A stretch of DNA of 64,000 bases from Frankiaceae bacterium (lineage in GTDB: Bacteria; Actinomycetota; Actinomycetes; JAFAQI01), in assembly GCA_025929365.1 (NCBI GenBank), contig JAICMG010000001.1, positions 1,214 through 65,213 on the forward strand. Direction: 5' to 3'. The position numbers and the translations under genes were made by a program. The notes beneath the pieces were generated by a model. The model saw only the letters and a list, made by a program, of their open reading frames with translations. It was not told the origin of the DNA and ran no database searches. Positions 1 to 64,000 of this stretch are shown here, in pieces (the first letter of the stretch is position 1; each line of letters opens with the position of its first letter).

Positions 1-796
1 CCGTCGCGGACTTCATCGCGCGGCGTCGCGCCGCCTGCTCACTGGCCGCAGCGTCGAGCATCGCGGCATAGATCCGAGCGGTGAGGTACCGCGGCAGCAG
101 CGCGTCGAGCACGCCCGCGCCCTCCGGCTCGAACTCCATCAGCGCGCTCTGGCCCGCCTCCTCTTCCGAGTCGGTCTCCGGCACATCGGCCGGATCCAGT
201 GGCAGCAGGCGCGACACCGTCACGCGCTGCGTAGCCATCGACTCGAACTTGGTGAAGACCAGGTGAATCTCGTCGACCCCGCCGTCCGAGGAGCCCTTGA
301 CGAAGTTCTCGAGCAGGTCGTCGGCGACCGCCTTGGCGTCGTCGTACGACGGCTGCTCCGAGAAGCCGCTCCAGGAGTGCGAGACGTCGCGGCCACGGAA
401 CCGGTAGAAGCCGACCGCTTTGCGGCCGACCAGGAAGGGCATGACGGTCGAGCTGCCTTGTTCGCGCAGCCTCGCCGTCGTCTGCTCGCCGGCGCGCAGC
501 ACGTTGGCGCTGTAGCCGCCGGCCAGACCCCGGTCGCTCGTGATCAGCAGAAGCGCCGACGCGCCGACCGTCTCGCGCGGCGTCGTCAACGGGTGGTCCT
601 CAGAGACCACACCCGGCGCGGTCACCGTGCGGACCACGTCCGTGATGGCGTCGGCATACGGGCGCGATGCGGCGATCCGCTGCTGCGCCTTGACGATGCG
701 AGACGCCGCGATGAGCTCCATCGCGCGCGTGATCTTCTTCGTCGACTGCACCGATTTGATGCGGCGACGAGCCTCGCGGAGCTGAGCACCCATTAG
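1..796 (-). CDS. atpG: F0F1 ATP synthase gamma subunit, 3'-truncated by the window edge
   Basis: Reverse-complement translation from the ATG at 796 gives [51 protein letters not shown]..., a typical AtpG N-terminus. It lies immediately downstream of atpA on the minus strand. It is absent from the ORF track because no stop codon falls inside the window. Confidence 0.9.
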
Positions 797-851
797 TGCC
801 CCCCGCCAGGGGCGGCCGCGGAGTCAGGCGATGAGCCTCTGGTGGTGGGCA

Positions 852-2417
852 CTACTTGGTGCCCTCGCTCGGCGCCGTGGTCTCGAAGGTCTTCTTGAAC
901 TCCTCGATCGCGTTGGTCAGCTGGTCGACGATGTCGCCCTCGATCTTGGTGTCGGCGAGGATCGCGTCGTAGATGCCCTTGTGCTGGCGACCGACGAAGT
1001 CGAGGAACTCCTTCTCGAACCGCGAGATGTCGGCTACCGGGATGTCGTCGAGCGCACCCGACGTGCCGGCCCAGATCGACACGACCTGGCGCTCGACCGG
1101 GTACGGCGTGTACTGCGGCTGCTTGAGCAGCTCGACCAGCCGCGCGCCACGCTCGAGCTGGGCCTTGGACGCCTTGTCGAGGTCGGAGCCGAACGCCGAG
1201 AACGCCTCGAGCTCGCGGTACTGCGCGAGGTCCAGACGAAGCCGGCCGGCGACGCTCTTCATCGCCTTGGTCTGCGCGTTGCCGCCGACTCGGGAGACCG
1301 AGACACCGACGTTGATGGCGGGACGGACACCAGAGTTGAACAGGTCCGTCTCGAGGAAGATCTGGCCGTCGGTGATCGAGATGACGTTGGTCGGGATGTA
1401 CGCCGACACGTCGTTGCCCTTGGTCTCGATGATCGGCAAACCGGTCAGCGAGCCGCCGCCGAGGTCGTCGGAGAGCTTCGCGCAGCGCTCGAGAAGGCGG
1501 GAGTGCAGGTAGAAGACGTCGCCGGGGTAGGCCTCACGCCCGGCCGGACGGCGCAGCAGCAACGAGATGTTGCGGTACGCGTCGGCCTGCTTGGAAAGGT
1601 CGTCGAAGATGATCAGGGCGTGCTCGCCGTTGTACATCCAGTGCTGCGCGATCGCGGAGCCGGCGTATGGCGCAATGTACTTGAACGCCGCGGGGAACGA
1701 CGCGGGAGCCGCAACGATGGTCGTGTACTCCATCGCCCCGGCCTCTTCGAGCGAGGCCTTCACCTGTGCGACGGTCGAGCCCTTCTGACCGATCGCGACG
1801 TAGACGCACTTGACCTGCTTCTTCTTGTCGCCGGACTTCCAGTTGTCGCGCTGGTTGATGATCGCGTCGAGCGCGACGGCAGTCTTGCCGGTCTGCCGGT
1901 CGCCGATGATCAGCTGGCGCTGCCCGCGGCCGATGGCGGTCATGGCGTCGATCGCCTTGACGCCGGTCTGCAGGGGCTCCTTCACCGGCTGGCGGGCCAT
2001 GACGTTCGGTGCCTGCAGCTCGAGCTCGCGACGCTCGGTCGAGGCGATCTCACCCTTGCCGTCGAGCGGGCGGCCGAGCGGGTCGACCATGCGACCGAGG
2101 AAGCCGTCGCCCACCGGGATCGACAGCACGTTGCCGGTACGGCGGACCTGCTGACCCTCCTCGATGCCGTGCGACTCGCCGAGGATGACGCAACCGATCT
2201 CGCGGACGTCGAGGTTCAGCGCGATGCCGAGCAGGCCGCCTTCGAACTCCAGCAGCTCGTTGGTCATCGCGGAGTACAGACCCTCGACCCGGGCGATGCC
2301 GTCACCGGTGTCCGTCACGATGCCGACCTCGTCGCGCGACGCCTTCGGGTCGTAGGAGGCGACGAGGCCCTCGAGGGCCTCGCGGATCTCCTCTGGACGG
2401 ATGCTGAGCTCGGTCAC
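852..2417 (-). CDS. atpA: F0F1 ATP synthase alpha subunit
   Basis: 521 aa. Walker A GDRQTGKT is present. Full-length similarity to AtpA (…[42 protein letters not shown]…). Confidence 0.97.
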
Positions 2418-2440
2418 AACTTGCTCCTCGTATCGATCAT

Positions 2441-3268
2441 TCAGGCGCGAGCCGGGCGGGCGCCCGACCGGCCGGTAAGAGTGCGGCGGGCTTCGTCGAG
2501 CTGGCGGGCGACGCTCGCGTCGATCAGCTCGTCGCCGACCCGGACGGTCAGGCCACCGATCAAGGACGCATCGACGATGACCTGCAGCTTCAGCTCGTGG
2601 CCGAACGTGCGACTCAGCGCGGCAGCGAGGTCGCGTTGCTCGTCGGCGGACAGCGAGGTGGCGCTCGTGACGTGAGCCACCAGGCGGTCCCGGCGCTGTG
2701 CGGCGAGAGCTGACAGGTCCCGCAGCGCCCGTTCGATCGTGCGGCCTCTCGGCTCGACCACCACGCGTTCGATCAGCTTGTAGGTGACGATGTTGACCTT
2801 GCCGTCGAGCAGGCCGTGCAACAGCTGCCGCTTGCCGTCCGCGGCGAGGTTGCGGTCCGTGAGCGCAGCGCGCAGTGTCGGCTCACCCTCGACGATGCGG
2901 CCGAACCGGAACAGCTCGTCCTCGACGGCATCGAGGTCGCCGGCGGTCTGCGCGGTGACGAGCGCCGCATCAACCGCGATCTCCTCGAGCGCGTCCACCA
3001 GGTCGCGAGTCTGCGACCAACGGGAGCGAACGGCCGTCCGCAGGATCTCGAGCGCTGTCGCGTCGAGCCGCGAGCCGAACAGCGCGTCCACCACGTGGGT
3101 CTTCGCGGCTCCACTTGAGGCCGGGTCAGCCACTGCGCGACGCAGGGAGGCCTGGCCGCCCAACATCGACACGACGGCGAACAGCTCATCGGAGAGTCGA
3201 GTGAGGTCGCCCGAGTCAGGGAGCTGCCTTCGCAGTCCGGCGAGTGAGTCGCGGCTGGCACCTTGCAT
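2441..3268 (-). CDS. atpH: F0F1 ATP synthase delta subunit (OSCP)
   Basis: 275 aa, located between atpF and atpA. C-terminal OSCP-like region (…[28 protein letters not shown]…). Confidence 0.85.
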
Positions 3269-3286
3269 TTCGCGCGTCTGCCTCTT

Positions 3287-3859
3287 CTAGCTCTGCTCGG
3301 CCAGCTCGCCGGCGCCGACGCCCGCGATGAAGTCCTCCACGAGCTTGCGCTGGCGCGCGTCCTCGCGAAGAGCGTCGTGGACGACACGCTCGGCGAGGGT
3401 CGTCGCGAGCTCGCCGATCTCCGCACGCAGCGCGAGGATCGTCTGCTGACGCTCCGTGGCGATTCGCTGCTCGGCGTTGGCGAGCATCTCCTCGACGCGG
3501 ACCTGGGCCTCGCTGCGCGCTTCCTCCACGATCTGCGCCCGCTCGGCCTGAGCCTGCTCGCGCAAGCGGGTCGCTTCGCGCTTGGTCTCGGCAAGGGCCT
3601 CGGCGTACTCGCGTTCCGCCTTCTCCAAGCGGGCCCTCGTCGCCTCAGCTTCTTCGAACTGCTTCTGGATCGCGGCCTGCCGCGCGTCGACCATCGCCGT
3701 GATCCGCGGGATGACCTTCTTGGCGAGGAAGACCACGACGAGTATGAAGACGATCCACTCGAACACGAAGGTCCCATTGGGGATCAGGAAGTTGTTCGTC
3801 TTGTCGCCGCTGGAGGAAGCCGCGGCGATGACGAGGGAGTGCGCAGACACGAGCAGCAC
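3287..3859 (-). CDS. atpF: F0F1 ATP synthase subunit b
   Basis: 190 aa with an N-terminal TM helix followed by a long charged coiled coil (…KQFEEAEATRARLEKAEREYAEALAETKREA…). Located between atpE and atpH. Confidence 0.88.
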   Translation of the reverse strand: MLLVSAHSLVIAAASSSGDKTNNFLIPNGTFVFEWIVFILVVVFLAKKVIPRITAMVDARQAAIQKQFEEAEATRARLEKAEREYAEALAETKREATRLREQAQAERAQIVEEARSEAQVRVEEMLANAEQRIATERQQTILALRAEIGELATTLAERVVHDALREDARQRKLVEDFIAGVGAGELAEQS

Positions 3860-4135
<276 letters not shown>

Positions 4136-4165
4136 TTAGATGGTCCGCGCCCGATCCCGAGCGCG

Positions 4166-4909
4166 TCAGTGCTCCTCGGCCACTGCGAAGCCGAAGTAGA
4201 GGATGGTCAGGAACGAGAAGATGAAGGCCTGGATAGGCGCGATCAGGCCGGAGTCGAAGATTCGCCAGCCGAAGTCGGCGAGACCGTAGAGCGGGAACAG
4301 GTAGAACGGCAGCAGCGCGATGACCCCGAGCATGATGCCGCCGGCGAAGATGTTGCCGAAGAGCCGCAGCGACAGCGAGAGCGGGTTCACGACCTGCTCG
4401 AGCACGAGGATCGGACGCCGGATCGCGGGCTTCGCGGTGAACCAGTCGCCCACGTAGCGGCCACCCTTCCGCGAGACACCGAGGTAGGTGTAGAGCACGA
4501 CGACCGTGAAGGCGAGCGCGTAGACCAGGTTGACGTCGGCGGTGGGGGGAGCAAGGCGCTCCGGGTGGTGCCCGGACGGGATCCAGCCGAGCCAGTTGCA
4601 GAAGAGGATGAAGAAGAACAGCGTCGCCCCGAACGGAACGAGCCACGCCGGGACGTCGTGCCCCACCGCCTCCTCGACGTAGTTGCGTGCCTGGGTCAGC
4701 ACCGTCTCGGTGATGATCTGCACCCGGCTCGGCACGCCGCTGGTCGCCTTGCGGGCGACGTACATGAGGAACGCGACCGTCACCACCGCAGCGAGCACGG
4801 TGGTGTACATGGTGTCGTAGTTGAAGCTGAGTCCGACGAAGTGGAACGTGGGGTGGTCACCGACGGAGATGTCCGCGGCAGGCAGCGGGGCGAGCGAAGG
4901 GGCGATCAC
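4166..4909 (-). CDS. atpB: F0F1 ATP synthase subunit a
   Basis: C-terminal 248 aa of the 371-aa ORF matches AtpB (…LSLSLRLFGNIFAGGIMLGVIALL…). The N-terminal 120 aa of the ORF are Arg/Pro-rich junk. Start placed at the GTG at 4909, where the sequence reads VIAPSLAPLPAADISVGDHPTFHF. Start position is uncertain. Confidence 0.85.
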   Translation of the reverse strand: MIAPSLAPLPAADISVGDHPTFHFVGLSFNYDTMYTTVLAAVVTVAFLMYVARKATSGVPSRVQIITETVLTQARNYVEEAVGHDVPAWLVPFGATLFFFILFCNWLGWIPSGHHPERLAPPTADVNLVYALAFTVVVLYTYLGVSRKGGRYVGDWFTAKPAIRRPILVLEQVVNPLSLSLRLFGNIFAGGIMLGVIALLPFYLFPLYGLADFGWRIFDSGLIAPIQAFIFSFLTILYFGFAVAEEH

Positions 4910-5334
4910 GGGGCCACCACCCGGCGCAGCGGGCGCAGGAGCAGCGACATCATCTCCAGCTGGAAGGCCACGAGGCCGACGAAGATCCCCCAGCCGTTCG
5001 TGCGCCACAGCGCGGCAACCAGAAAAGCGAGGACGGTGATGAGCCCGAGCCGGGCCAGCGAGGTCTTCATCACGGCGGTCTTCGGGCTCGGCGTCTCCGG
5101 GTTGAGCGCCTGCGTGTCCGTCCAGAGCTTGCGGGCGTTGTAGCCACCCATCGCCAGACCGATACAGATGAACAGCCCGACTGCGGGACGGCCGGCCACG
5201 AGACTCACGGCAATGGCGGCCACACCGAGGGCGGCAGCGAGGATCAACGCGTTTCGATACCCGCGCGCGACGGCGCTCCATTGAGCGTCGAGGGCCACCG
5301 TCTTCCTCTCACTGTTCGTCGGATCGGACTTCAT
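4906..5334 (-). CDS. small membrane protein of the atp operon (AtpI-like)
   Basis: 142 aa with 3-4 TM helices, directly upstream of atpB as in actinobacterial atp operons. Confidence 0.6.
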   Translation of the reverse strand: MKSDPTNSERKTVALDAQWSAVARGYRNALILAAALGVAAIAVSLVAGRPAVGLFICIGLAMGGYNARKLWTDTQALNPETPSPKTAVMKTSLARLGLITVLAFLVAALWRTNGWGIFVGLVAFQLEMMSLLLRPLRRVVAP

Positions 5335-5599
5335 CGTCAGGTCTGGCGGATTCAGTTGTGGTTGAGGCTGCGCTGATTCGAGCGGGGCTGGATCGGGTGA
5401 ATGGCCGGATCACCTGGTACGCACCGGCTGCGCCACCCAAGATACCAAGCGCCAATCCGAGCAATGCGAGGAGGGGTGAGGTCCCCCACGCACGGTCGGC
5501 GAGGACACCGAGGAACACGCCGAGGCCCACGGTAGTTCCGAACGTTGCACCGACGCCCAGCAGCGTCGCGAGGTTCATCGTCCGCGGGTTGTCGGGCAC
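5309..5599 (-). CDS. AtpZ-like small membrane protein (putative F0F1-ATPase accessory subunit)
   Basis: 96 aa with two Gly/Ala-rich TM helices. Position upstream of atpI/atpB is typical for the ATPase_gene1 family. Confidence 0.55.
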   Translation of the reverse strand: MPDNPRTMNLATLLGVGATFGTTVGLGVFLGVLADRAWGTSPLLALLGLALGILGGAAGAYQVIRPFTRSSPARISAASTTTESARPDDEVRSDEQ

Positions 5600-5605
5600 C
5601 TCCGG

Positions 5606-6730
5606 CTACGGATGCCCGCCGCTTTGCGGGCCCCTGGTGGCGGTCCGCAAGCGGGGGATGTTGCTCGCGACGAGCAGCACCGCGACGGCGGCGAGCACCA
5701 CCGCGGTCACGACGAGCGGGCGCCCGTGAGAGAGCCCGAGCGCGACGGTGCCGCCCGCGATGAGCGCCGACCACGTGTACATGATCAGGACGGCCCGGGC
5801 GTGGGAGTGCCCGAGCGTCAGTAACCGGTGATGCAGGTGTTGCTTGTCGGGCGCCCACGGCGCCTGCCCCGCACGGCTGCGGCGCACGATGGCGAGGATC
5901 AGGTCGAACAGCGGGATCGCCAGGAGCGCGAGCGGCAGCAGCAGCGGCAGCAGCGTGGGGACGAACTGGTAGTACCCGAGCGCGTTGGGGTCGAGCTGAC
6001 CGGTCAGGCTGACTGTAGCGGCGGCGAAGACCAGCCCCAGGAGCATCGAGCCGGAGTCGCCCATGAAGATCCGGGCCGGGTTGAAGTTGTGCGGCAGGAA
6101 CCCGATGCACGCGCCTGCAAGGACCGCCGAAAGCAGGGTCGGCGCCGCTGCGCGGTCGAAGTGGTGGACGACCGACAGCTCGTAGGAATAGGCGAAGAAG
6201 GACAGCGAGGAGATCGCGACGACGCCGGCCGCGAGACCGTCGAGACCGTCGATGAAGTTGATCGCGTTGATGGTGACCACGACGAACAGCACCGTGATCG
6301 GGACGCCGAGGTCCGGCGACAGCGACAGCGCGCCACCACCGGGCAGCGGCACGTAGAGCAGCTGAACGCCCTGCAACACCATGATCCCGGCCGCGACGAC
6401 CTGCCCCGCGAGCTTGGTCAGCGCATCGAGACCCCAGCGGTCGTCCGCCGCGCCCAGCAGGACGAGCACGCCCCCGCCGTACAGCACGCCCTGGACATCG
6501 CTGGAGGCGAAGACGCGCTGCAGCGTGGGAAGCCGGCTCGCCACCAACAGGCCGGCGCAGATGCCCGCGAACATGGCCACGCCGCCCATGCGCGGGGTGG
6601 GAATCGTGTGGACGTCTCGGTCGCGCACTTCGGCGAGCACGTGGAGCCGGACCGCGAGACGAAGCACGAAAGGTGTCAGGAGGTAAGTCACCGCTGCGAC
6701 CAGGACACCAGTGAGCACGTACTCACGCAC
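5606..6730 (-). CDS. wecA: UDP-GlcNAc:undecaprenyl-phosphate GlcNAc-1-phosphate transferase (glycosyltransferase family 4, MraY/WecA type)
   Basis: 374 aa polytopic membrane protein with the motifs NAINFIDGLDGLAAG and FMGDSGS. Sits at the same position as rfe/wecA (Rv1302) upstream of the atp operon. Confidence 0.9.
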   Translation of the reverse strand: MREYVLTGVLVAAVTYLLTPFVLRLAVRLHVLAEVRDRDVHTIPTPRMGGVAMFAGICAGLLVASRLPTLQRVFASSDVQGVLYGGGVLVLLGAADDRWGLDALTKLAGQVVAAGIMVLQGVQLLYVPLPGGGALSLSPDLGVPITVLFVVVTINAINFIDGLDGLAAGVVAISSLSFFAYSYELSVVHHFDRAAAPTLLSAVLAGACIGFLPHNFNPARIFMGDSGSMLLGLVFAAATVSLTGQLDPNALGYYQFVPTLLPLLLPLALLAIPLFDLILAIVRRSRAGQAPWAPDKQHLHHRLLTLGHSHARAVLIMYTWSALIAGGTVALGLSHGRPLVVTAVVLAAVAVLLVASNIPRLRTATRGPQSGGHP

Positions 6731-6821
6731 AGCGGATTGCCACCTCCTTCCGAATGAGGAGTGCGCTCACTTTACGACGCGTTCGCCGCACATTCGCCGC
6801 ATGGCAACCGCGCGTTTACCG

Positions 6822-7409
6822 CTAATCGGACAACAAGGCGAGCGGGACTCCGAGCGCCTTGTCGATCATGGCGGCCGCGCGCTCGTATCCGGACATCGGC
6901 CCCCCGAACGGATCGGGGACGTCGTCGTCGGACGGGTGGCGGGGCGGTGCGTATCCGCGGCGGGCGAACGCGGCGGCAGTGATGGCGCGAAAGCGCTCGA
7001 CGGGGTCCCCACCGGCAGGGGGCAGGTCGGCAGCTGTCACACCACCGAGGAGGCGGGCGTACTCACGCAGCGTCAGTGTGCGCGCCGACGCCCGCGGTAC
7101 CAGGGTCACCACCGCCCCGCGATGTTCGCGAGCGAGAGCGAGGATGAGGTCCGCCGCCTCGACCTGCTGCGCGTCGAGGCTGCGCGCGACAAACCCGTCG
7201 GAGGTGCCGCCGAGACGGTGCAGTGTCTCGCTCGCCTCGGGCATCATGCTCTCGCCGGCCAGGCCGTAGGTGCCGGCACTCGCGACCTCGATCCGCTTCG
7301 CCTCGGGGCCGAGACGGGCATCGAGCCGGGCCCGAAGCAGGCGCTCCGCGAACGGCGAGCGGCAGATGTTGCCGGTGCAGACGAAGAGGATCGCGTACGT
7401 GTCCGTCAC
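6822..7409 (-). CDS. low-molecular-weight protein-tyrosine phosphatase
   Basis: N-terminal ILFVCTGNICRSPFAE P-loop (CX5R-S) and a downstream DP motif. 195 aa. Confidence 0.85.
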   Translation of the reverse strand: MTDTYAILFVCTGNICRSPFAERLLRARLDARLGPEAKRIEVASAGTYGLAGESMMPEASETLHRLGGTSDGFVARSLDAQQVEAADLILALAREHRGAVVTLVPRASARTLTLREYARLLGGVTAADLPPAGGDPVERFRAITAAAFARRGYAPPRHPSDDDVPDPFGGPMSGYERAAAMIDKALGVPLALLSD

Positions 7410-8053
7410 GACTCGACCTCGAGATCAGGCACGACGTCGCGGAGCTTGTCGATGTCGAGGGCACCCGCTCGAAGCACGCGTGGGCGCTCACCCGTCACGT
7501 CGATGATCGTCGACGCCACCGAGCCGCCGCTTGATCCGCCGTCGAGGTAGACGGCGACCGCCGCGCCGAGCTGCAATCGGGCGTCCATCGCGGTGGTCGC
7601 GGCGTCATGACCGGTTCGATTCGCGCTCGACACGGCGAGGGGCCCCGTGCGGCTGATGAGGTCTTGCGCGAGCTCGTCAGCGGGCATCCGAACCGCAACC
7701 GTGCCGCGGCTGTCGCCCAGGTCCCAGACGAGATGGGCGGTGTGGCGGACGACCAGTGTCAATGCGCCTGGCCAGAACACCTGCGTCAAGGCCGCAGCGG
7801 TGTCGGGCATCTTGTCGACAAGCGCGTCGAGCATCGCGGGCGAGGACACGAGCACCGGGACGGGCATCGACCGATCGCGGCCCTTCGCGGCAAGCAGAGC
7901 CTCGACGGCGGCGGGAAGGAACGCATCCGCACCCACGCCGTAGACGGTGTCGGTCGGCAGCACGACGAGCTCGCCACTGCGGACCGCCGCCGCGGCTTCT
8001 TCGAGTGCGACCTCTCGCTCGTCAGGCTTCGTGCAGTCGAACACCCTGCTCAT
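7406..8053 (-). CDS. tsaC: L-threonylcarbamoyladenylate synthase (Sua5/YciO/YrdC/YwlC family)
   Basis: From the internal ATG at 8053 the sequence reads MSRVFDCTKPDEREVALEEAAAAVRSGELVVLPTDTVYGVGADAF, a YrdC signature. The ATG at 8125 would overlap prmC by 58 nt, so the internal start is preferred. Confidence 0.85.
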   Translation of the reverse strand: MSRVFDCTKPDEREVALEEAAAAVRSGELVVLPTDTVYGVGADAFLPAAVEALLAAKGRDRSMPVPVLVSSPAMLDALVDKMPDTAAALTQVFWPGALTLVVRHTAHLVWDLGDSRGTVAVRMPADELAQDLISRTGPLAVSSANRTGHDAATTAMDARLQLGAAVAVYLDGGSSGGSVASTIIDVTGERPRVLRAGALDIDKLRDVVPDLEVES

Positions 8054-8066
8054 GACAACCCCGTGC

Positions 8067-8867
8067 TCATGACGGCCTCGTCCCAGTAGTGAAGCGCGGC
8101 CGGCCGGTGAGATCCAGGTGGTCACTCACCGCGACGAGCCCGGCGGCGGCAAACACCTCAGGCGCGGACTCACCCTGCCGGTCCGAGTGTTCGACGACGA
8201 GGACTCCACCGGGGCGGAGCAGCACCGTCGCTCGCTGCACCACACGGCGGATCACGTCGAGCCCGTCCTCCCCCGCCCACAACGCGACGCCAGGGTCGTG
8301 GTCCTTGACCTCGGCGTCGACGAGATCGCGCTCGTGCAGCGCGACGTACGGCGGGTTGGAAACGACGACGTCGACCTGACCGTCGACGTCGGTCGGGGCG
8401 GCCTCGAGATCGGCATGGTGGACTCGCACGCGCTCCTGGGCGTCGTCACGCAATGCTCCGAGGTTGCGGCGCAGCCACTCGACCGCGGTCTCTGATACTT
8501 CGACGACGTCCACCCGGGCGCTCGGGTGTTCGTGGGCCACCGACAAGCCGATCGCGCCGCTGCCCGCGCACAGATCGACGACGCGCGGCTGCGGGTGGTC
8601 CGGGATGGCCGCAAGCACGGCCTCGACGACAACCTCCGTCTCCGGTCTCGGCACGAAGACGCCTGGACCGACTGCCAGATCGAGATATCGGAAGCCGGCC
8701 GAGCCCACGAGGTGCTGCAGCGGCACTCGTGACTCCCGCGCGGCGACCAGCGCCTCCGGATCGGCGCCCGTGGCCTCGGCGTGACGCAACAACAGTCGCG
8801 CGTCGTTCTCGGGACTGGCCACTCCCGCGGCGGCAAGACGCCGCGCCGCCTCCCGGATGGTGATCAT
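8067..8867 (-). CDS. prmC: release-factor glutamine N5-methyltransferase
   Basis: 266 aa with SAM motif [12 protein letters not shown] and catalytic NPPY. Overlaps the prfA stop by 4 nt (translational coupling). Confidence 0.92.
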
Positions 8868-9925
8868 TCGCTCCCGCTGAGGGCGGCCGCCGTGTCTGCG
8901 TCAGCCAGCGCCTGGATGACCGCGTCGAGATCACCGTCGAGCACCTGGTCGAGGTTGTAGGCCTTGAACCCGACCCGGTGGTCGCTGATCCGGTTCTCCG
9001 GGAAGTTGTACGTGCGGACGCGCTCGCTTCGGTCGACGGTACGCACCTGGCTGCGGCGGGCCTCCGAGGCCTCAGCGTCAGCGGCTTCTTGCGCGGCCTG
9101 CAGCATGCGCGCGCGAAGGATGCGCATTGCGCTCTCCTTGTTCTGCAGCTGCGACTTCTCGTTCTGGCAGGACACGACGATGCCGGTCGGGACGTGGGTG
9201 ATCCGCACGGCGGAGTCGGTGGTGTTGACGCTCTGACCGCCCGGCCCCGACGAGCGGTACACGTCGATGCGCAGGTCGTTGGGATCGATCTCGACCTCGA
9301 CCTCTTCGGCCTCCGGCATCACGAGGACACCGGCCGCACTGGTGTGGATCCGGCCCTGCGACTCCGTGACCGGCACTCGTTGCACGCGGTGCACGCCGCC
9401 CTCGTACTTCAACCTGCTCCACGGCATCGGCTCGTTGCGGCCCCGCACCGCAAGCGTGGCTTCCTTCACGCCGCCCTTGAGATCGCTCTCGGTCTCGGCG
9501 AGCAGCTCGACCTTCCAGCCCTGGCGCTCGGCGTAGCGCTGATACATCCGCAGCAGGTCGCCGGCGAACAGCGCCGACTCCTCACCGCCCTCGCCGGCTT
9601 TGACCTCGAGGATCACGTCCTTGTCGTCGTTGGGGTCGCGCGAGATCAGCAACACGCGCAGCTCGTCGGTCAGGCGGGCAAGCGCGACCTCGAGATCAGG
9701 GACCTCGGCACGAAACGACGCGTCTTCGTCGCCGAGCTCCTTGGCGGCGGCAAGATCATCACCGGTTCGCTTCCACTCGGCGTACTTCGCGACGACCGGA
9801 CCGAGCTCGGCGTAACGCCGGCCGACCGTGCGCGCTCGGCCCGTGTCGGAGTGGATGTCCGGATCGGCGAGCTGCTTCTCGAGATCCGCGTGCTCCGCAA
9901 CCAGGTCCTCAACCTGTTCGAACAC
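8864..9925 (-). CDS. prfA: peptide chain release factor 1
   Basis: 353 aa with GGQ motif ([20 protein letters not shown]) and PxT-type decoding region. Confidence 0.96.
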
Positions 9926-10078
9926 GCAAACACCCTCTCAAACCGAACCACAGAGAACGAACGAGAGCGAGTGATCAGATTCGCGCTCGCGAGGCCGCAG
10001 GGAGCGCCGCGGGCTAAGCCCGCAAGCGACCGAGAACGAAGCGAGGGCGGATCTGAGCCTCGCTATCGGCGAGCAGCG

Positions 10079-10303
10079 CTATGGCTTCTTGGCATAGCGC
10101 TGCTCGAACCTGGCGACGCGGCCGCCTGTGTCGAGGATCTTCTGCTTGCCCGTGTAGAAGGGGTGGCAGGCCGAGCACACGTCGGCGTGGATCACACCGT
10201 TCTTCGCCGTGCTCCGGGTGGTGAAGGTGTTGCCACACGTGCACGAGACGGTCGTCTCGACGTACTCGGGGTGGATGTCGGGCTTCACGTCGTCGCTCCT
10301 CAT
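10079..10303 (-). CDS. rpmE: 50S ribosomal protein L31
   Basis: From the internal ATG at 10303 the sequence reads [57 protein letters not shown], an L31 with a CxxC…CxxC zinc ribbon. The upstream 23 aa of the ORF is not L31-like. Confidence 0.92.
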
Positions 10304-10394
10304 CGATTGGTCGCCGGGTCCCCGGGCGGGGTGAACCGGTACCTGTAGCTCCAGTGTGCCTGAACCAGGCAAGCGGCCGGGTTTGTTCCCGGGT

Positions 10395-12095
10395 CTAGGC
10401 CTCGGGGCCGGGGCTGGTCTTCTGCACCTGCAGCAGGAAGTCGTAGTTGCTGTGCGTCTCCTTGAGCTTGGACAGCAGCAGCTCCATTGCCTGTTGCGAG
10501 TCGAGCGCGTGCAGCACGCGACGGAGCTTCCAGATGATCTGCAGCTCCTCGGGGGAGAGGAGGATCTCCTCCTTGCGGGTGCCGGAGGGGTCGATGTCGA
10601 CGGCCGGGAAGATCCGCTTGTCCGCGAGCTTGCGGTCGAGCTTCAGCTCCATGTTCCCGGTGCCCTTGAACTCCTCGAAGATCACCGTGTCCATGGTCGA
10701 GCCGGTCTCCACGAGCGCGGTGGCGAGGATCGTGAGCGACCCGCCGTTCTCGATGTTGCGTGCGGCCCCGAGGAATCGCTTGGGTGGGTACAGCGCAGTC
10801 GAGTCAACACCGCCGGACAGGATCCGGCCGCTTGCGGGAGCGGCGAGGTTGTAGGCGCGGCCGAGGCGGGTGATCGAGTCGAGTAGGACGACAACGTCAT
10901 GACCGAGCTCGACGAGACGCTTCGCGCGTTCGATCGACAGCTCCGCAACGCTGGTGTGGTCGGTCGGCGGGCGGTCGAAGGTGGAGGCAATGACCTCACC
11001 CTTCACCGACCGCTGCATGTCGGTGACCTCTTCCGGCCGCTCATCGACGAGGACGACCATCAGGTGGCACTCGGGGTTGTTCGTGGTGATCGCGTTCGCG
11101 ATCGCCTGCAGCACCATCGTCTTGCCGGCCTTCGGCGGCGAGACGATCAACCCGCGCTGGCCCTTGCCGAGCGGCGCGACGAGGTCGATGACGCGTGTCG
11201 TGTAGACGTTCGGCTCGGTCTCCAGGCGCAGCCGCTCCTGCGGGTACAGCGGGATCAGCTTGTTGAAGTCCGGACGCTTCTTGGCCTCTTCGGGGTCGAT
11301 GCCGTTGACGGTGTCGAGCCGAACGAGTGCGTTGAACTTCTCGCGCCGCTCCCCCTCGCGCGGCTGGCGGATCATGCCGGTGACGGCGTCGCCCTTCCGC
11401 AACCCGTATCGGCGTACCTGTGACAGCGAGACGTAGACATCGTCGGGGCTGGACAGGTAGCCACTCGTGCGCACGAACGCGTAGTTGTCGAGGATGTCGA
11501 CGATTCCACCGACCGGGACGAGTACGTCGTCCTCGGCGATCACCGGCTCGGCTTCGTTGCCGAAGCGCTCGCGGCCGCCACGGCCACGGTTGCGCTCGCG
11601 GAAGCGGCCGCGACGCGAGCGGTTGGAACCGAACTCGTCGTCGCGCTCGGCGCCACCGTCCTGCCGGTTGCCCTGACCGCCGCGTTGCTGGCCGTCACGG
11701 TTCGGGTTGTTCTGGTTCTGGTTGTTCTGCCGGTTCTGGCCGCCGCCCTGCCGGTTGCCCTGCTGGCGGTCGTCGCGCGGCGCGCGCTCGTCGGAGCCGC
11801 GCTGCTCGCGGGACGCGGAGTCCTCGCGCGGCGCGCGGTCGTCCAACGGGGCGGATTCGGCCGCGGCCGGTCCGCCGGAACGCGAACCGCCGCTCTGCTT
11901 CGCCTGGATCGCCTCGATCAGCTCGCCCTTGCGCATCTTCGCGGTGCCGGTGATGCCCAGGTCGCCGGCGAGCGTCTGAAGCTCGGGCAGCAGCATCCCG
12001 GACAGCCCCTTGCGGCGGCCGTTGCCGGATCCGTTGGCACTGGCCGACCCGCTGGTCGACGTGGTGGCGGTCGGGGCGTCGTGAGTTTCGCTCAC
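10395..12095 (-). CDS. rho: transcription termination factor Rho with an actinobacterial RG/Q-rich N-terminal insertion
   Basis: 566 aa. C-terminal RecA-like core carries Walker A (PPKAGKT), Q-loop and R-loop. N-terminal ~200 aa is low-complexity Arg/Gly/Gln/Asn-rich. GTG start at 12095 is preceded by the AAGGAAGGAA ribosome-binding site. Confidence 0.96.
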
Positions 12096-12416
12096 CTAAC
12101 GTTCCTTCCTTACTTCTTTTCGGTGCAACCGGATCAACCGGGTGAACACCGGAACCCGCCTATGCGGCGGGGGCTTGTGGAGCCGATCCCGGGCTGGTTC
12201 TCGCGCATGCGCCCCGCGGTGGGGGCGGGGAAGCTGCGGATCAAAGGACGGCAATGAGACTTTGTCAGGCTCGCTACCGGGATCGTTGACTCGCTGCAGA
12301 GCGGAAACCTCGCCCCGATGGGGCGGCTATCGCTTGTACAGCGTAGACGTCGCCGTCCACTCGTGCCAACAAAGGTCCGCACAGCGCTATTCCCGCGTGT
12401 CGCCCCGCCCCTCTCC

Positions 12417-12500
12417 CCGAAGTAGCACACAAAGTCCCTCCAGGCGCGCCCAGCCACGCTCAGGACGCGTGTCGCCGGGCCACTTTGTGTGCTACTTCGG
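12417..12500. repeat. palindromic element copy 1: perfect 19-bp inverted repeat CCGAAGTAGCACACAAAGT / ACTTTGTGTGCTACTTCGG separated by a 46-nt loop
   Basis: Arms at 12417-12435 and 12482-12500 are exact reverse complements. The loop is about 70% identical to the loop of copy 2. The element overlaps the 3' end and stop codon of the DUF559 ORF. Confidence 0.85.
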
Positions 12501-13368
12501 ACTGGGCGGCGGCCAGGTTGTCTCCGACGAGCTGTACGACGTAGTCCGGATCGTCGACGACGTCGTGCCAGCTGACAACCGCCACCCGCCAACCGGCGCG
12601 GACCAGTGCACTCCACCGACGGCGATCACGAATGAACGAGTCGCGGCTGGCGTGGTGTTGGAAGCCATCGCACTCGAGCACGACACGAGCTTCGGGCCAC
12701 GCGAAGTCCACTCGCCCGATCCACCGGCCTCCCGGCGTACGAATCGTGTATTGCGTGCACGGAGCCGGAAGCCCGGCGTCGGCGAGCAACACCCTGGTCA
12801 TCGATTCGAAGACCGAGCCCGACGACGGGTCTGCCAGGTTGGCCGTGCGAATCGCAGCCGGCCGCCTGGGTCCAGCAAGAGATTCGGCGTAGGACGACAG
12901 TGAGGACACAGTCGTAAGTCCGAGACGTAGATATCCGTCGGCGACAGCTACCGCTACCTGCAGCGGTGCGCTCCGCGCAATATCGGCGACCGTGCGGTCA
13001 GGTGCTGTGACGCGAACGCCTCGCACCAAGCGCACGTCATCGGGTTGCAGAACCGCGCGGTGAATCTGCACCCCGACGGCCGAGTCGGACCGCCGACCTC
13101 TATTGCGAGGGGCGGTGACATGCAGATGGTCCACGGGACCGGGGAGATCGACCCCGCACCAAGCAGCCGCGGACTGATGGCTCACGACAACCCTCATGGA
13201 GCGCGTGACGCCCCGCGGATCGGGAAGGCCAAGCACCTCCCCGGTCGTGTACCAGCCCCGCCATAGGCGGGTGACGACGCCCAACGCGACGAGCGCAGTG
13301 AGCTCAGGGCCGGTGACGCCGGTCGCGAGGATCTGGTTGCGGTGAATGAGCTTGTCAGGTTCGAACAC
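12460..13368 (-). CDS. DUF559-family protein (Vsr/very-short-patch-repair-like endonuclease fold), likely horizontally acquired
   Basis: N-terminal region (…ILATGVTGPELTALVALGVVTRLWRGWYTT…) and C-terminus (…VVLECDGFQHHASRDSFIRDRRRWSALVRAGWRVAVVSWHDVV…) are typical of DUF559 proteins. Codon usage is strikingly AT3-rich for this genome (GTA, GCT, GGA, TAT, CTA, CGT, CTT, ACT, TCA within 20 consecutive codons). Start chosen at the GTG at 13368. The C-terminal 13 aa read through the hairpin repeat. Confidence 0.7.
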   Translation of the reverse strand: MFEPDKLIHRNQILATGVTGPELTALVALGVVTRLWRGWYTTGEVLGLPDPRGVTRSMRVVVSHQSAAAWCGVDLPGPVDHLHVTAPRNRGRRSDSAVGVQIHRAVLQPDDVRLVRGVRVTAPDRTVADIARSAPLQVAVAVADGYLRLGLTTVSSLSSYAESLAGPRRPAAIRTANLADPSSGSVFESMTRVLLADAGLPAPCTQYTIRTPGGRWIGRVDFAWPEARVVLECDGFQHHASRDSFIRDRRRWSALVRAGWRVAVVSWHDVVDDPDYVVQLVGDNLAAAQSEVAHKVARRHAS

Positions 13369-13458
13369 TCGCAGGCGGTCGGACGTTCGGCGCGGCGCCA
13401 CCACACGGTCGTCCTGCGCTGTGGACGGACGCGTCGCCTGACAATGTTGTGGATTCCG

Positions 13459-13542
13459 CCGAAGTAGCACACAAAGTGGCTTCGGCCGGGCCCGCCCACG
13501 CTCACGAGGTGCCTGCGCGGCGGACTTTGTGTGCTACTTCGA
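13459..13542. repeat. palindromic element copy 2: same 18/19-bp stem with a 46-nt loop, ~90 nt upstream of the DUF559 start
   Basis: Arms at 13459-13477 and 13524-13541 are identical in sequence to copy 1. Both copies are followed by (G/A)ACTGGG. The loop shares the GCCC(A/G)(G/C)CCACGCTCA(G/C)GA(C/G)G core with copy 1. Confidence 0.85.
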
Positions 13543-13555
13543 ACTGGGGGTGGGG

Positions 13556-14479
13556 TTAGAGGGGGGCGAGGTGGGCGCCCTTCCGGTCGACGTCGAGAGG
13601 TAGCGCGCTCCACCCGCGGCGGGCGAACGTCACGGCCCGGTCACGGCTGTCGGTCGTGGTGAGCGCGAGCACGCTCGGGCCCGCGCCGGAGACGACGGCG
13701 GGAATTCCCGCGTCGCGAAGTTCGGCGACCAGCGCGGCCGTCTTCGGCATCGCCTCCGCGCGGTACGGCTGATGCAGCCTGTCCTCGGTCGCGCCGAGGA
13801 GGTCGTCGGGATGCGAACGAAGCGCTTCGACGAGCAGCGCGGCGCGAGCGGCGTTGGCCACCGCGTCGGCGTGCGGCACCGACTCAGGCAGCAGCTTGCG
13901 CGCGGCCTTCGTCGACGAGCTCGATCCGGGGACGAAGGCAACCGGTGCAAGGGCGTCCGACACCGGCACCTTGATCGCGCGCGCACCGGACTCGTCGTTC
14001 CACGCGATCGTCAAGCCACCCAGCACGCAAGCAGCAACGTTGTCGGGATGCCCTTCCAGCTCGGCGGCGTGCGCGAGTACGGCCGCGTCATCCATGCGCT
14101 CGCTGCCGCCGACGACGAGGCCGCGGGCGGCGACGACACCCGCCACAATCGCGGCGGCCGACGAGCCGAGACCGCGGCCGTGCGGAATCCGGTTCGCGCA
14201 GACGACCTCCAAACCGGCCGGGGCACCACCCAGCACCTTGAACGTCGCGCGCATCGACTTGACGACGAGGTGACGCGCGTTGCGCGGGACGCTCGCCGCA
14301 CCCATCCCTGCGACATCGACGGTCAGCCCCGCTTCGTCGGTGACTCGCACGACGACGTCGTCGTACAGCTCTAGAGCGAGCCCCAGCGCGTCGAACCCCG
14401 GGCCGAGGTTGGCACTCGTCGCGGGCACGCGCACCCGCACCGCCGCAGCCTTGAACGTTGGCCCAGAACGACGCGCCAC
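13556..14479 (-). CDS. thrB: homoserine kinase
   Basis: GHMP kinase with ATSANLGPGFDALGLAL and the PHGRGLGSSAA motif. GTG start at 14479 overlaps the thrC TAG stop by 1 nt (TAGTG). The upstream 38 aa of the ORF are not ThrB-like. Confidence 0.9.
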   Translation of the reverse strand: MARRSGPTFKAAAVRVRVPATSANLGPGFDALGLALELYDDVVVRVTDEAGLTVDVAGMGAASVPRNARHLVVKSMRATFKVLGGAPAGLEVVCANRIPHGRGLGSSAAAIVAGVVAARGLVVGGSERMDDAAVLAHAAELEGHPDNVAACVLGGLTIAWNDESGARAIKVPVSDALAPVAFVPGSSSSTKAARKLLPESVPHADAVANAARAALLVEALRSHPDDLLGATEDRLHQPYRAEAMPKTAALVAELRDAGIPAVVSGAGPSVLALTTTDSRDRAVTFARRGWSALPLDVDRKGAHLAPL

Positions 14480-15552
14480 TAGAGGTCCAAGGCCTCGGCT
14501 GCGGCGGAGACTTCGGCGGCGATCGTCAACGGCGCCGGCGCGCCGGCGATCGCCCATTCCGGATCCTTCAATCCGTTTCCGGTCACGGTGCACACGACCC
14601 GAAGGCCCGTGTCGAGCGTGTTCTCGCGACGTGCCTGGAGCAACCCGGCGACGCTCGCCGCGCTCGCCGGCTCGACGAACACTCCTTCTTCTCTGGCGAG
14701 GATCCGGTACGCCGCCAGGATGTCGCGGTCGGTCACCGCCTCGATCGCTCCGCCCGACTCGTCACGCGCGATCAGCGCCTGCTGCCACGACGCCGGGTTG
14801 CCGATCCGGATCGCCGTGGCGATGGTCTGCGGCGAGCGCACCGGCGCTCCTCGCACGATCGGCGCCGCGCCGGCTGCCTGGAAGCCGCGCATGATCGGAC
14901 GATGCGTCGAGATGCTGTCAGCGGCGTACTCGACGTAGCCCTTCCAGTACGCCGTAATGTTGCCCGCGTTGCCGACCGGCAGGCAGTGCACGTCCGGGGC
15001 ATCACCGAGGGCGTCGCAGATCTCGAACGCTGCGGTCTTCTGACCTTCGATGCGGAACTCGTTGACCGAGTTGACGAGCGCGACCGGGAACTTGTCGGCG
15101 AGGTCGCGGGCGAGGTTCAGGCAGTCGTCGAAGTTGCCGTCGACCTGCAGCAGCCGCGCGCCGTGCACGAGCGCCTGCGCCAGCTTGCCCATCGCGATCT
15201 TGCCGCGCGGGACCAGCACCGCGCAGACCATGCCGGCGCGCACTGCGTACGCCGCTGCGCTCGCCGAGGTGTTTCCGGTCGATGCGCAGATGACGGCCTT
15301 CGCGCCCTCCTCGGCCGCCTTGCTCATCGCCATCGTCATGCCACGGTCCTTGAAGGACCCCGTGGGGTTGAGGCCTTCGACCTTGAGATGCACCTCGCAG
15401 CCGGTGCGCTCCGACAACCGCGGAGCAGTCACGAGCGGAGTGCCCCCCTCGAGCAGCGTGACGACCGGCGTGGCGTCGGTGACGGGGAGGCGGTCGCGGA
15501 ACTCCTCGATGACACCGCGCCAGGGCGCGGACCGGGTGATCGCCGCCGTCAT
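14479..15552 (-). CDS. thrC: threonine synthase
   Basis: 357 aa, PLP-binding [19 protein letters not shown]. Collinear with M. tuberculosis ThrC along its whole length. Confidence 0.95.
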
Positions 15553-16853
15553 GCGCCACCTCCCTCCACCCGCATCACGCTGGCGACGGCGCGTACGACG
15601 TCCAGCCGGCGCAGCTCCTCGACGGTGGCTGCAAGTGCGGCATCCGTCGCAGCGTGCGTCACGAGATCCAAGGTGGCATCGTCGCCGTGGCCTTCCTGGC
15701 GCACGGTCTGGATCGAGACGTCATGGACGGCGAACGCCTGGGCGACGCTGGCGAGCACGCCCGCCTTGTCCGCAACGTCGAGGCTCACGTGGTAGCGGGT
15801 GATCGTCTCGCCCATCGGACGGATCGGAAGCGCGGCGTACGACGAGTCGCCGGCACCTCTTGCACCCGACAACCGGTTGCGGCACACCGCGACGAGGTCG
15901 CCAAGCACGGCGCTCGCGGTGGGAGCGCCTCCCGCGCCGCGGCCGTAGAACATGAGCTGCCCTGCGGCGTCGGCCTCGATGAACACCGCGTTGTAGGCAT
16001 CGCGAACCCCGGCGAGCGGGTGGCTGCGCGGCAGGATCGCCGGATGCACGCGCACGCCGACGGACTCACGGCCATTGCGATCGGGAGCGCGCTCGGCGAT
16101 CGCGAGCAGCTTGACGACACCGTCCATGTCACGCGCGCTCTTCACGTCGCCCGCCGTGACGTCGGAGATGCCCTCGCGGTGCACATCGGCCGCGGTCACG
16201 CGAGTGTGGAACGCAAGACCCGCCAGGATCGCCGCCTTGGCTGCGGCGTCGAAACCGTCCACGTCCGCCGACGGATCGGCCTCGGCGTAACCGAGCGCCT
16301 GCGCCTCTTCCAGCGCGTCGGTGAAGCTCGCGCCGGTCGAGTCCATCTTCGTGAGGATGTAGTTGGTGGTGCCGTTCACGATGCCGATGACCCGATTGAC
16401 CCGGTCACCGGCGAGTGACTCGCGCAAGGGTCGCAGCAGCGGGATTGCGCCGGCGACACTCGCCTCGCAGTAGAGATCGGTGTTGCCGCGCTCGGCGGCG
16501 TCGTACAACGAGCTGCCGTCTTCGGCGAGCAGCGCCTTGTTGGCGGTGACGACGGAGGCTCCGCGCTCCAGCGCAGTGATGAGGAGTGACCGGGCCGGCT
16601 CGATCCCGCCGATCACCTCGATGACGACATCGACGTCGTCGCGCGCGACGAGCGCGGCGCTGTCGGTGGTGAACAGCGACGGGTCGACGGAGACGTCGCG
16701 GCTGCGTTGCGGTCTGCGGACCGCGATGCCCGCCAGCTCCACGGGCGCGCCGATCCGGTGCGCAAGGTCCTCGGCGTGAGCCTCGATCAGCCGTACGACC
16801 TCGCTGCCGACGACACCGCAGCCAAGGATCGCCACCTTCAGCGGCTTGCTCAT
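15549..16853 (-). CDS. hom: homoserine dehydrogenase
   Basis: From the internal ATG the sequence reads [20 protein letters not shown] (Rossmann fold), with a C-terminal ACT domain. ATGA overlaps with both lysA and thrC. The upstream 62 aa of the ORF are junk. Confidence 0.93.
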
Positions 16854-18235
16854 CCGACGTCCAGGCCGAGCAGGTCCTCGAGGGTCTCCCGGCGCAGCAT
16901 CACGCGGCTGGTGCCCCCCTCGACGGCAACGACCGGAGGACGCGGCACGGCGTTGTAGTTGCTGGCCATCGAGCGACAGTAGGCGCCCGTGGCCGCTACG
17001 GCGAGCAGGTCGCCGGGCGCAAGGTCGCTCGGCAGCCACAGATCCCGCACCACGATGTCCCCTGCCTCACAGTGCTTGCCGACCACGCGCGCGAGCATCG
17101 GAGCGGCGTCGCTGTCCCGCGATGCGAGGACGCAGGTGTACGACGCGTCGTACAGCGCGGTGCGGATGTTGTCGCTCATCCCGCCGTCGATGCTGACGTA
17201 GGTACGGATGCCGTCGATCGGCTTGACGGTGCCGACCTCGTACAGCGTCACGCCCGCTGGCCCGACGATGGCGCGGCCCGGCTCGACCGCGAGCCTGGGC
17301 ACCGGCAGCGACGCTGCCTCGCACTCGCGCTCCACAATCGCGCGAAGCTGCTTCGCGACGTCGGCGACCTCCGCCGGGTCGTCGTCCGCCGTGTAGGCGA
17401 TTCCCAGCCCACCGCCGAGATCCAGCTCGGGCAGGGTGACGCCGACCGCGTCGCGCACCGTCGCGAGCAGTCCGACCACCCGGTGCGCGGCAACCTCGAA
17501 ACCCGCCGTGTCGAATATCTGCGAGCCGATGTGGCTGTGCAAACCGACCAGTTCGAGTGACGGCAGCATGGAAACCCGGCGCACCGCCTCGAGCGCGGCG
17601 CCACCGGCGAGGGAGAAGCCGAACTTCTGGTCCTCGTGGGCGGTCGCGATGAACTCGTGCGTGTGGGCCTCGACGCCGACAGTGACCCGGACCAGGACGC
17701 GCTGCCTGACCCCTGCTGCCTCCGCAACGTGGGCGAGGCGGGCGATCTCGTGCTCGCTGTCGACGACGATTCTCCCGACGCCGGCCGACACCGCCGCGAC
17801 GAGCTCGTCACGCGACTTGTTGTTGCCGTGCATGAGGATCCGCTCCGGCGGGAACCCGGCGGCCAGAGCGGTGGCGAGCTCGCCACCGCTCGACACGTCG
17901 AGCGACAGACCCTCTTCATTCACCCAGCCGGCAAAGCCCTTCGAGAGGAAGGCCTTTGCCGCGTAATAGATGTCGGTGTCCTCACCGAACGCCGCACGAT
18001 AGCCGCGGCAACGGGCACGGACGTCGTCCTCGGCGAGCAGGTACGCCGGCGTGCCGTGCTGCGTCGCCAGGTCGCGGACGTCGCAACCACCGATGTGGAC
18101 GACCCCGCCCCGGCGCTCTGTGCCGAGCGGCCAGATCCGCGCGTCGAGCTCACCCAGTGCGTCGGGCGGAGGGCCGAGCGGATGCGGCGGCGACGTGACG
18201 TCGCCGTGCAAGGCTCCGGCGGGATGGGCTCTCAT
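16850..18235 (-). CDS. lysA: diaminopimelate decarboxylase
   Basis: 461 aa, fold-type III PLP enzyme (…[10 protein letters not shown]…, …[15 protein letters not shown]…). Confidence 0.94.
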
Positions 18236-18289
18236 GGCCGGGGCCCCCGGGGCGTTGTGAGCGAAGCGAAGAGCGTCATGGGGTAGGCA

Positions 18290-19945
18290 CTACATCCGTT
18301 CCGGGGCGGCGACCCCGAGCAGCCCGAGGCCGCCGGCGAGCACGATGCGGGTCGCTTCGACCAGCCACAGCCGCGCCCGGGTCAGGTCGGTCGGCGGGTC
18401 GTCGCCCATCGGAAGGACGCGACACGCGTCGTAGAAGCGGTGGTAGGTGCCGGCGAGGTCCTCGAGGTAGCGCGCGATGCGATGCGGCTCGCGAAGCTCA
18501 GCCGCGCTCGCCACGATCCGGGGGAACTCCCCCAGCGATGCCAACAGGTCGCCCTCCCGCGGCTCGGCGAGCAGCGAACCGTCGAACTCATCGCCACGGC
18601 TGATCCCGAGGTCTGCCGCATTGCGAAGCAACGACGAGATCCGCGCGTGCGCGTACTGCACGTAGAAGACGGGATTGTCGTTGGTCTGCCGCGTCCACAG
18701 GTCGAGGTCGATGTCGATCGGCGAGTCGCTGCTGTAGCGCGCAAGTGCGTAGCGCGCGGCATCGACGCCGATCGCTTCCACGAGGTCCGCGAGGAGTACG
18801 ACGTTCCCGGCGCGCTTGGACATCCGGACCGGCTCGCCGTCCTTGACGAGGTTGACCATCTGCCCGATCAGCACCTCGATCGTGCGGTCAGGGTCGTCGC
18901 CGAAGCACGAGGCGATGGCGCGCAACCGGCCGACGTAACCGTGATGGTCTGCACCGAGCATGTAGATGCACCGGTCGAAGCCGCGCTCTCGCTTGTCGAG
19001 GTAGTAGGCGCAGTCGGCGGCGAAGTAGGTCCACTCGCCGTCGCTCTTGCGAATCACCCTGTCCTTGTCGTCCCCGTACCGGGTGGTACGAAGCCAGATG
19101 GCGCCGGCCTCCTCGAACACCTCACGCTGCTCGGTGAGGCGACCGAGCGCGGCGTGAAGCTCGCCCTTGTCGTGCAGTGACTTCTCGTTGAAGTAGACGT
19201 CGAAGACGACGCCGAAGTCGGCAAGCGAGCTCTTGATCTCGGCAAACATCCGCTCGACGCCTTCGACCCGGAAGAGCTCGAGTGCCTCCGCGTCGTCGAG
19301 AGCGGTGACATCGGGATGAGCGGCAACGATCGCGGCGGCGATCTCCCCGATGTACTCGCCGGCGTACCCGTCCTCCGGAATCTCCTCGCCACGAGCGGCG
19401 GCAAGAAGCGAGCGGGCGAAGCGCTCGATCTGCGAGCCGGCGTCGTTGAAGTAGTACTCGCGCGTGACGTCCGCGCCGGCCGCGCTCAGGACCCGGCCGA
19501 GCGCGTCACCGACCGCTGCCCACCGAACTGCGCCGATGTGGACCGGCCCAGTCGGGTTGGCCGAGACGAACTCGAGGTTGATGCGCTGTTTGACGAGGCT
19601 GTCGCTGCGGCCATAGTCGGCTCCCGCCGCGACGATCGTGCGAGCCAGCTCGCCCTGCGCCGACGCCGCGAGGGTGATGTTGAGGAACCCGGGTCCCGCG
19701 ACCTCGACCGCCTGGACTCCGGTGGTGTCGCGCAAGCGGCCGGCGATGACCTCCGCGACCTCTCGCGGCGGGCGTCCGGCGGCCTTGGCGAGCTGCAGCG
19801 CCACGTTCGTGGCGTAGTCGCCGTGGTCGCGGTTCTTGGGCCGCTCGACGAGCGTCGTCTCCGGAGCCTCGACCGAGAGCTCGCCGGCCGCCACGGCAGC
19901 GCGAACCGCCGCCACGATGGCGTCACCGAGATCGGCTGGAGTCAC
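18290..19945 (-). CDS. argS: arginine--tRNA ligase
   Basis: 551 aa, class I aaRS with HIGH-like [11 protein letters not shown] and KMSKR-like MSKRAG. Confidence 0.95.
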
Positions 19946-20030
19946 CCATCGAGGTTATCGGTTGCGATCTAACGATTTGCGGCGCTCAGAACCCACCAGC
20001 CGCGGAAACGCGAGGCCGATCGCCGCAACG

Positions 20031-20405
20031 TCAGGCCGCCTCGCCGGCGAGATTGCGGATGATCGTCACGAGCTCGTCCGGGTCGAACGGTTTGGTGAGG
20101 TAGGCGTCGACGCCGATCCGCTCGCCGTGCTGGATGTCCGCGTTCTGCGCGCGCGCCGACAGCAACACCACTTTGATGTGCGCGGTGTCCGGGTTCTGCC
20201 GCAGGCGCGTGGCCGTCTCCCACCCGTCGAGTCTCGGCATCATCACGTCGAGCGTCACGACATCTGGCGCGATCTCGCCGATGCGCTCGATCGCCTCCTG
20301 ACCATCGGTGGCCGTGGCGACGTCGAAGCCTTCGAGCTCCAGGTTGACGGTGATCAGCTGGCGGATCACGTCGTCGTCCTCGACGACGAGGACCCGGATC
20401 GGCAC
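20031..20405 (-). CDS. stand-alone response-regulator receiver (CheY-like REC domain only)
   Basis: 124 aa: VLVVEDDD…phospho-acceptor D in TLDVMMPRLDGWE…K in YLTKPFD. No output domain. GTG start lies 9 nt after the desaturase stop. Confidence 0.88.
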   Translation of the reverse strand: MPIRVLVVEDDDVIRQLITVNLELEGFDVATATDGQEAIERIGEIAPDVVTLDVMMPRLDGWETATRLRQNPDTAHIKVVLLSARAQNADIQHGERIGVDAYLTKPFDPDELVTIIRNLAGEAA

Positions 20406-20414
20406 GCGTCGACC

Positions 20415-21404
20415 CTATCCAGCCGGTCGGGCGCGAAGGGCTCGCCACAGCGCGGGGTAGCTGGGCCAGGTGATCGGCTCGGTGACCCAGCCCGCCGCCT
20501 CGAGCTCGACCTGCAAGGCAGGAAGGTTGCGCCACGGGATGGCGATGTCGACGTGGTGCGCGAGATGCCAGCCGATGTTGAACGGCACCAGCCAGAAGCG
20601 CGCCAGCCAGGATTGGCGGACGTGGTGCGTCGTGAGGCGCCGGTCCTTCGAGCGGACCATGCCGCCGTGTTCCGCGATGGATCGCAGCCGGTTGATGACC
20701 CGCCACACCGTCAGCCACGGGCCGAGCCACAGCAGCAGCCAGAGCCACCAACGTCCGACGGCGATCCCGGCCGCGATCAGCGGTAGCTGCATCACGAGGA
20801 TCTTGAGGACGGTCGGGCGGGCAAACGAGGTCCGCAGGCCGCGAAGCAGACCCTTGAGGTTCTTCCAACCGCTGTTGCCGAAGGCGTCGCGGCGCATCTT
20901 CCGCCAGAACGACGCGCGCGTGATCGGGTAGCCGTTGTAGAGGTTGAGGTCGGGTTCGTTGGGCCCGAACTCGTCCTTGTGGTGCGCGAAGTGCACGCGC
21001 CGATACAGGTCGAACGGGAAGAACGACGGGTAGCCGATCACCCAGCGTCCGACGAAGTCGTTGGCCCGCTTGTTCGTGAACAACAGGCGGTGCGCGGCCT
21101 CGTGGCCGAGGCTCGCGAACCTCGCCTGGGCGGGGCCCATCATCACGAACGCTGCCGCGTAGGCGAAGGGGTTCCCTATCCACACCGCCAGACCGACCGT
21201 CGCAAACGCCTGGCCCCAGGTCAGCACGACACTGCCGACATTGCGGTACGACGCGATCCGTCGCAGCTCGGCCCGGATCTCAGGGACGGGTACGCCAGTC
21301 GCCGTCAGTCGCTCGGTGGGGAGGACGTCCGGCAGCGCGTCCCCGGTCGGCACGACCGTCGTGCGCGACTCGACCGGCATTGACGTGATCATCACGGAAC
21401 ACAT
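20415..21404 (-). CDS. membrane fatty-acid desaturase family protein
   Basis: Three His boxes (HEAAH, HFAHH, HHVD) and several TM helices. N-terminal start is uncertain (ATG at 21404 or earlier). Confidence 0.8.
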   Translation of the reverse strand: MCSVMITSMPVESRTTVVPTGDALPDVLPTERLTATGVPVPEIRAELRRIASYRNVGSVVLTWGQAFATVGLAVWIGNPFAYAAAFVMMGPAQARFASLGHEAAHRLLFTNKRANDFVGRWVIGYPSFFPFDLYRRVHFAHHKDEFGPNEPDLNLYNGYPITRASFWRKMRRDAFGNSGWKNLKGLLRGLRTSFARPTVLKILVMQLPLIAAGIAVGRWWLWLLLWLGPWLTVWRVINRLRSIAEHGGMVRSKDRRLTTHHVRQSWLARFWLVPFNIGWHLAHHVDIAIPWRNLPALQVELEAAGWVTEPITWPSYPALWRALRARPAG

Positions 21405-21512
21405 GGTGGCGCGCCACAGCGCACGCGTCGACCACCCCCGCGCGCGCGTCGGCAACGCAGCTATGCGGGGGGCGGCAGGATGGTGACGCTGAACTCGGCG
21501 GCCCCCTCGTCC

Positions 21513-22181
21513 CTATAACGATGGATCCAAGCGCGCTGACGTTCGGAGGGAGCCGACGCTCCCAGTGACCACTGTCCAGGCGACGATCAGGAGTCCGAAC
21601 ACCGGCACGACGCGTACGAGTGACCGGGTGAACTGCATCGAGACCACGACGTCGGTCAGGGGCACCAAACCGGAGAAGAGGGCGAAGCCGATTCCACCGA
21701 CGACGCCGAGGAGGGCGGATATCCGGTGATCCGTGCCGGCTCGGCCGAGCAGCCATGCGACGGTGGCAACGGACAGCGCCCATACGGCGTCTACCGATTC
21801 AACGACGTCCTTCACCCACAACGCCCAGCCGTGGCGCGAGTGAGCGACGCTTGCGCGCCCCAACGGCAGCAGCAGGTGGACGGTCATCGCCACAACGCAA
21901 AGCACCGCGATCGGTCGAACGAAATCGAGGACTCGCGCAGGCCCGGGTGGAAGGCCGTCGAAGCGCGAAATGCTGAAGACGAAGACGGCGAACAGAACGT
22001 AGCTGGACAGGAGGAACAGGTGTGCGGGCCACCAATCGGCCTGACCGGTCTGGGTGTAGGCCACCTGCGCCATTGTGTGAGCCTTCGGGGCGTGTGGATG
22101 AAGGATCACGCCGACGAGGAAGAGGACACCAGCTGCTCTCAGTGAGACCGCGGCGCGCCTTGGAACTCGGGTCGCGGTCAT
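21513..22181 (-). CDS. hypothetical integral membrane protein
   Basis: About 222 aa from MTATRVPRRAAVSL, with 5-6 predicted TM segments. ATGA overlap with the upstream hydrolase gene. The 5' 52 aa of the ORF are Arg-rich junk. Confidence 0.55.
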   Translation of the reverse strand: MTATRVPRRAAVSLRAAGVLFLVGVILHPHAPKAHTMAQVAYTQTGQADWWPAHLFLLSSYVLFAVFVFSISRFDGLPPGPARVLDFVRPIAVLCVVAMTVHLLLPLGRASVAHSRHGWALWVKDVVESVDAVWALSVATVAWLLGRAGTDHRISALLGVVGGIGFALFSGLVPLTDVVVSMQFTRSLVRVVPVFGLLIVAWTVVTGSVGSLRTSARLDPSL

Positions 22182-23138
22182 GACAGGAAGTCCACTAGGG
22201 CGTCGGCGCAGACTTTCGGTTGGTCGAGCCATACGAGGTGGCCGGCGTCGGCGACGACTTCGAGGCGTGCGTTCGGCATTGATGCCGCGAGCGCCACTCC
22301 GGCCGGTGGTGCACCGAGCGGATCCTTGTCCCCCCATAGAAAGAGCGTGGGCTGGTCAAGGCAAGGCAGTTCAGGTGCGAGCTTGTGCGTCCCAAGGCTC
22401 TGTCTGGCGAGCAGGCCCCAGCCGGCTGGCACGAAGACTCGTTCGACCATGGTGATCCAGCTCGTGGTGGCGCCTGGAATCTGCGCCCCGGCCGCGAGGC
22501 ACTCGCAAAGCACATCGGGCATGCGGCCGACATCCGCGACGAGCTTGGCCTTCGCGAAGCCAGCTCGCACGCCGGCTGCGGCGTTCGGAGGCCTGAGCGG
22601 ACCTTTGTACAGAAGGCGGTTGAGCCCGCGGGTACCGACCAGGCGGTGGAACAAGCGCGGCGCGCCTTCGGCGTTCGCAGGCTCGCCGAGAATTCCTAGC
22701 CGCGAGACCCGTTCGGGGTGTGCCAGCGCAAAGACGAGCGCGAAGTAGCTACCGATGGAGTTGCCGACGATTGCGACCCGCTGCTCGCCTAGCGCATCGA
22801 GGAGAGACCGGATGAAATCCACACCGTGCCGGCGTAGGTCGATGCCCCGGTAGTCGAAGTGAGACGTCAGGCCGCATCCCGGCCGGTCAGGGACGATGAG
22901 CCGATGGGTCGCCGCAAGAGGCGCCAGCAGGGGCAGCCAGGACGCCCCCACGCTGTTGCCGCCGTGAATGAAGAGCACCGGATCGCCGGTGCCCAGCTCG
23001 TTGACCCGCACCCGGAGCCTCGGCTCGGAAATCTCCACGAATCGCGACGACACCCGAAGGTCCGCCGCGGCGAAGGCGGCCGCTTCCGCCCGCTCGAACC
23101 GTTCCGCAGGGGTCGTCGTGTCCAACACCGGTGCCACC
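22178..23138 (-). CDS. alpha/beta-fold hydrolase
   Basis: HGG oxyanion motif (VLFIHGGNS) and nucleophile elbow GNSIGS. Start set at the GTG 23138 so that the gene does not run through the divergent operator and tetR. Start is uncertain. Confidence 0.75.
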
Positions 23139-23144
23139 TCATTT

Positions 23145-23170
23145 CCGATATTATCGGTTATATCGGAATG
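23145..23170. promoter_or_regulatory. AT-rich nested palindrome TTCCGATATTATCGGTTATATCGGAA, putative TetR operator
   Basis: CCGATA-T-TATCGG is a perfect 13-bp palindrome nested in the TTCCGATA…TATCGGAA repeat. Sits in the 48-bp divergent region between the hydrolase (-) and tetR (+). It is conspicuously AT-rich in a 70% GC genome. Confidence 0.6.
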
Positions 23171-23186
23171 GAGGGTGGCTCGGCCC

Positions 23187-23837
23187 GTGGCTGATGTCAA
23201 GCGGCGTCGGTACGACGCGTCTCGTCGCCAGGAGCACGCCGGTGCCAATCGCAGGGCAATGCTTGACGCCGCCATCGAGCTCCTGGTCGGGCGCGGCTAC
23301 GGCGAAACCACCCTCGCCCTCGTCGCTGAACGTGCTGGCGTTGCCGTGCCCACGGCCTACAAGGCGTTCGGTAACAAGCCGGGCATGGTGAAGGCTGCCC
23401 TCGACTATGCGGCAGCCGGCGACGATGACCCCACGCCCATTCATCAGCGTGAGCGCGCGATGCGGATCCTGTCCGAGCCGGATCCCGTGCGGAAGCTCAA
23501 GATCTATACCGATGGCTTGATCGGGACGCTCACTCGCTCCGCCCGCCTGCAGCTCGTCGCCCGAGCCGCGGCCGAGGTCGACCCTGAGATCGCGGCCATC
23601 TGGGAGCACATCACGTCGAGGCGCCTGTTCGGCATGGGAGTCATCGCCACCAACTTGGCCGAGGGCGGCCACCTGCGGCGCGGCCTGAGCAAAAGAGAGG
23701 CCCGAGACGTTCTGTGGGCGTACACCTCGCCGGAGCTGTATCAGCTCATGGTGCTGACCCGTGGCTGGTCTCGTTCCCGCTATCGGGACTGGATCTTCCG
23801 TTCGCTCGTTGACGCGCTCTTGCCTGAAAGCCGCTGA
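23187..23837 (+). CDS. TetR/AcrR-family transcriptional regulator
   Basis: N-terminal HTH (…AMLDAAIELLVGRGYGETTLALVAERAGVAVPTAYKAFGNK…). GTG start at 23187 is in frame with the longer ORF, whose upstream part overlaps the divergent gene. Confidence 0.85.
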   Translation: MADVKRRRYDASRRQEHAGANRRAMLDAAIELLVGRGYGETTLALVAERAGVAVPTAYKAFGNKPGMVKAALDYAAAGDDDPTPIHQRERAMRILSEPDPVRKLKIYTDGLIGTLTRSARLQLVARAAAEVDPEIAAIWEHITSRRLFGMGVIATNLAEGGHLRRGLSKREARDVLWAYTSPELYQLMVLTRGWSRSRYRDWIFRSLVDALLPESR

Positions 23838-23881
23838 TCGTCCGTCGAAGACGGCTGGCGCGCTCTCGGCTCACTTGCTTG

Positions 23882-23953
23882 TGCCCCCGGGGCGATTCGA
23901 ACGCCCGCACCCGCCTCCGGAGGGCGGTGCTCTATCCCCTGAGCTACGGGGGC
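23882..23953 (-). tRNA. tRNA-Arg (anticodon CCG)
   Basis: Reverse complement GCCCCCGTAGCTCAGGGGATAGAGCACCGCCCTCCGGAGGCGGGTGCGGGCGTTCGAATCGCCCCGGGGGCA folds into a cloverleaf. Perfect 7-bp acceptor stem, GTTCGAAT T-loop, anticodon loop CU-CCG-GA. No encoded CCA. Confidence 0.9.
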
Positions 23954-24014
23954 GACAACGCGCCGAGGCTAGCAGCGGGTGAGTCGTCCTCGATCGACGT
24001 CGAAACCGACAGTG

Positions 24015-25232
24015 TCACGTGTCCATCGCCAACGCGATGGTCAGCTCCTCGACCACTCGGGGATCCTGCAACCGCTCGCCGTACCGCTCGCGCAGCTGGG
24101 TCATCCGGTAGCGAACCGTCTGCGGATGCACCGACAGATCGGCAGCGATGTCCTCGCGCCGACCTTGGTGCAGCAACCACGAACGCAGGGTCTCGACCAG
24201 GCGGTCCGCCGACGATCCCCGCAACCCGGCGAGTGGCGCGAGCGCCCTGGCGCGCAGGTCCGCGAGCGCCTCACCGTCCGCGGTGCAGACCAGCCGGGCG
24301 AGGTAGCTCTCGGTGTCGATCGGCGCACCGTCATCGGTGTGCACGAGACGGTGCACTCGCAGTGCCCGGCGGTACGACGCGGCAACCGCGGTCCACGGGC
24401 GATCCGGGCCTACCACCGCTTGCCGACCGACGAGGTGCCGGAACAGGAACTGTCGCGACGCGGCGCCCGTCGACGGGACCAGCAACGCCGTCAGCGGCTG
24501 CTCGTCCTCGCCGGGTTCGACCCCTATGGACAACGCGGCACGATCGAGGCCGGCGCGGGCTGCGCGCATCTGGCTCGACGGCAGCAGGACCGCGATCAAC
24601 GATTCCGGCGGACTCCAGTCGGCACGCTGCGCGGTTTCGGCGAGCTCGTCCTCGGCGACGCCGTCCAACAAAGCTTGAGCCAGACGCTCGAGCAGCCGCT
24701 CGCGGACCCGGCCGGTGGTGGCGAGCTCGTCGGAATGGCCCGCGACGCTCGCCGCCGACAGCTCGTCGATGTAGGCGAACACCAGCTCGGCGAACCTGGC
24801 GAGCTGCACCGCCGGCAGCCGGGAGCTGACCGCCGTCTGCGACAGCTCCCGCCAGGCGATCCGGGCACCCACGCGGTACGCCGCCAGCAGGGCATCCATG
24901 GGGCGACCGGAGCGAGCCTCGCCGCGGCCGAGCGCGTAGGCGCCGTCGAGCGCGGGCTGCAACGGCGTGCCCGCGTCGCTCGCGCGACCGCTGCCGACCA
25001 GGTGCAGGAAGCCGGCGAGCGCGAGCTGCACGGCCTCGGCGATCGTCTGGCCCATCGGCCCGTCCCACGCGTCGGCGTAGCTCGGGACGTTGTCGATCAC
25101 CGCGGCGACGGTCAGCTCGGCGACCGAGGGCAGCTGCTGCCGGAGCGCGTCGACGAGGGGGGCACCGACCGCGAACGCGCTGGCCGCGTCGACGGCGCCG
25201 GGAACTGGTACTGATTTGTCTTTCACGAACAA
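24015..25232 (-). CDS. PucR-family (CdaR-like) transcriptional regulator
   Basis: C-terminal PucR HTH (…DLSVHPQTVRYRMTQLRERYG…). Start is uncertain (TTG at 25232 or GTG at 25226) and lies inside a palindromic intergenic region. Confidence 0.75.
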   Translation of the reverse strand: MFVKDKSVPVPGAVDAASAFAVGAPLVDALRQQLPSVAELTVAAVIDNVPSYADAWDGPMGQTIAEAVQLALAGFLHLVGSGRASDAGTPLQPALDGAYALGRGEARSGRPMDALLAAYRVGARIAWRELSQTAVSSRLPAVQLARFAELVFAYIDELSAASVAGHSDELATTGRVRERLLERLAQALLDGVAEDELAETAQRADWSPPESLIAVLLPSSQMRAARAGLDRAALSIGVEPGEDEQPLTALLVPSTGAASRQFLFRHLVGRQAVVGPDRPWTAVAASYRRALRVHRLVHTDDGAPIDTESYLARLVCTADGEALADLRARALAPLAGLRGSSADRLVETLRSWLLHQGRREDIAADLSVHPQTVRYRMTQLRERYGERLQDPRVVEELTIALAMDT

Positions 25233-25247
25233 ATCTATCGGATCAGT
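25209..25247. promoter_or_regulatory. nested inverted repeats ACTGATTTGT-N9-ACAAATC…GATCAGT between the PucR regulator and the divergent reductase-desaturase operon
   Basis: GATTTGT/ACAAATC and ACTGAT/ATCAGT arms. AT-rich. Positioned at the 5' ends of both divergent transcription units. Confidence 0.45.
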
Positions 25248-25256
25248 TCACGCTTC

Positions 25257-26390
25257 ATGGTCAGGACTTTAACCCTTCCGGTCAGCCACGCTGACGCTGT
25301 GAGCATCCTCGAACGGCCGGCGGCAGCGGGCCGCCCACTTCGACACGGCCTGTCCCGGCTCGGGCGAGCCCTCGCGACGCCGCTGGTGCCGACCGACTTC
25401 CTGGACCTGCTGGACCCCCTCGCGTCCGCGGTCGACCTGCGTGGGCGGGTCGTCGAGGTCCGGCCGGAGACCGCCGACGCCGCGACGCTGGTCATCAAGC
25501 CGGGGCGCGCGTGGCGCGGACACGTCCCCGGCCAGTACGTCCGGATCGGCGTCGACATCGACGGCGTCCGCCGCTGGCGCGCGTACTCCCTCACCTCTCA
25601 CCTCGGCCGTGCCGACGGCTGCATCGCGATCACCGTCAAGGCGATCCCCGACGGCATCGTCAGCAACTACCTCGTACGACGCGCCACGCCCGGCCTCGTT
25701 GTCCAGCTCGACCAGGCCACCGGGGACTTCACCCTTCCGGCGAGACCGCCGGCACACCTCCTCTTCATCACCGGCGGCAGCGGCATCACCCCGGTGATGG
25801 GCATGCTCCGCAACGCGATCGACGCCATGGACGACGTCGTGCTGCTGCACTCCGCGCCGACCGCGCAGGACGTGATCTTCGCCGGCGAGCTGCGCGCGTT
25901 GGGCGGCTCCGGCCGACTGCGGCTGATCGAGCGTCATACCGACGTCGACGGCATGCTCGGCGCCTCGGACCTGGCTGAGTTGGTCGACGACATCGGCTTC
26001 CGCGAGGTCTGGGCGTGCGGCCCCACGGGGATGCTCGACATGCTCGACGCGGCGTGGACCGCGAGCGGACGAACCGACGTCCTGCACACCGAACGCTTCC
26101 GGCCGGCGATCACCGCGGTCGGTGACGGCGGCACCGTCACCTTCACCTCCAGCGACGTGACCGTCGCCGCCGACGGCGGCACGCCACTGCTCGACATCGG
26201 CGAAGCAGCCGGTGTCCTCATGCCGTCGGGGTGCCGGATGGGCATCTGCTTCGGCTGCGTGCGACCGCTCCGCGACGGCGCCGTCCGGGACCTGCGCACC
26301 GGCCAGGTGACCGAGGCGATTGAAGGTGACGGCGTGCTGGTACAGACCTGCATCTCCGCCGCCGCCGGCCCCTGCTCCATCGACGTATGA
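25257..26390 (+). CDS. ferredoxin-NAD(P)H reductase-type oxidoreductase (FAD/NAD-binding plus C-terminal 2Fe-2S ferredoxin domain), desaturase electron donor
   Basis: FAD-binding RAYSL, NAD-binding LLFITGGSGITP, C-terminal Cys cluster MPSGCRMGICFGC. Same architecture as Rv3230c, the partner of DesA3. Start is uncertain. Confidence 0.85.
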   Translation: MVRTLTLPVSHADAVSILERPAAAGRPLRHGLSRLGRALATPLVPTDFLDLLDPLASAVDLRGRVVEVRPETADAATLVIKPGRAWRGHVPGQYVRIGVDIDGVRRWRAYSLTSHLGRADGCIAITVKAIPDGIVSNYLVRRATPGLVVQLDQATGDFTLPARPPAHLLFITGGSGITPVMGMLRNAIDAMDDVVLLHSAPTAQDVIFAGELRALGGSGRLRLIERHTDVDGMLGASDLAELVDDIGFREVWACGPTGMLDMLDAAWTASGRTDVLHTERFRPAITAVGDGGTVTFTSSDVTVAADGGTPLLDIGEAAGVLMPSGCRMGICFGCVRPLRDGAVRDLRTGQVTEAIEGDGVLVQTCISAAAGPCSIDV

Positions 26391-26415
26391 CCTACGAACG
26401 ACACAAGGAGAGCTC

Positions 26416-27579
26416 GTGACCGCGATCCAGCGCCTTCCGCTCGACCCGACCGCGCATCTGCGCGCCGAGGACATCGAGGCAATCGGCCGCGAGCTCGACG
26501 CCATTCGCGACGCCGTGCTCGCCACGCGAGGCGAAGCGGACGCGGCGTACATCCGCAAGGTCATCGACGCGCAACGCAAGGTGGAGCTCGCGAGCCGCGC
26601 GGTGCTTCTCGTGTCTCTGTTCCCGCCTGCATGGCTGGCGGGAACCATCGGGCTGTCGATCTCCAAGATCCTCGAGAACATGGAGATCGGCCACAACGTC
26701 ATGCACGGCCAGTGGGACTGGATGCGTGACCCGAAGATCCACTCCACGACCTGGGAGTGGGACAACGCCTCGCCGTCGTCGATGTGGAAGCACTCCCACA
26801 ACCAGATCCACCACGCGTATACCAACGTGCTCGGCAAGGACAACGACCTCGGCTACGGCATCATGCGCGTCGACGAAGACCAGCGATGGAGTCCCTTCTA
26901 CCTGGGCCAGCCGCTGTGGAACTTCCTCAACGCGTGCCTGTTCGAGTACGGCATCGCGGCCTACGACCTGGAGATCGGGAAGTACCTCAAGGGCCGCAAG
27001 GACAAGGCGGAGTTCCGCCAGCAGGTCAGAGACGTCATGGCCAAGATCAAGAAGCAGGCCACGCGGGACTACGTGCTCCATCCGTTGCTGTCGGGCCCGT
27101 CGGCGCTGTCGACCCTCGGCGCCAACGCGACGGCAAACCTGGTGCGGAACTGGTGGACGCACTCGGTGATCATGTGCGGCCACTTCCCCACCGGTATCGC
27201 GACCTTCACGAAGACCTCGATCGAAGGTGAGACCCGCGGCGAGTGGTACCTGCGCCAGATGCTCGGCGCCGGCAACATCAGCGGCGGAAAGCTCCTGCAC
27301 CTGATGACCGGCAACCTGTCGTTTCAGATCGAGCACCACCTCTACCCCGACCTGCCGAGCAACCGGTACGCCGAGGTCGCGCCGAAGGTGCGCGAGGTGT
27401 TCGAGCGCTACGGCTTGCCGTACGTCACCGGCTCGCTGCCGCGGCAGGTCGGGTCGGCCTGGAAGAAGGTGCTTCGGCTCTCGCTTCCCAACGACTTTGC
27501 CCGCAAGGCGGTCGGCGCGGTGGTCAAGCCCCTGGCCTCGACCGCCACCCGAGCCGAGCCCGAGCGCGCGGCCGCCTGA
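26416..27579 (+). CDS. acyl-CoA (stearoyl-CoA-type) membrane desaturase, DesA3-like
   Basis: His boxes HNVMHGQWDW, HSHNQIHHAYTN and QIEHHLYP. GTG at 26416 is preceded by an AAGGAGA ribosome-binding site. The upstream part of ORF 26320.. overlaps the reductase stop and is not coding. Confidence 0.88.
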   Translation: MTAIQRLPLDPTAHLRAEDIEAIGRELDAIRDAVLATRGEADAAYIRKVIDAQRKVELASRAVLLVSLFPPAWLAGTIGLSISKILENMEIGHNVMHGQWDWMRDPKIHSTTWEWDNASPSSMWKHSHNQIHHAYTNVLGKDNDLGYGIMRVDEDQRWSPFYLGQPLWNFLNACLFEYGIAAYDLEIGKYLKGRKDKAEFRQQVRDVMAKIKKQATRDYVLHPLLSGPSALSTLGANATANLVRNWWTHSVIMCGHFPTGIATFTKTSIEGETRGEWYLRQMLGAGNISGGKLLHLMTGNLSFQIEHHLYPDLPSNRYAEVAPKVREVFERYGLPYVTGSLPRQVGSAWKKVLRLSLPNDFARKAVGAVVKPLASTATRAEPERAAA

Positions 27580-27660
27580 GCCCCTGCTGGTCGACCCGGT
27601 GGTCGCCACCGGCCGGAACGCGATAGAAAACGGTGTCCGCATCGACGCCGGAGGCCGCTC

Positions 27661-29130
27661 GTGACCGCACCCGTAGCTCATCCAGATCGCTTCTTCATCG
27701 GCGGCGAGTGGGTGGCCCCCTCGTCGACGGCGACGATCGACGTGATCGACTCGCACAGCGAGGAGGTCTACTTCTCGGTCGCCGAGGCGCAGGCCGCCGA
27801 CATGGACCGCGCGATCGCGGCGGCCAGAGAGGCCTTCGACAACGGCCCGTGGCCGTTTCTCAGCCACAGCGAGCGCGCCGACTACCTCCGCGCGCTCGGC
27901 AAGGAGGTCGCCGCGCGCGCGGATGCGCTGGGCGACATCTGGCCGCGCGAGTCCGGAATCCTCGCGATCATGGCGAAGTACGCCGCGCCGGCGTTCGCCA
28001 CGGTCTTCGACTACTACGCGGACCTCGCCACCACGTTCGCGTGGGAAGAGCGGGCCCAGCCGACCGGCGGCGGCGCGTTCGGCCTCGTCGTTCGCGAGCC
28101 GGTCGGCGTGGTGGGCGCGATCATCCCGTGGAACGCGCCCATCCAGCTCGCGATCTACAAGATGGCGCCGGCGATGCTCGCCGGCTGCACCGTCGTGCTG
28201 AAGGCCTCACCCGAGGCACCCGGCGCGGCATACCTGCTCGCCGAAGCCGCCGAGGCAGCCGGCCTGCCGGCCGGCGTCTTCAACGTCTTGACCGCTGACC
28301 GCGAGGTCTCGGAGCGACTGGTCACCGATCTGCGGATCGACAAGATCGCCTTCACCGGCTCAACCGCGGCAGGTCGCCGGATCGCCTCGCTGTGCGGCGA
28401 GCGCATCGCGCGCTACACGCTCGAGCTCGGCGGCAAGTCCGCAGCCGTCATCCTCGACGACGCCGACCTCGCGCAGGCGGCGACGGCGATCTCCGGCTCG
28501 GAGTGCATGATCTCCGGGCAGGTGTGCTCATCGCTCACCCGCCTGGTGGTCCCCCGCAAGCGCCACGACGAGTTCGTCGAGGCACTCGCGAGCACGTTCT
28601 CGAAGGTGGTCGTCGGCGACCCGTTCGACGACGCGACCCAGATGGGCCCGCTCGCGATGGAGCGGCAGCGCGACAAGGTGCTCGGCCTGATCGAGCAGGG
28701 CAAGACCGAAGCGAAGCTCGTCACCGGCGGCGGGCGGCCGGCGCACCTCGAGCGCGGTTACTACGTCGAGCCCACCGTGTTCGCCAACGTCGACAACTCG
28801 GCCACGATCGCGCAGGAAGAGATCTTCGGCCCGGTCCTGTCGGTGATCCCGGCCGCGGATGAAGAGGACGCGATCCGGATCGCGAACGACACCATCTACG
28901 GACTCAACGCCTCGGTTTTCACACCCGACGCGGATCGCGCCCGAGCCGTCGCGGCACGACTGCGCTCCGGCACGGTCGGCCACAACGGCTTCCGCACCGA
29001 CTTCGGCATCGCCTTCGGCGGCTTCAAGCAATCCGGCATCGGCCGCGAGGGCGGCGTCGAGGGCCTGCTCCCCTACCTCGAGACCAAGACCGTCATCCTC
29101 GAGGGAACCCCGAGCGCCTACACGGACTGA
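27661..29130 (+). CDS. NAD(P)-dependent aldehyde dehydrogenase
   Basis: 489 aa. Contains the catalytic Cys (GQVCSS) and the motifs ELGGKSAAV and the Glu in the EEIFGPV region. GGAGG ribosome-binding site 9 nt upstream of the GTG. Confidence 0.93.
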   Translation: MTAPVAHPDRFFIGGEWVAPSSTATIDVIDSHSEEVYFSVAEAQAADMDRAIAAAREAFDNGPWPFLSHSERADYLRALGKEVAARADALGDIWPRESGILAIMAKYAAPAFATVFDYYADLATTFAWEERAQPTGGGAFGLVVREPVGVVGAIIPWNAPIQLAIYKMAPAMLAGCTVVLKASPEAPGAAYLLAEAAEAAGLPAGVFNVLTADREVSERLVTDLRIDKIAFTGSTAAGRRIASLCGERIARYTLELGGKSAAVILDDADLAQAATAISGSECMISGQVCSSLTRLVVPRKRHDEFVEALASTFSKVVVGDPFDDATQMGPLAMERQRDKVLGLIEQGKTEAKLVTGGGRPAHLERGYYVEPTVFANVDNSATIAQEEIFGPVLSVIPAADEEDAIRIANDTIYGLNASVFTPDADRARAVAARLRSGTVGHNGFRTDFGIAFGGFKQSGIGREGGVEGLLPYLETKTVILEGTPSAYTD

Positions 29131-29198
29131 GCGGGCGAGCCCAACCGCGCCGGCCGATCAGCCACCTCGGCTCGGGCGCGAGGCGCGATTCGGTGCCG

Positions 29199-29657
29199 TC
29201 ACAGGACGGTGACGGTGGCAGACCCGCTCGACGGCCAGCGGCCGGCATACGTGGTGGTGGGCGCGAGCAAGCCGCATTGCTGCGTCGCGGTCGCGACGTA
29301 GCGCACGACGCCTTGCCGCATCGCGGCCGCCGGAATGTGCAGCACCCCTGCTGACGCGACGGACTTGTTCGAAAGCTCACGGCTCGCCGAGTACCGGTGC
29401 CCACCGGCCCGCCACCAGGTAAGGGTGATCGTGAAGGGCGCGCACAGCAGCTGGTCGTAGGAGTTGTCGACGGCAATCTCCACATTCGCCCTCCGGCTCG
29501 GCGGCGACGCCGTCGGGCCGACCGCGACGACGGTCAGCGTGGAGTTGTCACCGGCCGGCGAAGCGGCGAAGGCCTGGCCTCCAGCGGATCCGCATGCCAG
29601 CACACTGAGTACGGTTGCGCCGGCCGCGACTCGGCGCCGGCTGCTAAATGTGACCAT
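29199..29657 (-). CDS. hypothetical lipoprotein
   Basis: Signal peptide with lipobox VLSVLACGS (from M8). No recognizable domain. Confidence 0.5.
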   Translation of the reverse strand: MVTFSSRRRVAAGATVLSVLACGSAGGQAFAASPAGDNSTLTVVAVGPTASPPSRRANVEIAVDNSYDQLLCAPFTITLTWWRAGGHRYSASRELSNKSVASAGVLHIPAAAMRQGVVRYVATATQQCGLLAPTTTYAGRWPSSGSATVTVL

Positions 29658-29725
29658 GGCCCCAGCGTCCGCAGCCAAGCGGCGACGAACATCGGTAGCG
29701 CTACCTATTTCGCGAGCTGCTGTAC

Positions 29726-32488
29726 CTACTTGCGACCCAACGCCGCGGCGACCAACTCGGGTCGCGAGCTCAGGCCGAGCTTGGCGTAGATGTGGGTCAG
29801 GTGCGCATCGACGGTTCGCCGCGAGATGAACAGCCGACCCGCGATGGCGGCATTCCCGAGGCCCTCCGCGGCGAGCTCAACAACGCGAACCTCGGTCGGA
29901 GTCAGGCTCGGCCATCCCGCCGCCGGGCGCTTGCGCCTCCCGGTGCGCCGAGCGACGTTCTTGACCGCTTCCTCGATCGGGGTGCCGGCTCCTTGCGCCC
30001 ACGAGGTCTCGTACGCCGCGGGGCCGAGCCGTTGCCGGGCGGTCTCGAGCGCGTTGTCGGGGGGATCGGTCCAGCAACCGGCGACACCGGCGGTCCGCCG
30101 GTGTCGCGCCGCGGCGCCCGCCAGCCATACGGCGAAGCCGTCGTCTTCGTCGGCGACGGCCAGGACGGCAAGTAGCTCGAGCGCGTCGGCCGAGACGCCG
30201 TACATCCCGGTTCGGGCGGCCAGCGCCAAGGCGTCGACGGCGAGGCGTTCGGCCTGCTGCGGATCGTGATCCGCGTGAGCGATGGCGGCCGCAACGACGA
30301 GTGCGATGTCGCTCGCGAGGACACTGTCCCGCCGTCGCGCCAGCTCAAGCCCGACCTCGGCCGTCCTCCGGGCCGTCGCGACGTCGCCGAGCCGCCACTG
30401 CGCGCGCGCCATGATGGCGTAACCGCGACGTTTCCACGCCGCCGATACCCAAGGCCCGAAGACGTCAGCGGTCTCGATGGCTTGTTCGGCCGCGGCCACG
30501 GCGGCGCTGAAATCTCCGTCCATGAGGAGCGCGACCCCGCGAAAGCTGTGACCCGCGGCCATTGCGAAGTTGCGGCCTTGGGGCACGATGACCTCCCCGG
30601 TGGCGCAGGCCGCAAGCCCGCCCCTGACATCGCCTCGCCCGAAACGCGCCAACGCCAGGCAGCCCCAGGCGTTGGCCTCCAGATAGCGGTTCCCGGTTCG
30701 CGCGGACATCGCCTGTCCGACCTCGGCATGCTCCAGTGCCGCATCGAGATCGCCGGCACTGAGCTCGACGAGTGCAAGGCAGTTCCGGGCCTGGCCCCCG
30801 ACCACCAGGTCACTCCGCTGCCCGGTCAGGTCGCGGACCCCCAGCAAGGTCGGCCGCGCCGCTGCCGGACCGTCGGCCGTCAGCTGGAACCAACCCAGCT
30901 GGCACAGACACACGTGAAGGATCGGTGTGTCGCGCGTCTCGCGGGCGATCTCAATCGCCGCCTCCAGCTTCGGCCGCCCCGCTTCGAGATCGAGCCCTCC
31001 GAGCGTGAGGCCGATGCGGGCCAGACACCGACCCTCGAGCCGACGGTCGCGGGAGGCGACGGCGAGCTCAAGCGCCTGCTCGGCGTGGTCGTAGGCGATG
31101 GCATAGTCGCCGTGCATCTCTTCGAGCCAGGACAGAGCGAACATCCCGGCTGCGACCGCGGCGGGGTTGCAACCCTCCGAGACCGAGTCCACGACACGTT
31201 GCGTGATCGCGCGGCCTTCGACGAATCGGGCCCGACTGGTCCAATAGCCCCAGAGTTCGCCGACCAGGCGCAGAGCGTCGTCGACTCGCCCGGCGGCGAG
31301 GGCCCAATCCACAGCGGCGTAGATGTTTTCGCGCTCAGTCTCCACCAAGGTCAGCGCCGCGACCTGGTCTTGTTCCGACAGCAGCCAGGCTTGACTGACC
31401 AACTCGAGGAAGTGGTCGAGGTGACGATGCCTGACCACCTCCAGCTCCCCTGAAGCGGCCAGCTCCTCCGCGGCGAACTGTCGGATCGTCTCGAGCATCC
31501 GGTACCGACTGCGCGACGACGTCGCATCGACGACGAGAAGGGAACGGTCCGCCAGGCGCGCGAGCACATCGAGCAGCCCCGCGTCCTCCAGTGGCTCGAA
31601 CGCCGCCACCGACTTCGCGGCGGCCAAGTCGCAGCCGGCGACGAATACCGAGAGCCGGCGCAACAACGCTCGCTCCGCATCAGTGAGCAGGTCGTAGCTC
31701 CACCGGACCGAGCCCAGCAGCGTCTGCTGCCGCGGGATCGCCGTCCTCGCGCCGTGGCCAAGGAGCCGAAATCGGTCGGAGAGGCCGGCCGCGATCTCCT
31801 GCGGTGACAACACACCGAGGCGTCCGGCTGCGAGCTCGATCGCCAGCGGGATCCCGTCCAGCCGCCGGGCAATCTCACGCACCGATGGCTCATTGTCATC
31901 GGTCAGCCGAAACTCGGGACGCACGGCCTGCGCTCTGTCGACGAACAGCTGGAGAGCATCCGGGACTTCCTGGCCCTCGAGGGATGCCACACCAAGCGAG
32001 GGAACTCGGTACGTGGTCTCGCCCTCAACGCCGAGTGGTTCTCGGCTCGTCGCGAGCACGACGAGGTCGTCACAGCTCTGCAACAGGTCATGGACTGTCG
32101 CGGCGACCGCATCAACGACCTGCTCACAGTTGTCGAGGATCATCAGCAGCTGGCGCCCCGACAGGTGGACGGCCAGCGCGCTGCGAAGCTCGGCCCCGGG
32201 CGTCTCCATCACGCCCAACGCCGTGGCGATGCTGCGATCGACGACGTCTGCGGCGGTAGCGGAAGACAGGTCGACGAAGCACGCACCGTCGCGCCACCGC
32301 TCGCCGGATTCCCTTGCGAACCGAGTCGCCAGCCGTGTCTTCCCGCAGCCACCGGAGCCCACGACGGTGACGATGCGCCGAGAGTCGAGCAAGCCACCGA
32401 GCTCGGACAGCTCGCGTTTCCTGCCGACGAACGAGGTGAGCTCGTTGGGCAGGCTCACGGCCAGGGGCGACAGCCGGTCAGCGGTCAC
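29726..32488 (-). CDS. large ATP-binding LuxR-family regulator (LAL / STAND NTPase-TPR-LuxR)
   Basis: 920 aa. N-terminal P-loop VTVVGSGGCGKTRLA (NB-ARC/AAA-like), central helical/TPR-like repeats, C-terminal LuxR HTH (…EVRVVELAAEGLGNAAIAGRLFISRRTVDAHLTHIYAKLG…). Confidence 0.85.
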   Translation of the reverse strand: MTADRLSPLAVSLPNELTSFVGRKRELSELGGLLDSRRIVTVVGSGGCGKTRLATRFARESGERWRDGACFVDLSSATAADVVDRSIATALGVMETPGAELRSALAVHLSGRQLLMILDNCEQVVDAVAATVHDLLQSCDDLVVLATSREPLGVEGETTYRVPSLGVASLEGQEVPDALQLFVDRAQAVRPEFRLTDDNEPSVREIARRLDGIPLAIELAAGRLGVLSPQEIAAGLSDRFRLLGHGARTAIPRQQTLLGSVRWSYDLLTDAERALLRRLSVFVAGCDLAAAKSVAAFEPLEDAGLLDVLARLADRSLLVVDATSSRSRYRMLETIRQFAAEELAASGELEVVRHRHLDHFLELVSQAWLLSEQDQVAALTLVETERENIYAAVDWALAAGRVDDALRLVGELWGYWTSRARFVEGRAITQRVVDSVSEGCNPAAVAAGMFALSWLEEMHGDYAIAYDHAEQALELAVASRDRRLEGRCLARIGLTLGGLDLEAGRPKLEAAIEIARETRDTPILHVCLCQLGWFQLTADGPAAARPTLLGVRDLTGQRSDLVVGGQARNCLALVELSAGDLDAALEHAEVGQAMSARTGNRYLEANAWGCLALARFGRGDVRGGLAACATGEVIVPQGRNFAMAAGHSFRGVALLMDGDFSAAVAAAEQAIETADVFGPWVSAAWKRRGYAIMARAQWRLGDVATARRTAEVGLELARRRDSVLASDIALVVAAAIAHADHDPQQAERLAVDALALAARTGMYGVSADALELLAVLAVADEDDGFAVWLAGAAARHRRTAGVAGCWTDPPDNALETARQRLGPAAYETSWAQGAGTPIEEAVKNVARRTGRRKRPAAGWPSLTPTEVRVVELAAEGLGNAAIAGRLFISRRTVDAHLTHIYAKLGLSSRPELVAAALGRK

Positions 32489-32536
32489 GCCCGTCAGTGT
32501 GCACGCTGCCCCGACCGCATGCCCGCTGCCGCCGCG

Positions 32537-35245
32537 TCAGTCCGCGGTGTCGTCGCGGTCGGCCGTGTCATCGGTGCTCGCGTCAGGTCCTGGTGGCGGC
32601 GGCTGCGAGCCCTCGCCGTGCACCGCGTGCCAGAGGATCGCGTCGAGCACTCGTTGCGGCATCTGGTCCGGCACGGAGAAGTCGAGCGCAGCCGAACGCG
32701 CCGCGTCCGGGCTCAGCGCGGTGTTGAGCGCCGACCGGCTCTGCGGCGGAACAATCGCCGTGTACGGCGCGAGGTTCACCGGACTCGGGCTGAACACGTC
32801 GTACATCGGCGTCGCCAGCCGGTCGAAGAGCCCCAGCGGCTTCATGCCGAGGATCAGCTCGATCGACCGGATCACCGACAGGAAGTCGTAGCGCGTGTGC
32901 ACGATCGCGCCGGCCGGCGCATACGGGCTGATCACCGCCGCCGGAATCCGGTGCGCGTCGACGTGGTCGGCGCCGTCCTGCGAGTCGTCCTCGATGACGA
33001 AGATGGCTGACGAGCGCCAGATCGAGGAATGCGAGATCAGGTCGACCATCTGGCCGAGTCCGTAGTCGTTGTCGGCGATCATGGCCTGCGGCGTCCGTTT
33101 GCCGGGCGTCGTACCCACCGTGTGGTCGTTGGCGAGCACGACGTAGTTGAACGCCGGCACGGTCCCGGTCGCCAGCTGCGCGTTGAACCGGGTCTGGAAG
33201 CAGTCGAAGCGCGACTCCGCGGTCGGCGAGGCCCCGGCCGGCGGCGTTGCGTCGTAGACCGGTTGTTTGGTCACCGCGTCGGTCTCGATGTCCGCGTCGT
33301 TCGGGTAGCACTGCCCGGCGGGTGTCGCCCCAACCCCGATCTTCGTGCCGGCACCCAGGTCGGAGTGGGCGAACTTCGCCGCCACCTCAGCGGTCATCGC
33401 GGCGGTGCGGTCCTTGTCGGTCAGCGGGACGACGCCGGCGATCGCCTCGCCGTAGTTGAAGTAGCTGATTCCCTGCTTCTGCGCCTGGTCGAACAGGAAC
33501 CCCGTCGATGGCCAGGTCACGGAGTACACACCGAAGTCGTACGGCCGACCGCGCGCCGCGTAGTTCTGATACCAGTTCTTCTGCACGTAGTCGGACACCG
33601 AGCCGGCACTCGTCCAGAAGTGCCCGTCGATCGAGGCTTCGCTGTCGGCGTAGACGTGGTCGACCAACGGGAAGCGGTTCACCAGCGCGTGGATGTTCGG
33701 CGTGACCGATGGCCCGAAGAGCTCGAGCTTCGGGTCGCTGTCGCCACGGCCGAGATCACCGAGGATCTGGTCGTAGGTGCGGTTCTCGCGGACGATGTAG
33801 AAGACGTGCTTGATCGGTCCGCCCGGTCGAAGCGGAGTGCCGGCCGGTGCGGCCTCGTGGTTGACGGGCCGCAGCGAAGCGTCGGCTCGGTGGGTGTCGC
33901 GCCGCAGCGCCGTCGCGCCGGGCCGGGCCAGCACCCCGACCGCTCCGTCGACGATCGACGGCAGATAGCTGAACGTGTTGATCGCGTTGTCGCTGTCGTC
34001 GGGGCTCAACGGGTCGGGACCATGGCGGTTGGGACCGACGCCACGGTTCTTGGCGGACAGGTACACGACTTTCGTCTTCGTCGTCGCGACGTCGGTCGGG
34101 AACTCGGCCGTGGGAATGCGGCCGATCAGCCGCAGCCCGGGCGCCCGGCGGGTGTGACCGAACACGGCGAGGTCGTCGGCGCCCTCCTCAGCCACGTACA
34201 GCCGGGTTCCGTCCGGTGTCATCGACAGCCCGACCGGCGACACTCCGAGCCCGGACCCGTGGTCGACCGACACGGACCCGACCATCGCAAGCTTGTTCGT
34301 GTCGAGGATCGCGACTTGGTCGGAGTTGGTGACGCTGACGTACGCCCGCGCCCGCTTCGGGTCAAGGACGATCGACTCCGGGTGCGAGAGGTCCGGCCCG
34401 ACGCGGATCGTCTTCGTGACGCGTGCCGACGCCAGGTCGATCACGGAGACCGTGCCGGCGGCTTCGTTCGACACGAGGCCCGTGCGGCCACCCCGAAGGA
34501 TCGCCGCGCCGTACGGGTAGTGACCGACCGCGACGTCCGTCACCGCGCCGCTATGGGTGTCGACAACTGCCGCGTGGTCAGCGAGATTGAGGGGGACGAG
34601 CAGTCGGCGCCCGTCCGGGGAGACCGCGAGCCGGTCGGGCCAGGCCAGCCGCTGCGTGTTGGTCGGCGGGAAGTTCTCCGGCGGACCTTCGAAGCCCGGG
34701 ACGTCCACGACGCCCTGCGGAATCGGTGAACCGGCAGGTGGGGGCACCGCGATCAGCCGCCGGAACGCGGCGTGGCCGGTCCGGCCGCTGTACCGGAACA
34801 CCCAGACGACGTCGCCTGAACGACCGGGCAGATGGGGCCGCTGCTGGTCGAGGTGCGCGGAGTCCGCGACGCCGGAGACATAGGCAAGGTGTGCCGTCGG
34901 ATCCATCGCGATCCCACCGGAGGCGCCAGGCATCGGCACGTTCTGGATCACCCGGCCGTCCCGCACCCGCACGATCCGGATGTCGTTGAAGCCGCGCCCG
35001 GTGTCGACGGCCCAGTAGAAGCGGCCATCCGGCGTCAACGCCCCGCCGGTCGGGAAGTTGCCCACCTTCGTCAGGCGACCGGCCGGGTGCAGCACCCGCC
35101 CGTCAGGAAGGACGCCCGCCTTGGGACCGATCACGCCGACCGAGCGCCCGGACACCCCAGCCATGGCGACGCCCGAGCCGACCAACGCGACGATCGCCAA
35201 CGCTCCGGCCCACGGTCGGAGAACTTGCATGCGTCTCAACCCCAT
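32537..35245 (-). CDS. secreted beta-propeller (YVTN/lactonase-type repeats) fused to a phosphoesterase (PLC/AcpA family) domain
   Basis: 902 aa. N-terminal signal peptide. Residues ~40-400 carry repeated …DGRRLYVA…/…AYVSVTNSDQVAILD… propeller blades. Residues ~470-850 carry phosphoesterase motifs (HVFYIVRENRTYDQILGDL, VVLANDHTVG, FVIEDDSQDGADHVDAHR). Confidence 0.8.
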   Translation of the reverse strand: MGLRRMQVLRPWAGALAIVALVGSGVAMAGVSGRSVGVIGPKAGVLPDGRVLHPAGRLTKVGNFPTGGALTPDGRFYWAVDTGRGFNDIRIVRVRDGRVIQNVPMPGASGGIAMDPTAHLAYVSGVADSAHLDQQRPHLPGRSGDVVWVFRYSGRTGHAAFRRLIAVPPPAGSPIPQGVVDVPGFEGPPENFPPTNTQRLAWPDRLAVSPDGRRLLVPLNLADHAAVVDTHSGAVTDVAVGHYPYGAAILRGGRTGLVSNEAAGTVSVIDLASARVTKTIRVGPDLSHPESIVLDPKRARAYVSVTNSDQVAILDTNKLAMVGSVSVDHGSGLGVSPVGLSMTPDGTRLYVAEEGADDLAVFGHTRRAPGLRLIGRIPTAEFPTDVATTKTKVVYLSAKNRGVGPNRHGPDPLSPDDSDNAINTFSYLPSIVDGAVGVLARPGATALRRDTHRADASLRPVNHEAAPAGTPLRPGGPIKHVFYIVRENRTYDQILGDLGRGDSDPKLELFGPSVTPNIHALVNRFPLVDHVYADSEASIDGHFWTSAGSVSDYVQKNWYQNYAARGRPYDFGVYSVTWPSTGFLFDQAQKQGISYFNYGEAIAGVVPLTDKDRTAAMTAEVAAKFAHSDLGAGTKIGVGATPAGQCYPNDADIETDAVTKQPVYDATPPAGASPTAESRFDCFQTRFNAQLATGTVPAFNYVVLANDHTVGTTPGKRTPQAMIADNDYGLGQMVDLISHSSIWRSSAIFVIEDDSQDGADHVDAHRIPAAVISPYAPAGAIVHTRYDFLSVIRSIELILGMKPLGLFDRLATPMYDVFSPSPVNLAPYTAIVPPQSRSALNTALSPDAARSAALDFSVPDQMPQRVLDAILWHAVHGEGSQPPPPGPDASTDDTADRDDTAD

Positions 35246-35247
35246 TG

Positions 35248-36072
35248 CTAGTGCCGAGGCACCATCGGTACCTCGGACGCGAGCGCCGTCACGGTCACGA
35301 TGCCAACCGGCCCCGCAGCATCGACCATCACTGCCGAGCCGACGGACACCCCGTCCGCCCCCTGGCGGTCGCTTGCCGCCATACCGATCATCGTCCCTCG
35401 CGGGAGCCGCGAGAGGAGCAGGGTCACATCGGAGTTCACGAACTGGAGGCCGTTGCTTCCCCAGTTGGTCAGCGGGTTGGCTACATCCGCGACCGCGGCC
35501 GCCCGGACGAACGGCGAGGTCTCCTCACCGTCGACGAGCTGGGCGTCGAAGTCGTACCAGACGTATTTCTCCTGGCTGGCATCCCGCCAGGGCTCGAAGT
35601 CACGCGCCGCCAACGCCCTGGATCCGACGTACGGCTTCGGTCCGAACGCCGGTGTCTCACCCGGCTCGGGCGGCGGCGGCATCTTCACCGCCCGGCCCCA
35701 TACGTCGCCCGAAGGCGGCTCGGATCGCCGCGTGAACACCCCTCGGCCATGGGCGACGTTTCGCCCGGCCTGGGTGATCGTCACGTCGACCAGGCGCAGC
35801 CGGCGTCCCTCCCGCAACACGGTCGCCTCGGTGCGGAGCTCGTCGAGCAACGCCATCCGCACCATGTCGACGGTCAACCGGGTGGCGAGGAAATCCGCGT
35901 CACCCGCGGCCTGCTCAGCGGCGTACCCCACGAGCCCCGAGACCACGAGTCCGCTGACGGTCGTCGGACCCCACGGCCCGACAGCCTGCGGCGTGGGCTT
36001 GAAGGTGTCCTCGTCGAGCCGCGTCAGGAAGGTACGGCGATCGGTCACCTGCACATCCTGCCGGTCGGCCAC
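35248..36072 (-). CDS. acyl-CoA thioesterase (TesB-like, double hotdog)
   Basis: 274 aa, consistent with acyl-CoA thioesterase II architecture. Lies 2 nt upstream of the phosphoesterase gene. Confidence 0.7.
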   Translation of the reverse strand: MADRQDVQVTDRRTFLTRLDEDTFKPTPQAVGPWGPTTVSGLVVSGLVGYAAEQAAGDADFLATRLTVDMVRMALLDELRTEATVLREGRRLRLVDVTITQAGRNVAHGRGVFTRRSEPPSGDVWGRAVKMPPPPEPGETPAFGPKPYVGSRALAARDFEPWRDASQEKYVWYDFDAQLVDGEETSPFVRAAAVADVANPLTNWGSNGLQFVNSDVTLLLSRLPRGTMIGMAASDRQGADGVSVGSAVMVDAAGPVGIVTVTALASEVPMVPRH

Positions 36073-36133
36073 CCCGCCCCGCCCACCCCGCCCTTAGGTG
36101 ACACGGGCGTCATAGAACATGCAATAGTGATTC

Positions 36134-37369
36134 GTGACTGAAGCGGATGCGACCCTCAACGCCGCGATCCCCGAGGCCGGCCTGGGCGAGCGGCAGGCCA
36201 CCGAGGACATGACGGCGCTCCTCGACTTCTCCTCGCCCCACTCCCGGTTCCGGAGCCTCACCGAGTCCGGCGGCTACCTCGTGCCGATGGAAGGCATGGC
36301 GATGCAGTTCGATCGCGAGTCGATCGAGTTCGTCCTGCACAATCCAGAGCTCTTCTCCTCGCGGATCGACCTCGGGCTGGGCAACGTCCGGCCGCTGATC
36401 CCGCTCAACGTCGACCCACCGCAGCACTCGAACTTCCGGCGGCTGCTCGATCCGTTGTTCTCGCCGAAGAAGATGACGGCGTATGAGCCGGACATCGCCC
36501 GACGCGCGAACACCCTCATCGACACCTTCATCGATAACGGCGGCTGCAACTTCTCCGACGACTTCGCCGATGTGCTCCCGAGCACCATCTTCCTGGACCT
36601 GACCGGCCTGCCGGAGGAGCGGCTCGACGAGTTCCTCCACCTGCGTGACGGCATCCTGCACCCGGAGAAGCACGACGAGCTCGCCGCCTTCGATCCCGAG
36701 GTACGCACTCGCGTGCTCTTCGGCACCGGCGAGAAGATCTACGCGCTGTTCACCGAGCTCATCAACGAACGCCGCAGGCAGCCGGGCGACGACGTCATCT
36801 CGCAGTTTCTCGCTGCCGAGGTCGACGGCGCCCGACTCACCCACGACGAGATCCTCGACATCCTGTTCCTGTTCCTGATCGCGGGCCTCGACACGGTCAG
36901 CGACACGCTCACCTGCATGTACGCGTTCCTCGCCCGCAACCCCGACCACCGCAAGCAGATCGTCAACGACCCGGACTGCCTCGACAACGCCGTCGAGGAG
37001 ATGCTGCGCTGGGAGGCACCGGTCCCGTTCTCCTCGCCGCGGTCGGCGACCCAGGACGTCACCCTTCCCAACGGCTGCCCGGTCACCGCCGGATCGATGG
37101 TGCTGTGTGCCTACGGCTCGGCCAACGTCGACCCCACGGAGTACCCGGACGCCCACGAGGTCCGCTTCGATCGCACCCGCAACCGCCACATCACCTTCGG
37201 GATGGGTCCCCACCGCTGCCTCGGGTCACACCTCGCCCGGCGGGAGCTGCGCGTCACCCTGCGGGAGTGGCACCGGCGCATTCCTGAGTACTGGCTGACT
37301 CCGGGCCACGAGGACCTCGTCTACCCGCCCGGCCTTCGGCACGTGAAGGACCTGATGCTCAGCTGGTGA
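36134..37369 (+). CDS. cytochrome P450
   Basis: Heme-binding loop FGMGPHRCLG, I-helix AGLDTVSD, ExxR motif (EEMLRW). Confidence 0.93.
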   Translation: MTEADATLNAAIPEAGLGERQATEDMTALLDFSSPHSRFRSLTESGGYLVPMEGMAMQFDRESIEFVLHNPELFSSRIDLGLGNVRPLIPLNVDPPQHSNFRRLLDPLFSPKKMTAYEPDIARRANTLIDTFIDNGGCNFSDDFADVLPSTIFLDLTGLPEERLDEFLHLRDGILHPEKHDELAAFDPEVRTRVLFGTGEKIYALFTELINERRRQPGDDVISQFLAAEVDGARLTHDEILDILFLFLIAGLDTVSDTLTCMYAFLARNPDHRKQIVNDPDCLDNAVEEMLRWEAPVPFSSPRSATQDVTLPNGCPVTAGSMVLCAYGSANVDPTEYPDAHEVRFDRTRNRHITFGMGPHRCLGSHLARRELRVTLREWHRRIPEYWLTPGHEDLVYPPGLRHVKDLMLSW

Positions 37370-37379
37370 GGCGCGAGCG

Positions 37380-38189
37380 TCATCCGCTGCGCTGGATCAG
37401 GTAGCCGACGTCACCCATGGCCACCAGCGGTCTGTGCACCGCGAGGATGCAGACATCGTCTGGCGCCTCCACCGGGTCGTGCGGGAGGCGGCGCAGCACC
37501 CGGTCGACCAGGCGCTCGAGCGCGGCCTGGCTCAACGCCGGCACATAGATCTCCTCGACGACTGCTCGTAGCCCCGCCATCTGGTCGCCGAGATCGAGGC
37601 CGGGCCGCTCGATCAAACCGTCGCTGTAAGCGAGGAGCAGCCCTCCCGGCGCGAGGCGCACCCGGTCGACCAGCACATGCCGATCGACGAACCCGCTGCC
37701 CAACGGCGGTGCGCTCGCGGCTGACAGCAGATGAGCAGGGTCGTCCACCCCCGCGAAGACCGGCGGCGGGTGGCCGGCGCTCGCGTACTCCAGCCAGTCG
37801 GTCCTGCGGTCGTGGATTCCGAGCCACAGCGTCGCGAGCTCCTCCGGGCCCCGACTGCACTGCAGCACGTCCAGCAGCCGAGCGATCTCGACGACCGAGA
37901 GCCCGTCCATCGCCAAGGCGCGGTTCTCGGCGCGGAGCACGTGCATGCGGCCGGCCGCCTCGACGCCATGACCGACGACATCACCGACCGCGATCAACGT
38001 CCGGTCCTCGTCCAGAGCGACTACGTCGAAGAAGTCTCCCGCGATCGGCTCGCCCCGCAGTCCCGACGGGAAGCAGCGGCCGGCTGTCGCCATCTCGGTC
38101 GAGCGGCGCGCAACCGCGAAACCGGAGGCGGGTTCTTCTACGTCGCGCGAGCTCGTCGCCACGATCGGCTCGCGAGCAGCATCAGCCAC
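37380..38189 (-). CDS. PP2C-family (PPM) serine/threonine phosphatase, RsbU/SpoIIE-like
   Basis: Motifs GDFFDVV, AVGDVVGHG, LLLAYSDGL and ILAV. GTG start at 38189 overlaps the stop of the upstream membrane ORF (GTGGCTGA). The 40 N-terminal residues of ORF 37380..38309 are out of character and not used. Confidence 0.82.
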   Translation of the reverse strand: MADAAREPIVATSSRDVEEPASGFAVARRSTEMATAGRCFPSGLRGEPIAGDFFDVVALDEDRTLIAVGDVVGHGVEAAGRMHVLRAENRALAMDGLSVVEIARLLDVLQCSRGPEELATLWLGIHDRRTDWLEYASAGHPPPVFAGVDDPAHLLSAASAPPLGSGFVDRHVLVDRVRLAPGGLLLAYSDGLIERPGLDLGDQMAGLRAVVEEIYVPALSQAALERLVDRVLRRLPHDPVEAPDDVCILAVHRPLVAMGDVGYLIQRSG

Positions 38190-38499
38190 CAATCGCCCCG
38201 GTGGTTCGTTGCCGTGTGCCCAAGGCGCTGTCCGTGAAGTCGACCCGGTCCAGCTCGAGCTGTTCAGCCTCGAAGCGGTCGCGCCGGCTGTTCGCGATGG
38301 AGAAGCCAAGCCCGAGCGCCATCACCACGACGGCGACGACCCAAAGGACGTGCCAGGCGAAACCGACGATGCCCATGACGAAAGCAATGCCGAGGACACT
38401 GGTCAGGACGACGTTCGGTGCCTTCTTCTGGCGGAGGGCTCGGGTCAGCCGGTCGTCGGACCCAGGATTCGAAACGTCGTGCCGCAATCTGGTTGTCAT
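38182..38499 (-). CDS. small two-TM membrane protein, translationally coupled to the PP2C phosphatase
   Basis: 105 aa. High GC3. Two hydrophobic helices (VVLTSVLGIAFVMGIVGFAWHVLWVVAVVVMALGLGF). Confidence 0.6.
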   Translation of the reverse strand: MTTRLRHDVSNPGSDDRLTRALRQKKAPNVVLTSVLGIAFVMGIVGFAWHVLWVVAVVVMALGLGFSIANSRRDRFEAEQLELDRVDFTDSALGTRQRTTGAIGG

Positions 38500-38701
38500 T
38501 GATGGTCCTCAACGCCGGTGCTACGAAGCGGCGAGGGAGCACGAGGTCCGGACAGACCCAGGCGCGCAGAACTTCCTTATTGTCGCACGAGACGCCCGCG
38601 GAAGCGACTGTGCGAGACTGGCAATACCAAACGCGTGTGAGCCGTGTACGGACCCCGCATCTCGCCGCTTCCCTTCTGATGCCTCCCGAGGCGGCGACAG
38701 C

Positions 38702-39400
38702 GTGCCCGACCCTGCCGATCCCGTCGACGCCGCGCCAGGCGTCGCTCAGGCGGAGCGGCTGTGCCGTGAAGCCATCAGCGCGGTCGACGTGGACGGCGCG
38801 GGGCTGTCGATGATGACCTCCGCAGGACACCGCGGAACGGTGTGCGCCACGGACGATGTTGCGCGCCGCGTGGAGGATCTGCAGTTCGCGCTTGGCGAAG
38901 GACCTTGCTTCGACGCGTTCACCGGCGGTGGCCCGGTGCTCATTGCGGACATGAACGTCGCGCTGGGCGCCGAAGGGGCGCGCTGGCCCGTCTTCACGGA
39001 GGCCGTCGCCGCGGCAGGGGTCGGCGCGCTGTTCGCCTTCCCGCTGCTGATCGGCGCCATCCCGCTCGGCGCACTCGATCTCTACCGCCGGCGGGCCGAA
39101 GGCCTTACTCCCGTCGAGCTGCGGGCCGCATGGCGGATCGCGGACGCCGCCGCAGACGCCTTGCTCGACGTGCGCTCCGGAACCGCGATGGACCTTCCTG
39201 CCGACGCTGCGCCCGCCGGCGCGTCGTACCGCCTCGAAGTCCACCAGGCCACCGGCATGGTGTCGGTGCAGCTCGGCGTGCCCATCGACGAGGCCTTCCT
39301 GCGGCTTCGCGCCTACGCCTACTCCCGAGAACGCAACATCGACGACGTCGCGCGCGACGTCGTCGCGGGGCGCCTACAGTTGTTGCCGGAAGAGGACTGA
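38702..39400 (+). CDS. GAF-ANTAR RNA-binding regulator (paralog 1)
   Basis: GAF-like N-terminal region (…FALGEGPCFDAFTGGGPVLIAD…) and C-terminal ANTAR helix set (…HQATGMVSVQLGVPIDEAFLRLRAYAYSRERNIDDVARDVV…). GTG at 38702. The upstream 330 codons of the track ORF are antisense junk. Confidence 0.82.
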   Translation: MPDPADPVDAAPGVAQAERLCREAISAVDVDGAGLSMMTSAGHRGTVCATDDVARRVEDLQFALGEGPCFDAFTGGGPVLIADMNVALGAEGARWPVFTEAVAAAGVGALFAFPLLIGAIPLGALDLYRRRAEGLTPVELRAAWRIADAAADALLDVRSGTAMDLPADAAPAGASYRLEVHQATGMVSVQLGVPIDEAFLRLRAYAYSRERNIDDVARDVVAGRLQLLPEED

Positions 39401-39402
39401 CC

Positions 39403-40173
39403 ATGACGGAACCACGCTCGGAAGCAACCCTCAGTGCAACGGCAGTCGCCCAGCAGGCGAGGCTGGCCGAGGTCTTCGTCGTCTTGGCCGACACCCTTGT
39501 CGCCGACTTCGACGTCGCGGGCTTGCTCGATCTGCTCGTCAGAACCTGCGTCGATGACCTCGGGGCGACAGCCGCCGGGCTCCTCCTCAGCGACCACCAG
39601 GGCGTGCTGCGCGTCGCGGCGTCGTCGAGTGAGGCGACCGCGTTGCTCGAGGCCTTTCAGATTCAGGCAGAGGAGGGCCCTTGCCTCGACGCCTTCCACA
39701 CGCGGCGGCCCGTCTCCGCGGACCTCACCGCCTCCGACAGCGCCTGGCCCACCTTCGCTCCGTTCGCGGTCTCGCACGGGATCAACCACGTCGACGCCCT
39801 GCCGATGCGGCTGCGCGACCAGTCGATCGGCGCGCTGAACCTGTTTCACGAGCATGATCTGACAACCATCGATCTTCGGGTTGCCCAGGCACTCGCGGAT
39901 GTCGCGACCATCGGAATCCTGCATCAGGAAGGGGCGCGTGCCGGCGACCTGATCATCGAACAGCTTCAGTCAGCGCTCAACAGCCGCGTCGTCATCGAAC
40001 AGGCCAAAGGCGTCCTCGCCGCGACCGGCCGAGTCGACATGGACACCGCGTTCCAGCAGCTGCGCAAATACTCCCGCGACAACAACGCAAAGCTGAGTGT
40101 GCTGGCCAGCCAGATCGCCAATCGCACGCTTGACCCTTCCGTCATCCTCCAGTGGCGGCAGCCGCCTGCCTGA
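39403..40173 (+). CDS. GAF-ANTAR RNA-binding regulator (paralog 2)
   Basis: ATG lies 2 nt after the paralog-1 stop. GAF-like region (…EEGPCLDAFHTRRPV…SIGALNLFHE…) and canonical ANTAR (…VVIEQAKGVLAATGRVDMDTAFQQLRKYSRDNNAKLSVLASQIA…). Confidence 0.85.
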   Translation: MTEPRSEATLSATAVAQQARLAEVFVVLADTLVADFDVAGLLDLLVRTCVDDLGATAAGLLLSDHQGVLRVAASSSEATALLEAFQIQAEEGPCLDAFHTRRPVSADLTASDSAWPTFAPFAVSHGINHVDALPMRLRDQSIGALNLFHEHDLTTIDLRVAQALADVATIGILHQEGARAGDLIIEQLQSALNSRVVIEQAKGVLAATGRVDMDTAFQQLRKYSRDNNAKLSVLASQIANRTLDPSVILQWRQPPA

Positions 40174-40209
40174 GGCTGGATGCACCTGTCGGCCCATCGC
40201 AACGAGAGG

Positions 40210-40380
40210 TCACTTCTCGGCGCGCCGGAAGTCGACCGGCAGGTGGGCCTTGCAGATGCAGCTGCGGACCAGCGAGCCGGCTGCCGTCGCGCGACAGTAC
40301 CGAGCTGCGATCGGATCGTGATCGGCCGGCGGATGCCCGCACAGGCATGCGATGACAGACGCTTCAACGGTGCGGGTCAT
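40210..40380 (-). CDS. putative small Cys/His-rich (metal-binding?) protein, 56 aa
   Basis: MTRTVEASVIACLCGHPPADHDPIAARYCRATAAGSLVRSCICKAHLPVDFRRAEK. GGAGG lies 6 nt upstream of the ATG. High GC3. Symmetric CxCxH … CxCxxH arrangement. Confidence 0.35.
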   Translation of the reverse strand: MTRTVEASVIACLCGHPPADHDPIAARYCRATAAGSLVRSCICKAHLPVDFRRAEK

Positions 40381-40640
40381 CCGAGACCTCCGCCGGGCCG
40401 TCGGTGCAAGGTGCTCATGGTCGGGATCGTGCCCATCAGTCGCAGACGGGCCGAGGGCGCGAACGGACCTGACAGGCCTAGGCGTGGTGAACAACGCGAA
40501 GGCTACTCCGCAACTGCCCGGCAGATCCGTGTCACACTCGACCTACCAGTCGCGGCTGGATCTCATCAAGACCTCGTGCTCACTCGCCGCCTCGATGCGC
40601 TCGCAACCGATGCTCGCCGGCGGATGGGGAAGCGTCCTAC

Positions 40641-42773
40641 ATGTGGCTCGATGCAGATCCCCTGAACGCCGCAGCCCCGGTGAGCCTGGAGCAGCCCGGC
40701 GGTCAGGTGACGATCGTCGAAGGCTCCTCCTTCTGCCTGTCCGGACGCGCGGGCGACATCCGTTCCGGGGCCGCGGACGGCCTGTTCGTGCTCGACGTCA
40801 GGGTTCTCAGCGAGTGGGAGCTCCGACTCGACGGGCACGCTCTGGAGCCGCTGTCTGTGAGCGGCGCGGAACCGTTCAGCGCAACGTTCGTCGCGCGTGG
40901 TCATCCGGGTGCTGATGGTGAAAGCACCTCCCTCGTCGTCCGGCGCCGCTGGGTGGGATCCGGAATGCGCGAGGACCTGGAGCTGCACAACTACAGCAGC
41001 CGAGAACTGACCCACGAGGTTGAGCTCAGAATCAGCAGCGATTTCGCCGACCTCTTCGCTGTCAAGGCCGGACGACCCAGTGCAGACGCTGCGAAGGACC
41101 CGGGGAGCGAACCTCTGCACGCCCGCTCCACGCATGGCTCGATCCTGCGAGAGGTGCTCGTCAGCGAGTGCTCCGCGGCGCAGCCCGGGCGGCCCGGACC
41201 GACCGGGCTGACCTGGACGGTGGTCATTCCGCCCAAGGCGTCGTGGCACACCTGCCTGGAGGTTTCGGTCCGGATCGGCGGCCACGCTGTCCCGTTGCAG
41301 TACGGATGCGGCCGGACGCCGCAGACGTCCAGGCCGGCCAGACGGCTCGCCGGCTGGCGCCAGCGGACACCAGTGCTGAGCTCCTGCGATGCTCGCCTCG
41401 ATGCCGCGATCGTCAGGTCGGTGGACGACATCAGCTCGCTCGTCATCGAAGACCCGCTACATCCCCAGTCACCGGTCGTCGCCGCGGGCGCACCGTGGTT
41501 CATGGCGCTGTTCGGCCGGGACTCGCTGCTCACGTCGTACATGACGATGATCGTCGATCCGGCGCTCGCGATAGGGACGCTGCAGACCTTGGCGCGGCTG
41601 CAGGGCAAGAAGACCGATGCCCTCACCGAGGAGCAACCCGGCCGGATCCTGCACGAGGTGCGGTTCAACTCCTCCGCGACGGCCGACATGGAAGATGGCC
41701 GCATCTACTACGGAACCGTCGACGCAACCCCGCTGTTCGTGGTGCTGATCGGTGAGCTCAGCCGCTGGGGCGTCGACCGCGCGGTCGTCGACGAGCTGCT
41801 CCCCCACGCGGACCTGGCGCTGGAGTGGATCGAGCGCTACGGCGACATCGACGGCGACGGCTACGTCGAGTACCAGCGGTCGTCGGCGCAAGGTCTGGCA
41901 AACCAAGGCTGGAAGGACTCCTGGGACGGCGTCAACGCCGCGGACGGCACCCTCGCGATCGCACCCGTCGCGCTCGCCGAGGTCCAGGGCTACGTCTACG
42001 CCGCGTATCTCGCTCGTGCCGACCTTGCTGCCGAGCGCAACGACACCGCCACCGCCGAGAGCTACACGCAAAAGGCCACGAAGCTTCGATCCGCGTTCAA
42101 CCGTGACTTCTGGGTCGCCGCCAAGGGCTGGTACGCGATTGCCCTCGACGGCGACAAGAAGCAGGTCGATGGGCTGGCGAGCAACATGGGCCACTGCCTG
42201 TGGTCCGGGATCATCGATCCGGATCGTGCGGGTCGTGTCGCCGCGCACCTCGTCTCCCCCGAGCTGTTCAGCGGGTGGGGGGTGCGCACCCTGGCGACCA
42301 CGATGTCCCGGTACAACCCGCTGAGCTACCACAACGGCTCGGTCTGGCCGCACGACAGCGCGATCGCTGCCGCCGGCCTCATGCGTTACGGCTTCACCGA
42401 CGAGGCGTGCCGCATTCTCGACGCGGTCCTCGACGCGTCGGTGACGAACGGCGGCCGGTTGCCGGAGCTGTACGCCGGAGTCGCGCGGGAGGAACTGCCG
42501 GTCCCGGTGGCGTACCCGACCTCCTGCTCACCGCAGGCATGGTCGTCCGCGTCCGCGTTGTTGGTGCTTCGCACGCTGTTGCGCTTCGAGCCCCGGCTCG
42601 ACCTCGGGCAGATAGGAATCTCCCCCGTCGACGGCGATCACCGTGTCGGAAATGTGCAGATCTCACTTGCTCGTTCCCGGCTGACTGTCCTCACCACGCC
42701 CGACGGTCAGGTCGAGGTCAACGGCGTACCGGCTGGCGTGGCGCTCGTGGTCGCGCCTCCTGCCACGGCCTAG
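40641..42773 (+). CDS. amylo-alpha-1,6-glucosidase / glycogen-debranching-enzyme-like protein (GDE_N + GDE_C)
   Basis: 710 aa. N-terminal …VTIVEGSSFCLSGRAGDI… and a C-terminal (alpha/alpha)6 catalytic region (…GWKDSWDG…, …YHNGSVWPHD…). Confidence 0.8.
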   Translation: MWLDADPLNAAAPVSLEQPGGQVTIVEGSSFCLSGRAGDIRSGAADGLFVLDVRVLSEWELRLDGHALEPLSVSGAEPFSATFVARGHPGADGESTSLVVRRRWVGSGMREDLELHNYSSRELTHEVELRISSDFADLFAVKAGRPSADAAKDPGSEPLHARSTHGSILREVLVSECSAAQPGRPGPTGLTWTVVIPPKASWHTCLEVSVRIGGHAVPLQYGCGRTPQTSRPARRLAGWRQRTPVLSSCDARLDAAIVRSVDDISSLVIEDPLHPQSPVVAAGAPWFMALFGRDSLLTSYMTMIVDPALAIGTLQTLARLQGKKTDALTEEQPGRILHEVRFNSSATADMEDGRIYYGTVDATPLFVVLIGELSRWGVDRAVVDELLPHADLALEWIERYGDIDGDGYVEYQRSSAQGLANQGWKDSWDGVNAADGTLAIAPVALAEVQGYVYAAYLARADLAAERNDTATAESYTQKATKLRSAFNRDFWVAAKGWYAIALDGDKKQVDGLASNMGHCLWSGIIDPDRAGRVAAHLVSPELFSGWGVRTLATTMSRYNPLSYHNGSVWPHDSAIAAAGLMRYGFTDEACRILDAVLDASVTNGGRLPELYAGVAREELPVPVAYPTSCSPQAWSSASALLVLRTLLRFEPRLDLGQIGISPVDGDHRVGNVQISLARSRLTVLTTPDGQVEVNGVPAGVALVVAPPATA

Positions 42774-43806
42774 GTGCGTCCTCCCGGGCCTTGATCACCC
42801 GCCGGTAGAGCGCAAGGTGGTCCGCCACGACGCGTGCCGTCGAGAACCGCGCCGTCACGGTCGCCCGACACGCGTCCCGGTCGAGGCGGCCGACCTCGGC
42901 CAGGCGAGCCACCATGGTCGCCTCGTCGCCGCACAAGAACCCGGTGACACCATGCTCGACGATCTCCGGGGCTGCTCCCAACGGGGATGCCAGGACCGGC
43001 GTGCCGGCGGCAAGGGCCTCGACCATCACCAGGCCGAACGGCTCCGCCCACTGGATCGGGTTGAGCAGCGCCACCGCTCCTTGGACCAGCGTCAGCACGT
43101 CGGCCTGCCCCAGTTCGCCGACGTACTCGACATCGCCGACGAGCAACGGCTTGACGTTCGCCTCGAACCAGGCCTGCTCCGCCGGTTCCCGCATCTTCGC
43201 CGCGATTCGCAGCGGCAGACCCGCTGCGTGTGCCACGCGCGCCGCGGCGTCCACGCCCTTGTCCGGATGCATCCGGCCGACGAACGCGAGATATCCGCCA
43301 TCGCCGGCACCCGCCGTCACCTCGTCAGCATCGAGCCCGTGGTGGATGACGGTCGCGACCTGGATTCCCTCGTGTGCTGCCTCGACGGCCTGCGAGTGAG
43401 AGATCGCAATGATCGGGACGCGGCGAGCGAACGATCGGTAGACCTCGCTCACCTCGGGAGTGAACGGACCGTGACTGGTCGTGACCAGCGGGGGCGCACC
43501 TGGCCGCGTTCCGATGGCCGGGCCCGCCAGCGTGTGGTCGTGGACGATGTCACATCGGGCGAGACTGTCGTGCCCGCGAATCACGTGCGCGAGCTCGACG
43601 GTGGTGATCCCGATGTGCTCGGGCCGCGCGGGGAGGGTGTCGGCCACGGTCTCGACCGGACACGTGCTGTCACCCGCAGCGAAGAGCAGCACCTCGTGTC
43701 CGGCCGCCACCAGGCCGCGGGCCAAGCGATCGACGACGGCTTCGGTGCCGCCGTACAGCGGCGGCGGGACCGGAAGCCACGGCGGAGCGAGCAGACCGAC
43801 CTTCAC
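42718..43806 (-). CDS. glycosyltransferase family 4 (GT-B, group 1)
   Basis: From the GTG at 43806 the sequence reads VKVGLLAPPWLPVPPPLYGGTEAVVDRLARGLVAAGHEV, with a C-terminal E-x7-E-like region (…EPFGLVMVEALAAGTPVLAS…). The 3' end overlaps the GDE gene by 55 nt (convergent). Confidence 0.8.
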   Translation of the reverse strand: MKVGLLAPPWLPVPPPLYGGTEAVVDRLARGLVAAGHEVLLFAAGDSTCPVETVADTLPARPEHIGITTVELAHVIRGHDSLARCDIVHDHTLAGPAIGTRPGAPPLVTTSHGPFTPEVSEVYRSFARRVPIIAISHSQAVEAAHEGIQVATVIHHGLDADEVTAGAGDGGYLAFVGRMHPDKGVDAAARVAHAAGLPLRIAAKMREPAEQAWFEANVKPLLVGDVEYVGELGQADVLTLVQGAVALLNPIQWAEPFGLVMVEALAAGTPVLASPLGAAPEIVEHGVTGFLCGDEATMVARLAEVGRLDRDACRATVTARFSTARVVADHLALYRRVIKAREDAPRPWQEARPRAPRQPVRR

Positions 43807-43966
43807 GCCGCTCGCCGCCTTCAGATAGCCGCGGCAAGGGACTGCGCAAGGTCCGAACGGACCCCGGTCGCGAGGGAGTCTCAGTCTCGCACAGGGCACA
43901 CCCTGCGGCTTTCGCGAGTCTTCGGCTCCGCCCGGCCCTCGCGTTCGTCAGACGTGGGTGCGCGAG

Positions 43967-44698
43967 TCAGGTGGTAACGACGAGCGGAGTTCCCAGCGGT
44001 AGTCGCCCGGCAAGCATGGTGATCACCTGGTTGGACACCCGGATGCAGCCGTGCGTCACCGAGTGACCGATCGAGGACGGATCGCTCGTGCCATGCAGGC
44101 CGAGCTGCCCGGGCCCGCCGGCGAAGTGCTTCAGCACGGGTGAGAAGCCGGATAGCCCGAACGCGTAGGGACCGTATGCGCCACCGGGCTGCGGCTGCCG
44201 CAGCAGCGCGGTGAGGAAGAACGTGCCGCGCGGGGTCGGCGTCGCCGGCGCGCCCACCGCCGCCCGCGTTCGATAGACGAGCCGACCCGCGTCGTACAGC
44301 AGCAGCTGGTGGCGGGTCAGGGATACCTCGACGCGGTAGGCCACCCACATCAGCCGTACCGATGACTCCGGAATCCAGCCGGTGGACCCGTTGGGGCGAA
44401 TCGGCAACAGCACCTTCAGCCAGCTGCCGCTGCGCGCGACGGGCATCAAGGTGAGCGGCTCGCCGAAGCTGGTCGGGCTCGCCAGCCGCGTGACGACGGC
44501 ACCACTCGGCGTACGTCGGGCGACCAAATGGTGACGCAGGGCCTGCGCGACCCAGGTGTACGTCGGCGGAGCAGCAGCGGCAGCCCGCGTCGTGCCGCCG
44601 ATGCCCGCGTCCGTGAACGCGCATCCGGTGGCGGAAGCCGTCAGGGCCACGGCAAGCACGACCGCGGCGAGCGCACGGTGCGGAAGGGGCCTGGTCAC
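43967..44698 (-). CDS. L,D-transpeptidase (YkuD domain) lipoprotein
   Basis: Lipobox TASATGC. Catalytic HGTSDPSSIGHSVTHGCIRVSN motif. Confidence 0.85.
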   Translation of the reverse strand: MTRPLPHRALAAVVLAVALTASATGCAFTDAGIGGTTRAAAAAPPTYTWVAQALRHHLVARRTPSGAVVTRLASPTSFGEPLTLMPVARSGSWLKVLLPIRPNGSTGWIPESSVRLMWVAYRVEVSLTRHQLLLYDAGRLVYRTRAAVGAPATPTPRGTFFLTALLRQPQPGGAYGPYAFGLSGFSPVLKHFAGGPGQLGLHGTSDPSSIGHSVTHGCIRVSNQVITMLAGRLPLGTPLVVTT

Positions 44699-44706
44699 GA
44701 GCTACG

Positions 44707-45267
44707 TCAGCCGGTGAAGTTGGCCTTCTTGGTCTTCGCGGCGTGCACCTGCGCCTGGGTGAAAGCACCGGTTGCTCCGCCACCACCCGCGCCGGCGCCG
44801 CCGCCGCCGTGCGACCCGCGGCCGGACGTGCTCGACGGGGAGGCACAGGGATCGCTGGAGGGCGACGCGCTCGACGAGGCAGTCGGGTCGGCCGACGTGG
44901 TCGTGCTGGCCGAGGCGCTCGGCGTCGCGGTCGTGGTCGGTGTCACCGAGGCGCTGGGCGAGGCGGCGTCGGGGTTGGCGTTGCCGAACGTCATGCCCTG
45001 AAGCAGTCGGGCTGACGACCCGGACGGAGCCGGCGACGCCGAAGCTGAGCCGGACGACGCGGGTGGCGGCGGCGAGGCCGACGGGAACAGGCCGTTCGTG
45101 AGGTCGCACACCAGTGACTGCAGCGAGGGCGGTGAGCCAGAGGGCGTGGTGGAGGGCGACGGGGAGGCTGCCTGCGGGCCAGGCGCCGAATCAGCTGCCA
45201 CCGCCACCGCGGCCGGGGTGATGAGGATCGCTACCGCCGCTGACAGTCCCAGCGTCAGCCGGTTCAT
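44707..45267 (-). CDS. secreted Ser/Pro/Ala/Thr-rich low-complexity protein
   Basis: Signal peptide MNRLTLGLSAAVAILITPAAVAVAADS, then about 150 aa of S/P/A/T-rich sequence with a Gly-rich stretch. 9 nt upstream of the L,D-transpeptidase gene. Confidence 0.55.
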   Translation of the reverse strand: MNRLTLGLSAAVAILITPAAVAVAADSAPGPQAASPSPSTTPSGSPPSLQSLVCDLTNGLFPSASPPPPASSGSASASPAPSGSSARLLQGMTFGNANPDAASPSASVTPTTTATPSASASTTTSADPTASSSASPSSDPCASPSSTSGRGSHGGGGAGAGGGGATGAFTQAQVHAAKTKKANFTG

Positions 45268-45408
45268 CGCAGACCTCCAGAGGAGACGTCAGGTGCTCCG
45301 GGACGAACGAAGATGTCTCGAACTCGCCTACCCGCGCCGATCATCAGAAAACGACCGAGAGCAGCCCGTCCTGCGGGTTGGAGATGGGCCGCCAGCGGGC
45401 AGAAGGGC

Positions 45409-45753
45409 CATATGACTGAACCGATGCGCGAGGCATTGACCAACCTGCGCGAGCACACGCCGACGCTGCCCTCGGTGAAGGATGCAGGTGAGGCGGTCCG
45501 CTCCCACCTCCCGGACGTCGATCTGGACGCGATGCGCGGACATCTCACCGCGCTGAAAGAGGTCGACACCTCTGCGATCACCGAACGCGTCCGGTCCAAG
45601 GCACGAAGCAAGTGGACCCTTGCGGCGATGGTGGCCGCTATTGCCGCTGCCGCGGCGGCTGCCGCCAAGTACGCGCGGGCGAAGCGGGCCGCGGCCGCTG
45701 AGCGGGCCACCACCCCGCCCAACATGTACACGCCGCCGCTGCCCAAGGCCTGA
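45409..45753 (+). CDS. hypothetical protein with C-terminal Ala-rich hydrophobic helix
   Basis: From the internal Met MTEPMREALTNLREH…. High GC3. No recognizable domain. Confidence 0.4.
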   Translation, partial: HMTEPMREALTNLREHTPTLPSVKDAGEAVRSHLPDVDLDAMRGHLTALKEVDTSAITERVRSKARSKWTLAAMVAAIAAAAAAAAKYARAKRAAAAERATTPPNMYTPPLPKA

Positions 45754-45765
45754 GGCCGCCTTCGC

Positions 45766-45810
45766 GGGTGGCTAGGCGAGGGGTGGCTATGCGAGGGGTG
45801 GCTAGGCGAG
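45766..45810. repeat. tandem repeat, 3 x 15 bp (GGGTGGCTAGGCGAG / GGGTGGCTATGCGAG / GGGTGGCTAGGCGAG)
   Basis: Direct head-to-tail copies with one mismatch. Lies in the convergent gap and contains the stop codon (CTAG) of the 45802..46023 ORF. Confidence 0.8.
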
Positions 45811-46023
45811 CGCGGAGCTCCAGCGCTCGGCAGGATCGCGGCGCGGGTTGCCGACATGCCAGCCGCCGCAGCGGCGGCAGAAGTGCGCCGCCAGCATGAA
45901 GTCGTCGTCGTAGTTGCGCCGTCTCGCCATCGCGTACCAGGCCTGTCGGTCTGCCTCGCTGTACGTCTCGAACCGTTGCCGGCCTTCGCAGGTCTCCAAC
46001 CGGACTTGGGAAGTAGTACTCAC
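45802..46023 (-). CDS. small hypothetical protein with C-terminal CxxC-GGWH motif, 73 aa
   Basis: GTG start. GC3 is almost 90% in this frame versus AT-rich third positions in the overlapping alternative frame. Sequence …TCEG…FCRRCGGWHV… is zinc-ribbon-like. Confidence 0.45.
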   Translation of the reverse strand: MSTTSQVRLETCEGRQRFETYSEADRQAWYAMARRRNYDDDFMLAAHFCRRCGGWHVGNPRRDPAERWSSALA

Positions 46024-46109
46024 GCATGATCGATTCCCGAAACCGAAGATCGTTACGCCGGCGAGTTCGCGAGCCCCCTAGCTCAGCTCGGGCAGCGTCT
46101 GGCTGCGGT

Positions 46110-46695
46110 CGAGGGCACCCCGCGAACAGGTCGCCTCGCTCGGCCAGCCGCTTGATCAGGGAACGGACGGTGAACGCGTCGGGCCGCAGCCCGGGCCTGT
46201 CCAGCTCCTCCCATGCGATCGGCGCTGACACGGGCGACCCGGCGCGGGACGAGGGCTGTACGGCGCGACCAGCGTTTTGTTGATCGCGTTCTGCGTGTAG
46301 TCCAGCCTCGCCAGGCCACCGCGGTCGTCAACCTGCCATTTCCAGCTCACGAGGTCAGCATGACCGCCCCGACAGCCCGTGAGACTCCCTCGACCCAGTC
46401 ACGGGTCTCGTCGAAGGACGGACCGGGCGCGATCGGGAAACAGCACCTTGTCGAGGTTCGTCACCCGGAGCTCGCGACCGAACACCCGCACCGACCGGCC
46501 GTGATCCTCCGGGTCCCACCCCGACACGGCGTAGTCGTCGCGCTTGTGCAGCATCAGCCACTCCTCCTTGCCGGAGGAGTCGGTCTTGGTCCGGACCAGG
46601 ACGAACCGCCCGCGCAGCTTCTCGCCGTGCACGTCGAGGTGAAGCTCACCGGCGGCGACTGCGGCCGCCGGGTCCAGCGTGGGCCCGTTCGGCAT
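46110..46695 (-). pseudogene. remnant of an NHEJ LigD-like gene (3'-phosphoesterase C-terminus plus polymerase/primase domain), 5'-truncated and frameshifted
   Basis: Frame A (46399-46695) reads …GELHLDVHGEKLRGRFVLVR…EEWLMLHKRDDYA (PE-domain C-terminal signature), followed by RELRVTNLDKVLFPD (PolDom N-terminus). After the stop, frame B reads …TLVAPYSPRPAPG… and frame C reads …APIAWEELDRPGLRPDAFTVRSLIKRLAERGDLFAG (PolDom C-terminus). At least two frameshifts are present. The PE N-terminus is missing because the DJ-1 gene abuts at 46706. Confidence 0.65.
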
Positions 46696-46705
46696 GCGCC
46701 GGATC

Positions 46706-47266
46706 TCAGCCGGTTGCGGCGAACCGATCGACGACCTCGTGGCAGAACGCCTTCAGGTCATCGGGCTTGCGCGAGGTGATGAGGACGTTCGGACCGCCGG
46801 TGCACACCACGACCTCCTCGTCCACCCAGTTCGCGCCCGCGTTGCGAAGGTCCGTTTGCAAGCTCGGCCAGCTCGTCACCTTCCGGCCGCGGACGACGTC
46901 GGCCTCCACGAGCGTCCAGGGCGCGTGGCAGATTGCCGCCACCGGCTTACCTCGATCGAAGAACGCCCTTGCGAACCCCACTGCCTCTTCCTTCATGCGC
47001 AACTGATCGGGATTCGCGACGCCGCCCGGCAGCACAAGCCCGTCGTAGTCGTCGGCGTGTGCGCGGACGAGATCAACATCGACCGGGAAGCTGTCCGCCT
47101 TGTCGAGGTGGTTGAAGGCTTGGACCTCTCCACCGTCAGGCGCGACAAGCAGCGGAGTTCCGCCGGCGTCAGTCACGGCCTTCCAGGGTTCAGTGAGCTC
47201 GACTTGCTCAACACCTTCGTTTGCGACCAAGAATGCGATGGTCTTGCCAATCAGCTCGTCTGCCAT
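46706..47266 (-). CDS. DJ-1/PfpI-family protein (class I glutamine-amidotransferase-like)
   Basis: MADELIGKTIAFLV…, nucleophile elbow AAICHAPW, …DGLVLPGG…. Confidence 0.85.
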   Translation of the reverse strand: MADELIGKTIAFLVANEGVEQVELTEPWKAVTDAGGTPLLVAPDGGEVQAFNHLDKADSFPVDVDLVRAHADDYDGLVLPGGVANPDQLRMKEEAVGFARAFFDRGKPVAAICHAPWTLVEADVVRGRKVTSWPSLQTDLRNAGANWVDEEVVVCTGGPNVLITSRKPDDLKAFCHEVVDRFAATG

Positions 47267-47308
47267 ACCTGTCGGCTTCCCGATGCACGCCGGCATATGC
47301 AGGGTCGG

Positions 47309-48742
47309 CTAGGTGGGCAGCCGGTCCGCGCGCAACTGCGACCTGCGGACTTTTGCCGTGTCGTCCCGCAGTGGATGGTCGACCCGCTCGAAGCTGCGCG
47401 GCACCTTGTACTTCGTGAGCCGTTCGCTGCACCACGCTCGCAGGTCGTCGTCACTCACCTCGCCGCCAAGCTCGACGATGGCGTGCAGCCGGTTGCCGAG
47501 GTCATCATCCGGTAGCCCGATGACGCACGACGACAGGACTGACGGATGCTCGTCGAGCGCTGCCTCGACCTCGGCGGGATACACGTTGCTGCCCCCGACC
47601 AGGACCATGTCGGTCATCCGGTCGTTGAGATAGAGATAGCCGTCGGCGTCCATCCAGCCGAGGTCGCCGAGCGACTCCCATCCGCCCTCACGAGTCCGCG
47701 CCTCCGCGCCGATGTAGCGGTACGACGGCCCGGCGTTCGACTTCAGCCACACCTCGCCCACCTCGCCGGGCGGTAGGCGATTGCCCTCGGGGTCGCAGAT
47801 CTGCATCTGGCCGATCAGGGGCTTGCCGACCGAGCCGCGGTGCTCCAGCCACTCGACACCGTTGATGAACGTCGCGGCCTGCGCCTCGGTTCCGGCGTAC
47901 AGCTCCATGATCCGTTCCGGGCCGAGCCAGTCGATCCATGCCTGCTTGAGGTACGGCGGACAGGGCGCGGCCATGTGCATCACGGTGTGCACGCTCGACA
48001 GGTCGTAGCGCAGCCGCACCTCGTCGGGCAGCTTCGAGATGCGCGACATCATCGTGGGAACCAGATAGACCCACCCGGCCCGATGCCGCTCGATGTGCTG
48101 CAACGTCGTCTCGGCGTCGAACCGCCCCGGCAGGACGACGTGCCCGCCCGTCGCGAGCGTCGCGGTCGAGGTCAGGAACGGCCCGTTGTGGTGCATCGGT
48201 GCCGTGATCAGCGAGGTGTCCTCGGGCTTGATCCGCATCGCGGCGCCCAGCAACACGAGCCCCTCGACCTCCGCCGGGTTCGTGGCCACGATCAGCTTCG
48301 GTCGCCCGGTCGAGCCGCCGGACATGGGCGCCTTCAGGTTCGGCGCGGTGACGTCGGGAAGCGGATCGCGACCAGCCAGCGGTTCGGGCAGCGTCAACAA
48401 CGAGTCCGCGAGCGGTCCAGCGTCGAAGCCGACCGCGACGGCAGGCTTCGCGAGCTCCAGGACGGCATCCCGCTCGGCCCGCGGCATGCTCGCCGGCAGC
48501 GGCTGCGGAGTGGCACCCACGATCCAGGCCGCGACCGTCGCGATGAGGAACGACGCGTCGCTGGGCAGTCCGATGGACACGAGATCGGCGACGCTGACCC
48601 CGCGGCTCAGGAACTCGTGCGCGAGTGCATCGGCCCGGTCGACGACCTCGCTTCGGGTGAGTGTCCCCGTGGTGTCCGTGACGGCGGGTGCATCGGGCTT
48701 CTCACGGGCGAGGGTTCGAAGCGCTGCCGGAATCGAAGGCAT
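47309..48742 (-). CDS. AMP-dependent synthetase/ligase (acyl-CoA synthetase family)
   Basis: 477 aa. AMP-binding motif region (…APMSGGSTGRPKLIV…), …YAGTEA…, and a C-terminal …GWMDADGYLYLNDRMTDMV… region. Confidence 0.88.
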   Translation of the reverse strand: MPSIPAALRTLAREKPDAPAVTDTTGTLTRSEVVDRADALAHEFLSRGVSVADLVSIGLPSDASFLIATVAAWIVGATPQPLPASMPRAERDAVLELAKPAVAVGFDAGPLADSLLTLPEPLAGRDPLPDVTAPNLKAPMSGGSTGRPKLIVATNPAEVEGLVLLGAAMRIKPEDTSLITAPMHHNGPFLTSTATLATGGHVVLPGRFDAETTLQHIERHRAGWVYLVPTMMSRISKLPDEVRLRYDLSSVHTVMHMAAPCPPYLKQAWIDWLGPERIMELYAGTEAQAATFINGVEWLEHRGSVGKPLIGQMQICDPEGNRLPPGEVGEVWLKSNAGPSYRYIGAEARTREGGWESLGDLGWMDADGYLYLNDRMTDMVLVGGSNVYPAEVEAALDEHPSVLSSCVIGLPDDDLGNRLHAIVELGGEVSDDDLRAWCSERLTKYKVPRSFERVDHPLRDDTAKVRRSQLRADRLPT

Positions 48743-48804
48743 AGGTCAGGTGACCCCCTCGCGCCGCATGCGATCAGTGTGATGGATCCGCGCCCGTCAT
48801 TCGA

Positions 48805-50112
48805 TCAGGACCCGAAGACCTGCTTCGTGTAGGCGTTGCCGAAGACGCGGCCCGGGTCGACGCGGTCACGCACCGACATCGCGTTGTCGAAATGCGGATA
48901 GCGCTGGCGGAGCGCATCCGCGTCCAGCCAGTGCAGCTTGCCCCAGTGCGGGCGCCCGTCAACCTCGGTCGCGATCGCCTCGACGGCCCGGAAGTAGGGC
49001 TCGAAGTCGACCCGGTGCCACTGATGGACCGCGAGGTACCCGCTTGCGCGACCAGACGCCGTCGACAGCCAGATGTCGTCCGCGGCCGCGACGCGCACCT
49101 CGACCGGGAAGGAGACGACGGCACCGCTTCGCTCGATCCACGACCGGACCTCGCGAAAGACGTCGACGAGGTTCTCCCGAGGGACGGCGTACTCCATCTC
49201 CCGGAATCGCACCCGGCGCGGCGACACGAACACGCGGTGCGAGACGTCCGTGAAGGTGCGCGCCGACAGCGCTCGCGCAGAGATGCGGTTGAAGCCGGGG
49301 ATCGCCGTTGGCCGCCGATAGGCGACGCGCTGGACGACCTCGAACACACCGTTCGACAGCAGCTCGTCATCGACCCATTCGCGCCAACCTGGCAGCCGCT
49401 TGCCGGCCTCACCGGGATTCGGGCGGTTGTTGCGTTTCGTCAGTGCGACGTCGGTGTGGGGAAACCAGTAGAACTCGAAGTGCTCGTTGCCGTCGGCGAG
49501 GTCGTCGAAGCTGTCGAGGACCTCGCCGAGCGGCATCGGCTGCTCGACCGCGGTGAGCTGGAACAGCGGATCACACTCGAGCGTCACCGCGGTCACGATC
49601 CCGAAGGCCCCGATCCCGACCCGGGCGGCCTGGAACAGCTCGGGGTCTGATTGCTCTGAGACCTCGGCGACCGAGCCATCGGCCAGCACGAGCTGCAGGC
49701 CCCGGACCTGCGTGGCGATCCCGCCGAGATTGGCGCCGGTGCCGTGCGTGCCGGTCGAGATCGCACCAGCGATCGTCTGGGCGTCGATGTCACCGAGGTT
49801 GCGCATCGACAGGCCGCGCGCTTCGAGCTCGGCGTTCAGGACGTGCAAGGGGGTGCCGGCTCCGACCGTGACGAGTGCCGTCGCCTCGTCGACCGACCGC
49901 ACGCCACTGAGGTGGTCGAGTCGGACCTGGATGTCGTCGGTCACCGCGGCGGCGGTGAAGCTGTGGCCCGCCCCGACAGCCTTCACGGTCCTTCCGTCGT
50001 CAACGGCGCGTTCAACGATGCGCGCGACGGCCTCGACGGTCACGGGCACGGCGACCTCGCGTGGCGTCGAGGACTGGTTGCGCCCCCAGTTGCGCCAGAC
50101 CTCGTGACCCAC
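48805..50112 (-). CDS. FAD-linked oxidase of the L-gulonolactone / D-arabinono-1,4-lactone oxidase family
   Basis: FAD-binding PCMH domain (…VKAVGAGHSFT…) and C-terminal ALO domain with GRPHWGK. GTG at 50112 is preceded by AGGAGGAG. The upstream ~315 codons of the track ORF are antisense to the divergent gene and not coding. Confidence 0.82.
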   Translation of the reverse strand: MGHEVWRNWGRNQSSTPREVAVPVTVEAVARIVERAVDDGRTVKAVGAGHSFTAAAVTDDIQVRLDHLSGVRSVDEATALVTVGAGTPLHVLNAELEARGLSMRNLGDIDAQTIAGAISTGTHGTGANLGGIATQVRGLQLVLADGSVAEVSEQSDPELFQAARVGIGAFGIVTAVTLECDPLFQLTAVEQPMPLGEVLDSFDDLADGNEHFEFYWFPHTDVALTKRNNRPNPGEAGKRLPGWREWVDDELLSNGVFEVVQRVAYRRPTAIPGFNRISARALSARTFTDVSHRVFVSPRRVRFREMEYAVPRENLVDVFREVRSWIERSGAVVSFPVEVRVAAADDIWLSTASGRASGYLAVHQWHRVDFEPYFRAVEAIATEVDGRPHWGKLHWLDADALRQRYPHFDNAMSVRDRVDPGRVFGNAYTKQVFGS

Positions 50113-50143
50113 CGGCGGCCTCCTCCTTCGATACGTTGCGCGG

Positions 50144-51148
50144 GTGCCGCTCGACGAGATCACCACTCCGGGCCTGATCGTCGACTCCGCCGCGCTCGAT
50201 CGCAACCTAGCGACGATGGCGGCGGCTTGGCCCGGCCGGACGCTGCGGCCGCACGTCAAAGCGCACAAGACGACCGGGATCGCGCGGCGCCAGGCCGCCC
50301 TGGGCCACACCGGCTTCACGTGCGCGACGATCCGCGAGGTGGAGGTCATGGCGGCCGCCGGCCTGGGAGAAGACCTCCTCCTCGCCAACGAGGTGGTGGA
50401 CATGCGACGGCTCGGTACGGTCGCCGCGTCCGGTGCTCGCGTGACGGTGGCCGTCGACTCGGAAGCGACCGTGGCCGCCGCCGTCAGCGGCGGCGTGCGC
50501 GAGGTGCTGATCGACGTGAACGTCGGCCTGCCGCGCTGTGGCTGCCCACCCGAACGGGCCGGCGGCCTGGCAGAGCAGGCGCGCGCCGCCGGCCTCGTCG
50601 TTCGCGGCGTCATGGGGTACGAGGGACATCTGATGCACGAGCCGGACGCCGAGCAGCGGCGCCGGCAAGCTGCCGAGTCGATGGCGCTGCTCGCCCGCGC
50701 CCACGCGGACGTCGGCGGGGACGTCGTATCCGGCGGCGGGACCGGCACGTGGACCGCGAACACCGGCGTGACCGAGCTGCAGGCGGGGTCGTACGCCCTC
50801 ATGGACACGACGTACCGCGGTTTGACCGACCTTCCGTTCGAACCGGCGCTGACCGTCCTCGCGACGGTCATCTCGGTCGGCGATGGCTGGGCCGTCGCCG
50901 ATGCCGGGCTGAAGGCCTTCGGCATGGACGAGGGCAATCCAAGGCTGCCCGGGTACCTGATCTGGTACTGCTCGGACGAGCACGTCGTCTTCTCCGCCGA
51001 GGACGGCCACGAGCTTCCCGCCGTCGGCGACCGGGTGCGCCTCGAGCCGGCACACATCGACCCGACCTGCGCACTTCACGAGCGGATGTACGTCGTCGAC
51101 GGCGACGCGATCGTCGAGGTATGGCCGATCGACATGCGCGGATGGTGA
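50144..51148 (+). CDS. alanine-racemase-N-domain / D-serine-dehydratase-like (DSD1/YhfX family) PLP enzyme
   Basis: Sequence includes …TLRPHVKAHKTTGIARRQ… (PLP-lysine context HVKAHK) and a C-terminal beta-domain. 334 aa. Confidence 0.75.
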   Translation: MPLDEITTPGLIVDSAALDRNLATMAAAWPGRTLRPHVKAHKTTGIARRQAALGHTGFTCATIREVEVMAAAGLGEDLLLANEVVDMRRLGTVAASGARVTVAVDSEATVAAAVSGGVREVLIDVNVGLPRCGCPPERAGGLAEQARAAGLVVRGVMGYEGHLMHEPDAEQRRRQAAESMALLARAHADVGGDVVSGGGTGTWTANTGVTELQAGSYALMDTTYRGLTDLPFEPALTVLATVISVGDGWAVADAGLKAFGMDEGNPRLPGYLIWYCSDEHVVFSAEDGHELPAVGDRVRLEPAHIDPTCALHERMYVVDGDAIVEVWPIDMRGW

Positions 51149-51173
51149 TCAAAATGGGCGGGGTGGAGGACGT

Positions 51174-51560
51174 ATGACGGAGGACGCATCCCAGAAGATC
51201 GACGCACGGATCGCCGAGTACGACGACTGGCGCGGCAAGACGCTCGCCAAGGTGCGCAAGGCCATCCACGCGGCAGACCCCGACGTCGTCGAGGAATGGA
51301 AGTGGGCCAGCGCGAACAAGCCGGGCACTCCGGTCTGGTCTCACGGCGGGATCATCTGCACGGGTGAGGTCTACAAGAGCGTCGTCAAGCTGACCTTCGC
51401 CAAGGGGGCCTCCCTCGCGGACCCGCGCGGCCTGTTCAACTCGAGTCTGGACGGCAACACCCGTCGCGCCATCGACATCGCCGAGTCCGACAAGATCGAC
51501 GAGACCGCGCTCAAAGCGCTCGTTCGCGAAGCGGTCGCCCTCAACCTGAAGAAGAAGTAG
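51174..51560 (+). CDS. DUF1801 (YdhG-like) domain protein
   Basis: 128 aa, …WRGKTLAKVRKAIHAADPDVVEEWKW…GIICTGEVYKSVVKLTFAKGASL…. Confidence 0.65.
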   Translation: MTEDASQKIDARIAEYDDWRGKTLAKVRKAIHAADPDVVEEWKWASANKPGTPVWSHGGIICTGEVYKSVVKLTFAKGASLADPRGLFNSSLDGNTRRAIDIAESDKIDETALKALVREAVALNLKKK

Positions 51561-51607
51561 CCGGAGTTCGCCGGTCAGTCTTGCGATCCACAGGGTCGCC
51601 GGTATAG

Positions 51608-51630
51608 ATATTGAGACGCAGTCTCAATAT
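51608..51630. promoter_or_regulatory. Fur box: perfect palindrome ATATTGAGAC-GCA-GTCTCAATAT
   Basis: 10-3-10 perfect inverted repeat located 28 nt upstream of the furA TTG start. Classic autoregulatory FurA operator position upstream of furA-katG. Confidence 0.8.
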
Positions 51631-51657
51631 CGATCTCACGACCTGGTGGTGTAACGG

Positions 51658-54268
<2,611 letters not shown>

Positions 54269-54325
54269 CCCTGCCGACCCGGTAACCCAAGGAGGACGGC
54301 GAGGACCGCCGCCGAATCTTGTTCT

Positions 54326-55867
54326 ATGCGTCCTCGCCGTTCTCTTGGCTTGCTCACGGCTGCCCTCGCGGCTGCCGCCGCACTGACACCCGCCGTGGCA
54401 GGTGCCGCCTCGAAGGGCGTCACCACGACCAACGGCTGCGTCGTCAGCGTCCCGGATCCGGGCAGCACGGCGGCAGTCAAGATCTGCTACTCGCTGTTCC
54501 GGCCGGCAATCGCCTCGCCGGCGCACCGGGTACCGCTGATCTTCCACAGCCACGGCTGGGGCGGATCCCGCGTCACGAGCCCCACCGACTCGCAGGTCAA
54601 GCCGTTCCTCGACGCGGGCTACGGCGTGCTGTCCTACGACCAGCGCGGATTCGGGCAAAGCGGCGGTAAGGCCTACGTCGAGAACCCGGACGTCGAGGGT
54701 CACGACATCGAAAAGCTGGTCGCCCTGGTGAGCCGGCTTAGCTGGGTCGTCCAGGACGCTCCCGGCGACCCACGGCTCGGTGCCATCGGCGGCTCGTACG
54801 GCGGCGGGTACCAGTTCCTCGGCGCGTTCAAGGAGATCGCCGATCAGCACAAGCAGGTCTTCGACGCCCTCGCTCCGCAGATCACGTGGTTCGACTTGAA
54901 GCAGTCACTGGCGCCGTCGGGCGTCGCGAAGACCGAATGGTCGACCTTGCTGACCGCCGCTGGTGCGTCGTCACTTCCGCAACCGGTGCTCGAAGGGTTT
55001 GCCGAGTCGGCGGCGACCGGCACCTGGACCGACGGCAGCATTCCGGGGACGGCAAACCTCGACGCGTTCTTCGCCAAGAACGGTCCGTCCTGGCAGGTCT
55101 CGCAGGGCCGTCACATCAACGTCCCGGTGCTGTTCGGCCAGGGCATCACCGATGAGCTGTTCCCCCTCGACCAGGGTCTGAAGAACTGGGCCAACGCGCT
55201 GACTCCGCGCGCCCGCCGGCAGAGCATCTTCGTCGGCTACAACGGCGGTCACGTGCTTCCCAACGCGTTCCCCCAGACGATCCAGCCGAGCGGCGACCCG
55301 TGCAGCGCCGAACTGACCCACGGCAAGGACTTCACGGCACTCACCGTTGCGTTCTTCAACCGCTACCTCAAGCACGAGCGGGTCCATCTGCCGGGGCTCG
55401 ACGAGTTCCACCTCGCGACCGCCAACGGCACCTGTACGACGACTCGATCCGTCACACCCAACCGGACCTTCAGCGTCGGGACCGTTGCGACCCCCGAGCT
55501 CGCCGGACCCCCGCTCGCCTCGAAGATCGCCGACGGCCCGCTGCGGATCGCCGGCATGCCGTACCTCTCCGGAGACGTCACCGCGCTTGGCGTGAACAAT
55601 CGCGCGTTCTACGCCCTCGCGGTGGGCACCAACCCGATCGACGCGAAACTCGTCCAGGGCGACATGTACCCGTGGAGCTCACTCACCCCGGTCAGCAGCA
55701 CCGCGGCTCGCGTGGAGCTGCCATCCGTCGCGGTGAACGTGCCGCAGGGACAGTCGCTCTACATCGTCGCCGCGGCAACCAATGACATGTATGCCGGCTT
55801 CGGCAGTCGCACGCCGGGTGCCGTGATCTTCCAGAACGCAAAGGTGAGCCTGCCGGTCATCCGGTAG
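54326..55867 (+). CDS. secreted alpha/beta hydrolase of the CocE/NonD / X-Pro dipeptidyl-peptidase (S15) type
   Basis: Signal peptide. Nucleophile elbow GGSYGGG. Sequence includes …LIFHSHGWGGS…. 513 aa with a C-terminal beta-sandwich-like region. Confidence 0.7.
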   Translation: MRPRRSLGLLTAALAAAAALTPAVAGAASKGVTTTNGCVVSVPDPGSTAAVKICYSLFRPAIASPAHRVPLIFHSHGWGGSRVTSPTDSQVKPFLDAGYGVLSYDQRGFGQSGGKAYVENPDVEGHDIEKLVALVSRLSWVVQDAPGDPRLGAIGGSYGGGYQFLGAFKEIADQHKQVFDALAPQITWFDLKQSLAPSGVAKTEWSTLLTAAGASSLPQPVLEGFAESAATGTWTDGSIPGTANLDAFFAKNGPSWQVSQGRHINVPVLFGQGITDELFPLDQGLKNWANALTPRARRQSIFVGYNGGHVLPNAFPQTIQPSGDPCSAELTHGKDFTALTVAFFNRYLKHERVHLPGLDEFHLATANGTCTTTRSVTPNRTFSVGTVATPELAGPPLASKIADGPLRIAGMPYLSGDVTALGVNNRAFYALAVGTNPIDAKLVQGDMYPWSSLTPVSSTAARVELPSVAVNVPQGQSLYIVAAATNDMYAGFGSRTPGAVIFQNAKVSLPVIR

Positions 55868-55927
55868 GTCACCTGGCTTCATCTGTTCGATGACCTCAGT
55901 GCCCGTTCGCTCGGGGAGGATGATCAC

Positions 55928-57421
55928 GTGACGGTGGATCGAAGAGCCCTGCTCAAGGGTGCTGCTGTCGCCTCCGGTGCCGTGCTGCTCGGTCAGCACG
56001 CCACCGGTACGGCGGCCGCCAAGCCATTCCTCAACTACGGCCCCATCTCGCGCGAAAAGACGGCGCGCATCGTCGGGCGATCCCCCGTCGAGCACGTCGT
56101 CGTCGTGATGATGGAGAACCGCAGCTTCGACCACTTCATGGGCTGGCTGCCCGGGGCCAACGGGATCGGCATCGACCCGGACGGCGCGGTCGTCGACCAT
56201 CGCCGATACGAGTCCTTCCGCTTCCGCGACCGGGCCGGGAAGAAGCACGGCATCTACCGCACCGAGGCGCTCAACGCCTGCGGCGAGGCCGACCAGGACC
56301 ACGGCTACTCGGGCGGCCGGATCCAGTGGAACAACGGCAAGATGAACGGCTTCGTGCTCGACCCCGAGAACACGACGTACTCACTCAGCTACTACGCATC
56401 GACAGCGCGGCAGTTCAGCAGCCCGCTCGCCATGAACTACACGACCTGCGACAACTACTTCTGCTCCTACCTCGGCCCGACCTGGCCGAACCGCTTCTTC
56501 CAGCACGCCGCGCAGACCGACCGGCAGAACAACGACGTGCATCCGGATGGATCCAAGCTGCCGGTCGAGCCATCCGCGACGGCCACGATCTGGGACCAGC
56601 TCAACCAGTCCGGCGGCCCGACCGGCCGCTACTACTTCAGCGACCTGCCGTTCCTCGGCCTGTGGGGGCCCAAGCACCTTCCCAACTCGGCGCCGTACGC
56701 GCAGTTCCTGGTCGACGCGGCGGCCGGCAACCTGCCCAACTTCAGCATGGTGGACCCTCGCTTCGAGGACGAAGGCAGCGGTACGTCGGGCGACGACCAT
56801 CCCCTCGCCGACCTTCGCGCGGGTGACGCCTTCCTCTCCGAGGTCGTGCACGCCGTCACGAACAGCCCGCAGTGGTCGACGACGCTGTTGGTCATCAACT
56901 ACGACGAGTGGGGCGGCTTCTTCGACCACGTCGCGCCGCCACGAGTGGCGCCGGGCAACCAGACGCTCGACACGCAGGACGTCATCCGGGATCGCAGGAC
57001 GGGCCGGATCACCAAGGTGCTCGCCGGCTTCCGGGTGCCGTGCATCCTCGTCTCGCCGTGGACGGCGGGCAGCCCGAACCGGCCACGGATCAGCTCCTAC
57101 GCCTACGACCACGCCTCCGTGTTGCGCTTCGCCGAGTGGAACTGGGGGCTGCACGCGATCACACCCCGCGACGCGTCCATCCCGTTCACCGGAGCGTCGA
57201 AGAAGTCGCTGACCAACTTGCGTTACGCCCTCGACTTCGCCAATCCGCGCACGAAGGTGCCCGACCTGAAAGAGCTGTCGCCGTTCGTCGCGACCGGCTG
57301 CGACCTTCCGGTCGGCCCGACCGGAGGCATCAGCGTCGGCGGCGACGCCGGCTCGGTCGAGTCCACCCGTACCGAGTGGGATGAACTGAAACAGTCAGGT
57401 CTCCTCGCGGGCTGGCTGTAG
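55928..57421 (+). CDS. Tat-secreted phospholipase C / phosphoesterase family protein
   Basis: Twin-arginine signal VDRRALLKGAAVASGAVLL. Phosphoesterase motifs VVVMMENRSFDHFMG, …NYTTCDNYFCSY…, …HPLADLRAGDAFLSEVV…. Strong GGGGAGGA ribosome-binding site before the GTG. Confidence 0.88.
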   Translation: MTVDRRALLKGAAVASGAVLLGQHATGTAAAKPFLNYGPISREKTARIVGRSPVEHVVVVMMENRSFDHFMGWLPGANGIGIDPDGAVVDHRRYESFRFRDRAGKKHGIYRTEALNACGEADQDHGYSGGRIQWNNGKMNGFVLDPENTTYSLSYYASTARQFSSPLAMNYTTCDNYFCSYLGPTWPNRFFQHAAQTDRQNNDVHPDGSKLPVEPSATATIWDQLNQSGGPTGRYYFSDLPFLGLWGPKHLPNSAPYAQFLVDAAAGNLPNFSMVDPRFEDEGSGTSGDDHPLADLRAGDAFLSEVVHAVTNSPQWSTTLLVINYDEWGGFFDHVAPPRVAPGNQTLDTQDVIRDRRTGRITKVLAGFRVPCILVSPWTAGSPNRPRISSYAYDHASVLRFAEWNWGLHAITPRDASIPFTGASKKSLTNLRYALDFANPRTKVPDLKELSPFVATGCDLPVGPTGGISVGGDAGSVESTRTEWDELKQSGLLAGWL

Positions 57422-58312
57422 CGACCCGCGCACCAGCTCGACGATCGCGTCCCGTGCCGGTCTGCCTTCGGGAATCGGCAGGATCGGAAAGTCGTGCGGC
57501 AGCCGCGGACCTTCGTGCACCCGCAGCGTCGCGCCGTCGCGCTCCGCTGCCGCGACGATCGGCGGGACGTCGGCGTACAGGACGTCATGAGTCCCGATGA
57601 ACAGGTCGATCGGCGCCAGACCGGTCATCTTGCCGAACAGCGGGCTGACTCGCGGGTCCTTCGGGTCGAGGCCGCCCGCGTAGAGACCGCCGCAGTAGCG
57701 AAGTCCTGCCACGCTCAGCATGACGTCGCGCGGCTCGATCTCCATCGCGGCGGGCTCGCTCAGCGACACGTCCAGCCACGGGCTGATCAGCACGATTCTT
57801 GATGGTTGCCTGCCGCGATCGCGCAGCTGTTGAGCGACTGCCAACGCCATGCCGCCGCCGGCGCTGTCCCCCATGAGAGTGACGTTGCCCGATCCCCTCT
57901 CCTCGAGGAGATCCTCCACGAGGTCGGCCATCGCGGCGACCGTGCGGTCAGCTCCCGCCTCGGGGGCCAGCTCGTAGATCGGGACGGTGAAGCCGGCCGG
58001 AGTCGCCCGTGCCATCTCGCTGATGAAGCGCCAGTGGACCGGCGTGATCTCGAAGGTGTAGGACCCGCCGTGCAGGTAGCAGACGTGCTTAGCGGGTTGG
58101 GTGCCACGTGGTGCCACGTCGTAGACGACCACACCGTCGGACTCACGGGAAGTGACGTCGAGGTGTCGGGCCACTCGTGACGGCGGCCCGGCAGGCGCCG
58201 GCTTGGCCCTCGCCTTCTCGATCCGCGCCTGCATGAGCTCGGGCGAACCTGACGGCCGGAGCCGGCGAACGGTACGCAATGCGACCTCGGTGGCGCGCAG
58301 CTGCCAGCTCAT
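57395..58312 (-). CDS. alpha/beta hydrolase, esterase/lipase (HSL-like)
   Basis: HGGSY oxyanion motif and GDSAGG nucleophile elbow. Start uncertain (58312 or 58375). Confidence 0.82.
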   Translation of the reverse strand: MSWQLRATEVALRTVRRLRPSGSPELMQARIEKARAKPAPAGPPSRVARHLDVTSRESDGVVVYDVAPRGTQPAKHVCYLHGGSYTFEITPVHWRFISEMARATPAGFTVPIYELAPEAGADRTVAAMADLVEDLLEERGSGNVTLMGDSAGGGMALAVAQQLRDRGRQPSRIVLISPWLDVSLSEPAAMEIEPRDVMLSVAGLRYCGGLYAGGLDPKDPRVSPLFGKMTGLAPIDLFIGTHDVLYADVPPIVAAAERDGATLRVHEGPRLPHDFPILPIPEGRPARDAIVELVRGSLQPAREET

Positions 58313-58380
58313 CCCATCCCCTGGTCGCGGAGTCGTGGCGACCAGCATGTCGCACGCCATCGCACCTAAGATCACCGACC

Positions 58381-59418
58381 GTGACCACTACGGCAGGCGG
58401 ACGCGCAGAAGCATGGCGACAGCGTGGCTCGTACTTCTCCTGGGCGCCCGCTGACGGGTCAGCTCCAGCGGTCGACGTCTTTCACGTCGAGGGTGGCGAC
58501 CCAGCCAACCCGACCGTGCTGCTCGTGCACGGCTTCCCGACGTGCAGTGTCGACTGGTTCGATCTCGGAATCCTGCTCAGCCAGCACTTCCATGTTTGCG
58601 CGCTGGACTTCCCGGGCTACGGGTTCTCGAGCAAGCCGGCCGGGTGGGGCTACAGCCTCGCCCGCGACGCCAGCCTGCTCGATCACTACCTCGCCGAAGT
58701 GCTGGGCAAGGAGTCGGCGATTGTCATCGCGCATGACCGCGGCACGAGTGTGTCCTTGCTTCACACCATCAACGCGGCCGCGGGCAACACGAAGGCGAAG
58801 GTCGACCACCTGGTCCTGACCAACGGCAACATCTTCCTGCCGCTGTCGAACCTCACCGACTTCCAGCGGATGGCGCTCGATCCCGCGACCTGGCCGACCG
58901 TGAAGGAGATCATGACGCCGGCGATGCTGGCCGTCGGCATGGGGATGCTCACGTTCTCGCCGCCGCGCGCAGCCGGCGATCCCGAGGTGGACGCGCTCGA
59001 CGCGACCTTTGCGCACAACGACGGCGTTCAAGTGATCAACGAGACGATCCAGTACCTCGTCGAGCGCGCAGAGCACGAGACCGACTGGCTCGAAGCCCTC
59101 GGCACGCTCGACACACCGACCTCGGTGATCTGGGGAATGAACGACCCGGTCTCTCCGCCACGGGTGGCGCTGCACGCGTGGGACGACTTCCTGATGTTCA
59201 AGCCCGGCCGCAACCGGATCTACCTCGTGCCGGACGCGAACCACTACATCCAGAACGACCGGCCGGATGCCTTGGCCGCTGCCGTCGTGCACTCCCTCGA
59301 TCCGGACAGCGGTGCTGCGCCAGGGCCGATCACGCAAGAACCCGGCGCGCCCGTGCTCGTCGACAGCTCACGGAATCGCATGCCGAAGAGCACCGAGGTT
59401 CTGGCGGGGACGCTGTAG
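58381..59418 (+). CDS. alpha/beta-fold hydrolase
   Basis: Sequence includes …VLLVHGFP…FDLGILL…, …IAHDRGTSV…, …IWGMNDPV…, …ANHYIQNDRP…. The first in-frame GTG is at 58381. Start is uncertain. Confidence 0.75.
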   Translation: MTTTAGGRAEAWRQRGSYFSWAPADGSAPAVDVFHVEGGDPANPTVLLVHGFPTCSVDWFDLGILLSQHFHVCALDFPGYGFSSKPAGWGYSLARDASLLDHYLAEVLGKESAIVIAHDRGTSVSLLHTINAAAGNTKAKVDHLVLTNGNIFLPLSNLTDFQRMALDPATWPTVKEIMTPAMLAVGMGMLTFSPPRAAGDPEVDALDATFAHNDGVQVINETIQYLVERAEHETDWLEALGTLDTPTSVIWGMNDPVSPPRVALHAWDDFLMFKPGRNRIYLVPDANHYIQNDRPDALAAAVVHSLDPDSGAAPGPITQEPGAPVLVDSSRNRMPKSTEVLAGTL

Positions 59419-59477
59419 CCAAAGTCCATCCGGCGCAAGAGCACATGAACCATGCGAGATCCGGCGCTCTCGATCGC

Positions 59478-59605
59478 ATGTGACATAGGTGTCGTGATAG
59501 GCCGCCCCTATGTCACATGCGTGTCGTGATTCACCGCCCCTATGTCACATGCGTGTCGCGATTCACGACACCGATGTCACATACGTGCCGCTACACGGCA
59601 ACGGA
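59478..59605. repeat. array of four phased 32-bp degenerate direct repeats, each beginning ATGT(C/G)ACAT
   Basis: Unit starts at 59478, 59510, 59542 and 59574, an exact 32-bp period. Units 1 and 2 are 28/32 identical (ATGTCACATGCGTGTCG(T/C)GATTCAC…). Unit 2 contains a GTGTCG-N7-CGACAC hairpin. Lies in the convergent gap between a hydrolase gene and the PQQ-propeller gene. AT content is raised. Confidence 0.8.
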
Positions 59606-59730
59606 TAGTTCCAGCTCTGAGCAGGCGAGTCGGCGCGATCGTGTGCGGTCGCCCACCTCGCCGACACCTACGGAGGTTGTCTGACTCCCGCGGCTTGTTT
59701 GGCCCCCTACGTTGGGCTCGGCGTACGAAC

Positions 59731-61458
59731 CTACTGCTGCGGGCCACCCGGCAGGCTGAACGCCCATATGCCGTTGGCCTTGGACAACGGGTTGAGGGTG
59801 GCGCTCAACGGCGTTGCCTTGCACGGCCCTTGCACCGGTGCGGGCAGGTTGTCACAGGTCTTGAACTCGACGTCGCTGTCCGACGTTCCTGCTCCGACGA
59901 CCAACGAGCCGGCCGTGATCGCTGCGCCGGAGGACACCGGGGCCGTGAGCGGAAACGCCCACAACAGCGCGCCGGTCGCGGCGTTGTACGCCCGCAGCAC
60001 GTCGTCGGTAGCGCCGCTGTAGACGACCCCGTTCGCCGCGGTCGTCGGACCGTACGTCGGCGCCTGCACCTGCGCCCAGACCCGCCGGCCCGTCGTACCG
60101 CTGAAGCCCACCATCGGTGTCGCGAGGTCGAGGACGTTCCGGGTCGGTTGAAGCTTTTCTTCTCCGGCGACCTCGTCGAAGTAGACCGGCGTGTTGATGG
60201 CCCCGCTCCCGAACACATCCGGCCGGCCCGCGACCGGCAGCACCGCAGTTGCGCCCAGCAGCCCGCCGAGCGCGAACCCGGACTGCAGGTTGCCGCTACC
60301 GGTCTCCGCCCTGTTCCACAACAGCTTGCCGGTGTGGCGATCGACCACGTAGTAGTGCCCGCTCTTGTTCGCCTCACCGACGACCTGCTCACCGGAGGGC
60401 AACGTGAACAGCTGCGCCGAAGCGCCGAAGTCGTCGTCGGAGATGTCGTTGCGCGGGAAAGGCTGGTAGCTCCAGACGGGCTTGCCGGTCACGGCGGACA
60501 TCCCGATCATCGCCTGCGACAGCCACGTCCAGCGGTTCGCGTAGTTGTAGTGACCACCGCGCGGACAGCGCAGGTCCGAGCCATCGGGCGGGCACGGTGA
60601 TCCGCTGTTGTTGGGGCAGTCCGCCGTCCCGAAGTACAGCATCGCCCGCCGCGCGGGATCGCCTGCGCTCGGATCGAGCGAGAGCGCCGGCGAGGACCAC
60701 ACGTTGCCACAACCGTAGAGAGCGTGGTGGGTGTAGGTCTCAGGGTTGAAGTGCCAGACGACCTGACCGGTGGCCGCGCGCAGCTCCCACATGCCTTCGC
60801 CGACGTAGCCGCTGTCCTGGTTCGCGTCGCTGCCGAAGATGACGACCGGCCCGCCCGGCGCGCCGGACCACACCACCGGAGAGGACTCGACCTCGCCATC
60901 GTTCGTCGGATGACGCGGATCGAGGTTGACCGACCAGATCACGCGACGCCGGTCCTGTAGGTGCCGCCGAGATCCGTCGAGCGCGTACATGCTGTCACCG
61001 GCGCCGACGAACACCATCCGATGGCCGCCGACCGTCGCCACTGCTGCCGATGAGGTGATCGTGCCGTAGGACCCTTGGTGGTGGTCGAGGTGGCCGTCGG
61101 TGCGATGGCGGCCCAGCGTGGTTTGCCAGACCACCTTGCCGGTGCGAAGGTCCAGCGCATAGAACTCGCCATCCCAGGCACCGACGTACACCGTCCCGCC
61201 GACGACTGCGGGACTGGCGGTGATGACGTCGTTGGCGTGGAAGTACCAACGCGGTAGCAACCGGGAGACGTCCGACACACTCGGGGCCAGCGGGCAAGCC
61301 GTGGAGAAGGTGCGCGCCGGGTTCTGTCCGAACATCGGCCAGTCGCACCCGGCGCTGCCAGGGGCGGCAGACCCCTTGCCGAAGCTCGGCGACGCGATCA
61401 CCCCTGCGGCCAGCACCCCCGCAAGGAGCGCGACCCGCAGCCGCCGATGCCCACCCAC
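59731..61458 (-). CDS. secreted PQQ-like beta-propeller repeat protein
   Basis: Signal peptide from the GTG at 61458 (VGGHRRLRVALLAGVLAAGVIASP). Repeated …G.VY.G…DG.LYALD..TG…W… blades. C-terminal Cys pairs. Confidence 0.75.
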   Translation of the reverse strand: MGGHRRLRVALLAGVLAAGVIASPSFGKGSAAPGSAGCDWPMFGQNPARTFSTACPLAPSVSDVSRLLPRWYFHANDVITASPAVVGGTVYVGAWDGEFYALDLRTGKVVWQTTLGRHRTDGHLDHHQGSYGTITSSAAVATVGGHRMVFVGAGDSMYALDGSRRHLQDRRRVIWSVNLDPRHPTNDGEVESSPVVWSGAPGGPVVIFGSDANQDSGYVGEGMWELRAATGQVVWHFNPETYTHHALYGCGNVWSSPALSLDPSAGDPARRAMLYFGTADCPNNSGSPCPPDGSDLRCPRGGHYNYANRWTWLSQAMIGMSAVTGKPVWSYQPFPRNDISDDDFGASAQLFTLPSGEQVVGEANKSGHYYVVDRHTGKLLWNRAETGSGNLQSGFALGGLLGATAVLPVAGRPDVFGSGAINTPVYFDEVAGEEKLQPTRNVLDLATPMVGFSGTTGRRVWAQVQAPTYGPTTAANGVVYSGATDDVLRAYNAATGALLWAFPLTAPVSSGAAITAGSLVVGAGTSDSDVEFKTCDNLPAPVQGPCKATPLSATLNPLSKANGIWAFSLPGGPQQ

Positions 61459-61483
61459 GGCCGAACTTTCGACGCGCGCGGCG

Positions 61484-62395
61484 TCATCCCTTGCTGATGA
61501 CCTCGGCGCCGTACTGCTCGAGGGCCTCGATCGCGTGGTCGACGGAGTCGCCCGGCACACCGACGCCGTTCCAGGTGACCCCGATCTCGGCGAGCTCGGC
61601 GAGGCCCTCGAGCTGAGCGCCAGGGTCGAACGACGCCGTCCCCGGCGAGCCGCCGGAGTGGGTCATGAAGGAGACGTCGATCTCGGTGCGGTCGCGGCCG
61701 GCCGACTCCACCCGCCGCCAGAGGTCGTCGAGGAGGCGCCTCAGGTCCTCGGTGGTCTCCAGGACCGTCGTCTTCGCCGTGGCCGCCAACGTCGCCGGAG
61801 CCGGGAACGGGTTCCACCCGTCACCGAAGTCGGCGACGCGCTGCCGCGCCCGCGCGCCGTTGCCGCCGACCCAGATCGGCACCTTCAGCGGCTTCGGGTT
61901 CACGGTCTGGCCCACGGCGGAGAACGTCGAGCCGTCGAACGCGAAGTTGTCGGTCGACCAGACCCCTTTGAGGACTTCGATCGCTTCGTCGAACCGGTCG
62001 TTGCGCGCGTCGAAGTCCACCCCTACCGCGCGGTACTCCGCCTTCATGTAGCCGACGGCCGCCGACAGCGTGAACCGGCCGTTCGACAACGCATCGATCG
62101 TCGCGATCGATTTCGCCACGATGAACGGGTTGCGGTAGGGCAGCACGAGGATGTTCGGGATCAGCCGGATCCGATCCGTGACCGCCGCGACGAACGACAG
62201 CGCCGCGAACGGATCCAGCGCATCGTGCCCGCCGGCGTTCAGCCACCGATCCGACGGCGCCGGATGGTCGGTGAACCCGATGCCGTCGAAGCCGGCCGCC
62301 TCCGCGGTCTGCGCAAACCGCACGATCGCATCCTTCGTCACGAAGGCCGGGTCGTACGGATGCTTGACCAGCGGGTACGTCACCCAGTGTCTCAT
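61484..62395 (-). CDS. LLM-class (luciferase-like) flavin/F420-dependent oxidoreductase
   Basis: From the internal ATG the sequence reads MRHWVTYPLVKHPYDPAFV… and includes …IGFTDHPAPSDRWL…. TIM-barrel LLM signatures. The upstream 79 aa of the ORF are junk. Confidence 0.8.
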   Translation of the reverse strand: MRHWVTYPLVKHPYDPAFVTKDAIVRFAQTAEAAGFDGIGFTDHPAPSDRWLNAGGHDALDPFAALSFVAAVTDRIRLIPNILVLPYRNPFIVAKSIATIDALSNGRFTLSAAVGYMKAEYRAVGVDFDARNDRFDEAIEVLKGVWSTDNFAFDGSTFSAVGQTVNPKPLKVPIWVGGNGARARQRVADFGDGWNPFPAPATLAATAKTTVLETTEDLRRLLDDLWRRVESAGRDRTEIDVSFMTHSGGSPGTASFDPGAQLEGLAELAEIGVTWNGVGVPGDSVDHAIEALEQYGAEVISKG

Positions 62396-62405
62396 TGCGC
62401 GCGCT

Positions 62406-63215
62406 TCACGTGGTGGGACCCAAGACGTAGGTACCGGTCTCGGGATGGTGGTACCAGCCGCCGGAGGCGAACGTGCCGCCGTCGACGTGGATGGTCTGGC
62501 CGGTGACGTAGGCCGACAGATCGGACGCGAGAAACACCGCCGCGCCCGCCATCTCGTCGACGTGCCCGGCGCGCCCCATCGGCACCATGTGCCGGACGTG
62601 CTCGATGACGCCCGGGTGCGCGATCGACTCAAGTCCTTCCGTCATCGTGAAGTCGGGAGCGAGTGCGTTGACGCGGATCCCGTACGGCGCGAGCTCCAGC
62701 GCCGCGGTCTTCGTGTAGTTGATGACGCCGGCTTTGGCGGCGGCGTACGCCGCGTAGCCCGGCGCCGCCCGGGTGCCCTCGATCGAGGTCACGCTGATGA
62801 CGCTGCCACCGAGGCCGGCAGCGATCATCGCCTTCGCCACCCGCTGGGTGCAGAGCAGGACGTGACGCAGGTTTGCCTTGTAGAGCGCGTCCCAGCCGTT
62901 CTCCGACGTCTCGAGGAGGGGAGAGGAGAAGGCGCCGCCGGCGTTGTTCACGAGGATCGACGGCGTACCGAGCTCGTCGATCGTCCGAGTCAGCGCAGCT
63001 TCCACCGCGGCGGTGTCGCGCACATCCGCCGGAATCCCCAGCGCACCGATCTCACTCGCCGCCGACCCACAGGTCTCGGCGTCGCGTTCCCAGATCGCCA
63101 CCGATGCGCCGAAGGCCGCGAAGCCCGCGGCGATCCCCCGACCGATTCCCGACCCGGCGCCCGTGACGACCGCGACGCGACCGTCGAGGCGCGCGGCGTC
63201 GGCGGAAAGCGACAT
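62406..63215 (-). CDS. SDR-family oxidoreductase
   Basis: TGAGSGIGRG cofactor motif, NNAG, catalytic YAAAK. Confidence 0.9.
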   Translation of the reverse strand: MSLSADAARLDGRVAVVTGAGSGIGRGIAAGFAAFGASVAIWERDAETCGSAASEIGALGIPADVRDTAAVEAALTRTIDELGTPSILVNNAGGAFSSPLLETSENGWDALYKANLRHVLLCTQRVAKAMIAAGLGGSVISVTSIEGTRAAPGYAAYAAAKAGVINYTKTAALELAPYGIRVNALAPDFTMTEGLESIAHPGVIEHVRHMVPMGRAGHVDEMAGAAVFLASDLSAYVTGQTIHVDGGTFASGGWYHHPETGTYVLGPTT

Positions 63216-63278
63216 GCCGCGAAACCTAACGTGCCGACGATCATTGTGTGGACAACGGGCAGGTGTTTATGTAGCAGG

Positions 63279-63857
63279 ATGCCCATCATCGAGCCGATCC
63301 CGATCGAGCAGCTGCCACCGCGGTCCCGCGAGATCATCGAAGGAGGCGTCGCGGCCGGCCTCTACGCCACTCCCCTGCCGTTGCAGGTCTTCGCCTACAA
63401 CAGCCAACGCCTCGAGGCCACCCACCAGAAGCGCTTGGCCACCGGCCAGGGAACGCTGCTCGGCGGTCGGATCCTCGAGCTGCTGCGGATTCGCAGCGCG
63501 CAGCTCGGCGAGTGCCAGCCCTGCATGCAGTCGCGCAAGCACGACTCCATCACCGACGGCGATGTGGCGTGTCTCATCACCGAGGACCGCAGCGACATGG
63601 ACCCGCAGGAGCGCATGGCGCTTGAGTTCCTCGACCTGCTCTCGGCCGACCACCATGCACTCGACGCCGACTTCTACCGTGCGCTCAGCGAAGTCTTCAC
63701 GACCGCACAGATCGTCGAGCTCGGCTTCGCCTGCGCCGAGATGATGGGCGTGCACCGGTTCGTGCACACCCTCGACATCTTCGGCACCGAGACTCCCGCC
63801 CTGCCCTACTCGGCGGACCAGGTCGACTCCCGCCACGAGTCCTCCGTCCACGCATGA
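63279..63857 (+). CDS. carboxymuconolactone-decarboxylase / AhpD-like family protein
   Basis: About 192 aa from the ATG at 63279. Sequence …LRIRSAQLGECQPCMQSRKH… (CxxC in an AhpD-like fold). Confidence 0.6.
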   Translation: MPIIEPIPIEQLPPRSREIIEGGVAAGLYATPLPLQVFAYNSQRLEATHQKRLATGQGTLLGGRILELLRIRSAQLGECQPCMQSRKHDSITDGDVACLITEDRSDMDPQERMALEFLDLLSADHHALDADFYRALSEVFTTAQIVELGFACAEMMGVHRFVHTLDIFGTETPALPYSADQVDSRHESSVHA

Positions 63858-64000
63858 GCACCGTCTTCGTCACCGGCGGCACGGGTCTCGCCGGAGCCAA
63901 CGTCTGCCGGCAGCTCGTCGAACGCGGTGACGACGTGCGCGCGCTCGTCCGCAACCCCGACGACGCGACCGCGCTCTCCGCGATCGGGGTAGAGCTCGTC
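63854..64000 (+). CDS. NAD-dependent epimerase/dehydratase (NmrA/atypical SDR) family protein, 3'-truncated at the window edge
   Basis: MSTVFVTGGTGLAGANVCRQLVERGDDVRALVRNPDD… is a Rossmann-fold N-terminus. ATGA overlap with the preceding gene. Confidence 0.6.
   Translation, partial: MSTVFVTGGTGLAGANVCRQLVERGDDVRALVRNPDDATALSAIGVELV

Follow-up and report, generated by a model that had tools for sequence, protein, structure and literature searches.

A phased palindromic array between two converging genes, probably a partly decayed copy of a dispersed modular repeat of soil Actinomycetota

The locus and its repeat array

Within the 64-kb window (the whole stretch of DNA that was analysed), an alpha/beta hydrolase gene and a PQQ-type beta-propeller gene converge on a 312-bp gap (59419-59730) that harbours a tandem array of short palindromes, the parts of which are listed in Table 1. 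The convergent intergenic location of the array, which had been proposed by the original prediction, is borne out by the two gene ends, the hydrolase gene stopping at 59418 on the plus strand and the PQQ gene at 59731 on the minus strand. Since homologues of the hydrolase are 342 aa long, its true start lies near 58390 and not at the listed ORF start (58279). Its stop codon is found 53 bp before the element, and that of the PQQ gene ~125 bp past the element end (142 bp past the last core plus 6 nt).

The element consists of a terminal hexamer followed by four ATGTSACAT cores, which recur at an exact 32-bp period and are separated by 23-nt spacers. It reads ctcGATCGC / ATGTGACAT aggtgtcgtgataggccgcccct / ATGTCACAT gcgtgtcgtgattcaccgcccct / ATGTCACAT gcgtgtcgcgattcacgacaccg / ATGTCACAT acgtgccgctacacggcaacgg. 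The four phased cores had been predicted and are confirmed both by Tandem Repeats Finder (59478-59587, period 32, 3.4 copies, 84% matches, 0 indels) and by the number of ATGTSACAT motifs in the window, which is five against 0.12 expected, a count that was reached in none of 100 shuffles. Four of these five motifs are the cores of the array. The fifth, a lone ATGTCACAT at 43547, was rejected as a family member, because this 9-mer stands alone in coding-like sequence, outside any module. The covariance model R1 likewise matches the window only within the array, at 59478-59518 (51 bits) and 59542-59582 (60 bits).

Table 1. Coordinates of the flanking genes and of the parts of the repeat array (window positions)
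Feature	Position	Strand	Remarks
Alpha/beta hydrolase gene	start ~58390-58399, end 59418	+	homologues carry PF00561/PF12697
Whole element	59472-59605		terminal hexamer, four cores, three 23-nt spacers, degenerate terminal module
Left terminal hexamer GATCGC	59472-59477		family consensus GWTCGY
Core 1, ATGTGACAT (G form)	59478-59486		with flanks, exact reverse complement of core 2 with flanks
Spacer 1, aggtgtcgtgataggccgcccct	59487-59509		5' arm GTGTCG retained, 3' arm decayed
Core 2, ATGTCACAT	59510-59518		ATGTSACAT match
Spacer 2, gcgtgtcgtgattcaccgcccct	59519-59541		3' arm decayed
Core 3, ATGTCACAT	59542-59550		ATGTSACAT match
Spacer 3, gcgtgtcgcgattcacgacaccg	59551-59573		intact hairpin: GTGTCG 59553-59558, loop cgattca, CGACAC 59566-59571
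Core 4, ATGTCACAT	59574-59582		ATGTSACAT match
Degenerate terminal stretch, acgtgccgctacacggcaacgga	59583-59605		small hairpin in fold
PQQ-type beta-propeller gene	59731-61560	-	converges on element

Several other predicted traits hold in part. The feature had been given as 59440-59730, and it does contain the repeat, but this is confined to ~59472-59605 and nothing repeat-related is seen in the rest of the gap (59606-59730). The reported low GC corresponds to a real but modest dip (0.59 over 59400-59599 versus ~0.66-0.70 in the flanks). The inverted repeat that had been described as 13 bp long exists, with the expected 17 nt between its arms, but is a perfect 15-bp repeat (59475-59489 versus 59507-59521). 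As for the GTGTCG-N7-CGACAC hairpin, assigned to unit 2, it is present at 59553-59571, but this is the third 32-bp unit unless the inverted unit is left uncounted. The spacer carrying it, spacer 3, agrees with the family consensus GCGTGTCGTGAnTCACGACACCT.

The window copy has all four of its cores, no clear A module (see below) and an intact hairpin in one of its three spacers. It also misses RCGAWC, the mirror image of GWTCGY, which closes most other copies. Because the 3' arm is lost in two of three spacers and the closing RCGAWC is missing, this looks like an ageing copy. The stretch that follows the last core (59583-59605) may tentatively be read as a decayed inverted A module that has lost its closing core and RCGAWC end, a reading based on by-eye comparison with the inverted A modules of loci L029, L055, L095 and L109. 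Neither a tRNA nor a sigma-70-like promoter nor a U-tract terminator was found in the window element, which, having no U-tract, is not a canonical intrinsic terminator.

Copies at unlinked loci

A scan of one genome per species (596 Gb) with the pattern ATGTCACATNCGTGYCG, a 17-mer with 15 specified bases, gave mostly single matches, at the chance level expected for 15 bases in 596 Gb. At least 18 further copies, at 16 or more loci, share the architecture of the window array, which brings the family to at least 19 copies at 17 loci when the window is included. The carriers are at least eight soil MAGs, labelled Mycobacteriales (4), Mycobacterium, Frankiaceae, Actinomycetota and Humibacter. Among the matches listed, the four Mycobacteriales bacterium MAGs, in which matches recur on separate contigs, are SMAG_U6130 (L006, L018, L055 and L066), SMAG_U6196 (L061, L069, L071 and L073), SMAG_U5953 (L065, L090 and L095) and SMAG_U6222 (L109), and the others are Mycobacterium sp. 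(L029), Frankiaceae (L101), Actinomycetota (L022) and Humibacter (L068). The Humibacter contig is 1.7 kb long and may be mis-binned. Assemblies bearing the family include GCA_035547035.1, GCA_035545175.1, GCA_964510285.1 and the DASZXY and DASZOU MAGs. Two loci (L022 and L029) each hold two copies ~1.1-1.3 kb apart, which bracket a single gene.

The window itself belongs with these carriers. The nearest matches of its proteins are metagenomic, with up to 91% identity, the closest named homologues being in the same Mycobacteriales MAGs that carry the repeat family, and contigs of SMAG_U6130, SMAG_U6222 and the Frankiaceae MAG match its flanking DNA at ~80-82% identity. This similarity of proteins and flanks to carrier MAGs indicates that the window comes from the repeat-carrying clade.

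As to abundance, each of three MAGs has at least 3-4 exact matches to the 17-mer, and R1 detects a single array across the 64 kb of the window, while ~120 kb of DNA from relatives, chosen without regard to the repeat, contains none. These figures roughly point to tens of copies in a genome and not hundreds. Copy density in these two sets (the 64-kb window and the ~120 kb from relatives) appears low, far below that of classical REPs. The 117-nt family consensus has no blastn match in 72,556 plasmids or in 50,697 phage genomes. A three-core scan of metagenomes returned 120 loci, nearly all of which were set aside as unrelated low-GC tandem satellites with TGTSACA at 16-, 22- or 32-bp periods, and the two matches of the corresponding viral scan were discarded as unrelated tandem repeats. 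No description of the element was found in the literature on REP, RAYT or MITE in actinobacteria or Frankia, and literature searches with its 9-mers yielded only noise. The repeat family is previously undescribed, or at least unmatched.

Anatomy of the family

In its full form, the element is 85-150 bp long (typically ~130) and is composed of GWTCGY, three to five cores separated by 23-nt palindromic spacers, and RCGAWC, with a 32-bp phase in all copies except L022, in which it is 31 bp. The 44 aligned modules, each running from core to core across a spacer, yield the consensus ATGTGACAT GCGTGTCGTGAnTCACGACACCT ATGTGACAT. Positions T2, G3, T4, A6, C7 and A8 are invariant in both cores of every module (44/44), TGTnACA being identical in 88 of 88 aligned cores, and spacer columns vary. 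The feet of the hairpins are RGGTGTCG/CGACACCY, with ATGTSACAT alongside. Since the spacers are palindromic in consensus, the DNA has a two-fold symmetry centre every 16 bp. In most copies, the ends form terminal inverted repeats, GWTCGY-ATGTSACAT ... ATGTSACAT-RCGAWC.

The architecture is polar and conserved between unlinked copies. An A module, TTGTGTCACC (spacer …GGTGTTGTGTCACC…), is found at one end only and is followed by one to three GTGTCG-loop-CGACAC modules, an order that was read by eye from the aligned copies. Taken with its three flanking bases on each side (CCT-ATGTCACAT-GCG), the core is asymmetric and can be found in either orientation at any position across the family, core 1 of the window being the exact 15-mer in reverse orientation. 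This explains the inverted first unit of the original prediction, which is indeed reversed but is not special to the window copy.

Placement relative to genes

Neighbours were assigned by a GC3-based ORF call, and both are known for 16 copies. The copies lodge just past stop codons and prefer converging gene pairs: 10-11 of the 16 lie between converging genes, whereas such pairs make up 22% of the gene junctions in these loci overall (binomial p ~8e-5 to 5e-4, which is conservative since the baseline includes the ascertained junctions), 4-5 lie between co-directional genes, always past the end of the upstream gene, and at most one lies between diverging genes. The gap to the facing stop codon is typically 2-50 bp (median ~15 bp), so the window copy, 53 and 142 bp away from its two stops, is farther than the family norm. 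In three copies (L065, L068 and L095) the stop codon is inside the element, twice as a TGA within ATGTGACAT and once as a TAG spanning the 3' edge of ATGTGACAT. One of the two copies of L022 (L022a) starts 7 nt past the CCA end of a tRNA-Ser gene. All 19 copies are outside long ORFs, barring a few terminal codons, and Pfam searches on ten genes flanking the other copies revealed ordinary or unknown genes, with no transposase or recombinase among them.

Gain, loss and persistence

The element is gained or lost at individual loci. At the ancestral junction, the hydrolase gene converges on a luciferase-like monooxygenase gene, and in the loci of ten relatives the element is absent from this 3' junction of the hydrolase. 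The junction is uninserted in L113/L114, L115, L239-L242 and L244/L245, in which the two genes are 22-62 bp apart or overlap slightly. Elsewhere it has received aquaporin and MarR genes (L243), an unrelated gene (L238, the closest relative), an amidohydrolase gene (a JGI contig) or a ParE/PhdYeFM pair (L112), the element being absent from the first two of these. Next to the ParE/PhdYeFM pair there is a possible degenerate remnant of the element, which should be regarded as tentative only, since alignment of this gap to the window gap shows no convincing homology. The PQQ gene is found at the hydrolase junction only in the window, among all relatives examined. Its orthologues sit elsewhere in the relatives, with no element downstream of them. 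Absence of the element beside orthologues of both genes implies that it travels with neither, and its absence from the same site in relatives points to a lineage-specific arrival at a hypervariable junction that is a hotspot of gene insertion. No clean filled/empty pair, differing solely by the element, was obtained among the loci compared, because the junction differs by whole genes too.

Copies can also persist. The element is present in both members of an orthologous pair of loci from two species, L069 and L109, whose flanks share 78% and 88% identity. Their first modules are essentially identical and their second ones have diverged, and there are two modules in L069 versus three in L109, the extra one being an inverted A module. 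Copies thus persist through speciation and alter their number of modules. The original prediction had named uniqueness to this site, together with absence or degeneracy in close relatives, as speaking against it: relatives do lack the element here, but copies at other loci show that it is not confined to the site.

Folding and pairing

The window copy is predicted to fold at -59.8 kcal/mol on the plus strand (z -3.3) and at -67.6 kcal/mol on the minus strand (z -4.3). For single modules the range is -7 to -31 kcal/mol, with the spacer 1 module of the window copy at -19.6 kcal/mol, mainly via its cores, and the spacer 2 module at -7.3 kcal/mol. In the alignment of 44 modules, 81.4% of cells are paired versus 82.9% in column shuffles, double changes are rarer than in shuffled columns, adjacent core centres are complementary in 19 of 44 modules, which is about the chance rate, and no compensatory changes were seen. 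Pairing is thus no better than column composition alone would give, which means that palindromy is a property of the consensus and is not maintained copy by copy, and these data do not demonstrate that individual copies are selected for their structure as RNA or single-stranded DNA. That palindromy is not kept by compensatory change argues against a classical structured RNA, and Rfam returned, at gathering as well as permissive thresholds, only spurious miRNA-hairpin matches far below cut-off. The option of a small structured RNA, which had been put forward for this locus, is consequently not upheld. The pairing data would fit either a palindromic master whose copies decay neutrally or an element that is recognised as symmetric duplex DNA.

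Nature of the element

There is good reason for confidence that the feature is a dispersed repeat of the REP/BIME/BOX kind, and it is probable that the window repeats represent, more precisely, one partly decayed copy of such an element, which is palindromic, modular and non-coding and is dispersed in a clade of soil Actinomycetota. Of the options that had been considered for the locus, a REP/BIME-like cluster is the one that fares best, since copies are found at many unlinked loci in related genomes and are enriched between converging genes near stop codons. REP/BIME elements of Enterobacteria and Pseudomonas are similarly short, imperfect, extragenic palindromes that are dispersed after gene ends or between converging genes, occur singly or in regularly spaced arrays with units in either orientation and in variable number, and are expected to place a stem-loop at the 3' end of mRNAs. 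However, the family is from a different phylum and is unrelated in sequence, has no GTAG/GTGG-type tetranucleotide at the 5' foot of its hairpins, has no RAYT found near its copies, which are seemingly tens and not hundreds per genome, and has defined ends and a fixed order of modules. Its most conserved part, moreover, is the 9-bp linker between the hairpins and not a hairpin. Membership of the RAYT-type REPs is thus not claimed, and it is the behaviour that matches, both that of REP/BIME and that of BOX. The latter, in Streptococcus pneumoniae (boxA, boxB repeated n times and boxC), is also composite, polar, non-coding and modular, with a middle module repeated a variable number of times, intergenic dispersal and strong predicted secondary structure. 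BOX differs in sequence and host, and what sets the family apart is that all its modules share an invariant core in a strict 32-bp phase, over 85-150 bp.

How such an element would spread and act can be proposed in outline. Since 32 bp correspond to three helical turns, the cores all lie on one face of the helix, and these invariant, phased motifs could be putative recognition sites for a trans-acting protein that copies or inserts the element. That the cores are read by a protein propagating the element is plausible, if only tentatively held. Transcripts from either of the converging genes would be predicted to fold into two to four consecutive strong stem-loops, which, in the manner of REP elements, might hold back read-through and 3'-to-5' exonucleases, and a role for the hairpins as 3' barriers in transcripts, which is proposed by analogy, may be entertained with the same reserve. 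In the loci covered, the surroundings of the copies revealed neither a transposase or RAYT nor a parent element sharing their ends, and no direct repeat suggestive of a target-site duplication flanks any of the 19 copies.

The main rival to a mobile repeat of this class is a purely DNA-level phased binding array, in which the TGTnACA cores would load several protein dimers on double-stranded DNA (a nucleoid-associated protein, a topoisomerase, cf. gyrase on BIME-2, or a site-specific recombinase), with a role in domain organisation, for example, or as a recombination/insertion hotspot, and not in RNA. Invariant cores, variable spacer sequences and fixed spacer length are the conservation pattern of a protein array, module pairing that is no better than column composition points the same way, as do the different genes inserted in each genome at the junction where the window copy and the possible L112 remnant sit, and the two loci in which copies bracket a single gene. 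Yet the cores are putative sites for which there is no known candidate protein, pure spacing would not need spacers that are palindromic in consensus, placement at stop codons and converging gene ends fits a transcript-level role or tolerance of insertion equally well, and the L112 remnant is weak. This explanation is on the unlikely side. The iterons or binding array of the original prediction survive only in this form. Plasmid-type, replicon-origin iterons were rejected, because copies sit by unrelated chromosomal genes and have no plasmid matches. A classical MITE, that is, a deletion derivative of an insertion sequence that is mobilised in trans through transposase-binding repeat ends, is somewhat less likely still. 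The family shares with MITEs such as the Correia elements of Neisseria its terminal inverted repeats, a size in the ~100-150 bp range (85-150 bp here), insertion near genes, an occasional supply of stop codons and presence/absence between relatives, and a contig break is found inside one copy. Membership nevertheless fails because none of the 19 copies is flanked by a direct target duplication. Moreover, neither a longer element with the same ends nor a parent insertion sequence was seen in the loci covered, the internal tandem 32-bp modules set the family apart from MITEs, the consensus is not matched in the plasmid and phage collections, and orthologous retention between species suggests low mobility.

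Much work has been devoted to the dispersed palindromic repeats of Proteobacteria and Firmicutes; to our knowledge, such repeats are barely described in high-GC Actinomycetota, where the TRIT of Mycobacterium is the one widely cited case, and we know of no established function for it. TRITs are the nearest actinobacterial analogue of the family, since they too are sequence-conserved palindromes that recur many times in close association with stop codons, and the family could conceivably be the clade's counterpart of them, that is, a factor-assisted or 'I-shaped' family of bidirectional terminators kept by selection without mobility. Copies at gene ends, some overlapping stop codons, and a palindromic sequence that would work in both directions are in line with this, and TRITs have been described in the same terms, as palindromic, mostly bidirectional elements that number 147 in M. 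tuberculosis, have their centre near position -8 from the stop codon and are reported from Mycobacterium only (Gardner et al., 2011, PMC3152330). However, the terminator function of TRITs has itself been questioned, since mycobacterial RNA polymerase needs a U-tract in vitro (PMC3993855), which the element does not have, and each class of predicted terminators in M. tuberculosis, TRITs included, overlapped only 2-4% of mapped 3' ends (bioRxiv 10.1101/2022.06.01.494293). The lack of compensatory changes and the absence of the element from the hydrolase junction in most relatives, which shows that it is not required there, also count against a terminator family, which is about as doubtful as a MITE. 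By its description, a TRIT is a single hairpin as opposed to a phased array. Only one of the ~18 family matches listed bears a Mycobacterium label, which suggests, by inference only, that the family is distinct from TRIT. A locus-specific minisatellite, born of replication slippage and of no wider significance, would account for the tandem 32-bp structure and for the empty site in relatives, but is refuted by at least 18 more copies with the same cores, spacers and ends at unrelated loci in eight or more MAGs, and is thus extremely improbable. The same is true of an RNA gene made of a repeat array (a type III antitoxin or an sRNA) and of a degenerate CRISPR array. The repeats of ToxI-type antitoxins are comparable in size to these 32-nt tandem repeats, but neither this array nor the other copies are followed by an ORF of toxin size, the next gene converging on the array here and in most of the other copies, which led to the rejection of type III toxin-antitoxin repeats; in addition, the neighbours are unrelated housekeeping or unknown genes, and there is no promoter-like site or Rfam match. 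A CRISPR array, already dismissed by the original prediction for want of unique spacers, was rightly so, the cores being 9 bp long, the 32-bp period too short and the 23-nt spacers variants of one palindrome common to the loci.

Beyond the preferred reading of a dispersed REP/BIME/BOX-like repeat, a more speculative one is that the phased TGTnACA arrays are cis sites of an undescribed site-specific binding or recombination system of soil actinobacteria and mark or create the places at which single genes enter and leave the chromosome. In function they would resemble attC or pdif sites, except that the copies are scattered instead of arrayed. Some encouragement for this comes from (i) the window junction, with its different inserted gene in almost every relative, (ii) the possible remnant beside the ParE/Phd insertion in L112, (iii) the single gene bracketed by two copies in L022 and L029 and (iv) inverted hexamer ends without target duplication. 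It should nonetheless be considered improbable, clearly more so than a binding array, a MITE or a terminator family.

Implications

As a dispersed family, these repeats are one instance of a familiar class and not a one-off structure, which overturns no current view. What their layout offers is a separation between protein-readable cores (a 7-bp palindrome in 32-bp phase) and spacers that can fold as RNA or single-stranded DNA, which makes the family a convenient system for finding out who moves or binds such elements in actinobacteria. The family may also serve as a marker for an uncultured clade, and it accounts for contig breaks in soil MAGs, the L029 contig, for one, beginning inside a copy, as typically happens when an assembly breaks at a repeat.

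Element copies around single genes

Two copies of the dispersed palindromic element can bracket a single gene. In the actinobacterial MAG contig L022 (4062-5620), one copy begins 7 nt past the terminal CCA of a tRNA-Ser gene and a second lies 1.3 kb off in the same orientation, the two flanking a gene for a 415-aa product without a Pfam match. A similar arrangement, around a 313-aa gene, is seen in a second such contig, L029, the start of which (1-46) falls within an element copy and looks like an assembly break at the repeat; short-read assemblies of MAGs may thus be fragmented by such repeats.

A hypervariable neighbourhood

Where the hydrolase gene meets a luciferase-like monooxygenase gene, relatives show a hypervariable junction (59419-61560 in the window versus relatives' loci L112, L113, L115 and L238-L245). 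Nothing is inserted there in most of the relatives compared, and the remaining contents differ from one locus to the next (see table). At the same hydrolase 3' junction, L112 11060-11140 (SMAG_U6130), beside the ParE/PhdYeFM insertion, reads ATGTGAC...cacgacaccg...ATGTCACAT. This stretch may be what is left of an element copy after decay, although it does not align convincingly with the copy in the window.

Look-alike repeats

Scans also met other 32-bp tandem repeats. Those in two soil metagenome loci, L147 and L172, share the core and the period of the element, their spacers being unrelated and without palindromy, and score merely 25-26 bits with R1, the covariance model of the element. The direct repeats of L116, which look iteron-like, are unrelated to the family (R1 score of 14 bits). 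Many other metagenome loci with the three-core pattern, including L123, L195 and L228, are long satellite arrays of low GC (0.35-0.5) with periods of 16, 22 or 32 bp and TGTSACA inside. The metagenomes concerned are Antarctic-lake, termite-gut and marine ones; the arrays probably have a eukaryotic or other source and are unrelated to the window element.

Features of the window and of the loci compared
Feature	Location	Strand	Details
Junction content	window		PQQ beta-propeller gene
Junction content	L112		ParE/PhdYeFM toxin-antitoxin pair
Junction content	L243		aquaporin + MarR genes
Junction content	L238		unrelated gene, at least 383 aa
Junction content	a JGI contig		amidohydrolase
Exact 32-bp tandem repeats	L147 1590-1720		soil metagenome, GC 0.67; begin ATGTGACAT, then ...ccacatccttccaaacgcggtcg
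Exact 32-bp tandem repeats	L172 51-180		soil metagenome, GC 0.67; begin ATGTGACAT, then ...cgcttcccttcggatggcgctcg
Exact 32-bp direct repeats, three to four	L116 9427-9530		IMG/VR viral contig, GC 0.62; GTGTGACACgtttcgcaagaggtgtcttgcgt
L31-Actinobacteria ribosomal-protein leader	window 10309-10345	-	45 bits, above gathering score
tRNA-Arg(CCG) gene	window 23881-23953	-
furA-katG type pair	window 51658-54268		142-aa ORF + 729-aa catalase-peroxidase gene

Other features of the window

Besides a ribosomal-protein leader and a tRNA gene, the window carries a furA-katG type pair, in which the smaller ORF lies directly upstream of the catalase-peroxidase gene and overlaps its start; the pair is syntenic with the FUR (PF01475) and peroxidase genes of L112.
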